Source of the DNA: an uncultured Candidatus Saccharibacteria bacterium
Lineage (GTDB): Bacteria; Patescibacteriota; Minisyncoccia; Phycocordibacterales; UBA5272
Direction of reading: 5' to 3'
DNA length: 42,783 nucleotides
Assembly (NCBI GenBank): GCA_964470485.1
Contig: CAYYCT010000002.1
Coordinates: forward strand, 1-42,783
Shown here: one piece after another, positions 1 through 42,783 of the stretch
Numbering within the stretch: position 1 is the first letter of the stretch
How the letters are laid out: every line of letters starts with the position of its first letter
Program-made: the position numbers and the translations under genes
Notes under the pieces: generated by a model
Told to the model about the DNA's origin: nothing
Database searches by the model: none
Seen by the model: only the letters and a program-made list of their open reading frames with translations

Positions 1-72
1 TTTCAAAAGTAAGGTTAATAAAAAGTTTTCTTTTTTAATGATTTTTTATTAACTTATTTTACGGTCTTTTAT

Positions 73-1230
73 ATGGGGATACAATCTTTTAAAAATAAAA
101 ATGAAGTAGAAAAAGGGGAAATATCAAAAGGAAGACTTCTTGTTCTTGGTGTATTTTTGGGGACTATCCCATTTTTTGGATATCATACGTATTCAAAAAA
201 CAATCCTGATAATCGAATCTATGTTGCAAACGCAACAACAACACAGCAAGAAATTGCTAGTACTACATCAATGCAAATCCAAGTCCAGGTACTTGACAAA
301 GATCTCTATAATAAAAAAATGCTTGAACTTGCAAATTACCCGGCGCCAAAAGTTGCAAGTAGTACAGGGACATCCACCCCAGTTGTGCGGCAAATAAGTA
401 CAAGTACTCGTTTGTGGCCTGCCAAAGCCCCATATCCAAATGCCGGCGCCATCCTTCCTTTTAACCGTATCGTTGCCTATTATGGGAATTTTTATTCAAG
501 ACAAATGGGGGCTCTTGGTGAGTACGATCCACCTGTAATGCTTGCTAAATTACAAGAAGAGGTAAAAAAATGGGAAGTAGTTGATCCAAATACTCCGGTA
601 GTTCCTGCAATACATTACATTGCCTCAGTTGCTCAAGCTTCACCAGGTAAAGATGGCATGTATCGTTTTCGTATGCCTGATGAGCATATACAAAAAGCAA
701 GAACGCTTGCCAAGGAAGTTAATGGTATTGTTTTTCTAGACCTTCAAATAGGTCATAGTAGCGTTGTAAGTGAAGTGAATGCCATAAAAGAATATCTTAA
801 ACATCCTGAAGTTCATCTTGGTCTTGACCCTGAATTTGCAATGAGAGAAGGGAAGAAGCCAGGTGTTTATATTGGGGTAATGGATGCAAGTGAAATCAAC
901 CAAGCAATTGAAATTCTTTCGAGTATTGTTCGAGAGAACAGTCTCCCACCAAAGATTCTTATTGTTCACAGATTTACCGAGAAGATGGTTACTAACGCAA
1001 CAACCATTAGACCGACACCAGAAGTCCAAGTGGTAATGAATATGGATGGATGGGGGCAGCCAAGTTTAAAACTGGGGACCCACAAGGCTGTGATAGTTCC
1101 AGAGCCAGTACAATTTACTGGGTTTAAACTTTTTTATAAAAATGATCTCCGTGCTCCTAGTACAAGACTTCTAACCCCAAAAGAATTGTTGGAACTTTCT
1201 CCTCGCCCAAGCTATATTCAGTATCAATAA
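73..1230 (+). CDS. hypothetical membrane-anchored or secreted protein
   Basis: 385-aa ORF starting at ATG 73. It has an N-terminal hydrophobic helix (LLVLGVFLGTIPFFGY), a Thr/Ser-rich linker and then a globular part. I recognise no diagnostic motif. Confidence 0.6.
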   Translation: MGIQSFKNKNEVEKGEISKGRLLVLGVFLGTIPFFGYHTYSKNNPDNRIYVANATTTQQEIASTTSMQIQVQVLDKDLYNKKMLELANYPAPKVASSTGTSTPVVRQISTSTRLWPAKAPYPNAGAILPFNRIVAYYGNFYSRQMGALGEYDPPVMLAKLQEEVKKWEVVDPNTPVVPAIHYIASVAQASPGKDGMYRFRMPDEHIQKARTLAKEVNGIVFLDLQIGHSSVVSEVNAIKEYLKHPEVHLGLDPEFAMREGKKPGVYIGVMDASEINQAIEILSSIVRENSLPPKILIVHRFTEKMVTNATTIRPTPEVQVVMNMDGWGQPSLKLGTHKAVIVPEPVQFTGFKLFYKNDLRAPSTRLLTPKELLELSPRPSYIQYQ

Positions 1231-1258
1231 TAGGTAAGTGACAGTTTCTTGAAGACTG

Positions 1259-1738
1259 TTATTTAAAATATGTAATGTGCTTGAATATTTTGATAACAAA
1301 AAAAGTTGTGGATATGCCAACCAACCCTCCAGCGATAATATCAATTGGGTAATGAGCACCAAGATATAGCCTTGAATAACTTACGAGTACATACCAAGCA
1401 AATGCAGAAAGGTAAAGAAAGTACCTAGTATGTTTATCGTGAATATAGCGATGAGTGTAATAGATTCCAAGACTCATAACAACAGCCGCCATAGTTGCAT
1501 GCCCAGAAGGGAAACGATAACCATCCTCAAGAACAAGCATGTGCTCTGGTCGAGGAACTTTTAGAACTAGTTTAAGTGTATAAGTAATAAACATGGCCAT
1601 GGCGCCAGAAAAAAGAATGATAAAGAAATCCCTGGGGTCTTTTTTTTCATAAAGAAAAAAAGCAAGCATTAGTAGTATTGTAAGCATTATTCCCGTATCG
1701 GCGACATGAGATATGAAGATTTGAAAAGCGAGGATCAT
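1259..1738 (-). CDS. PAP2-family (acid or undecaprenyl-diphosphate) phosphatase, integral membrane
   Basis: All three PAP2 motifs are present: KVPRPE, PSGH and SRLYLGAHYPIDII. There are several TM helices, and the ATG at 1738 is verified on the minus strand. Confidence 0.85.
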   Translation of the reverse strand: MILAFQIFISHVADTGIMLTILLMLAFFLYEKKDPRDFFIILFSGAMAMFITYTLKLVLKVPRPEHMLVLEDGYRFPSGHATMAAVVMSLGIYYTHRYIHDKHTRYFLYLSAFAWYVLVSYSRLYLGAHYPIDIIAGGLVGISTTFFVIKIFKHITYFK

Positions 1739-1899
1739 TGTAATTTTACTAGTATATAGTAAGTTTCTTATATTTTCCTAATACACCGTAAAAAATTTTT
1801 TGAAATAAAGATGCCAGTCACTTTGTATTAATATAGTAATACCACTTTAGTGATACTTATTTTAAAGGCAAACTACACAATACGTTAAAAAACTTAGCA

Positions 1900-3747
1900 A
1901 TGGTATACTTAATGAAGCTTTTAAACAAAATATTGTTTATACAATCTATGAAAAAAAATCTGAATATCTTTATAAAATGGATATACCATAAAGTTCTTAA
2001 TCATAAAATTATTACGGGCATCTTGATTATTGGTATAGTTTCTTTTTCATATTATTATTTTTTTAAACGCACATCGACATTAGTAACCTATCAATATGCA
2101 ACAGTTAAAAGAGGGACTATTTCTTCTGTTGTTTCTGCAACAGGGCAGGTTACTCCAGATAGCCAGGTTGATCTCAAACCAAAGGTAAATGCTAATGTTA
2201 CAGCAGTATATGTAAAGGCGGGAGACCGGGTGAAGACTGGTCAGGTACTTTTCCGACTTGATGCAACAGATGCTTATAAGCAGGTTCGCGACGCTAAGAC
2301 GTCACTTGCCTCAGCTGAAATTGCCCTCAAAAAACTCAAGAATCCAACATCAGCCGAGCTAATGTCGGCTAATGATTTGATTAAGCAGGAAGAGGAGGAA
2401 AAATCTACAAATGATCAAAAAGTGCAAATTGCACGGAACACATTACTAAACACTAGTCTTCAGGCTATTCCAGATGTATCGTTTACCACAGAAACTGCCC
2501 CGACATTATCGGGAAATTATCTAAAGGGGGATGAAGGGCAAATTAAGATAGTTGTATATCAAGGTGGCCCTACAGGGTATAGTTTTTCTGCAACAGGATT
2601 GGTAACTTCTTCTGGTCAGGTTAATACGAGTGTTGCTCAACCAATCGGTGATTCTGGGCTTTATATAAAATGGGAAGAAGGAGATCCAAAAACAAATTGG
2701 ATTATTAATATTCCAAACAAACAATCAAGTAGCTATCTTTCTAATTACAATGCTTTGCAAAACGCAATAACCAATAGAGATATAGCTAATGCCGCTTCCG
2801 ATAGAACTATAGCTTCTCTTAAACAAAAGCTGGCAGATCTTACGCCAGGAGATGATAATTTAGATGTGCAAAGTTCTATGATTCAAGTAGAGCAACGAAA
2901 GAATGCACTTCTTGATGCTCAGCAAGGATTATCTAACTATACAATTACAGCTCCCTTCGATGGAGTTATGGCAAGTGTCTCGGGAGCAATTGGAGTATCG
3001 GCGGTAGTTGCATCATCTAATAGCAGTACAGCCCTTGGTACAATTGTTACAGATAAAAAGATGGCACAAGTTACATTAAACGAAGCCGATGTTGTAAAGG
3101 TAAGATTAAACCAGAAAGCAAATGTAACATTCGATGCGATCGAGGGTCTTTCTGTTGAAGGGACTGTCGTTGAGATCAATACACTTGGTTCGGTGACCTC
3201 AGGTGTTGTTACGTATAAAGTAAAGGTTGCATTTAATGCAGATGACTCCAGAATACTTCCAAACATGAGTGCTGTGGTTGATATTTTAACAGACAGTAAG
3301 GATAATATTCTCTATGTACCATCTCAGGCAGTAAAACATGATACTAGTGGCTACTATGTTGAGGAGGATACTTCAGAGGAGGGTAATCTTGGTGCTTCCT
3401 CAACACGAAGATGGGAAAATGCTTCGTCCACATTTAATGATCAGTTTGCATCAGGGACAGCTTCATCAACGCGCACGAGGGCGGGGGCACAAATAAGAAC
3501 AACAACCGCAAGTACTCCTGGGGGGACACTTAGGCGTATACCTGTAATAATTGGAATACAAAGTGATACACAGACGGAGATAGTAAGTGGTCTTAGAGAA
3601 GGAGAAAGGGTTATAACCAAGAAAATAACAACAACAGGAAAAGCTTCAACTGCAGCGCCATCAATTACCTCACTCTTTAGGCCTCAAGGGGCAGGACAAT
3701 CAAGGGGGGGTACTACGAGTCCTGGTGTGGTCCCACGTAATCAATAG
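1900..3747 (+). CDS. HlyD/MacA-like periplasmic adaptor (membrane fusion protein) of an ABC efflux system
   Basis: The protein has an N-terminal TM helix, a barrel-sandwich/coiled-coil region (VKAGDRVKTGQVLFRLD ... ITAPFDGVM) and low-complexity inserts near the C-terminus. It sits immediately upstream of the ABC ATPase and FtsX permease. The start is ambiguous (ATG at 1900, 1912 or 1948). Confidence 0.8.
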   Translation: MVYLMKLLNKILFIQSMKKNLNIFIKWIYHKVLNHKIITGILIIGIVSFSYYYFFKRTSTLVTYQYATVKRGTISSVVSATGQVTPDSQVDLKPKVNANVTAVYVKAGDRVKTGQVLFRLDATDAYKQVRDAKTSLASAEIALKKLKNPTSAELMSANDLIKQEEEEKSTNDQKVQIARNTLLNTSLQAIPDVSFTTETAPTLSGNYLKGDEGQIKIVVYQGGPTGYSFSATGLVTSSGQVNTSVAQPIGDSGLYIKWEEGDPKTNWIINIPNKQSSSYLSNYNALQNAITNRDIANAASDRTIASLKQKLADLTPGDDNLDVQSSMIQVEQRKNALLDAQQGLSNYTITAPFDGVMASVSGAIGVSAVVASSNSSTALGTIVTDKKMAQVTLNEADVVKVRLNQKANVTFDAIEGLSVEGTVVEINTLGSVTSGVVTYKVKVAFNADDSRILPNMSAVVDILTDSKDNILYVPSQAVKHDTSGYYVEEDTSEEGNLGASSTRRWENASSTFNDQFASGTASSTRTRAGAQIRTTTASTPGGTLRRIPVIIGIQSDTQTEIVSGLREGERVITKKITTTGKASTAAPSITSLFRPQGAGQSRGGTTSPGVVPRNQ

Positions 3748-3751
3748 CTCT

Positions 3752-4438
3752 ATGATTGACTGTAAAAATATTACGAAAGATTATAGTACTGGTGGAAATA
3801 GTACACATGTTTTGAAAGGAGTTACATTTAAGATAAAAAAAGGAGAGTTTGTGGCGATTATGGGGCCATCAGGATCCGGAAAATCAACCATGATGAATAT
3901 CGTTGGTCTTCTCGATACCCCCACCAAAGGAACATATATTCTTGATGGCGAAGATGTTTCTAAATTAACCGATGATCAACAAGCTGAGATTCGTGCTAAG
4001 AAGATTGGTTTTGTTTTTCAATCATTTAACCTTCTTCCTCGTGCGTCAGTACTTAGAAATGTAATGTTGCCACTACTCTATTCTGATCTACCAGTAAGCG
4101 AGAGAGATGCGCGTTCAAAGCGTGCTCTTATTTCTGCAGGCTTCCCAGAAGAGCGTTGGCATAATCTCTCCAATCAACTCTCTGGAGGGCAAATACAACG
4201 TGTAGCCATTGCTCGGGCATTGGTTAATGATCCAAGTATTATTCTTGCTGACGAACCAACAGGAAATCTTGATACCAAGACAGGGGAAATAGTACTCGCA
4301 ACCTTTAAAAAGTTAAACCAAGATGAAGGGAGAACTATTATACTTATCACTCACGAACCAGATGTTGCAGCACACGCTGACAGAATCATTCATGTTCGTG
4401 ATGGAGATATTGTTGAGAGTCATCACACAAAAAAATAG
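3752..4438 (+). CDS. ABC transporter ATP-binding protein (MacB/LolD-type)
   Basis: Walker [10 protein letters not shown], signature LSGGQIQR and Walker B ILADEPT are present. ATG 3752 lies 5 nt after the adaptor stop; the longer track ORF from 3725 overlaps the upstream gene. Confidence 0.9.
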
Positions 4439-4448
4439 TACATCATTT

Positions 4449-5669
4449 ATGATAATCAAAGATCTCTTCGAAGAAACGTTTATATCCATCAAGTCTAACC
4501 AAGTACGTACTGGTCTTACTGTGCTTGGTATTGTTATTGGTATTGCATCCGTGATTGTCATGCTTGCTATTGGTAATGGTGCACAAAGTTCTATTTCGTC
4601 CAGTATCAGCTCACTCGGTTCAAATATTTTAACAATAAGTGGTGGAGGGGGGAACAGAACAGGAGGAATTAGTGCTGGGAGGTCTAATCAACAGACACTT
4701 ACCTATGATGATGTAAAAGCAATTCAGGAAAAAGTATCTCTCGCAAAAGAAGTTTCTCCGGAGCTTAATTCGCGCTCACAGATAATAGCTGGATCGAACA
4801 ACACCAACACTTCAATTGTCGGTACGGTTCCTGAGTATGAGGCAGCCCACTCAATCATTGTGGAGGACGGTATTTTTTTTACCGATGCACACTACAGAAG
4901 TGCGGCCAGAGTTGCTGTCCTTGGCCCAACAACGCGAGATGATTTATTCGGAGTAGGATCTGATCCTCTTGGGCAAGAGATACGTATTGGTGGTGCGCGC
5001 TTTACAGTTATTGGAGTCACGAAATCAAAAGGAGGAAGTGGTTTTGGTAATCAAGATGATAGAATTTTTATTCCTATTACCACTGCGCAGCGATATATTT
5101 CTGGTGGAGATTATGTGAGCAGTATTGCTGTGACAACCGAAAATCAAGTCGACCTTGCTGAGCTACAGACACAAATAACCGACCTGCTACTTGATCGACA
5201 TCATAAGGCATCACTTGCCGAGGCTGACTTTAGTATTTTTAATCAAGCAGATCTTGCAAATACCGCACAATCTGTTACCCAGATTTTTACTATTTTGCTT
5301 TCATCGGTTGCTTCTATTTCTCTTCTAGTTGGCGGAATTGGTATTATGAATATGATGCTTACTAATGTACGAGAAAGAACCCGTGAGATTGGTCTTCGTA
5401 AAGCAATCGGCGCAAAGAAACGTGATATAAGTAATCAGTTTCTTATAGAATCTATTGTTATAACAATCCTCGGAGGTATCATTGGTGTAATACTTGGATT
5501 TGTTGTGGCATACGGCATTTCTTTACTTGGCATCCTTCAGGCGCAAGTAACACTTAATCCAGTCGTACTAGCGTTTAGTGTTTCTGCTTTCATTGGTATT
5601 ATCTTCGGATATTATCCTGCAAAAAAAGCTTCAGAATTAAATCCAATAGAAGCACTTAGGTATGAGTAA
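4449..5669 (+). CDS. ABC transporter permease, MacB/FtsX family
   Basis: Topology is an N-terminal TM helix, a large periplasmic MacB_PCD-like domain and a C-terminal FtsX 3-TM bundle (RTREIGLRKAIGAKKRDI). ATG 4449 follows the ATPase stop; the track ORF start at 4323 lies inside the ATPase gene. Confidence 0.9.
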   Translation: MIIKDLFEETFISIKSNQVRTGLTVLGIVIGIASVIVMLAIGNGAQSSISSSISSLGSNILTISGGGGNRTGGISAGRSNQQTLTYDDVKAIQEKVSLAKEVSPELNSRSQIIAGSNNTNTSIVGTVPEYEAAHSIIVEDGIFFTDAHYRSAARVAVLGPTTRDDLFGVGSDPLGQEIRIGGARFTVIGVTKSKGGSGFGNQDDRIFIPITTAQRYISGGDYVSSIAVTTENQVDLAELQTQITDLLLDRHHKASLAEADFSIFNQADLANTAQSVTQIFTILLSSVASISLLVGGIGIMNMMLTNVRERTREIGLRKAIGAKKRDISNQFLIESIVITILGGIIGVILGFVVAYGISLLGILQAQVTLNPVVLAFSVSAFIGIIFGYYPAKKASELNPIEALRYE

Positions 5670-5762
5670 AATTTACACTTTATTTTTATAAAAGAGAGGT
5701 ATACTATAATAGGTAGGTTTTGATAAATGTTTGTTCACCACAAGTACCAGGAGGTAACAGTC

Positions 5763-5921
5763 ATGTTCTTTCTTTTTGATCCAAAGGTGATGGCAGGAGA
5801 GCGTGACCCTGCTGTCTACAGCGTTCTCTTCATCATGCCAATGGCATTGTTTGGAGCATTTCTCGCGCCACTCTTTTTCATACCAGAATTTCCTCCAGTA
5901 ACCAAAACGGATAAGAAATGA
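5763..5921 (+). CDS. small (52 aa) predicted single-pass membrane protein
   Basis: A perfect AGGAGG (5749-5754) sits 8 nt upstream of ATG 5763. There is a hydrophobic core (VYSVLFIMPMALFGAFLAPLFFI), and a strong hairpin terminator follows. Confidence 0.5.
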   Translation: MFFLFDPKVMAGERDPAVYSVLFIMPMALFGAFLAPLFFIPEFPPVTKTDKK

Positions 5922-5946
5922 TGGTGATTTATAGTAGAAAAGAGAT

Positions 5947-5987
5947 ACCGGCACATTCGTTAGAATAACGACGTGCCGGTTTCTTGT
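5947..5987 (+). terminator. intrinsic terminator hairpin
   Basis: ACCGGCAC ... GUGCCGGU with an inner CGUUA/UAACG stem, followed by UUUCUUGU. Confidence 0.6.
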
Positions 5988-6024
5988 CCAAAAATTCTTT
6001 TGAAGTGTGGTAATCTAGAATGAT

Positions 6025-6564
6025 ATGATGAAAAAAATACTTCTTGCAGGCGGATGTTTTTGGTGTGTTGAACATGATGTACGTAAGGCTCGCGGAGTAC
6101 TTTCGGTTACTTCTGGTTATAGTGGAGGAGATAGCACAAATCCAACATACGAGCAGCATTCTGGACATAGAGAAGTTGTTGAGGTCTTATATGATGATAC
6201 AAAAACATCATATAAGAAACTTTTACAATTTTTTATCGATCATATTGATCCAACTGACAATGGTGGGCAATTTGGTGATAGAGGAGAAAGTTACAAGACA
6301 GCCATTTTTTATGAAAATGATGTAGAAAAAGAAATTGCCAAACAAGTCCTAGAAGAACTTAATGAAAGTCATATCTATTCTGTGCCAGCACAAGTAGAGA
6401 TGCTTCCGCAAAAACCTTTTTATAAAGCAGAAGAGTATCATCAGGCATATTCTGAGAAGAACCCAACACACTACAATCTTTATCGTGTAGGTTCTGGTCG
6501 AGAGGGATTTGTAAACAGGACATGTCAGATACGAGAAGAAAAGAAGATTGAGTGGAAGGAATGA
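6025..6564 (+). CDS. msrA: peptide-methionine (S)-S-oxide reductase
   Basis: Contains the GGCFWCVE active-site motif and has typical MsrA length and sequence. Confidence 0.9.
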   Translation: MMKKILLAGGCFWCVEHDVRKARGVLSVTSGYSGGDSTNPTYEQHSGHREVVEVLYDDTKTSYKKLLQFFIDHIDPTDNGGQFGDRGESYKTAIFYENDVEKEIAKQVLEELNESHIYSVPAQVEMLPQKPFYKAEEYHQAYSEKNPTHYNLYRVGSGREGFVNRTCQIREEKKIEWKE

Positions 6565-6598
6565 GGAGATTTTATACTTTGTACTAGGGCATGTTCAT

Positions 6599-6621
6599 GC
6601 GCGACGCCGTAGGCGTCGCGC
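6599..6621. terminator. GC-rich perfect hairpin downstream of msrA
   Basis: GCGCGACGCC-GUA-GGCGUCGCGC forms a stem of about 10 bp. No clear U-tract follows, so its function as a terminator is uncertain. Confidence 0.4.
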
Positions 6622-6664
6622 AATGCTATACTAGTGGAAATATATTAATCACAAAGAAGATTTT

Positions 6665-7210
6665 ATGCGTATTGCTGTTATTGGCCCACAAAACACTGGG
6701 AAATCTACCTTCATTCAAGATTTTCTTCAAGAATTTCCCCATTATAAAACTCCAGTAGAAACATATCGAGATATTATAGAAACGAAAGGTCTTGTCGTTA
6801 ATCAGAAAACATCACTTGAAAGTCAAAAAGAAATACGTGATTTTATGTTTGGGCAGATGCGACACAATAAGGAGTATAATATTATTTTTGATCGCTCTAT
6901 GATCGATAACTATGTGTATACATATGCACAATATGAGAAAGGAGATATTCCAAAATGGTTTGTTGATGAGACCGAAGCAATGATGAGAGACACGCTTTCA
7001 GCGGTAGATATGTATTTTTTTATTCCAACGGCAGTTTCAGTACCGCTTGTTGATGATAAGACTCGGGATATTACAGCCCCATATATTGATACAATTAACC
7101 ATATTTTTTTAAGAACGCTTTTTGATCTTTCTCGAACATTTCATTGTACTGTTAAAATAATATCAGGTTCACGGAGTGAAAGAATTAATCAAGTAAAAAA
7201 ATTACTATAA
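6665..7210 (+). CDS. P-loop NTPase (AAA_28/NadR-kinase-like)
   Basis: Walker A GPQNTGKST is at the N-terminus; the protein is 181 aa. Substrate is unknown. Confidence 0.65.
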   Translation: MRIAVIGPQNTGKSTFIQDFLQEFPHYKTPVETYRDIIETKGLVVNQKTSLESQKEIRDFMFGQMRHNKEYNIIFDRSMIDNYVYTYAQYEKGDIPKWFVDETEAMMRDTLSAVDMYFFIPTAVSVPLVDDKTRDITAPYIDTINHIFLRTLFDLSRTFHCTVKIISGSRSERINQVKKLL

Positions 7211-7222
7211 AATAATTTAGGT

Positions 7223-7825
7223 ATGAAGTACGTTATTGGTATTGACGAAGTTGGTCGCGGTCCAATAGCTGGGCCTCTTGTTGTGTGCGCTTGTGCAGTA
7301 CAGGCTGGGGTTGATATCATAGCTTTTTTCCCAAAAAGGGAACTGAAAGACAGTAAAAAATTATCTGAAAAAGCAAGAATAACCATGGTCGAGAAGCTTC
7401 TTCCATTCGTCGAGAATTCTCAAATTTTTTTTGGTATAGGTGAAGTTCCTGCCGAGAAAATAGATACAATTGGATTAGTATCTTCAATTAAAGAAGCTAC
7501 ACAACAAGCCCTCAAGAAAGTCCACGAGCAAGGAGTAGAAAAGGAGAGTTTTATTTTTCTCGATGGGGCACTTAGGGTCGATGAACTATATAATCAAGAA
7601 ACAATTATCAAGGGAGATGAAACAGTTCCTGAAATTGCGCTTGCCTCTATACTTGCTAAAACCCACCGTGATACTTTTATGAAAAAGATCGCGGGGGCAT
7701 ATCCAGGCTATGGTTTTGAAAATCATGTTGGGTATGGAACAAAGGCTCACTATGAGGCAATTAAGCAACGCGGACTTACACCACTTCACCGTAGATCCTT
7801 TCTCAAGGGATTGGGCATACAGTAG
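7223..7825 (+). CDS. rnhB: ribonuclease HII
   Basis: The GIDEVGRGPIAGPLVV catalytic motif is present and the length (200 aa) is typical. Confidence 0.9.
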   Translation: MKYVIGIDEVGRGPIAGPLVVCACAVQAGVDIIAFFPKRELKDSKKLSEKARITMVEKLLPFVENSQIFFGIGEVPAEKIDTIGLVSSIKEATQQALKKVHEQGVEKESFIFLDGALRVDELYNQETIIKGDETVPEIALASILAKTHRDTFMKKIAGAYPGYGFENHVGYGTKAHYEAIKQRGLTPLHRRSFLKGLGIQ

Positions 7826-7861
7826 ATAGCTCTTTTTTACAGACGGAGTATACTTACCTAT

Positions 7862-8245
7862 ATGTCTAGTATTTTTTCAAAAATTATTACAGGGGAGGTT
7901 CCTGGATATAAAATTTATGAAGATGATTGCGTCTGTGCAATTCTTGATATTCATCCAATGCAAAAAGGGCATGTCCTCGTTATTCCCAAACAAGAAGTTG
8001 ACCAACTGTTTGATCTTGATGAAAAGACATATGATCGCGTTATGCACCGGGTACGCTATCTTGCGCAGGTGATGAAAGCAAAACTTAATTGTAAGCGAGT
8101 TTGTGTTTTGGTCGAAGGGTATATTGTACCTCATGCACATGTACATCTTATTCCAACTAATACAATAGAGGATTTTAATCAAAAGCATGTGTACGACGCT
8201 TCTAAGGAAGAATTAGAAGAAATGCAAAAACTTCTTCAGTCGTAA
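7862..8245 (+). CDS. HIT-family nucleotide hydrolase/transferase
   Basis: Contains the histidine triad HAHVHLIP and the conserved N-terminal segment FSKIITGEVP. Confidence 0.9.
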   Translation: MSSIFSKIITGEVPGYKIYEDDCVCAILDIHPMQKGHVLVIPKQEVDQLFDLDEKTYDRVMHRVRYLAQVMKAKLNCKRVCVLVEGYIVPHAHVHLIPTNTIEDFNQKHVYDASKEELEEMQKLLQS

Positions 8246-8251
8246 CTATAC

Positions 8252-8605
8252 ATGAAATATCTTTTAATTCGTACGATAGCTGTTCTTGTTGCAAGTTATA
8301 TTACTAGAGTGGGGGTCCCTCTTCTTTTTAGTACGTTCCCTTATATTGTAAATACTACCTGGACAGCATTTCTTGTTGCCATTGTGCTTGCCATAATTAA
8401 TCACACCATTAAGCCAGTTTTCGTTCTTGTGTCTATTCCCATTAATTTACTAACACTTGGATTATTTTCATTTGTTATTAATGGGCTAATGATAATCTTA
8501 GCAGATACACTAGTTCCTGGGTTTAGTATTCCATCACTTCTTATGGCAATTTATTTTGCCCTTGTTTTGTCTATCGTAAACTGGGTACTCCATAAATTTG
8601 AGTAA
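8252..8605 (+). CDS. small 4-TM membrane protein (phage holin family IV-like, PF04020-type)
   Basis: 117 aa with four hydrophobic helices. The family assignment is from memory of the fold pattern only. Confidence 0.6.
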   Translation: MKYLLIRTIAVLVASYITRVGVPLLFSTFPYIVNTTWTAFLVAIVLAIINHTIKPVFVLVSIPINLLTLGLFSFVINGLMIILADTLVPGFSIPSLLMAIYFALVLSIVNWVLHKFE

Positions 8606-8613
8606 AAGAAAAA

Positions 8614-9087
8614 TTATCCCTGCTCTTTTAAATCCTCATCGGTTTCCCCACTAATTTCTTCAACGTCCTTTTGAATTTCCTCAATATCTTCCTGAATTTC
8701 TTCATGCGCCTCTTGGATGTCTTCCACATCCTCCTGAATTTCATCAACGTCCTTTTGAATTTCCTCAATATCTTCCTGAATTTCTTCATGCGCCTCTTGG
8801 ATGTCTTCCACATCTTCAGCGATTTCATCAATGTCTTTTTCAACACCAGCAATAACTTGCGCCTGGTGATTTACACTCATTTGAATAAAAATTGATAGAT
8901 AAATTGCCTCAAGAGATACAATTGTTGTCAACACCAAAAGGACACGATCAAGATCCTGCCCAAGAAGCACAAGAGCAAAAGCTCCTCCAAAAAGGATGGT
9001 ATGGATAATAACTGACCAAATAGACCCAATTCCTCGAGTTACGTGAAGAGCTATAGATTCCAGGCGATTTATAGGGGAATTACTCAT
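8614..9087 (-). CDS. DUF1003-like 2-TM membrane protein with an acidic repeat tail
   Basis: The N-terminal half has two TM helices. The C-terminal half is a 28-aa E/D/I/Q repeat present twice. Confidence 0.7.
   Translation of the reverse strand: MSNSPINRLESIALHVTRGIGSIWSVIIHTILFGGAFALVLLGQDLDRVLLVLTTIVSLEAIYLSIFIQMSVNHQAQVIAGVEKDIDEIAEDVEDIQEAHEEIQEDIEEIQKDVDEIQEDVEDIQEAHEEIQEDIEEIQKDVEEISGETDEDLKEQG
8653..8820. repeat. in-frame tandem repeat, 2 x 84 bp
   Basis: 8661-8730 is identical to 8745-8814 (70/70 nt by direct comparison). The period of 84 nt equals 28 codons. Confidence 0.9.
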
Positions 9088-9124
9088 ATTTCCACTATAC
9101 CATGAAAATGGTAGAATAGAAGAT

Positions 9125-10273
9125 ATGACAGTAACAATAATATCGTTAATTGCTCTTTTGGTTCTTGTCGTTATCGTAGGTGGTGCACAATTTATTTATT
9201 CACAGGTTTCTTCTCATTCAAACACTATACAATCAGCTATGAAAACAAAAGCACTCGATATTTTTATATATCTAGGTATTGGTATTGCTCTCGTCACATC
9301 AGTGACTAATTTACTTCAGGTAGTCTTCTCAGCAATTGATCGTAGATTCGTGGATCTTCTTAGTTCCTATTCATATGTCGACGCATCACAGTCAGATGTA
9401 CGTTTTGCTATTGCTTCACTTGTTGTTATGTTTCCTATTTATGTAGGGTTATCATGGTATACAGCAAGTGATATTAAAAAGTTTCTATACAAACAAGACA
9501 TTCCTGTTCGCAAGATAATGATTTACTGTACATTGTTTGTTACAGTCCTTACTCTTATTGGGACACTCGTCTCCGTTATTTATACATATTTAGGAGGAGA
9601 AATTTCAGTTAGATTTGGATTGAAAGCAGTAAGTGTCTTTGTGGTTGCGCTTGCACTCTTTGGGTATTACTACTATTCACTACGACGTGACTATTCTAAA
9701 GAGACGTACATACCAACACTCATCACTCTACTTGCCACAGTATTTGTTCTTTCTGTCGCTATATGGAGTGTTTCTGTTATTGGTACGCCATCTGAAATGC
9801 GTGCAAAGAAAATTGATAGCACACGTCTGTCTGATATTTCTAGAATTCAACAAGAAGTCTTTAATCGTGTTCAGATGACAGACAAACTCCCAGTATCACT
9901 TAGTGAGCTTGATAATGCTTTTCAAGGGTATCAGGTCCCCGTTGATCCGATAACAAAAGAAGTCTACGGGTATAGAATTGTTCAGCAGCCAGTTGTAAAG
10001 ATGGATTATGTAACTAACAAAAAAACTCTATCAACATCTGCTATTTTTGAACTTTGCGCAACATTTGATACTGTGCGTAAACTAGATGCAAGAGGACAAT
10101 CAATTGTAAGTACTCCTGTAATTAAGGATGGTATAGGTATTGGCGGACAGGATATCTTCTATTCAGCAGCTAACTATTACTATGAGGGGGATCAGTCGCC
10201 ATTTTGGAATCATGATATTGGAGAGACGTGCTTTAAGCGTATAATCTCCCCAGATATGTATTACGGAAGGTAA
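9125..10273 (+). CDS. multi-pass membrane protein of unknown function (DUF5671-like N-terminus) with an extracytoplasmic C-terminal domain
   Basis: 382 aa, with about 6 hydrophobic helices followed by a soluble domain of about 170 aa. Confidence 0.6.
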   Translation: MTVTIISLIALLVLVVIVGGAQFIYSQVSSHSNTIQSAMKTKALDIFIYLGIGIALVTSVTNLLQVVFSAIDRRFVDLLSSYSYVDASQSDVRFAIASLVVMFPIYVGLSWYTASDIKKFLYKQDIPVRKIMIYCTLFVTVLTLIGTLVSVIYTYLGGEISVRFGLKAVSVFVVALALFGYYYYSLRRDYSKETYIPTLITLLATVFVLSVAIWSVSVIGTPSEMRAKKIDSTRLSDISRIQQEVFNRVQMTDKLPVSLSELDNAFQGYQVPVDPITKEVYGYRIVQQPVVKMDYVTNKKTLSTSAIFELCATFDTVRKLDARGQSIVSTPVIKDGIGIGGQDIFYSAANYYYEGDQSPFWNHDIGETCFKRIISPDMYYGR

Positions 10274-10393
10274 TCTAAAAAGTAGTTCATATAACCCTTA
10301 CATAAAGTAGGAAAAAAGGCGGTACTATAGGCACTGTCTTTTTTCTTTTGTATTTTGAGAGCATACGATAATCTGTTAGTATTGATAGTATCT

Positions 10394-13255
10394 ATGGCAA
10401 GCTATAATCATAATGATATTGAAAAGAAGTGGCAGAAAAAATGGGAGGATGAAAAGCTCTATGCTACGAATACAAAGAGTGATAAAAAGAAATGGTTTGG
10501 CCTTGTGGAGTTTCCATACCCCTCCGGGGCGGGACTTCATGTTGGGCATGTACGTAGCTATACTGGAATGGATATCATTGCTCGCAAGCGACGAATGGGA
10601 GGTAATGAGGTTCTTTTCCCAATAGGATGGGATGCGTTTGGTCTTCCAGCTGAGAACTACGCGATCAAGACAGGTATACATCCAAGCATTACCACAAGAG
10701 AAAATATTGATACATTTCGTCGCCAACTAAAAGCCTGTGGTTTTTCCTTTGATTGGGATCGTGAAGTTGATACTACCGACCCCCAGTACTACAAATGGAC
10801 CCAGTGGATTTTCCTGCAGTTATATAGTAAGGGGTTGGCATATAAAAAAGAGATGCCTGTTAATTGGTGTCCAAAAGATAAGTGTGTGCTTGCTAATGAA
10901 GAAGTACTTGATGGGGCGTGTGAACGATGTGGTACGGCAGTACAGAAGAAGAATAAAGAGCAATGGATGCTCGGTATTACAAAATATGCAGAGCGACTCG
11001 ACAACGATCTTGATGATACTATTTTTTTGGATAAAATAAAAATTCAGCAAAGAAACTGGATTGGTATGTCAGAGGGGAGTGAAATAGATTTTAGACTGAA
11101 GACTACAGATAAAAAATTCGAGTCAACTTTTACGATTTTTACTACTCGCGCAGATACTCTTTTTGGTTGCACCTACTGTGTATTTGCACCAGAACATGCA
11201 CTTGTGGAGGATCTTTTAAAAAATGGGAATATTAAAAATAATGATGAGGTCAGGGTGTATAAGGAAAATGCAAGATTAAAAACTGATATCGACCGCTCTG
11301 CAGAAGGGAAGGAAAAGACTGGAGTTAAGTTAGAGGGGGTTGTTGCAGTTAATCCTGCAAACAATGAAGAAGTGCCCGTGTTTATCGCTGACTATGTATT
11401 GCCTGGATATGGAACTGGTGCGATTATGGCAGTGCCTGCTCACGATGAACGCGATTTTGAGTTCGCGAAGGCGTATAACATATCAGTTAAGGAAGTAATT
11501 TCACCTGAGACTGGTATACCTCAAGAAAATCCCGAGTTTAGAAAAAGTATTGTTGCGGTAGTTTGGAATAAAAAAAATAATACGTTCCTTAGTATTAATT
11601 GGGGGAAGACTATGGGGGGAAATCTTTTTGTTGGTGGCGGAGTAGAAGGGGACGAGGACATTATTGAATGTGCAAAACGAGAAGTTGAAGAAGAGACTGG
11701 CTATAAAAATGTCTCTTTCCTTGCAAAAACTATTCCAATTCATCATAGCTATTTTGCTCATTCTAAAAACATTGCTCGAAGAATCGAAGCAACAGGAGTT
11801 CTCTTTGAATTACTCGATGATGAAAAAGGAGAAGTTTCATTAGAGGAAAATGAGAAGAATAAATTTACAACGATGTGGCTTTCAGAAAAAGATGTGCTCA
11901 CTCTAGTCGTGGATCAGCTTCATAGTTTTGTATTTAAAAATGTAGTAAAACATGAGTTATATGCAGATGACGGCACTCTCATTAACTCAGATTTTTTCAA
12001 TGGGCTTACAAGCGCTGCCGCCCGTATCAAGATAACCGAAGCCGTTGGGGGAAGAATAGTAAAAAAGTCCAAGATGCGGGACTGGGTATTTGCACGTCAA
12101 AGGTATTGGGGTGAACCAATCCCACTTGTGTATGATAAGGACGGCACAATGTATCCCGTACACGAGAGTAATCTTCCAATTACACTTCCACAAGTTGATA
12201 AATATGAACCAACAGACAATGGGGAGTCGCCACTGTATCAGGTGCCAGAGTGGGTGCATGTAAAGGGGTACGTTGATGAAGACGGGTTTTTTCATGCCGA
12301 CACAACAAAAGAAGAAGTTTTTCGTCGTGAGACTGATACTATGCCACAATGGGCGGGGAGTTCATGGTATTTCATGCGTTATATTGATCCAAAAAACAAT
12401 GATGCGTTAGGTGAAAAAGAAATGATTTCAAAGTGGCTTCCGGTGGATTGGTATAACGGGGGAATGGAACATACCACTCTTCACCTGCTTTACTCTCGTT
12501 TTTGGTACAAATTTCTTTTTGATATAGGTCTTGTAAAAACGAGTGAGCCATATTATAAGCGCACATCACAGGGTATGATTCTTGGAGATGGTGGGGTAAA
12601 AATGAGTAAGTCACTCGGGAATGTAGTTAATCCAGATGACATTATTAAAGAGTATGGGGCAGATACACTTCGTTTATATGAAATGTTTATTGGCCCCTTT
12701 GATCAAGCTGTTGTATGGAATTCCAAAGCCGTTTCCGGAGTGCGTCGCTTTCTGGATAAAGTCTACAGCTTTAAGGAAAGAGTGGTAGATTCTACTACAA
12801 CAATCCACGCGACTCATCAACTGATCAAGAAAGTAACCGAGGATATTGAGACTATGTCATTTAATACATGTATTTCTCAAATGATGATATGGTCAAATAC
12901 TATAGAAAAAGAAGAGTCTCTTTCTAAAAAAGATCTCTCTCTTTTCCTTCAGATGCTTGCGCCATTTGCCCCGCATATTGCAGAGGAACTATGGCAAGAA
13001 ATTGGCATGAAAGAATCCGTACATAGTACTCCATGGCCAGAATTTGATCCTTCAATGCTCACGACTTCGGAGGTTACCATGGCATTTCAGGTTTCTGGTA
13101 AACTTCGAGGGACCATAGAAGTATCTCGTGATATGACTGATGAAGAGGTTATGGATATAGTAAAAAAACATGAAATGTACCAAAAATACATTGGAAATCA
13201 AGGGTTTAAGAAGGTTATTATTGTCAAAAATAAGATAGTCAATATCGTAATTTGA
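10394..13255 (+). CDS. leuS: leucine--tRNA ligase carrying an inserted Nudix domain
   Basis: HIGH motif (HVGH), KMSKS motif (VKMSKSLGN), CP1 editing-domain motifs (TTRADTLFG, GTGAIMAVPAHDERDFEFA) and RDWVFARQRYWGEPIP are all present. ATG 10394 is preferred over the upstream alternative start at 10355. Confidence 0.95.
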   Translation: MASYNHNDIEKKWQKKWEDEKLYATNTKSDKKKWFGLVEFPYPSGAGLHVGHVRSYTGMDIIARKRRMGGNEVLFPIGWDAFGLPAENYAIKTGIHPSITTRENIDTFRRQLKACGFSFDWDREVDTTDPQYYKWTQWIFLQLYSKGLAYKKEMPVNWCPKDKCVLANEEVLDGACERCGTAVQKKNKEQWMLGITKYAERLDNDLDDTIFLDKIKIQQRNWIGMSEGSEIDFRLKTTDKKFESTFTIFTTRADTLFGCTYCVFAPEHALVEDLLKNGNIKNNDEVRVYKENARLKTDIDRSAEGKEKTGVKLEGVVAVNPANNEEVPVFIADYVLPGYGTGAIMAVPAHDERDFEFAKAYNISVKEVISPETGIPQENPEFRKSIVAVVWNKKNNTFLSINWGKTMGGNLFVGGGVEGDEDIIECAKREVEEETGYKNVSFLAKTIPIHHSYFAHSKNIARRIEATGVLFELLDDEKGEVSLEENEKNKFTTMWLSEKDVLTLVVDQLHSFVFKNVVKHELYADDGTLINSDFFNGLTSAAARIKITEAVGGRIVKKSKMRDWVFARQRYWGEPIPLVYDKDGTMYPVHESNLPITLPQVDKYEPTDNGESPLYQVPEWVHVKGYVDEDGFFHADTTKEEVFRRETDTMPQWAGSSWYFMRYIDPKNNDALGEKEMISKWLPVDWYNGGMEHTTLHLLYSRFWYKFLFDIGLVKTSEPYYKRTSQGMILGDGGVKMSKSLGNVVNPDDIIKEYGADTLRLYEMFIGPFDQAVVWNSKAVSGVRRFLDKVYSFKERVVDSTTTIHATHQLIKKVTEDIETMSFNTCISQMMIWSNTIEKEESLSKKDLSLFLQMLAPFAPHIAEELWQEIGMKESVHSTPWPEFDPSMLTTSEVTMAFQVSGKLRGTIEVSRDMTDEEVMDIVKKHEMYQKYIGNQGFKKVIIVKNKIVNIVI
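11510..11971 (+). other. Nudix hydrolase domain inserted within LeuRS (ORF residues ~386-539)
   Basis: A Nudix box matching GX5EX7REUXEEXGU exactly, GGVEGDEDIIECAKREVEEETGY, lies at nt 11636-11704. The flanks are canonical LeuRS sequence. Confidence 0.8.
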
Positions 13256-13313
13256 CGTTTATGGCAAATTCTGGTAGAATAAGATTACTAATGTGTAATT
13301 ATTAAATATCATC

Positions 13314-14342
13314 ATGTCAGGCATAACTTTCAAACCAAAAGCCGTATCCAAGAAGATTCTAACAACACTCAACCCACGAACAAGAGAAATCGTGGTTAAT
13401 CGTTATGGTCTCGAAAAAGAAGACAGAATGACACTTGAAGCGATCGGTAAGACATATGATATTACTCGCGAACGTGTGCGGCAGATTGAAAACTTTGCAC
13501 TTACTTCGATTAAGAAATCAAAAGAATACAAGGAACACCTTTTTGTATTTGATGAACTTAAAAAAATCATAACTGAGCTTGGAGGGGTTGTCTCCGAAGA
13601 TCATCTCATGCGTTATATTTCTAAGGACCCTATTATTCAAAATCATATTAACCTGTACCTCGCCCTCGGAGAAGATTTTAAGAAGCACAAGGAAGACGAT
13701 CATTTCCATGCACATTTTACAACGAGCGACAAGACAGCCACACATGTTCGTGAGGCATTGCATAAGCTTTACACCTCTATTAGTGAAGAAGATCTTTTGA
13801 ATGAAGAAGAAATCTTTAATCGCTTCATGGGACACCTTAATGAACTTATTGCAGAATATAAAGACAATAAAGAAATCATCTATCGTTACCTCGCACTTTC
13901 AAAAGTCATTGGTAAAAACCAATTAAGCGAATGGGGGAGAACATCATCTCCACACGTGAAAGCTCGCGGTATTAAGGACTATGCATACCTCATTATGCGT
14001 CGTGCTAATCGCCCAATGCACTTCAAAGAGGTTGCTCTTGAAATCAATAAAACATTTGGTAAAAAAGCACATGTCGCAACATGCCATAATGAGCTCATCA
14101 AGGATTCTCGTTTTGTTCTTGTTGGTCGCGGAATGTACGGTCTTAAAGATTGGGGGCATACTGGCGGAGTTGTTCGTGATGTCATTGCTGAAGTTTTACG
14201 AGAAGCAGGACGCCCACTTTCAAGAGACGAAATTATTAAGCGCGTACTTGCAAAGAGAATTGTGAAGCCAAATACCGTGCTAGTCAACCTTCAAAATACA
14301 AAACATTTCCGTAAAGTTGCCGGAGAATATACATTGGCATAG
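13314..14342 (+). CDS. DNA-binding protein with a sigma-70 region-4-like HTH plus two HARE-HTH-like winged helices
   Basis: The N-terminus (REIVVNRYGLEKEDRMTLEAIGKTYDITRERVRQIE) resembles sigma region 4. The C-terminus (RPMHFKEVALEI ... DSRFVLVGRGMYGLKDW) resembles HARE-HTH. Confidence 0.7.
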   Translation: MSGITFKPKAVSKKILTTLNPRTREIVVNRYGLEKEDRMTLEAIGKTYDITRERVRQIENFALTSIKKSKEYKEHLFVFDELKKIITELGGVVSEDHLMRYISKDPIIQNHINLYLALGEDFKKHKEDDHFHAHFTTSDKTATHVREALHKLYTSISEEDLLNEEEIFNRFMGHLNELIAEYKDNKEIIYRYLALSKVIGKNQLSEWGRTSSPHVKARGIKDYAYLIMRRANRPMHFKEVALEINKTFGKKAHVATCHNELIKDSRFVLVGRGMYGLKDWGHTGGVVRDVIAEVLREAGRPLSRDEIIKRVLAKRIVKPNTVLVNLQNTKHFRKVAGEYTLA

Positions 14343-14381
14343 ATATGTAATACTCACCAGTAATTGACTGGTACATCAAAA

Positions 14382-14413
14382 ACCGCCCCTATCAAGGGCG
14401 GTGTTTGATTTTA
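14382..14413 (+). terminator. intrinsic terminator
   Basis: ACCGCCC-CUAUCAA-GGGCGGU followed by GUUUGAUUUU. Confidence 0.75.
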
Positions 14414-14462
14414 TTACATTTGCCAACAGCTTTCTCTATGTTGCCTATGGTATACTTTTCTC

Positions 14463-15989
14463 ATGCAATTTCTTATTGATATAGGGCTTTCAACACTATA
14501 TTTCTGTATCTTTCTTCTTTTATGTGCGTGGTCATGGCGCTTTTGGGTGATGTATGTGCAACAGAAAGCGTTTGCTAAAATTAATTGGGTAATGCTTGAA
14601 ATTAAACTTCCGCGCGAAATTAATAAATCTCCACTCGCGAGTGAAATGGCAATAGCAAGCTTGTTAATTAATAGCGGAGTTAGTACTAAGTATGATAGAT
14701 TTTTTAAAGGAAATCTTCCAATATATTCATCTTTAGAAATAGCTTCTATAGAAGGGGTGATACATTTTTATGTTCGTATCCAAAGAAGATTTAGACCACT
14801 CGTTGAATCTAATTTTTATGCACAATATCCAGGAATTGAAATTGTTGAAGCAGATGATTATACACGAGCTATTCGATTCCACCATCTTTCTAAAGAAGTA
14901 AATACGTGGGGGGTAACGTATAAGACAAGCAAAACCTGGAAGCCAATAAATCCAGAAACAGGCAAGGCTTATTCTAAATCTGGGAATGGTATTCCAAAAG
15001 ACGATGAAGACAACTATAGCATGAGCGCAGATTTTTTCCCCATTAAAACGTATGTTGATTATGGACTAGATAAAGACCCTAAAGAGGAGTTTAAAGTAGA
15101 CCCACTTTCACCACTTCTTGAAATAATGGGGAGTATTGGGAAGGGTGAGCATATGTGGTATCAAATACTTATTCAAGATGAAGGGCATTATAATGGAAGA
15201 AAAATGCCAAAGTTTTATATTAATGAGAAAACTCATAAGCATATGAGTCTCGCTGAAATGGTTGCACAATATAAGAAACAATTACGAACAAGTCATCATG
15301 TTATCAAAGGTGATAAATCGGTTAATGAATTCGGGGTTACCCTTAAGATAGATGGCCCACCTGATGCTGACGGTAAACCAACAAAAGTTGATGCAAGATA
15401 TCTTGAAACAAAACCTGTTAGTAAAAAAGAAATGGATCTTACCATGGAGGAAAAAGATGAAATAGAAAGTGTTAATGCCAAACTCTCTAAGCAGTTGGCG
15501 CTTTGTGTTATGAGATTAATGTATGTTACGAAAAAAGAAAACTTTGACGCACAACAAATTCCAAACACTATTTCTGTCTGTAGATTATTCAAAGGACAAA
15601 ATTCATTTATTCCAAAATTCACTACTGATCCATATGAATATCCGTGGCAAGATGTTGGTAAAAAACATTCATACTGGCGTGCAGAAGAAATGTTTGAGGC
15701 ATATGTAGAGCGTGAAGGCTTTTTCACTCATTCAGAAAGCAGGGAATCACTTGAGAGGTGGGAAGATTTATTTTTCTGGGCATCTAGTATGAAGCAACGA
15801 AAACTTTTTAGAATGATGTATGAAAATATTTTTTATCCGTTTAGTCACCCACAGTCAAAAGAAGCCTTTACCTTGAATCTGGAGGAAGTCGCGACATTAT
15901 GGCACCTCCCAGGGGCAACAGCAACAACTCCGTCACTGCCTCGTATTGATAGCAATAAGGGAGTTGCCCCATCTAATCTTCCAATATAA
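14463..15989 (+). CDS. hypothetical membrane-anchored protein (508 aa)
   Basis: Long ORF with an N-terminal TM pair. No catalytic motif is recognisable to me. Confidence 0.6.
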   Translation: MQFLIDIGLSTLYFCIFLLLCAWSWRFWVMYVQQKAFAKINWVMLEIKLPREINKSPLASEMAIASLLINSGVSTKYDRFFKGNLPIYSSLEIASIEGVIHFYVRIQRRFRPLVESNFYAQYPGIEIVEADDYTRAIRFHHLSKEVNTWGVTYKTSKTWKPINPETGKAYSKSGNGIPKDDEDNYSMSADFFPIKTYVDYGLDKDPKEEFKVDPLSPLLEIMGSIGKGEHMWYQILIQDEGHYNGRKMPKFYINEKTHKHMSLAEMVAQYKKQLRTSHHVIKGDKSVNEFGVTLKIDGPPDADGKPTKVDARYLETKPVSKKEMDLTMEEKDEIESVNAKLSKQLALCVMRLMYVTKKENFDAQQIPNTISVCRLFKGQNSFIPKFTTDPYEYPWQDVGKKHSYWRAEEMFEAYVEREGFFTHSESRESLERWEDLFFWASSMKQRKLFRMMYENIFYPFSHPQSKEAFTLNLEEVATLWHLPGATATTPSLPRIDSNKGVAPSNLPI

Positions 15990-15997
15990 AAACGGTT

Positions 15998-16903
15998 ATG
16001 CAAGATAAGAAAAAATATACCACGTTTATTGTGACAGCACTCACACTATGTATCCTTGGATGGTATGTGTATCAACAAGTTTTTTCAATACCAGGAGGGT
16101 TTCCTGTTGGTAAACAGTTTACTGTTAACGAAAATGAATCACTTAAAAGTATTAGTGAGAGACTTGCCATAGAGGGATATATTAATACACCGACCCTTTT
16201 TCGAACAGGGATTTCTTTTTTTGGTAAAGATAAGAACATTCAACTTGGAGGATATATCTTTAATTCCCCTCAGACACTTTTTAATATTATAGAGATTTTT
16301 GTAAGAGGGCAGCCAAAAACACCGCTTCTTTCTGTTACTATTCCTGAAGGAAGTACATTGCTTGAAGTTTCTGAAATAGTAACAAAAGCTATTCCATCAA
16401 TCTCGGTTAATGATTTTAACAAACTTGTCCTAGATACAAATGCAAACGGAAAATTGTTTCCATCAACGTATTTTCTCCTTCCATCATATACTGGAAGTGA
16501 TATTTTGAAAGTAATGCTTTCTGCATTCACAAAAAAAGCAGAGAATCTAATTCTTAATTCAGATATTCCACAACCACTTGCAGGAGTAGAAGATGTTATC
16601 ATTTTGGCATCGCTTGTTGAAGGGGAGGCAAAAGGAGAAAATGATATGAAGTTAGTTTCTGGGGTTTTACTTTCTCGCCTTTCTAAAGGTATGCCACTTC
16701 AAGTTGATGTTGCCAGAGAAACATATAGACGAAAAGGGCTTCCCGCTTCACCAATTAATAATCCAGGCCTTGTAGCAATTAATGCAGTGCTTCATCCAAC
16801 AGTTACGGATTACGTATATTATATAACGGGAAATGATGGACAGATGTACTATGCAAAAACGTTTGAAGAACATAAAAAAAATATAAAAAAATACTTAAAA
16901 TAA
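15998..16903 (+). CDS. mltG: endolytic murein transglycosylase MltG (YceG family)
   Basis: N-terminal TM helix with YceG-like motifs LASLVEGEA and GLPASPINNPG ... YYITGNDGQMYYAKTFEEH. Confidence 0.85.
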   Translation: MQDKKKYTTFIVTALTLCILGWYVYQQVFSIPGGFPVGKQFTVNENESLKSISERLAIEGYINTPTLFRTGISFFGKDKNIQLGGYIFNSPQTLFNIIEIFVRGQPKTPLLSVTIPEGSTLLEVSEIVTKAIPSISVNDFNKLVLDTNANGKLFPSTYFLLPSYTGSDILKVMLSAFTKKAENLILNSDIPQPLAGVEDVIILASLVEGEAKGENDMKLVSGVLLSRLSKGMPLQVDVARETYRRKGLPASPINNPGLVAINAVLHPTVTDYVYYITGNDGQMYYAKTFEEHKKNIKKYLK

Positions 16904-17036
16904 GACTACACCTTAATCAGGGTTGAATGGTGCCGGGTACTTTTATTGGTAATTAGAAAAAATATATAAGAGATGATACACTTTAGTTCTCTTAGGATTT
17001 ACTAGTAGTTGTTATTAACAATTTTCCATCTATTTT

Positions 17037-17588
17037 ATGAAATTACATAACCTAGCATTTATTGACACAGAAACGACGGGGACAGATCCAGAAAAACATG
17101 AGATTATCGAACTTGCAGTTATTATTGCTCGCCAGGTTCCACGTGAAGGAAGGGGTCCGAAACTAGAAATTATCGAAGAATGTGAGTGGAAAATAAAACC
17201 CGAGCATATTGAGCGCGCTGAAGAGCAAGCACTTCGTGTGAATGGGTACAATGAGGTTGATTGGATGTTTGCCGTTGATAGAAAAAAAGCCATGGAAGAA
17301 TTTGCCAAAAAAACTCAAAGCTGTTCTTTCGTTTCTCACAACCTTGTATTTGATTATGCCTTTGTAACGAAAGCATTTGAAGAGACAAATATTGATAATC
17401 AAATGCACTATGCAAAAATTGATACTATATCGCTCGCATTTGCCCGTCTCTACGACGCTCCACAGGCTGACAAGTTTTCTCTAAGATCATTATGTGAACT
17501 ATTAAAAGTAGAAAATTCGAAAGCCCATACCGCACTTGCTGATACTCGCGCACTTGTTGAGGTGTACAAAAAACTAATGGGGGCGTAG
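17037..17588 (+). CDS. DEDDh 3'-5' exonuclease (DnaQ/epsilon-like)
   Basis: Exo I FIDTETTG, Exo II SHNLVFDYAF and Exo III HTALADT are present. Confidence 0.85.
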   Translation: MKLHNLAFIDTETTGTDPEKHEIIELAVIIARQVPREGRGPKLEIIEECEWKIKPEHIERAEEQALRVNGYNEVDWMFAVDRKKAMEEFAKKTQSCSFVSHNLVFDYAFVTKAFEETNIDNQMHYAKIDTISLAFARLYDAPQADKFSLRSLCELLKVENSKAHTALADTRALVEVYKKLMGA

Positions 17589-17634
17589 TCTTGCTAGAGG
17601 GTTTCCAGGTAACAGTAGTACTATTTCACTATTT

Positions 17635-17663
17635 TTGAAATAGTTTGTCAATTATGCTATAAT
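17635..17663 (+). promoter_or_regulatory. sigma-70-type promoter of uvrA
   Basis: TTGAAA (17635-17640), a 17-nt spacer and TGcTATAAT (TATAAT at 17658-17663) lie about 70 nt upstream of ATG 17736. Confidence 0.55.
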
Positions 17664-17735
17664 GCATCAATTACCATGTTGGCTATTGTTGGGGTATTGC
17701 GTCAACCTAGGCACTAACATTATTTTTTACAATCT

Positions 17736-20342
17736 ATGCCCAAGCCTGAACATATCGAAAAAATTATTGTACGAGGTGCACGAACTCATAATCTTAAGAA
17801 TATTACCGTTGAAATGCCTCGTCATAAGATGATTGTATTTACCGGTCTTTCTGGAAGTGGTAAGAGCTCTCTTGCATTTGATACTATCTTCGCTGAGGGC
17901 CAGCGTCGCTATGTTGAGTCACTCTCTGCATATGCCAGACAATTTTTGACACAATTACAAAAACCAGACGTTGATGAAATCATCGGACTCTCTCCAGCTA
18001 TCTCGATTGACCAGAAGTCGGCGGGACGTAATCCACGCTCAACGGTTGCAACAATCACAGAAATCTATGATTATCTCCGTGTCCTCTATGCTCGTGTTGG
18101 GAAGCCTTATTGTGTTGAGTGTGGTTCTAAAATTCAAAAACTCACCAACGAAGAAATTCTGCACTTCATTTTAGATAAGGTAAAAAGTGTAGATTATAAA
18201 AAAATAAAAACTGAAATGATGGGAGTATCATTTTCTCATGCTGAAATTCATATCATGTCACCACTTATTCGTGGTAGAAAAGGAGAGCACTATCAAATGC
18301 TTTATGATATGTTGGGTAAGGGGTATACCGAGGCTGTTATTGATGGTGAACGCAAGAGTCTTCGTGAGCAAATTATTCTTTCAAAGAATAAAAAGCATGA
18401 AATCTCTGTAGTGGTTGACTCAATTGCGCTCGATGAATTACGCCTCAAAGCATCACAAAAGGACGCCATGACTCGTCTTTCAGAGGCTATTGAGCGAGCC
18501 CTTCATGAGTCGGATGGACTTCTGGAAGTGGAAATACTTGGAGAAAAAACAATTATGAGTAATAAGTTCTCATGCGCAAGTTGTGGTTTTTCGTTCCCAG
18601 AAATTGAACCAAGACTGTTTTCTTTTAATTCCCCATATGGAGCATGTTCAGCATGTAATGGTCTTGGAACAAAGTATTTTGGAGGGCTTGACGTATGTGA
18701 TACATGTGAAGGAAAACGACTTCGATCTGAAGCACTTCACGTATATCTTGATGATGTAGAAAAAATAAATATTGTCGATGTCACAGCACTATCTATCAAA
18801 GATGCGTGTGAGTATTTCTCTCGTATTCCACTTACCAAGAAAGAACAAGAAATTGCTTCAGTTGTTATACGAGAAATTGAATCACGACTAACTTTTATGT
18901 TAAATGTTGGTCTTGATTATTTGGCGCTTAATCGCAAGGCAGATACTCTCTCTGGGGGAGAGGCTCAACGTATACGTCTTGCCTCTCAATTAGGCTCACA
19001 GTTGGTTGGGGCACTCTATGTGCTTGATGAGCCAACAATAGGGCTTCACCAGCGTGACAATGATCGTTTAATAAAAACCCTTACCCACCTTCGTGACATT
19101 GGCAATACGATTATCATTGTTGAACATGATGAGGATACTATTTTTGCATCTGATTACATTGTTGATATTGGTCCAAAAGCTGGGGTTCATGGTGGAGAGG
19201 TGGTTGTTTCTGGATATCTTGAAGAACTTCTTACTGCGGCAAAGAATAAATCTAATAGCCTCACATTAGCATATCTTCGTGGAGAAAAAATGATTCCAAT
19301 ACACGAACGTCGTCAGGTTGAAAAAGGAGCTCTTCGAGTGGTGGGGGGAAATATTTTTAATATCAAAAATTTGAACGCCACCATTCCACTTGGGAGAATG
19401 AATGTGATTACTGGAGTATCTGGATCTGGTAAAAGTTCTTTTATGTATGAAATTTTATATAAAAACCTTCTCGCACGGCTTGAACGTCGTCACAGAACCG
19501 CCAAAATTTATAACTGTGAAAGTTTTTCCGGAACAGAATACATCTCGCGTGTTGTGATGATTGACCAGACAGCAATTGGTCGCACACCAAGATCTAATCC
19601 AGCAACATATACCGGCTGTTGGACCCATATTAGAGACTTGTTTGCAGAATCAGAAGAGGCTCGTGTTAGAGGTTGGAAGGCGTCAAGATTTTCTTTCAAT
19701 GTAAAAGGGGGACGCTGTGAAGCGTGTCAAGGTAACGGTGAAATTGCGGTAGAGATGCATTTTCTTCCAACGGTATATGTACAATGTGATGTATGTCTCG
19801 GCAAACGATTCATGAAGGAAACGCTTGAAGTTACATGGAAAGGCAAAAATATTTATGATATTTTGTGCATGACCGTAGAAGATGCCCTAACTTTCTTCTA
19901 TGATATTCCAGCCGTGTATGATCGTATTAAAACACTACACGATGTCGGTCTTTCCTATCTTGAACTAGGGCAATCAGCCACAACCCTTTCGGGAGGAGAA
20001 GCTCAACGAGTAAAAATTTCTTCTGAGCTGTATCGTCCCCACGTCGAAAAGACGATTTATCTTCTTGATGAACCGTCAATAGGGCTTCATTATGAGGATA
20101 TTGCAAAATTGCTTGAGATATTAAATAAACTTGTCGATAAAGGGAACACAATTGTTCTCATTGAGCATAATTTAGATATTATAAAAAATGCAGACTATAT
20201 CATTGATATTGGGCCAGAAGGAGGTATTGGAGGTGGTAAAATTATTGCATCAGGAACACCAGAACAAGTGGCAAGTAATCCGAAGAGTTATACCGGACAG
20301 TATCTTAAAAAAGTTTTAAAGAAATCAAAAGTAACAGAGTAG
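17736..20342 (+). CDS. uvrA: excinuclease ABC subunit A (short form lacking the insertion domain)
   Basis: Two ABC modules are present (GLSGSGKSS and GVSGSGKSS; LSGGEAQR twice) together with zinc-module cysteines. Length is 868 aa. Confidence 0.95.
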   Translation: MPKPEHIEKIIVRGARTHNLKNITVEMPRHKMIVFTGLSGSGKSSLAFDTIFAEGQRRYVESLSAYARQFLTQLQKPDVDEIIGLSPAISIDQKSAGRNPRSTVATITEIYDYLRVLYARVGKPYCVECGSKIQKLTNEEILHFILDKVKSVDYKKIKTEMMGVSFSHAEIHIMSPLIRGRKGEHYQMLYDMLGKGYTEAVIDGERKSLREQIILSKNKKHEISVVVDSIALDELRLKASQKDAMTRLSEAIERALHESDGLLEVEILGEKTIMSNKFSCASCGFSFPEIEPRLFSFNSPYGACSACNGLGTKYFGGLDVCDTCEGKRLRSEALHVYLDDVEKINIVDVTALSIKDACEYFSRIPLTKKEQEIASVVIREIESRLTFMLNVGLDYLALNRKADTLSGGEAQRIRLASQLGSQLVGALYVLDEPTIGLHQRDNDRLIKTLTHLRDIGNTIIIVEHDEDTIFASDYIVDIGPKAGVHGGEVVVSGYLEELLTAAKNKSNSLTLAYLRGEKMIPIHERRQVEKGALRVVGGNIFNIKNLNATIPLGRMNVITGVSGSGKSSFMYEILYKNLLARLERRHRTAKIYNCESFSGTEYISRVVMIDQTAIGRTPRSNPATYTGCWTHIRDLFAESEEARVRGWKASRFSFNVKGGRCEACQGNGEIAVEMHFLPTVYVQCDVCLGKRFMKETLEVTWKGKNIYDILCMTVEDALTFFYDIPAVYDRIKTLHDVGLSYLELGQSATTLSGGEAQRVKISSELYRPHVEKTIYLLDEPSIGLHYEDIAKLLEILNKLVDKGNTIVLIEHNLDIIKNADYIIDIGPEGGIGGGKIIASGTPEQVASNPKSYTGQYLKKVLKKSKVTE

Positions 20343-20365
20343 ATTTTCTCCAGAGAAGGGTCCTT

Positions 20366-20840
20366 TAAAATTAAAACCGCCAGGCGATAAACGCCTAGCG
20401 GTCTTGTAGTAGTGCAAAACTAACTATCTCTTTTTCGGAGATTCTCCACTACAATGAGCGCCGTCTCCGTAGGCGATCCTCGCCAACCTTCCGGTATAAG
20501 GAGGTCTCGGCGCAACGAAGCAGGAGTGTGTTCTACTTGGGTTACTGGTTTCAGAAAGAGTTATCCTGCACGAAGATGCGTGCGCGCAAGTACCCGCATC
20601 ACTTCTGCAACCAGGGTTTGCAATTTTGTTTTGCGGCATTCTCGGGCCTCCTATTCTTGAGTGACGGGAGGCTCTTGCATCATCGAAGGGTGCCCCCGAT
20701 CCGCTGCCCCGACACCGTAGTTCTCCACCATTGCATGGGGGTCCACATTCGGAGAGGTGTACGCGGGGAATCCCCGCCACGCCAGGAGGCTGACAACCGC
20801 TTCTGCGAAGGGTGTCAAACCGCCACCACCATTCCCTTTG
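20366..20840 (-). ncRNA. unclassified GC-rich structured RNA candidate (~450 nt)
   Basis: Sampled lines are 47-62% GC against roughly 35% in the flanks. The six-frame ORFs here translate to Arg/Pro/Gly/Cys-rich nonsense. There are many strong local hairpins. The strand call rests on the terminator U-tract, and the 5' boundary is approximate. Confidence 0.45.
20377..20401. terminator. bidirectional hairpin terminator; the U-tract is better on the minus strand
   Basis: CCGCCAGGCG-AUAAA-CGCCUAGCGG (9 bp plus one mismatch). The minus-strand reading is followed by UUUUAAUUUU, the plus-strand reading by UCUUGUAG. Confidence 0.65.
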
Positions 20841-20981
20841 TCATTGTTTCTGCTCATTTCTCTTGTCCTCTGTGTGTGTCTTGATAAAGAGCGATTGTGA
20901 TATATGAAGGATCGACGTAGATATCGGCCCAAGCATACCCACAGAATTACCTTCCCAATTAAGCCTTTTTACTGGCTGGAT

Positions 20982-21010
20982 TTGAAATAGGTAAGTTTTT
21001 ATTGTACAAT
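20982..21010 (+). promoter_or_regulatory. candidate uvrC promoter implying a leaderless or near-leaderless mRNA
   Basis: TTGAAA (20982-20987), a 17-nt spacer and TACAAT (21005-21010) are present. The ATG is at 21018 and no Shine-Dalgarno sequence precedes it. Confidence 0.4.
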
Positions 21011-21017
21011 ATAATAG

Positions 21018-22232
21018 ATGAAAAAGCAAGATCTCGTAAATTGTGAACTACCTGACGCCCCTGGGGTGTATTTTTTTCATGATAATGAAGGTACTATTCT
21101 TTACATTGGGAAAGCTACTTCATTAAAAGATAGGGTGAGGAGTTACTTTAATCCTGACCTTATGAAGACACGAGGTTTACGATTAGTCTCCATGGTAACT
21201 CTTGCCAATAAGGTAACATACGAAAAAACTGAGAGTGTGCTTGAGGCACTACTTATTGAAAGCAAACTCATTAAAAAGCATCGCCCGCCGTATAACATTA
21301 AGGAAAAAGATGATAAAAGTTTTACTTGTGTTGTTATTACAAAAGAAGTATTTCCTCGAGTACTTGTGATGCGTATTAGAGAATACGAAAAACGATTTAC
21401 AAAAAAGGAAACACTTGCCGTGTATGGGCCGTTTACTTCTCTTTCTCAGTTACGGTCCGCAATGAAAATTATCAGAAAGATGTTTCCATACAGAGATACT
21501 TGTGAACCAGGTAGTTCAAAACCATGCTTTAATGCACAAATAAAACTCTGTCCCGGTATTTGTGTTGGGGAAATTAGTGCTGTTGAATATAAAAAAACAA
21601 TAACGAATATATGTAAGCTTTTTGATGGTAAAAGATTAGAAATTAAAAAGTCCCTAGAAAAGGACATGAAAGAATATGCTAAGAGACATAAGTTTGAAAA
21701 GGCTGCACGTGTAAGGAATACCATTTTTGCATTTGATCATATAAAAGACATTAGCCTAATACAAGAGGATGAAATTTTGTCCTTTAAAACAAATACATTT
21801 CGCCTCGAGGCTTACGACGTTGCCCATATTTCTGGGACTTCTCGTGTTGGGGTAATGGTAGTTATTGAAGGACATGCAATTGTAAAAAATGAGTATAGAA
21901 AATTTAAATTAGAGGATGGAGTCAACAACGATTACGAAGGTCTTCGGCAAGTTCTCCTTCGACGTTTTTCACATAAAGAATGGAGATATCCAGATCTTAT
22001 TGTTATAGATGGAGGTTTGCCTCATAAACAAGTGGCTGAAAAAATTATGGCAATACTGAACCTCTCTATCCCATGTGTTTCTGTAGTTAAAGATGAGCGC
22101 CATAAACCAAAAGACATTTTAGGAGATAAAGTACATGTGGATTACCATAAAAAGGATATACTTTTAGCCAACCATGAGGCACATAGATTTGCTATCGGTT
22201 ACCATAAGACGTTACGAAATAAGCTCCTCTAG
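21018..22232 (+). CDS. uvrC: excinuclease ABC subunit C, short form (404 aa)
   Basis: Contains GIY-YIG (GVYFFHD ... ILYIGKATSLKDRVRSYF), a UVR domain (KFEKAARVRNTIFAF) and the RNase H-like endonuclease domain (RLEAYDVAHISG). Confidence 0.9.
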   Translation: MKKQDLVNCELPDAPGVYFFHDNEGTILYIGKATSLKDRVRSYFNPDLMKTRGLRLVSMVTLANKVTYEKTESVLEALLIESKLIKKHRPPYNIKEKDDKSFTCVVITKEVFPRVLVMRIREYEKRFTKKETLAVYGPFTSLSQLRSAMKIIRKMFPYRDTCEPGSSKPCFNAQIKLCPGICVGEISAVEYKKTITNICKLFDGKRLEIKKSLEKDMKEYAKRHKFEKAARVRNTIFAFDHIKDISLIQEDEILSFKTNTFRLEAYDVAHISGTSRVGVMVVIEGHAIVKNEYRKFKLEDGVNNDYEGLRQVLLRRFSHKEWRYPDLIVIDGGLPHKQVAEKIMAILNLSIPCVSVVKDERHKPKDILGDKVHVDYHKKDILLANHEAHRFAIGYHKTLRNKLL

Positions 22233-22361
22233 AAACATGAGATAATTGATGTCAAGAGTAACTATTGACACCCAGGTGAGAGACAAAAATAATGGCTTTT
22301 ACATGAGAAATGTGTACACTACTATGTATATTAATAATGATGTAAAAATTAAGCGCGCTGT

Positions 22362-25322
22362 ATGTCTATTCTGCAAATAATTAAGAAACGAAATGGTGAG
22401 ATGGTTCCTTTTGATGTAGATAAGATTGAAAGGGTAATTAAGAAAGCTTTTATAAGTGTAACTCGTGATGAAAAGGCTGAGGTTGCTAAACATATTGCCG
22501 AACTTGTTGCTAAGGAACTCGAGCTTGAAGCACTTACAAGAGATGGATATGTTCCAACCGTTGAGCATACACAAGATTTGGTGGAAAAACATATTATGGG
22601 GGCAGGATTTTTTGACGTTGCTAAGGCTTACATCATTTATCGTTACGAAAGATCAAAGGAAAGAGAGGAAGAGAAACAAGAAACTCTTGAAAAAGTAGAA
22701 GAAGGAGGTCTTTATATTACAAAGAAGAATGGAAAGAGAGAAAAGTTTAACATTGATAAAGTCAGGAAATCAGTTACTCATGTAATTCATGGATATGAAA
22801 AGGAGGTTAATGTTGATCAAATAGTTAACCAAATTAAGCTTGAGGTCTATGAAGGGATGCCGTCTGTAGAAATAACAAAGGCTCTCATTATGACGCTACG
22901 ATCAATGATTGAGCAAGACCCAATATATTCGTATATCGCTTCTAGGATGCTTCTTGCTCAAATAAATGAAGACCTTCTCGGTAAAGAACTTAATTATAAT
23001 GCTATTGAAAATCAATACCGTGAATCTTTTATAGAGGGGATCAAAAAGGGTGTTGAAAGAGATTTACTTGATGCCCGTATGATAAATTTTGATCTTAATC
23101 GACTTTCAAAAGCCCTCGTACGTTCCCGAGATGAACTTTTTATGTATTTGGGGACCCAAACATTATACGAACGATACCTTGTTCGTGATGTCGAAGGAGA
23201 TGGGAAGATTATTGAAAACATTCAAGGTTTTTGGATGCGTATCGCTATGGGAATTGCTCTTGCAGAAAAAGAGCTTGACCGCACAACTCGTGCTATTGAA
23301 TTTTATGAAGTAATGTCCACACTTCGTTTTGTACCTTCATCCCCAACACTTTTTCATTCAGGAACCAAACACCCTCAACTCTCCTCGTGCTACCTCAATA
23401 CCGTCGGGGATTCTCTTGAGTCTATTTTCAAGGTGTACTCTGATAACGCGCAACTTTCTAAGTGGGCTGGAGGAATAGGGACTAATTGGACTTCAGTACG
23501 TGCTTCAGGGGCTCTCGTTAAAAAGTCAGGTATCAAGTCAAACGGCCTCGTTCCTTTCCTCAAGATTGCAAATGACGTTACTGTTGCCATCAACCGATCT
23601 GGTCGTCGTCGGGGTGCCACATGTGTGTATATAGAGAATTGGCACTATGACGTTGAAGAATTTTTGGAATTACGTAAAAATACCGGAGATGATCGTCGTC
23701 GTACCCACGATATGGATACAGCGCTCTGGATTTCCGATCTTTTTATGAAGCGTGCACAAACAGATGGTGATTGGACACTTTTTTCACCGGACGAGGTACC
23801 AGAACTTTCTGAAACATATGGGGATATTTTTGAAAAGCATTATGAGCGCTATGAGAAGATGGCACAAGAAGGGAAAATAAAAGTTTTCAAGAAAATGAAA
23901 GCAACAGAGCTTTGGCGTAAAATGATTACAATGCTCTATGAGACTGGTCACCCGTGGATTACCTTCAAGGATCCTTCTAATGTTCGTTCGCCACAAGATC
24001 ATGTTGGTGTTGTTCATAACTCAAACCTCTGTACTGAAATTACTCTTAACAACTCTCTTGAAGAAACGGCGGTGTGCAATTTAGGCTCTCTAAACTATCA
24101 GCGTCTTATGCGTGGAGGAAAGTTTGATGTTGATCTTGTTGCTTCGACAACGCGAACAGCAGTTAGAATGCTCGATAATGTTATTGATGTAAATTTTTAC
24201 CCAACAGTAGAAGCTGAGCGTAGTAATATGAGACATAGGCCAATCGGTCTTGGAATTATGGGTTTTCATGATGCGTTGTACATGATGAATATTAATTTTG
24301 ATTCTGATGAAGCGGTTGCCTTTGCTGATGAGTCGATGGAGCTTATTTCATACCATACTATTCTTGCGTCATCTGAGCTTGCTCGTGAACGAGGTGCGTA
24401 TTCAAGTTATAAAGGAAGTAAATGGGAAAGAAATATATTCCCAATAGATACAATTGCACTTCTTGAAAAATCTCGAGGTGAGGAGATTCCTATATCTAAA
24501 GTTGGCAAACTTAATTGGGGTCCAGTTCGCACATCAGTAAAGCAGTTCGGGATGCGTAATTCAAATTGTATGGCCATGGCACCGACAGCAACAATTTCTA
24601 ATATTGCTGGATCTATTCCATGTATAGAGCCTATTTATAAAAATATTTACGTTAAGTCAAATATGAATGGGGAATTCATTATTGTAAACCCATATCTAAT
24701 TGCCGATCTGAAAGCTCTTAATCTTTGGGACTTTGAAATGATTGGGCTTCTTAAATACAATGATGGGTCTGTAAAGGATATTCCATCAATTCCTGGTAAT
24801 CTCAAAGATAAGTATAAGGAAGTATTCCAGATCGACCCTTCATGGCTTATCAAATCAGCTGCTGTTCGTGGTAAATGGGTTGACCAGTCTCAGTCACTCA
24901 ATATCTATTTTGCTGGGTCTTCTGGAAGGGAACTTGCTTCTATTTATGAATATGCGTGGTCTCTCGGCCTTAAAACAACGTATTATCTACGCTCTCTTGG
25001 AGCTTCGCAAGTCGAAAAGAGTACTATTAATGCTTCTGAATTTGGTTCTACTCATAAACGTGGTGGGACACCAGGAATTGATGGGGGGATTATTTCTGGA
25101 GTTGCAACAGGAGGGGTTATGTCGTCTACTGTTACAAACGTGACTATGGGGGCAGCTACCGTAGAGTCAGTGGCTTCAATTGTCTCCCAGGTTACTCCTA
25201 TTCCATCGATTGTTCCTAAAACAGCTGAGCTGAGTGAGCAATCTACGCGAGTGGAGGCTATTTCTCCTGTGAAATATAAAATAACAGTAATGCCTGAAGC
25301 AACATGTGATGGGTGTCAGTAG
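22362..25322 (+). CDS. nrdA: class I ribonucleoside-diphosphate reductase alpha subunit
   Basis: There is at least one N-terminal ATP-cone, the active-site loop NSNLCTEI and a C-terminal redox Cys pair (CDGCQ) after a Ser/Thr/Gly/Val-rich linker. It is followed directly by nrdB. Confidence 0.9.
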   Translation: MSILQIIKKRNGEMVPFDVDKIERVIKKAFISVTRDEKAEVAKHIAELVAKELELEALTRDGYVPTVEHTQDLVEKHIMGAGFFDVAKAYIIYRYERSKEREEEKQETLEKVEEGGLYITKKNGKREKFNIDKVRKSVTHVIHGYEKEVNVDQIVNQIKLEVYEGMPSVEITKALIMTLRSMIEQDPIYSYIASRMLLAQINEDLLGKELNYNAIENQYRESFIEGIKKGVERDLLDARMINFDLNRLSKALVRSRDELFMYLGTQTLYERYLVRDVEGDGKIIENIQGFWMRIAMGIALAEKELDRTTRAIEFYEVMSTLRFVPSSPTLFHSGTKHPQLSSCYLNTVGDSLESIFKVYSDNAQLSKWAGGIGTNWTSVRASGALVKKSGIKSNGLVPFLKIANDVTVAINRSGRRRGATCVYIENWHYDVEEFLELRKNTGDDRRRTHDMDTALWISDLFMKRAQTDGDWTLFSPDEVPELSETYGDIFEKHYERYEKMAQEGKIKVFKKMKATELWRKMITMLYETGHPWITFKDPSNVRSPQDHVGVVHNSNLCTEITLNNSLEETAVCNLGSLNYQRLMRGGKFDVDLVASTTRTAVRMLDNVIDVNFYPTVEAERSNMRHRPIGLGIMGFHDALYMMNINFDSDEAVAFADESMELISYHTILASSELARERGAYSSYKGSKWERNIFPIDTIALLEKSRGEEIPISKVGKLNWGPVRTSVKQFGMRNSNCMAMAPTATISNIAGSIPCIEPIYKNIYVKSNMNGEFIIVNPYLIADLKALNLWDFEMIGLLKYNDGSVKDIPSIPGNLKDKYKEVFQIDPSWLIKSAAVRGKWVDQSQSLNIYFAGSSGRELASIYEYAWSLGLKTTYYLRSLGASQVEKSTINASEFGSTHKRGGTPGIDGGIISGVATGGVMSSTVTNVTMGAATVESVASIVSQVTPIPSIVPKTAELSEQSTRVEAISPVKYKITVMPEATCDGCQ

Positions 25323-25451
25323 TCAGGACTGGACTTTGGGCAGCAGATAGTAGATAATTGATGTATAGAGTTTCTAATATCTTTTTAAACAGCAAAATAT
25401 AGTATTAACGCAACGCAAAAAACCGTAAACATTAACAATTAACCTTAGTAT

Positions 25452-26522
25452 ATGACACCACTCGAAACAACACCAAATACGCCACGCCCAATCATAGATC
25501 GTAACGCTGGGCGTGTTGATGTTAATAAGCGCAAAATAATTAATGGGGGGGATGCTGACGTTGTTCAATTGTGGCCAATCAAACATAAGTTTGCTTGGGA
25601 AGCGTATAATGTTGGAAACGCGAACCACTGGCTTCCTACAGAAATTAGCATGCAGTCAGATATTGAGCAGTGGCGATCGCAAAGCGTACTTACCGACGAT
25701 GAACGTCACGCCTTTAAAACAGTACTTGGTTTTTTTACTACCGCTGATTCTATTGCTGCAAATAACATAGTGCTTGCATTTTATAAGCATATAACTTCTC
25801 CTGAGGCGCGTTTATATCTTCTTCGCCAGGCATATGAAGAGGCTGTTCACACACACGCATATCAGTATATGGTTGAGTCACTTGGTCTTGATGGTACGGA
25901 AATATATAATATGTATCGTGAAGTTGATGCTATCTACGACAAGGAAGAATTTATTCTTACCTTTAATACCGGTATTTTTGATGATAATTTTAAAACGGGC
26001 ACATTTGAAAATGATCAAAAGTTTCTCGAAAATATGTGCGTATTTTCACTTATCCTTGAGGGGGTTTTCTTCTATTCATCATTTGCGGTTATTTTTGGTT
26101 TTCAGCGTCAAAACAAACTTGTTGGTTCTGCAGAACAGATTCAATACATTATGCGTGATGAGAGTAATCATATGAATTTTGGTATTGATATGATTAATAC
26201 TATTAAACAAGAACAACCAGAACTATGGACCGAGGAATTCGTCGAGCGTATTGTAAATCTTATGAAAAAAGCAGTACATCTTGAGTACAGCTTCGCAGTT
26301 AATGTTTTTCCCAAAGGGATATTTGGCTTAAATGCTGATGGATTTAAGCAATATATTGAGCACATTGCAGACAGAAGACTTGCTCGGGTTGGAATTAACC
26401 CAATCTACGGGAGTTCTAATCCATTCCCTTGGATGAGTGAGGCGGTAGATTTAAACAAGGAAAAAAACTTTTTTGAAACAAGAGTAACTGAGTATAAAGT
26501 TGGAGGGACATTATCGTGGTAA
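25452..26522 (+). CDS. nrdB: class I ribonucleotide reductase beta subunit
   Basis: The di-metal ligand and radical motif EEAVHTHAY (E-x-x-H-x-x-x-Y, Tyr retained) is present, with a second motif RDESNH. Confidence 0.9.
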   Translation: MTPLETTPNTPRPIIDRNAGRVDVNKRKIINGGDADVVQLWPIKHKFAWEAYNVGNANHWLPTEISMQSDIEQWRSQSVLTDDERHAFKTVLGFFTTADSIAANNIVLAFYKHITSPEARLYLLRQAYEEAVHTHAYQYMVESLGLDGTEIYNMYREVDAIYDKEEFILTFNTGIFDDNFKTGTFENDQKFLENMCVFSLILEGVFFYSSFAVIFGFQRQNKLVGSAEQIQYIMRDESNHMNFGIDMINTIKQEQPELWTEEFVERIVNLMKKAVHLEYSFAVNVFPKGIFGLNADGFKQYIEHIADRRLARVGINPIYGSSNPFPWMSEAVDLNKEKNFFETRVTEYKVGGTLSW

Positions 26523-26634
26523 GGTCTATAGAAAACAAAGGCAAACCATATACATCGGTATAAAAAGTAAAAAAACTATCCATATAAAAAAAAGAGAAGA
26601 AGGTTGGCTAGACATTCATCTCAAGAGTTTTTTT

Positions 26635-26921
26635 GCAGGTACCCTTGCCTAACGGTAGCCACGACTACACTCCGGACTTACTGGGTTACCTTGATTCTAG
26701 CATAACGATTCGACCCGTCTTAGATATCTTCTTCATGCGAATGCGGAGGCGACGTTTGTGCTTTGCGTGGATTTTGTTAGCCGTCAGTAACTTATTGGCT
26801 AGTAAAAGTATATCATTTTTGGGTTTTCTGGAAAAGACGGGATACAGTTATTTACCATGGGTGTGTATTACGTAAGCAAGAACTCTAACGCCTATTGTTC
26901 TCCTCTGATATACTATAAGGT
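26635..26921. other. unassigned ~290-nt intergenic segment with elevated GC; possible 5' leader or small RNA
   Basis: No credible ORF. Its first ~170 nt (about 26635-26805) are roughly 45-48% GC by eye. There is a stem GGUAGCC (26654-26660) / GGUUACC (26684-26690) and a long-range complement CCCGUCUU (26714-26721) / AAGACGGG (26834-26841). Confidence 0.3.
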
Positions 26922-27866
26922 ATGCTCAAAGTTTCTAATAGTCTTCCAGATATTGCAGTACTTCGTGGAGGAAATAAAGACTTCAAACAATCCCTTTTGG
27001 AGGGATCTGAAGTACTTGCTTCTCTTACTAAAATTGGCTATGAACCACTTGATGTTCTTATTGAAAAAGACGGTAGTTGGACATTAAGAGGTTTTCCAAC
27101 TGATGCACATTCTGTCTATACAAAAGCCCATACCATTGTTGATACAACAAGAATGAAAGGACAGGACTATCAGGTGCTTGCAAAGAAGATGAAGATACCC
27201 ATTATTTTTTCACTAGAAGAAGAACTTAATCTTAGCCGCGAAGATTTGTATAGAATCCTTCGCCAACAAGGGATTAAGGTTCCAGAAACAATAGTAGTAC
27301 GATCATCTGCCCCACTTGATGATAAAATTTTTCGAGATGTTTGGCTTCGTTTTCATACACCACTTTTAATACGGCCAATTCATCAGCATGACAATGCTTC
27401 CTCTAAAGTAATAAAAATGTTTCATGATTTTGAAAAAACTATTCGTGAATACCACGAGAAGGGGGTTGACACCCATGTGCTTACATATAGAAAATACCCT
27501 ACAACGTCAATCGCTGTACTTCCTAATTTTCGTCAAGAAGAAGCATATACCCCACTATGGGTTGATTCATTTACCGAAGATCACGGGCTCCCTAATAAAA
27601 ACTCAAGAATAAGCCCACACTTACAAGCTCCAGATTTTAGACGAGAAAACATGAAATCTCTCGCAACGAAAGTATATAGAGCTCTAGGACTTACTACACC
27701 AGCATGTATTGACTTCATTTATCATAATAATGAATATATCGTTGTTAATGTAGATTTTAACCCATCATTACGAAAAGATGGACGCTTTATGCAATCCCTT
27801 GCTACAACTGGTATAGATGCTGGGCACTATATTCATGAGTGTATTAAAAATGACGCGAAAAGATAA
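26922..27866 (+). CDS. D-alanine--D-alanine ligase-like ATP-grasp protein (divergent)
   Basis: The N-terminus (IAVLRGGNKDF ... SEVLASLTKIGYEPLDV) resembles the Ddl N-domain. The C-terminus (CIDFIY ... EYIVVNVDFNPS) aligns to the Ddl Mg-site region but with substitutions. Confidence 0.55.
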   Translation: MLKVSNSLPDIAVLRGGNKDFKQSLLEGSEVLASLTKIGYEPLDVLIEKDGSWTLRGFPTDAHSVYTKAHTIVDTTRMKGQDYQVLAKKMKIPIIFSLEEELNLSREDLYRILRQQGIKVPETIVVRSSAPLDDKIFRDVWLRFHTPLLIRPIHQHDNASSKVIKMFHDFEKTIREYHEKGVDTHVLTYRKYPTTSIAVLPNFRQEEAYTPLWVDSFTEDHGLPNKNSRISPHLQAPDFRRENMKSLATKVYRALGLTTPACIDFIYHNNEYIVVNVDFNPSLRKDGRFMQSLATTGIDAGHYIHECIKNDAKR

Positions 27867-27955
27867 AACACTTCTCTCTCTTATTTTAGGACTCCCAGGC
27901 GTTCTGATTATAGTGTATTTTCTTTTTAGGTAACAGCCAGCAAATCTCTATAAAA

Positions 27956-27993
27956 GAGAAAACCGCCCCTCTGGTAAGTATGGCGGTTTTCTC
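27956..27993. terminator. bidirectional intrinsic terminator between convergent genes
   Basis: GAGAAAACCGCC ... GGCGGUUUUCUC forms a 12-bp stem flanked by A-runs on the left and U-runs on the right. Confidence 0.75.
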
Positions 27994-28057
27994 TTTGTTC
28001 TTTATTACAAGTTCTTGCAATTAAGAGACGTCTTTGTTTGATGCGTATGGTTGCTTC

Positions 28058-28366
28058 TTAAGCTTTAGGCAGAACAACTTTTTTGGGAGCTGTCTTTACT
28101 GTTGCTTGAGACGCTACCGTTTTGTTGGCAACTTTTTTATTGGGTTGCTTACCAGTTGTTTTTGAAGCCGCATCTGCTTTTTTATCGGCATCGACAAGAA
28201 GTGCCTTTGATACCCATTCTGACAATTTCTTTGCTTGTGCTAATGCTTGCGCCTTTTTATCAAATTTCTCTGATGAGGCGATGAGCTTGCCGTCGCGAGA
28301 AAGAAGTCTATATGCATACCGGCCTTTCTTATCCTGATAGACTTCAAGGATTGTCGTCTTTGACAT
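28058..28366 (-). CDS. YegP/DUF1508-like domain protein with a Lys/Ala-rich basic tail
   Basis: EVYQDKKGRYAYRLLSRDGKLIASSEKFDKKAQA matches the DUF1508 pattern. The tail is KKADAASKTTGKQPNKKVANK ... APKKVVLPKA. ATG 28366 is verified. Confidence 0.65.
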   Translation of the reverse strand: MSKTTILEVYQDKKGRYAYRLLSRDGKLIASSEKFDKKAQALAQAKKLSEWVSKALLVDADKKADAASKTTGKQPNKKVANKTVASQATVKTAPKKVVLPKA

Positions 28367-28467
28367 TCTTTTTCTATACTTAAATTGCTGATAATGAAAC
28401 AACTGCCTATAAGTAAGTCTAGCAATACTTGGTGGTATACTCAAGTAATAAAGTGAAAGTTATTCAC

Positions 28468-29298
28468 ATGTTGAAACACAGGACCGCTAGAAAAAACTCT
28501 TCATCAGAGGAAGATATCAAAGATCGGTGTGTTAATGATGTACTTTTTTATTATAACCAGCATGGTAGACACAGTCTGCCATGGAGGAAAAAAATTAATC
28601 CGTACCGTATTATTGTTAGTGAGATAATGCTTCAACAAACACAAGTATCTCGTGTTATTTCAAAATTTGAAATATGGATAAAAAAATATCCAACACTAGC
28701 ATCATTAAGAAATAGCTCTTTGAGAGAAGTGCTTATCCTTTGGCAGGGTCTTGGTTATCAGAGGCGAGCAAAAGCACTTCTCTCTATCGCAAAAGAAAAC
28801 GAAAAACTTCCTAAACATTTTGAAGATCTTATAAAACTTCCTGGTGTAGGCATCTATACTGCATCTGCTGTGTGTGCTTTTGCATACAATCAATTTTCTC
28901 ACCCTGTACTTGAGACCAATATTAGAACGGTACTTATAGAGTATTTTCATAACAAAGAAACAAAAGTAGAAGACCATGTTTTATATAATGATCTTTTGTG
29001 GTTAGAGGATGATAGTAATGTTAAAAAACTTGGCGCGCGAAAATGGTACTACGCACTCATGGATTATGGTGCTTTTTTAAAGGGGAAAAATATTTCACAT
29101 AATAAAAAAAGTGCTAGGTATATTGTTCAGTCCCCATATAAAGGATCTTTGCGAGAATTACGCGCGAAGGTTCTTTTTGCTATTATTCACAAGAAATCAT
29201 TACCAAAAAACTCCAAATTACAAGACGTACTTAAGCAACTTGAAAAAGAAAAATATCTTATAAAAAAGAAGTCGGAATATGTATTGCGAGAGATATAA
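28468..29298 (+). CDS. HhH-GPD DNA glycosylase, MutY-like catalytic domain only
   Basis: LPWRKK.NPYRIIVSEIMLQQTQV and the HhH motif LPGVGIYTASAV are present. There are no Fe-S cluster cysteines and no C-terminal Nudix-like domain. ATG 28468 is preferred over TTG 28429. Confidence 0.8.
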   Translation: MLKHRTARKNSSSEEDIKDRCVNDVLFYYNQHGRHSLPWRKKINPYRIIVSEIMLQQTQVSRVISKFEIWIKKYPTLASLRNSSLREVLILWQGLGYQRRAKALLSIAKENEKLPKHFEDLIKLPGVGIYTASAVCAFAYNQFSHPVLETNIRTVLIEYFHNKETKVEDHVLYNDLLWLEDDSNVKKLGARKWYYALMDYGAFLKGKNISHNKKSARYIVQSPYKGSLRELRAKVLFAIIHKKSLPKNSKLQDVLKQLEKEKYLIKKKSEYVLREI

Positions 29299-29302
29299 AA
29301 AA

Positions 29303-29992
29303 TTAATTAATTCCACACTCAGCAAGAAGTAGGGACACTTGCTTTTGGGAAAGAATATGAGTTGTCCCTTGTTTAAGTCCGTGGATAACAAATGACATTA
29401 TACGAACACGTTTAAGTGATACAACAGTAAGATTGAGAGCGTTTAACATACGACGAATCTCGTGCTTTTTTCCTTCAGTAAGAATAATTTTCAATGAGTA
29501 ACCCTCATTGTAAATAGTTACGGCTTTTACAGGAGCATAGGTTGCCTCCTGAGTAGAGATGCCTTTTTTAAGGAGGGTAACAACTCGAGGTGTTGCTTTT
29601 TCACGAATAGTAACATCATATTCTTTTTCTCGAGCATGTCGAGGGCTAAGAAGTGCATCAACAACACGATAATCATTGCTATATAATAATAACCCCTCAC
29701 TTTCCTTATCAAGACGTCCAATAGGTTCACATCCAGGGAGAGATGAGAGTCGCCCAGTCACTTCGCCTCTGGGTTTGTGATAGAGGGCATAAACGAGATC
29801 TTTAGTAATTGTTTTAATGGTGACGGTATCATGAAGAGATACTTTACTTCCAAGAGTTGCTTGTTTACCATTAATCATAATATTACCTTGCTCAATATAG
29901 CTATCAATATTTCGTCGTGAACCAAGACCCTCATCACGAAGGAATACGTTAATACGTTTTGGTTCACGAGTGACTACTTTAATTTCTTTCAT
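29303..29992 (-). CDS. pseudouridine synthase, RsuA/RluB family
   Basis: Has an N-terminal S4 domain (INVFLRDEGLGSRRNIDSYIEQGNIMING) and the catalytic motif GRLDKESEGLLL. Confidence 0.9.
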   Translation of the reverse strand: MKEIKVVTREPKRINVFLRDEGLGSRRNIDSYIEQGNIMINGKQATLGSKVSLHDTVTIKTITKDLVYALYHKPRGEVTGRLSSLPGCEPIGRLDKESEGLLLYSNDYRVVDALLSPRHAREKEYDVTIREKATPRVVTLLKKGISTQEATYAPVKAVTIYNEGYSLKIILTEGKKHEIRRMLNALNLTVVSLKRVRIMSFVIHGLKQGTTHILSQKQVSLLLAECGIN

Positions 29993-30022
29993 GGGTTTTT
30001 GTATATGCTGAAGAGATTTTAT

Positions 30023-31192
30023 TTAGCGGGTGTCACGCATTGGAAGCACATAGGAGATACTCCAGAGTATACAACATCCAAGAATAATAAACATAAGCTG
30101 GGGGCGATTACTTAAAAATGGAGCGACGGCAACCCCAACAGTCCCCACGATAAGGGTGCTTAGCCCATGCATATTAATGAAGAGTGCAGTTAGTGATGGG
30201 TCGTGAGGATCTACTTTTTTAAAGTAGTAACTAAAGGCCATGGTTTCTACAAATGATGCCCCAACACGAGAAACGAGAAGAAGAATAGCCCAGACTCGAA
30301 TATCGGGGGTTGTAATAATAACACAGCAGAAAGTTGTTACAGTTAAGATAAGGAGCCCAATAATGAGCATTTCTTTTTCTCCAAATTTTCTGTCAGCCAA
30401 AAGCCCTAGCTCGTACGGAAGAATAACGAGTGGAAGTAGGGCTATCGGAAGGATAATTGTTAGGTACAAAGTAAGAGGGACACCGATAGCAGAAAGGTAT
30501 AAAGGTGAATAAATAATCATTACAGCATAAAAGGATTGCACGGTAAGTTCAGCAATAATCGCCGCTCTTAAATTTTTATTTCGAAATACTTTTCCTGCAG
30601 CCTCAAAAACATTAACAGAGTGATATGCTGGTTCCTTAATATGGCTGAGGTATTTATGTAGAAAAAAAAGATAGGGGATGAGGATAAGGGCAGTAATGGT
30701 ATATAATATTGAGAATGAAAAATGAGCTAAAAGCATCCCCCCGAAAAGAGGAGAGATAAGTATTCCTAAACTAAGAATTGCAAGAAAAAGCCCTCGTATA
30801 CTACCCGTATTTGTGTGTTTACTGAAACTTTCTATGAATACGTTGAGTGAAATATAGAGAAGTATTTGTAAAACAAAGTGGATAATGAAATAAATAGGGA
30901 GTAGATAACGGTTTTCAGTATTACCAAAAAGAAGAACAATGACTATTTCAAGAATGGTAATGAAAAAAGCGAATTGGTAGGTATGGAATTTCTTAATTGA
31001 TTTTGAGACACTTAACGATATAATGAGGGCAAACATACTCCCAAGAACATAAATTGCGCTCACGATTGATGCACTAAAATACTTATGAAGATATGACGAT
31101 GTAGCATATAGCGGAATTGCATAATGGAGGGCGTATAAAAACGTCATCGCATATGTCACTAAGAGCAATTTATTACGGAGAATAGAATCCAT
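30023..31192 (-). CDS. MFS transporter
   Basis: About 12 hydrophobic helices. The ATG at 31192 is verified; an alternative TTG start at 31225 adds 11 aa. Confidence 0.8.
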   Translation of the reverse strand: MDSILRNKLLLVTYAMTFLYALHYAIPLYATSSYLHKYFSASIVSAIYVLGSMFALIISLSVSKSIKKFHTYQFAFFITILEIVIVLLFGNTENRYLLPIYFIIHFVLQILLYISLNVFIESFSKHTNTGSIRGLFLAILSLGILISPLFGGMLLAHFSFSILYTITALILIPYLFFLHKYLSHIKEPAYHSVNVFEAAGKVFRNKNLRAAIIAELTVQSFYAVMIIYSPLYLSAIGVPLTLYLTIILPIALLPLVILPYELGLLADRKFGEKEMLIIGLLILTVTTFCCVIITTPDIRVWAILLLVSRVGASFVETMAFSYYFKKVDPHDPSLTALFINMHGLSTLIVGTVGVAVAPFLSNRPQLMFIILGCCILWSISYVLPMRDTR

Positions 31193-31270
31193 GATATCAT
31201 CTAGTATATCAGTAATAGTCACCAAGATAGAACATTTTCTGTTAATAGCAGAAAGCTAAAATGTATCAAA

Positions 31271-31648
31271 ATAGCTTCTTTACACACTAATAATTACCGG
31301 TATAATTACAGGTCTTTTAGCGGTCTTTTGTAGTAAAAATTTGGTAGTTGCCTCTGTTATATCTTGTTTCATTTGATCAAGATTTGTATAGCCTCCACGA
31401 GCAAGAGAGTCATCAATCACTTTTTTTGTAAGGAGTCTTGTTTGATAGAGAAGTTCTTGAGATTCTTTAAGGTATACAAAACCACGAGATATAAGATCTG
31501 GAGATTTTTTAAGTGTATGAGTATGACTATCAATAACTCCTATAACAACAAACATTCCATCTTCTGCGAGTGTTTGACGGTCACGCATGACAACATCCTG
31601 AACTTTTCCAACCGAGGTTCCATCAACGACGATCATTTCGCTTGGGGC
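31271..31648. repeat. identical block 1, copy A (378 bp; partner 33153-33530)
   Basis: Base-by-base comparison at a fixed offset of 1882 found no mismatch. The block covers the C-terminal domain codons, the stop codon and 9 nt downstream. Confidence 0.9.
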
Positions 31649-33154
31649 CTTTTCTTTTAGCGAAGTAATTGTTCTTCCTTCGTTACTAATTTCGATTATC
31701 ATTCCGTTGTCCGGAACAACAATTGACTCATCTCCTAATCCTAATTTTCTTTTTAGGTCAGCATGGACTCGGAGCATATAATGATACCCATGTATTGGGA
31801 TGAAAAATTTAGGACCTATCTTTCTATGAATCCAAAGAAGTTCGTCTGCATGAGCATGACCAGATGAATGAACATCTGATGTTTTATATTCAGCAAGATG
31901 CGCATCTTCTCGAGAAATTTTATCTTTAACCCCCTGAAGAGGACGTCTAATTCCTGGTATTGTGGCGGAAGACATCAAGAATGTATCTCGAGGCGATATT
32001 TTTATATACCTATGTGTATTATTTGCAATACGACCAAGTGCGGCAAATTCTTCTCCTTGTTGGCCCGTAGCCAAGATGATTATTTTATTCTCAGGGTAAT
32101 AGGAAAGATCATTATATGTAATGAGAGTATTTGGTTGTATGGTGAGAAGATTAGCGAGCTTTGCAATTTCCGCATTAAATTGCATACTCTTTCCCTCAAG
32201 AAGAACTTTTTTACCGTGACGTTCTGCGGCTTCTAGAATATGTAGCATCCTCTCTACTTGTGTAGCAAAAGTTACAATAATTAATCTCCCTTCCACTTCC
32301 TTAATTATTTTTTCAATATTACTAGCAACCTCCGTATCATGTAAAGAAAGACCGCTATTTTCTGATCCCGTAGAATCCCCCATAAGAAGAAGAACTTTCC
32401 TATTCTCAAATAATTTATAGCGCTCTTCTTCTTCTTGGGTTGGAATACCATCAACGTGCTCTAAACGAAGATCTCCAGTATGAACAATATCTCCGTGAGG
32501 GGTTTCGATGATGATGCCCATCTCACTCGGAGAAGAATCTTTTATACCAAAAAACCTCACCTTTAAATCTCCGAGTGTAAGAGAATCTCCTTTTTCAATT
32601 ACATTGATAGTAAGAGGGGCTAGATGAGGAAATTCTTCTTGACGCTTTTTAATCATGAGTGATGTAAAAAGACGGGAGTAGATCTGAGGGTTGCCAATAC
32701 GTGGCATGATGTAGGGGATAGAGCCAATGTGATCAAGATGTCCATGAGTAACAAGAACCCCCTTTATCTTGTGCTTATGTTCTTCAAGATAACGAGTGTT
32801 AGGAAGAATGAAATCAATCCCAGGAGTATTAGTTTCTGTAAACTGAACACCACAATCAATGATAAGAATAGTATCTTTATATTCAACCATACTCATATTA
32901 CGTCCAATCTCTTCTACTCCACCAAAGTGAATAATACGAATATCCCCGTCTTTAAGTGGTGGGATGTGGTCTGTCTCACGTTTACCGGTAACAGTTGTAT
33001 CGAATTTTGGGCCGACAGATCCTTGAGGTCTTCGATTAGTATAGGAACTATTTCTCGCTCTAAAGTTTTGTGGTTTTCCATGTCCAAGAGAGCTATTGTG
33101 TGGAGTGTTCGATTGAATGTTTGACATATTCTGAGATGTTATTATTTGATTCAT
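31280..33154 (-). CDS. rnj: ribonuclease J, copy A
   Basis: Contains the metallo-beta-lactamase motif THGHLDH, a beta-CASP region and the RNase J C-terminal domain. ATG 33154 (MNQII...) is preferred over the GTG at 33169, which overlaps copy B. Confidence 0.9.
   Translation of the reverse strand: MNQIITSQNMSNIQSNTPHNSSLGHGKPQNFRARNSSYTNRRPQGSVGPKFDTTVTGKRETDHIPPLKDGDIRIIHFGGVEEIGRNMSMVEYKDTILIIDCGVQFTETNTPGIDFILPNTRYLEEHKHKIKGVLVTHGHLDHIGSIPYIMPRIGNPQIYSRLFTSLMIKKRQEEFPHLAPLTINVIEKGDSLTLGDLKVRFFGIKDSSPSEMGIIIETPHGDIVHTGDLRLEHVDGIPTQEEEERYKLFENRKVLLLMGDSTGSENSGLSLHDTEVASNIEKIIKEVEGRLIIVTFATQVERMLHILEAAERHGKKVLLEGKSMQFNAEIAKLANLLTIQPNTLITYNDLSYYPENKIIILATGQQGEEFAALGRIANNTHRYIKISPRDTFLMSSATIPGIRRPLQGVKDKISREDAHLAEYKTSDVHSSGHAHADELLWIHRKIGPKFFIPIHGYHYMLRVHADLKRKLGLGDESIVVPDNGMIIEISNEGRTITSLKEKAPSEMIVVDGTSVGKVQDVVMRDRQTLAEDGMFVVIGVIDSHTHTLKKSPDLISRGFVYLKESQELLYQTRLLTKKVIDDSLARGGYTNLDQMKQDITEATTKFLLQKTAKRPVIIPVIISV
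32370..33016. repeat. identical block 2, copy A (647 bp; partner 34252-34898)
   Basis: Block ends located base by base at the same 1882-nt offset; interior identity rests on the identical translated protein over this stretch (and identical antisense track ORFs). It covers the N-terminal MBL domain codons. Confidence 0.9.
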
Positions 33155-33530
33155 AGCTTCTTTACACACTAATAATTACCGGTATAATTACAGGTCTTTT
33201 AGCGGTCTTTTGTAGTAAAAATTTGGTAGTTGCCTCTGTTATATCTTGTTTCATTTGATCAAGATTTGTATAGCCTCCACGAGCAAGAGAGTCATCAATC
33301 ACTTTTTTTGTAAGGAGTCTTGTTTGATAGAGAAGTTCTTGAGATTCTTTAAGGTATACAAAACCACGAGATATAAGATCTGGAGATTTTTTAAGTGTAT
33401 GAGTATGACTATCAATAACTCCTATAACAACAAACATTCCATCTTCTGCGAGTGTTTGACGGTCACGCATGACAACATCCTGAACTTTTCCAACCGAGGT
33501 TCCATCAACGACGATCATTTCGCTTGGGGC
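33153..33530. repeat. identical block 1, copy B
   Basis: Partner of 31271-31648. Confidence 0.9.
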
Positions 33531-35045
33531 ACGCTCCTTTAAGTTTGTAATTCGGTTTCCGCTATCTGTGATTTCAATTATCATTCCATTGTCTGGGATC
33601 ATAATGTGATCTTTTGGAGTCCCAAGTTTACGTTCAAGTTCGCCGTGAATTCTAAGCATGTAATGGTAACCATGAACGGGGATAAAAAATTTCGGGTGAA
33701 TTTTTTTATGAATCCAAAGAAGTTCGTCTGCATTAGCATGACCAGAAGAGTGAACATCAGAAGTTCGGTAGTGTATAAGATGTGCCCCTTGCCTAGAAAG
33801 TTTATCTTTTAGGTTTTGTACAGCATTATCATTTCCAGGAACAACCGATGATGACATAAGAATGGTGTCTCGTGGAGTAAGACGGATAAATTTATGTGTT
33901 TTATTTGCAATACGACCAAGTGCGGCAAATTCTTCTCCTTGTTGGCCCGTAGCCAAGATGATTATTTTATTCTCAGGGTAATGATTCATTTCTTCTAAGC
34001 TTATAAGGGTTTCTGGGCGAATTTTAAGCATATTAGCAAGCTTAGTTATCTCAACATTTGTTTTCATGCTTCTTCCTTCTATCACAACTTTTTTACCGTA
34101 ACGCTCAGCTGTTTCAAGCATAAAAAGCATTCTTTCTACCTGAGAGGCAAACGTGCTTATAATAAGTCTTCCTGATGTTTCGCGTATAATGGTTTCAATG
34201 TTTTTGTATACAATACTATCAGAAATTGAAAAACCAGGATTGTCGCAATTAGTAGAATCCCCCATAAGAAGAAGAACTTTCCTATTCTCAAATAATTTAT
34301 AGCGCTCTTCTTCTTCTTGGGTTGGAATACCATCAACGTGCTCTAAACGAAGATCTCCAGTATGAACAATATCTCCGTGAGGGGTTTCGATGATGATGCC
34401 CATCTCACTCGGAGAAGAATCTTTTATACCAAAAAACCTCACCTTTAAATCTCCGAGTGTAAGAGAATCTCCTTTTTCAATTACATTGATAGTAAGAGGG
34501 GCTAGATGAGGAAATTCTTCTTGACGCTTTTTAATCATGAGTGATGTAAAAAGACGGGAGTAGATCTGAGGGTTGCCAATACGTGGCATGATGTAGGGGA
34601 TAGAGCCAATGTGATCAAGATGTCCATGAGTAACAAGAACCCCCTTTATCTTGTGCTTATGTTCTTCAAGATAACGAGTGTTAGGAAGAATGAAATCAAT
34701 CCCAGGAGTATTAGTTTCTGTAAACTGAACACCACAATCAATGATAAGAATAGTATCTTTATATTCAACCATACTCATATTACGTCCAATCTCTTCTACT
34801 CCACCAAAGTGAATAATACGAATATCCCCGTCTTTAAGTGGTGGGATGTGGTCTGTCTCACGTTTACCGGTAACAGTTGTATCGAATTTTGGGCCGACCA
34901 TCGACCGAGGTGGACGAGTATTTCTTGCTCTTGAGGGGGTGTTTTTAGATCCGTAAGATTTGCTATGTGATGGTGGGGTAGATGGAGCAGGTTGAGAACT
35001 ACTGGTATCGGGAAGCTTTTGAATTATATTTGGCGAAGTATTCAT
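33162..35045 (-). CDS. rnj: ribonuclease J, copy B
   Basis: Same architecture as copy A, with a diverged central third and a different N-terminal tail. Confidence 0.9.
   Translation of the reverse strand: MNTSPNIIQKLPDTSSSQPAPSTPPSHSKSYGSKNTPSRARNTRPPRSMVGPKFDTTVTGKRETDHIPPLKDGDIRIIHFGGVEEIGRNMSMVEYKDTILIIDCGVQFTETNTPGIDFILPNTRYLEEHKHKIKGVLVTHGHLDHIGSIPYIMPRIGNPQIYSRLFTSLMIKKRQEEFPHLAPLTINVIEKGDSLTLGDLKVRFFGIKDSSPSEMGIIIETPHGDIVHTGDLRLEHVDGIPTQEEEERYKLFENRKVLLLMGDSTNCDNPGFSISDSIVYKNIETIIRETSGRLIISTFASQVERMLFMLETAERYGKKVVIEGRSMKTNVEITKLANMLKIRPETLISLEEMNHYPENKIIILATGQQGEEFAALGRIANKTHKFIRLTPRDTILMSSSVVPGNDNAVQNLKDKLSRQGAHLIHYRTSDVHSSGHANADELLWIHKKIHPKFFIPVHGYHYMLRIHGELERKLGTPKDHIMIPDNGMIIEITDSGNRITNLKERAPSEMIVVDGTSVGKVQDVVMRDRQTLAEDGMFVVIGVIDSHTHTLKKSPDLISRGFVYLKESQELLYQTRLLTKKVIDDSLARGGYTNLDQMKQDITEATTKFLLQKTAKRPVIIPVIISV
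34252..34898. repeat. identical block 2, copy B
   Basis: Partner of 32370-33016. Confidence 0.9.
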
Positions 35046-35062
35046 AGGTGGTAATTATTTTT

Positions 35063-36778
35063 TTAATGGATAACATTTTGAATCATTTCTAGGATTGATT
35101 TATTGTACAATTTTGGCCAAACACTATTAGTGTATCTATACCAAGTTTCTACTAATAAAAACCGAGAAGCGTTGTCGTAACTATAGAAAGGCAGTATCGA
35201 ATTATTTTTATCATTTGTGATGTAAATGAGGGCTGGCGCAAATAAGAAAATTCCCGGGACTTCGTCAATAAATTCTTTTTGAACAGATTCATAAGCAGCA
35301 TCACGCTCATCTTTAGAATCAGAAGATCGTAAGATCTCAAGGTTTTCATCAAGATTTTTACTAACATAGTTAGAAACATTAAGACCAGGATAAGTTCGTT
35401 GCGATGAATGCCAGAAAGCATAAAGATCAGAAGGAGATTCAGTAATAGCCCCGAAGAGAAGCGCTTGAAAATCTCTATCTTTGATAATATTTTGGTTAAG
35501 ATCAGAAACGTCATAAATAGATATGTTTGTTTTAACCCCAATTTTTTCCCAGTCAGCTTTAATCATCTCGGATACTTTTTTCATTTCGTCTGTATTTGCT
35601 GTGGCGAGAGTTACTTCAAGAGTGCTTGAAGCCTTTTTCATTACTTTAGTGCTTGCTAGAATTTCACGAGCTTTTTCGGGGCTGTATTCAGATGATTCTG
35701 CAGTTGTGTCAAACGGATAAGGGGTATTAATTATTTTTCCATATTTAAAAAGCACCTGATCAACAATTGCTTGTTTATTGATAGCTATTTGGAGTGCAAT
35801 ACGAATATTTTTATCTGCAAGAGGGGATAGTTTATTTGGATTAAAAAATACAGCAAAAGTTCTAGGTAAGAGAGAGGTTTTTATACTACTTGTTGCGATG
35901 CTAAGAGATACAACTTTTTCAGGAGAAATTCCATGGATTCGATCAATATCTCCATCCTCGAAAGCTTTCAGTAGATACTTTTCATTCTGATATGTCGAGA
36001 GAACAATAGTATCAATATAGGGCCTTCCTCGTGTGTAGTTTTTATGTGCCTTAAGTGTGAAAACAGTTGGGATTCCAGATGCAGTAGCTATGTTCTCAAT
36101 CAAATACGGACCACTTCCAACAGCGTGAAGATTAAAGTCACTAAGACTTAGCTGGTCTTCTGAAAGGTTTTTCCAAATATGTTTTGGAAGAATACCAAGA
36201 GAAAGGATTTCCATAAAAAAAGGAAATTCTTTTTTAAGAGTAAAAGTGATCTGACTATCACTATTTTTTTCGACAGTAATTCCTTCCCATTTAACCCTGT
36301 AAGGACTCTTAATAAGAGGGTTTTGGATAAGATTAATTGTATAAATAATATCGTCAGCCGTCACCTTCTCCCCATCATGGAATACCGCCTCTTCTTTAAT
36401 GGTTGCTACATAGTGAAGACCGTCTTCGCTTACGGTAATCGATTTTGCCATATCGAGATTAATTTCACCATTTTGATCTCTTTTTGTTAACCCTGCAAAA
36501 ATAAGCATTGTTAAATCTTTATCTTGTTCGCTTGAAGCAAAAACCGGGTTAATAAAACGAGGGGTTCCTATGATTCCCTCATGGATATTTCCACCATAGA
36601 CAGGAATTTTGATAAGAAATTGATGATTAAAAAGTACGAGTGCCCCAAAAAATAAACTTACGGACAGGATAATAAGAACCCAAAGAACAATAACTCTTTC
36701 AGGGGAAAGTGTCTTATAAACAAAACCGAAGTGTTTTCTAAAAGTATTAATTTTTGCTTTATATTTTGATGTGTCCAT
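35063..36778 (-). CDS. ABC transporter substrate-binding protein, family 5 (peptide/nickel type), membrane-anchored
   Basis: About 570 aa, with an N-terminal TM helix and SBP_bac_5-like sequence throughout. The ATG at 36778 is verified; an alternative GTG lies at 36790. Confidence 0.8.
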   Translation of the reverse strand: MDTSKYKAKINTFRKHFGFVYKTLSPERVIVLWVLIILSVSLFFGALVLFNHQFLIKIPVYGGNIHEGIIGTPRFINPVFASSEQDKDLTMLIFAGLTKRDQNGEINLDMAKSITVSEDGLHYVATIKEEAVFHDGEKVTADDIIYTINLIQNPLIKSPYRVKWEGITVEKNSDSQITFTLKKEFPFFMEILSLGILPKHIWKNLSEDQLSLSDFNLHAVGSGPYLIENIATASGIPTVFTLKAHKNYTRGRPYIDTIVLSTYQNEKYLLKAFEDGDIDRIHGISPEKVVSLSIATSSIKTSLLPRTFAVFFNPNKLSPLADKNIRIALQIAINKQAIVDQVLFKYGKIINTPYPFDTTAESSEYSPEKAREILASTKVMKKASSTLEVTLATANTDEMKKVSEMIKADWEKIGVKTNISIYDVSDLNQNIIKDRDFQALLFGAITESPSDLYAFWHSSQRTYPGLNVSNYVSKNLDENLEILRSSDSKDERDAAYESVQKEFIDEVPGIFLFAPALIYITNDKNNSILPFYSYDNASRFLLVETWYRYTNSVWPKLYNKSILEMIQNVIH

Positions 36779-36810
36779 GGTGAAAATCACAAAGGACTAT
36801 CTATAATTGT

Positions 36811-37035
36811 TTATCGAAACACGACTGGTAGAAAAAGAGAAATAGCAAATATTACCGCAACAAGTATTGTTAAGCGGTGAAGAGATTTCTCTGCTCCTCG
36901 TTTTTCGAGTGTCGCACCAGATCCTCCGTCAGCACCAAAAGCCCCTGATGCATCAGTATTAGCTCTTTGTATAAGGACAAGAGCTACAAGAAGAATCGCT
37001 AATAGTACGTGCACAATAGATAGCAATTGAAACAT
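36811..37035 (-). CDS. secG: preprotein translocase subunit SecG
   Basis: 74 aa with two TM helices and a Gly-rich loop (LLAILLVALVLIQR ... GAFGADGGSG). ATG 37035 is verified. Confidence 0.8.
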   Translation of the reverse strand: MFQLLSIVHVLLAILLVALVLIQRANTDASGAFGADGGSGATLEKRGAEKSLHRLTILVAVIFAISLFLPVVFR

Positions 37036-37200
37036 GAAGAAAGTATACCATAAGTGGTCTATTTCTGCAAAATTCTTTTTATAAAATTCAGGCAAGAAAT
37101 ATCAACTAATCTAGCGGTAATACTTCATAGAATGATAATGATAAAGGAAAATGGAAGATAGAGTTTTATGCCCAGGTTGTTTACTAGTTCAGTAAATTTA

Positions 37201-40200
37201 CTATGAAGGGGTGTTACTTTTTGGGGTTTTTATTTCATCAATACCAATAGTTTTTTCATTATTTCGTGTCGATACCTTTCCTCGTATAATAAGAGGGGTG
37301 TCAAGTGTGCACAGTTCTTTATAACGTTTATATGTTTCCGGGAAGACAGCAACTTCAATAGATCCGTCATAGTCTCGTAGAGTAAGTAACGCCATCTTGT
37401 CACCTTTTTTTGTTATTGTTATTTTTATTGTCTCAATTATTGCCATTAACGTTACTTCTTTACCATCTTGAATTTGTGAATGAACTTTTTCGGTAGTTAC
37501 TCCATGTTTTTCTATTTCACTCTTCCATGGATCAAGTGGAAAACCAGAAACAAAAAGACCCAAGAGTTCTTTTTCCCAAAAAAGTTTTTGTTTTTGTGAT
37601 GCTTCATCCACTTTTTTCATCACAAAGGAATCATCTGGAGATATATTAAAAAGACTAGTTTGAAGGGCATTATCCTTTACAACGTGTTTATGAAATTCAA
37701 GAATGTTCTCCATGTTCGCTAGAACTTCATTTCGCTCAGCGAGAGTATCAAGTGCACCGCACATAGTAAGAGCTTCGAGAGATTTTTTATTTAAATTTTT
37801 GTGAGTGATGCGACGTATAAAATTTTCGAACGAAGTGAAGGCCCCACCTTTTTTTCTTTCAGTAATTATTGCATCAGAAATATCAACCCCAAGATTTTTA
37901 ATGGTATAGAGGCCAAATCGAATCTCTTCTTTCCCTTCCATATTGATAATACTAAAATTACCCTCACTCTTATTAATATCTGGGGGAAGTACAGTAATAT
38001 TCATACGCTTACATTCGGAGACAATTTCTGATATTTTTTCTACATCACCACTTTCATTTGAAAGAATTGCTGTCATGTAAGCAATAGGAAAATTTGCTTT
38101 CATATATGCAGTCTGATAAGCAACTCTCCCATAACTTGCAGCGTGAGCCTTGTTGAATCCATATGCAGCAAAAGGTTCAATTAAAGACCAGATTTCTTGG
38201 CTTTTTTTTGCAGAGAGACCATGACTAAGGAATCCCTCAATAAGTTTTTCTTTCTGAGCTTGCATTTCCGCTGGAATTTTTTTCCCCATTGCTTTTCTAA
38301 GCTTATCCGCCTCGAGCCAAGAATAACCAGCTAAGTGAATCGCAATCAACATAACATCATCTTGATATACAATAACACCAAAGGATTGATCGAGAATTGG
38401 CTCTAGTCTTGGGTCGAGATAAGAAACCAGAGATGGATTATGTTTTCTTCGAATATACTCTGGTATCATTTCAAGCGGTCCAGGACGGTAAAGGGCCACC
38501 ATGGCATTAATATCAAAAATAGTGGTAGGCTTTAGTTCTTTTAGAAATCTCGTCATCCCAGAACCATTTAATTGGAACAACCCAACGGTCTCCCCACGAG
38601 ATAACATTTCAAATGTTTTTTTGTCTTCAAGAGAAATAGTCTCAATATCAACCAAAAGATTGTAGTGTTCTTTTACAAGGGCAATGGAATCTCCTAAAAT
38701 AGTTAAATTTCTAATTCCCAAGAAGTCAAATTTTAAAAGACCAGCATCCTCGATTGTGTGCATGTCGTATTGTGTGATAATTTTCCCACCCTTAGGGTCT
38801 TTTTGTATAGGTGTAAATTCCCATAAAGGGCTAGGAGAAATAACTGTTCCTGCTGCGTGAACAGAAATATGACGGGCACACCCTTCTACTTTTTGTGCCA
38901 TGTCAAGAATTTCTTGAGTTTCTCTATCTCTATCGTAGAGCTCTTTAAGTTCTGGAATATCTTTTAAGGCACCAGATATTGTGACAGGGAAGCCTTGTTT
39001 TGGTAGTGGAATCATTTTACTGATTCTGTCACCAACAATATAGGGGTATTTCATTGCGCGGGCAACATCTCTAACCGCCCCTCTGGCCATCATTGTTCCA
39101 AACGTTCCAATCTGAGCAACATTATCAAGACCATATTTTTTCCGAGCGTAGTCGATAACCTCATCTCTTCTTGTGTCAGCATAATCCATATCAATATCTG
39201 GAGCGGATGGGCGTTCTGGATTTAGAAATCGCTCAAAGGGAAGTTTGTAATGAAAGGGGTCACATTTAGTAATTTGTAGGAGGTAAGTAACTAATGATCC
39301 AGCAACAGATCCTCGAATGTTGGTAAGTATATTATTTTCACGGGCGTATCGAATAAGATCATACACAACAAGGAAATAGGGAGAGTAACCTTTATCTGCA
39401 ATAATTTTTAGTTCATACTCTAGACGATCTTTAACTGTAGTGGTAAGTTCCATGTTTCGAACAGTTAAACCCCGGTAAGCAAGTTCTCTGAGGTCCTCAT
39501 TGTAACCAACAGTATATTCAATTGCTGGAAAAACCCAAGAACCAAGGGGTATCTCTAAATTACAAAGATCCGCTATTTTCAAGGTATTCTCTATTGCTTC
39601 AGGTATATCTTTAAAAGGAGAGTTTTCTAAATCTGTAATAAAATCAAAGGTATCTTTTTGGAATAGGTTATTATATTCTTCATTTGAATATTCATCACCG
39701 TGTACGAGATAGAGGATTTTTTGCGCTGCCTTATCTTTAGGGTGAAGATAATGAGTGTTCCATGTTGCGACTAAAGGGGTACTCGTTTTTTTTGCAAATA
39801 GGATTGTTTTTGAGCGTATTTCAGCGCTAGAATCAAGATTAGACTGCGGGTTTATTTCTAAGTAGTATGAGTCTGGAAAATTATTTTTGTAAAAGGCGAG
39901 GCGAGATAGAGCCAGGTTTTCATCAAGAACAAGAAGATTATTTACATCACCCCAAAAACCACCAGAAATAAGCAGAAGCCCATCTTTATACTTTTTTAGA
40001 ATATCATCATTTAAAATAGGGTTAATAGGGTTTTCTACGTTTACGATAGATGTAAGATGCATTAGATTTTTATAACCCTGAAAATTTTTTGCCAAGAGAA
40101 CAATTTGAAATTTTCTTTCATTGTAAGTAGTGGTAAATTCGACTCCAATGATCGGTTTGAGTCCTTGTTTTTTACAGGTGCTATAAAATTCAATAGCACC

Positions 40201-40332
40201 ATACATATTATTGTAATCAGTTATTGCAAGAGAAGTCATTCTAGCTTCCTTTGCTTTTTTTACCAAGTCATGGACTTTTGGTAAAGCCTTTAAAAGAGAA
40301 TAGTGGGTATGATTACGCAAGTGAACAAACAT
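37201..40332 (-). CDS. dnaE: DNA polymerase III alpha subunit
   Basis: N-terminal PHP domain (FVHLRNHTHYSLL), polymerase core motifs (GLLKFDFLGIRNLT) and an OB-fold near the C-terminus. Length is 1043 aa. Confidence 0.95.
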   Translation of the reverse strand: MFVHLRNHTHYSLLKALPKVHDLVKKAKEARMTSLAITDYNNMYGAIEFYSTCKKQGLKPIIGVEFTTTYNERKFQIVLLAKNFQGYKNLMHLTSIVNVENPINPILNDDILKKYKDGLLLISGGFWGDVNNLLVLDENLALSRLAFYKNNFPDSYYLEINPQSNLDSSAEIRSKTILFAKKTSTPLVATWNTHYLHPKDKAAQKILYLVHGDEYSNEEYNNLFQKDTFDFITDLENSPFKDIPEAIENTLKIADLCNLEIPLGSWVFPAIEYTVGYNEDLRELAYRGLTVRNMELTTTVKDRLEYELKIIADKGYSPYFLVVYDLIRYARENNILTNIRGSVAGSLVTYLLQITKCDPFHYKLPFERFLNPERPSAPDIDMDYADTRRDEVIDYARKKYGLDNVAQIGTFGTMMARGAVRDVARAMKYPYIVGDRISKMIPLPKQGFPVTISGALKDIPELKELYDRDRETQEILDMAQKVEGCARHISVHAAGTVISPSPLWEFTPIQKDPKGGKIITQYDMHTIEDAGLLKFDFLGIRNLTILGDSIALVKEHYNLLVDIETISLEDKKTFEMLSRGETVGLFQLNGSGMTRFLKELKPTTIFDINAMVALYRPGPLEMIPEYIRRKHNPSLVSYLDPRLEPILDQSFGVIVYQDDVMLIAIHLAGYSWLEADKLRKAMGKKIPAEMQAQKEKLIEGFLSHGLSAKKSQEIWSLIEPFAAYGFNKAHAASYGRVAYQTAYMKANFPIAYMTAILSNESGDVEKISEIVSECKRMNITVLPPDINKSEGNFSIINMEGKEEIRFGLYTIKNLGVDISDAIITERKKGGAFTSFENFIRRITHKNLNKKSLEALTMCGALDTLAERNEVLANMENILEFHKHVVKDNALQTSLFNISPDDSFVMKKVDEASQKQKLFWEKELLGLFVSGFPLDPWKSEIEKHGVTTEKVHSQIQDGKEVTLMAIIETIKITITKKGDKMALLTLRDYDGSIEVAVFPETYKRYKELCTLDTPLIIRGKVSTRNNEKTIGIDEIKTPKSNTPS

Positions 40333-41044
40333 GATAATTTATAGATAAAGTGTACCAGAATAATCAAAATATATGTATATAATAATCAAAAAAATGATAA
40401 AGAGATAAAAAATAAGCTATGTTTTATACATGATAAGAATTAGATTTTTTAATAATTATATTTTATATTATATTTTATAATATATTATATAAAATATATC
40501 ATATTTAATGATTAGTAAAAACAGATTGTTAAAAATAAGATTATCAAATAATAAAATAGGGGAATATTTTTATGTATATAAAATCGTTTTTTAAAGTAGT
40601 TATTTTTTATTGTGTTTCTTGTTTGTTTTTGAATAAAAAGATATTTTTACTTTTATTTTATAAGCTTTTTAAGACTGTAAAAATAAATTTTTACAGTTAT
40701 TATTCTTATTTTAATTTTAAAAAAGGCTTATAATATATATGTAATAAACTATTAGGTTTTTATGTATAAATTAATTTTTTTATAAAAAATTATTACATTC
40801 TATACATGTTTTATACTTATTCTTAATATAATCTTGTATGTATTATTTCTTGCTTTTTCTCTTTCTTTAAATGATTGTAAAAGTTATCATAATTTTTTAG
40901 AATTACCACTACCTTTTTACTGTAAATAATCTTATTTTAACTTTTTAAAATAAGGTTTTTTTAATTGTACTTTATCCACAAGTTTTATTCATTTTGATAT
41001 GTACTTAAGTTGCTTTTTTACTATACTTATTAGTATAAAACTTC
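40333..41044. promoter_or_regulatory. ~710-bp extremely AT-rich divergent intergenic region
   Basis: A sampled 60-nt line is 17% GC. It contains a tandem 12-mer TTATATTTTATA x2 (40456-40479), a near-perfect inverted copy (40488-40499) and a perfect DnaA-box consensus TTATCCACA (40972-40980). Confidence 0.5.
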
Positions 41045-42783
41045 ATGCAAGATCTTCGTAATCGGTTTGGTCGCATACTGTCTATTTTTATTACTGTATA
41101 TCTTATACAGTCACTTTCCTTGTCAACAGTTTATGCCAGCCTTATTAACAATGACTTTAGTACAAAAAATGAAATAAATTCGTCTCAATATTTTCAAAAA
41201 GAAAATATTATAACCCCAACCTATTTTTCTAAAATTTTCTTGTCAAAGTTTGTTTTTGGTAAAAACAAAGAAAATAAAAATCTAAAATTATCTATTTTAA
41301 ATTCTGAAGGAAGGAGTATTGATGTTGCTGGAGCGGGAATTATTTCGCCAATTTTATTACAAATTTTTTATAAAAAATTAGGAATTTTTTCACTAAATCT
41401 TTTTTCAAAAAATAAATATCTCACAGAAACTAATTTTAAAACATATAGTTTTATATTACCTGTAGTTTCAACGATAAAAACAGAATATACAAAACCATAT
41501 GCTTTTTTTGGCGCTAATACAATCTCTGCTGAGGCGGCTTCGGTAAAAAATAAAAATAAAATCCAAGTTACTCTCTTCGATAAATTTTCTCTTGATTTTT
41601 ATTGTAAAACAACATCTATTTTTTCTTCACTAGAAAATAGGAGGTGTGATTATAGTAATATTCTTGCAGGCTTAACTAACACAGACATTTTATCTGGAAT
41701 ATCAACGTCTACACCAATAAACACAGCCACAACAACTGTTGTTTTACAGCCGACAAATATTTATGTTTCAACCACAACCGTGACATATATTACTAAGTAT
41801 GTTTCAGTCCCAGGCCGATCTGGCAAAGATGGTCGTGATGGTAAAGACGGGAAAGATGGACAAGATGGGCAACAATCAGGTTCTTTCTTCTCTTTTTCTT
41901 CATCAAATCCACCAGTTGTTAGTGGAGATTATCCAGATACAATTGATAATGTAACAATTTCAAGTTCAACATTTACAGGGTCAAATGTTTTTAATGGTGA
42001 TGTGCTTTTTAATAATAATATTACAGTTTCCGGAATCACCACACTTTCTACTTCAACGATAACAAATCTTACTATTTCTGGCGCTATTTATGATTCTAAT
42101 AATGTTATGGGGAATGCGTGGCAGACACTTGTCAGTAATGGAACTTCTACATATTGGGCAAATGCCACAGGCACAATTATTGGGGGGTCTGCTACGGGCT
42201 CTACTTTTTATTGGAACGGTTCAACTTGGGCTGAGAATGTTAATGTTATTTTTGATCCTTCAGGAAATATTATTACACCAGGTAATTTAACAGTCGGGGG
42301 GAATCTTACTTTTTCGACCGCAACAGTCGCAGAATTGATTGCCGCAAGTTCTAGTATAAATAATGCCAATATAACCAATTTGCTTGTTGAAAATTCAACA
42401 ACAACAAATGCCTTCACCACCAACCTTACCGCAGTTAATGCTACTACCACCAACATTGTTTCCACTAATGCATCCACAACAAATCTCACGGCAGCTTCGG
42501 GGACAATTTCTACACTTTCTAGTAATGATGCTTCAATCACAAACCTTATCAATACTAACGCTACTTCTTCCAATCTTTTCTCTACACTTCTTAATGCAAT
42601 TACGGCAGTATTTACTAATGTAACCGCAACAGATGCTTTATTCACCAATGCTTCATCAACTAATCTGTTTTCTACCACAGGGACGATTTCATCTTTCTTC
42701 TCTACTCTTGCCAATATCACTAATCTTGTTGTAGGAAACTCTACAACTACCAACGCTACTATTACCAACCTTACTGCTACTAA
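41045..42783 (+). CDS. secreted repeat protein (partial, continues beyond the window) with a collagen-like triplet run and tail-fibre-like Thr/Asn repeats
   Basis: I translated it codon by codon from ATG 41045 to the window end: 579 codons with no stop. It has a signal-peptide-like N-terminus (ILSIFITVYLIQSLSLSTVYA), seven G-X-Y triplets at 41813-41875 and T-N-[LA]-rich repeats from about 42300. Confidence 0.8.
   Translation, partial: MQDLRNRFGRILSIFITVYLIQSLSLSTVYASLINNDFSTKNEINSSQYFQKENIITPTYFSKIFLSKFVFGKNKENKNLKLSILNSEGRSIDVAGAGIISPILLQIFYKKLGIFSLNLFSKNKYLTETNFKTYSFILPVVSTIKTEYTKPYAFFGANTISAEAASVKNKNKIQVTLFDKFSLDFYCKTTSIFSSLENRRCDYSNILAGLTNTDILSGISTSTPINTATTTVVLQPTNIYVSTTTVTYITKYVSVPGRSGKDGRDGKDGKDGQDGQQSGSFFSFSSSNPPVVSGDYPDTIDNVTISSSTFTGSNVFNGDVLFNNNITVSGITTLSTSTITNLTISGAIYDSNNVMGNAWQTLVSNGTSTYWANATGTIIGGSATGSTFYWNGSTWAENVNVIFDPSGNIITPGNLTVGGNLTFSTATVAELIAASSSINNANITNLLVENSTTTNAFTTNLTAVNATTTNIVSTNASTTNLTAASGTISTLSSNDASITNLINTNATSSNLFSTLLNAITAVFTNVTATDALFTNASSTNLFSTTGTISSFFSTLANITNLVVGNSTTTNATITNLTAT

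Follow-up and report, generated by a model that had tools for sequence, protein, structure and literature searches.

[quoted passage not shown] Synthetases with appended or inserted domains are an established concept, which includes cis editing domains such as the INS domain of ProRS. In leucyl-tRNA synthetase (LeuRS), the Rossmann fold is interrupted by the CP1 domain, which is the textbook inserted editing domain and a drug target. A 2026 survey reported its Pfam family, PF13603, exclusively as an inserted module and never as a host (PMC13114784). In the LeuRS analyzed here, PF13603 is the host. This protein shares its family, its fold and the HIGH, KMSKS, TTRxDT and HDxRD residues with the bacterial LeuRS of E. 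coli (4AQ7/4ARC) and T. thermophilus (1H3N/2BYT). Unlike the solved LeuRS, it carries a 154-residue catalytic domain in a CP1 loop that otherwise has ~6-20 residues. It also lacks the region of the leucine-specific domain of T. thermophilus LeuRS, where Tth residues ~595-637 are unaligned.

The gene lies in a stretch of DNA of 42,783 nucleotides, referred to here as the window, and all features described below are on the + strand. It occupies 10394..13255 and is a single unbroken ORF encoding a bacterial-type LeuRS of 953 amino acids plus the stop codon. The start codon is the ATG at 10394, and the surrounding ORF (10355..13255) runs without interruption. The protein is a 100% match to database protein P0001. 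It scores 939.2 bits against the NCBIfam equivalog TIGR00396 (leuS_bact, cutoff 548.4), with the match falling in two stretches and the insert between them. The AF2 model of the full-length protein (pLDDT 86.9) matches E. coli LeuRS in Foldseek with TM 0.75/0.82. In the synthetic site, the HIGH motif is present as HVGH (aa 49-52, 10538..10549), and the KMSKS motif is located at aa 736-740 (12599..12613). The anticodon-binding domain is found at 12803..13138 (Pfam PF08264, 80.9 bits). The N-terminal part of CP1 (aa ~225-372, 11066..11509) matches PF13603 with 189 bits, its best stretch covering profile positions 1-146 of 185. It contains the TTRADT (aa 250-255, 11141-11158) and HDERD (aa 350-354, 11441-11455) motifs. 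Residues H49, G51 and H52, K736, S738, K739 and S740, T250, T251, R252 and T255, and H350, D351, R353 and D354 are invariant among 38 aligned homologues. Judged by these residues, the synthetic and editing motifs are all intact. The genes around it are plain housekeeping genes, and the protein serves as housekeeping LeuRS in a bacterium of the Patescibacteria (Paceibacteria-like). The same gene and neighborhood were assembled independently from three sequencing runs, with 0 nt differences in SRR12487046, 1 nt in SRR33128030 and 99 nt in SRR32540953. Together with the unbroken frame, this rules out an assembly chimera or a frameshift fusion of two genes, the mis-assembly that the earlier note had wished to see checked.

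The insert is a nested Nudix hydrolase domain at aa 373-526 (11510..11971), defined by PF00293, the AF2 model and cassette typing. We refer to its position as site B, and the window carries a type 5 cassette there. The Pfam NUDIX profile PF00293 gives 45.9 bits with the whole protein and 50.9 bits (E 2e-13) with nt 11510-11971 alone, above the gathering score of 21.1. The Nudix box GX5EX7REUXEEXGU is located at aa 415-437 (11636..11704) and reads GGVEGDEDIIECAKREVEEETGY, which fits at every defined position. It is conserved in the homologues. In 107 insert-bearing LeuRS, G415, E430, E433 and E434 are present in all, G436 in 106, E421 in 99 and R429 in 98. Foldseek with the full-length model returned LeuRS chains only, and the Nudix domain was therefore modeled separately. 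The insert-only AF2 model has pLDDT 91 and pTM 0.86. It gave 487 PDB matches at E<=0.001, the best 50 of which are all Nudix proteins, with 2azw at the top (TM 0.73/0.79). The models thus predict a canonical Nudix fold with confidence, both alone and inside the full-length protein. The pN/pS ratio is 0.087 in the insert, compared to 0.05 in the LeuRS core, and the insert is under purifying selection. The conservation of the box over 107 inserts and the pN/pS of ~0.09 lead us to reject a degenerate or non-catalytic Nudix domain. The earlier note had described an in-frame insertion of a complete Nudix domain in an otherwise canonical LeuRS, with the box at these same coordinates, and had proposed a domain scan and an AlphaFold model. 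PF00293, TIGR00396, the 1h3n alignment and AF2/Foldseek all bear this description out. It is very probable that a complete Nudix domain is nested in LeuRS and that it is enzymatically active.

The earlier note had placed the insert between the end of CP1 and the return to the catalytic core. Our analysis locates it within CP1 instead. The alignment with T. thermophilus LeuRS (1h3n) stops at Tth 369/query 376 and restarts at Tth 376/query 521, which indicates that ~145-154 residues stand in for ~6 residues of a surface loop within CP1. The segment after the insert, aa 527-~560 (11972..12073), begins with GTLINSDFFNGL, has an invariant G527, aligns with Tth LeuRS from residue 376 onward and leads back into RDW/RQRYWGEPIP. 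The PF13603 match is divided by the insert in the window LeuRS. In P0009 and P0061, which have a short site-B loop, it is unbroken (1-183 of 185). Therefore, the GTLINSDFFNGL...RDW segment is still part of CP1. The edges of the insert, ...ISPE|TGIPQ and ...YADD|GTLIN, show no intein termini: there is neither a C/S/T nucleophile nor an HN motif. NUDIX is the sole Pfam match in the segment, and no endonuclease domain is found in it. With the housekeeping surroundings, this rules out an intein or mobile element. A second variable position, site A, falls where CP1 starts; it is a hypervariable stretch (aa 229-253, 11078..11152). It differs from L089 at 25 of 75 nt, compared to ~3% elsewhere. At this site, the homologues P0017, P0040 and P0052 contain an inserted Ham1, HAD plus alpha/beta-hydrolase, or ASCH domain. 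Over its various loops, the LeuRS family hosts Ham1/ITPase, HAD, alpha/beta-hydrolase, ASCH and nucleotidyltransferase domains, and up to three Nudix copies.

The insert is not a singleton. The survey of LeuRS orthologues that the earlier note had suggested found it in 107 of the 120 closest LeuRS clusters. It is present in 27 GTDB species-representative genomes, all of Patescibacteria type and including Gracilibacteria, in whose LeuRS the Nudix box is restored once an in-frame TGA is read as Gly. It is absent from LeuRS of other phyla in a scan of species-representative genome contigs, where matches to the generic HDERDFEF pattern swamped the search and 27 of 80 loci were informative. The Nudix subfamily is small, with 281 members among 1.84 billion cluster representatives. 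The earlier note had also suggested that this architecture is undescribed. We found no description of any aaRS-Nudix architecture in the full-text literature of open-access PMC and bioRxiv, and that part stands; as a feature, the architecture is widespread in Patescibacteria and sits in databases under automatic names. JGI, for example, lists P0061 as ‘leucyl-tRNA synthetase/8-oxo-dGTP pyrophosphatase MutT (NUDIX family)’. At NCBI, several insert-bearing LeuRS are named merely ‘class I tRNA ligase family protein’.

The domain does not form the fixed fusion that the earlier note had pictured, but is a strain-variable, recombining cassette. LeuRS without the insert are scattered over the core tree. 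P0031, P0020, P0016 and P0044 have near-identical cores and different cassettes. Core and insert identities are poorly correlated (r = 0.22); one pair shares 97.2% of the core and 19.9% of the insert, another 55% and 61%. The low correlation, the scattered absences and the mismatched strain pairs rule out vertical co-evolution of insert and host. At the DNA level, related strains are 95-100% identical across ~10 kb, falling to 40-65% at site B only. At least 17 types of site-B cassette are found, and the pattern also holds within the window's own clade. The domain is not required by LeuRS as such: at this codon position, strains that are otherwise near-identical carry a different type of Nudix or none. 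In-situ hypermutation, for example by a DGR, is ruled out as the source of the divergence, as distant LeuRS can have cassettes closer than their cores and indels are spread over the whole domain between cassettes. The pattern is as expected if cassettes are swapped by homologous recombination through the conserved LeuRS flanks, which we infer to be the mechanism.

In this lineage, the Nudix subfamily is almost always physically tied to aaRSs. Of its top 150 representative clusters, about two-thirds consist of LeuRS or fragments of it. Members are nested in frame in LeuRS, ProRS (P0227) and MetRS. The free-standing homologues adjoin aaRS genes in all five cases examined, and aaRS genes immediately adjacent to separate Nudix genes include bacterial and archaeal-type LeuRS, ValRS and ArgRS/IleRS. 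Four apparent free-standing homologues (P0131, P0192, P0136 and P0229) are LeuRS fragments. Free-standing homologues thus fail as independent proof of an unlinked ancestor, since several are LeuRS fragments and the true separate genes are all beside an aaRS. Outside the aaRSs, an M17 aminopeptidase hosts the same Nudix in a GNAT-Nudix-GNAT arrangement. One IleRS hosts a histidine phosphatase. Taken together, a functional coupling of the Nudix subfamily to aaRSs is somewhat probable.

The best overall explanation, which we hold with equal measures of confidence and doubt, is an accessory Nudix domain in the LeuRS CP1 loop that acts on an aaRS-linked nucleotide-polyphosphate compound. It would be an active enzyme placed beside the synthetase, with a substrate tied to aaRS chemistry, and would take no part in aminoacylation or editing itself. 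From the aminoacyl-adenylate plus ATP, aaRSs form dinucleoside polyphosphates (such as Ap4A/ApnN), and the Nudix domain would hydrolyze them at source. Ap4A/ApnN is our leading guess for the substrate, and a tentative one. The earlier note had put forward hydrolysis of Ap4A or adenylates as speculation, which is indirectly favored by the recurrent ties of this subfamily to different aaRSs and by a weak resemblance to Ap4A hydrolases and RppH. Profile searches with the insert matched 2azw (4e-12), lupin Ap4A hydrolase (3.5e-9), and Dcp2 and AvrM14 (~2e-8). Its fold matches in Foldseek include RppH, human Ap4A hydrolase and Thermus Ap6A hydrolase, with TM 0.58-0.65. The similarity to Ap4A hydrolases is barely above that to other Nudix classes. 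An aromatic pair, placed by sequence distance only, is located 16-17 residues past the Nudix box (Y/F in 85 and F/Y in 97 of 107). In ApnA hydrolases, this region past the box, the X-loop, holds the tyrosine that sets specificity (Y87 in NUDT2; PMC5389931). None of the named subfamilies RppH, MutT, NudE, NudI, YfcD, DHNTPase and ADPRase is matched above its cutoff. A plain housekeeping Ap4A hydrolase would not be expected to come and go between strains or to occur in so many deeply diverged types. One of the separate Nudix genes adjoins ArgRS, an aaRS known for little or no Ap4A synthesis.

Alternatively, the domain may be a hitch-hiking Nudix that sanitizes the nucleotide pool (MutT- or NTP-pyrophosphatase-like) and has no mechanistic link to LeuRS. 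Reduced, nucleotide-scavenging genomes would park small hydrolases in essential, strongly expressed genes, at loops that tolerate them, and the conserved flanks would be convenient landing pads for recombination. The other hydrolases found at LeuRS loops, the nucleotidyltransferase and the multiple Nudix copies there, the histidine phosphatase in IleRS, the cassette-free strains at the same locus and the weak matches to MutT and NudI are all in line with such parking. Given the unrelated hydrolases in LeuRS and the same Nudix in the M17 aminopeptidase, generic hitch-hiking fits as well as specific coupling. However, parking does not predict that a small subfamily is found overwhelmingly in or beside aaRSs, including as separate genes next to non-homologous aaRSs. 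The insert also scores only 21 bits with the MutT 8-oxo-dGTPase equivalog TIGR00586, far under the cutoff of 97.9. We consider hitch-hiking unlikely, although it deserves serious attention.

A third reading is that of an RppH/Dcp2-like RNA-end enzyme, whose target would be an RNA bound to the synthetase, such as a tRNA precursor, that bears a 5' polyphosphate or a nucleotide cap. CP1 of LeuRS receives the tRNA acceptor end. Profile and fold comparisons place RppH, Dcp2 and AvrM14 near the top, and RppH models are the best named NCBIfam matches. Every RppH score is nevertheless far under its cutoff: the best for the insert is 25.6 bits compared to 116 (PRK00714), and the free-standing relatives reach at most 42 bits compared to 118. 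RNase P leaves mature tRNA with a 5' monophosphate, the ties to ProRS and to aaRSs as a separate gene need no RNA substrate, and the cassette can be absent. This makes an RNA-end enzyme improbable.

Equally improbable is an arms-race or immunity module, in which diversifying selection would act on the polymorphic cassettes as neutralizers of variable nucleotide toxins aimed at aaRSs (adenylate-mimic antibiotics) or of nucleotides from phages or hosts. The polymorphism in type and presence between otherwise near-identical genomes, with its sharp recombination edges, would suit such a module, as would the varied hydrolase, transferase and GNAT domains in aaRSs; the NCBIfam model NF040702, an aaRS with an added GNAT domain, is a curated precedent. 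In PADLOC, however, membership in known anti-phage defence systems is not supported, the only similarity being a weak and generic one to PDC-S07 (13.7-24.5 bits). The neighborhood is plainly housekeeping and no toxin partner was found. Known adenylate mimics contain phosphoramidate or sulfamoyl links, which Nudix chemistry, directed at pyrophosphate bonds, does not cleave. Finally, three further options are hardly credible: a degenerate, non-enzymatic Nudix that serves only for structure or binding, a selfish element of intein type, and an artefact of mis-assembly or frameshift. Patchy presence at conserved sites of an essential gene recalls intein and intron ecology, but the catalytic box does not vary and purifying selection acts on it, intein termini and an endonuclease domain are missing from the insert, and the unbroken frame, reproduced by three runs, has already refuted the artefact version.

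Returning to an accessory enzyme linked to aaRS chemistry, a broader and more doubtful proposal is that class I aaRS genes of Patescibacteria, above all LeuRS, are in-frame platforms for small nucleotide-hydrolase cassettes that are exchanged horizontally and vary between strains. The repertoire, with at least 17 types of Nudix besides Ham1, HAD, ASCH and histidine phosphatase, would make up an accessory genome within essential genes. Selection through aaRS chemistry would maintain it, by clearing aaRS-made dinucleoside polyphosphates or neutralizing variable aaRS-directed or scavenged toxic nucleotides, rather than by mere tolerance of insertions.

Our analysis reveals a new aaRS architecture with a second enzyme inside the editing domain, undescribed as far as we found, yet conserved across a large bacterial radiation. 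CP1 as a host contradicts the survey's claim that the LeuRS editing domain never hosts insertions. A single Nudix subfamily is consistently found with unrelated aaRSs of several kinds, which makes a question of long standing directly testable, namely how aaRS-made Ap4A/ApnN is disposed of in cells that possibly lack ApaH or YqeK. Strains with 95-100% identity over ~10 kb differ by exchange, loss or replacement of whole catalytic domains within an essential gene, which is an unusual form of accessory-genome evolution. This exchange bears on how ‘core gene’ phylogenies and MAG annotations are read in Patescibacteria.

Among characterized proteins, the Nudix ApnA hydrolases and RppH (lupin 1F3Y, NUDT2 4IJX, Thermus Ndx1 1VC9, E. 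coli RppH 4S2X/7SP3) are among the nearest relatives of the insert. They share with it the canonical box and the alpha/beta/alpha fold, and may also share a conserved aromatic residue in the loop past the box. In contrast to them, the insert is nested rather than free-standing, is only 18-23% identical and falls below family thresholds. The best profile and structural match, aligned over its full length, is 2AZW, a MutT/nudix family protein of Enterococcus faecalis that is 18% identical and free-standing. It is listed with function undetermined (PMC5389931), so it gives no functional information on the insert. An extra enzymatic module is common to the window LeuRS and to aaRSs with accessory catalytic domains, such as the ‘isoleucine-tRNA ligase, N-acetyltransferase domain-containing’ of NF040702. 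Compared to these, the module here is a Nudix hydrolase, nested in the editing domain, strain-variable and exchangeable. The concept of segmentally variable genes appears in PMC387263. Such genes, swappable domains such as the target-recognition domains of type I R-M HsdS, and inteins likewise have conserved flanks around a sharply bounded, divergent segment that is exchanged among relatives. Unlike HsdS domains and inteins, what is exchanged here, without splicing or homing machinery, is a whole catalytic domain of another superfamily within a housekeeping enzyme.

The LeuRS gene lies in an uninterrupted plus-strand ORF (10355..13255). Translation from ATG 10394 gives a protein of 953 residues, identical to the database protein P0001. 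The NCBIfam model TIGR00396 matches it in two stretches with 939 bits (cutoff 548), identifying a bacterial-type leucyl-tRNA synthetase. Pfam recognizes tRNA-synt_1, the editing domain PF13603, the anticodon-binding domain and NUDIX (PF00293). Against a gathering score of 21.1, NUDIX reaches 45.9 bits in the whole protein and 50.9 bits (E 2e-13) with nt 11510-11971 alone. The Nudix box GGVEGDEDIIECAKREVEEETGY is located at aa 415-437 (nt 11636-11704, + strand). The earlier note gave the coordinates and motifs of the insert and the box correctly, and the unbroken frame agrees with its reading of a domain insertion instead of two genes. It also placed the insert inside LeuRS, which holds, but after the editing domain, which does not. 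The PF13603 match is split around the insert, so the insertion site is inside this domain, CP1; in homologues with a short loop at the site, PF13603 positions 1-183 of 185 are unbroken. Alignment to T. thermophilus LeuRS (Tth, 1h3n) breaks at Tth 369/query 376 and restarts at Tth 376/query 521, so that about 150 residues stand in for about 6. The catalytic and editing residues HVGH, KMSKS, TTRxDT and HDxRD are invariant across the family.

At aa ~623-648 (nt ~12260-12340) the window protein has 'KGYVDEDGFFHADTTKEEVF' where the family consensus is a Cys-containing 'KCPxCxG' knuckle. Nothing in it aligns with the leucine-specific domain of Thermus (Tth ~595-637). In some homologues, insertions occur at or close to this knuckle, the leucine-specific-domain gap and the KMSKS region.

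The same gene and neighbors were assembled in three independent SRA runs (SRR12487046, SRR33128030 and SRR32540953), which rules out the assembly artefact considered in the earlier note. LeuRS relatives were taken from a collection of 5.8 billion proteins. In 107 of the best 120 listed, the insert loop is the exact site of 150-172 additional residues. Sources are labelled, among others, Candidatus Paceibacterota, Minisyncoccia, Parcubacteria and Patescibacteria group. LeuRS-Nudix is present in 27 of 80 loci retrieved from GTDB species representatives, all Patescibacteria-type MAGs, with a few bins under evidently automatic labels. The same scan did not find the insert in LeuRS of other phyla. 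The Nudix box of a Gracilibacteria locus (L029) contains two in-frame TGA codons; if one of these is translated as Gly, as in genetic code 25, the conserved GG reappears.

The window is an ordinary piece of chromosome from a bacterium with a small genome. Among its genes are MsrA, RNase HII, DUF5671, a sigma70_r4/HARE-HTH protein, YceG, RNase T, UvrA, UvrC, class I ribonucleotide reductase, two tandem RNase J and DnaE. The window contains no tRNA genes, and mobile-element signatures are absent around LeuRS. The RNase J paralogues (31280-33169 and 33162-35045, - strand; 629 and 627 aa) overlap by 8 nt and share domain order. A 157-aa membrane-anchored protein (8614-9087, - strand), with a DUF948 score under cutoff, contains the highly acidic coiled-coil segment DIDEIAEDVEDIQEAHEEIQEDIEEIQKDV twice in tandem. 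Its position upstream of DUF5671 and LeuRS is kept in all related loci. A 508-aa ORF (14463-15989, +) without Pfam match is syntenic downstream of the sigma70_r4/HARE-HTH gene and measures 504-508 aa in all related strains. Between locus L081 and loci L082/L083 it is 83-92% identical in nucleotide sequence, locally more divergent than its surroundings.

Structural models were calculated with AlphaFold2. The whole-protein model, based on an alignment of 38 sequences, has a mean pLDDT of 86.9 and a pTM of 0.73, with 85-95 in the insert blocks. Foldseek matches it to E. coli and Thermus LeuRS with TM 0.75/0.82. The model of the insert alone, from 31 diverse inserts, has a pLDDT of 91 and a pTM of 0.86, and its Nudix fold is intact. 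Strands lead into the box helix, followed by more strands and two C-terminal helices. Its closest counterpart in the PDB is the Nudix protein 2azw (TM 0.73/0.79), followed by RppH, AvrM14, NudI, human Ap4A hydrolase and Thermus Ap6A hydrolase (TM ~0.55-0.66).

The Nudix box is highly conserved in the 107 insert-bearing LeuRS: G in 107/107, E in 99, R in 98, the three E each in 107/107, and G in 106. R14, K89, R93, E118 and W126 (insert positions) and an aromatic pair downstream of the box are conserved as well. Between the window and L089, the locus of a 97%-identical strain, the insert differs by 9 synonymous and 3 nonsynonymous changes (pN/pS 0.087), and the remainder of the gene by 73 and 14 (pN/pS 0.05). 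Both LeuRS and the nested Nudix look functional, judging from the models, the invariant catalytic residues and the low pN/pS. The models and alignments show a single chain with two predicted catalytic modules, both intact.

The insert behaves as a cassette. In a neighbor-joining tree of 762 core columns, 13 LeuRS without a Nudix at this site (site B, aa 373-526) are scattered among Nudix-bearing clades. The cores of P0031, P0020, P0016 and P0044 are nearly identical, with differences confined to insertion sites. P0031 combines a Ham1-like domain at the CP1 start with a Nudix, P0020 has the P0031 Nudix only, P0016 has a Nudix 38% identical to theirs, and P0044 has a non-Nudix loop of 40 residues. 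Three of these strains, each from its own sample, show full synteny with the window. Their DNA is 95-100% identical over ~10 kb, drops to 40-65% precisely across the cassette, and returns to 95-100% directly after; a smaller divergent patch is found at the CP1 start. At least 17 insert types exist, with less than ~38% identity between types; the window's type is the commonest (34/107).

Core and insert identities correlate poorly (r = 0.22, 5,671 pairs). Some pairs have 97.2% core with 19.9% insert identity, others 55% core with 61% insert. Turnover is equally evident within the window's clade, in P0005 (core 78%, insert 63%), P0008 (78%, 22%), P0009 (core 79%, site B without Nudix) and P0082 (55%, 61%). 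In-place divergence cannot explain this core/insert pattern. We infer that the turnover reflects homologous recombination via the conserved LeuRS flanks. Sequence comparison also shows the Nudix domain to be dispensable for LeuRS as such. This evolutionary behavior may merit more attention than the architecture.

The hypervariable patch at the start of CP1, site A (nt 11078-11152, aa 229-253), has 25 differences in 75 nt from the otherwise ~97% identical L089. Other homologues have Ham1, HAD or ASCH inserts there. The gene would appear to have a second hotspot of recombination or variability here.

Domains nested at the CP1 start in LeuRS relatives are Ham1/ITPase, HAD plus alpha/beta-hydrolase, or ASCH. 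Some relatives have an aminoglycoside-NTase-like nucleotidyltransferase ahead of Nudix, some have Nudix at a post-CP1 site, and some contain two or three Nudix copies. P0017, P0031, P0040, P0042, P0052, P0121 and P0126 carry further nested domains in several loops, with lengths of up to 1380 aa.

Of 1.84 billion cluster representatives, only 281 match the insert (E <= 0.001), indicating that its Nudix subfamily is small and distinct. About two-thirds of the top 150 matches are LeuRS or LeuRS fragments. The same subfamily is found between the anticodon-binding and C-terminal domains of a ProRS (P0227; L088 2906-4837), and nested in an M17 leucyl aminopeptidase (P0218, 1318 aa) in the order GNAT-Nudix-GNAT. 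Five apparently free-standing homologues were looked up, a small, hand-picked sample with a consistent outcome: all five immediately adjoin aaRS genes. The arrangements are TsaD/Nudix/5 bp/ValRS; Nudix followed in frame, after a TGA, by the C-terminal half of MetRS (L086 1-1218); ArgRS/12 bp/Nudix/small ORF/IleRS with a nested histidine phosphatase (L092); Nudix/3 bp/bacterial LeuRS without insert; and archaeal-type LeuRS/35 bp/Nudix. Because of this adjacency, the subfamily is probably tied functionally to aaRS and not merely tolerated in one.

Two of these loci have further features. The L086 TGA is at 'IC*PDNLRFQG', where a MetRS motif would presumably fit Trp better. The L092 IleRS (4594-7498; TIGR00392, 800 bits) contains its phosphatase (His_Phos_1/cobC-like) at aa ~524-675, and a second Nudix gene at this locus adjoins dUTPase.

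Nudix enzymes clear Ap4A and other ApnN in many organisms. The nested Nudix would hydrolyse a nucleoside-polyphosphate compound linked to aaRS chemistry. Among possible substrate roles we tentatively rank ApnN hydrolysis first, for three reasons. The aaRS form Ap4A and related ApnN out of aminoacyl-adenylate and ATP, an established reaction covered by reviews (PMC7705103, PMC10148737). Profile and fold comparisons both place Ap4A/Ap6A hydrolases and RppH, itself an Ap4A binder, among the nearest characterized relatives of the insert. The aromatic pair of the insert lies within the post-box region that bears the specificity tyrosine in ApnA hydrolases (PMC5389931). Support for this ranking is weak. 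No Nudix subfamily model reaches cutoff for the insert or its free-standing relatives, the closest structure, 2azw, has no assigned function (PMC5389931), and a simple housekeeping role would not lead one to expect the cassette polymorphism.

A somewhat less likely explanation is a generic house-cleaning module that hitch-hikes in a site that is safe and favorable to recombination. RNA-end activity of the RppH/Dcp2 kind is improbable. A part in an arms race or in immunity, directed at foreign nucleotides or at those that target aaRS, is equally doubtful, and the PADLOC similarity is weak and generic. A non-catalytic or selfish insert is very improbable.

In agreement with the earlier note, which knew of no such architecture, full-text searches of the open-access literature found no description of LeuRS-Nudix or aaRS-Nudix. 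A comprehensive 2017 analysis of the Nudix clan nowhere mentions tRNA or synthetases (PMC5389931). Public databases already contain the proteins with automatically assigned names; 'class I tRNA ligase family protein' is an example, and one JGI entry combines LeuRS and MutT in its name. The sequences are therefore known and the feature is apparently unstudied. A 2026 survey of domain insertions recorded the LeuRS editing domain PF13603 as 100% insertion, with zero host instances in 213 events (PMC13114784). The Patescibacteria LeuRS with Nudix in PF13603 are counter-examples. LeuRS-Nudix is one more aaRS with an accessory domain, unusual in its evolutionary behavior.
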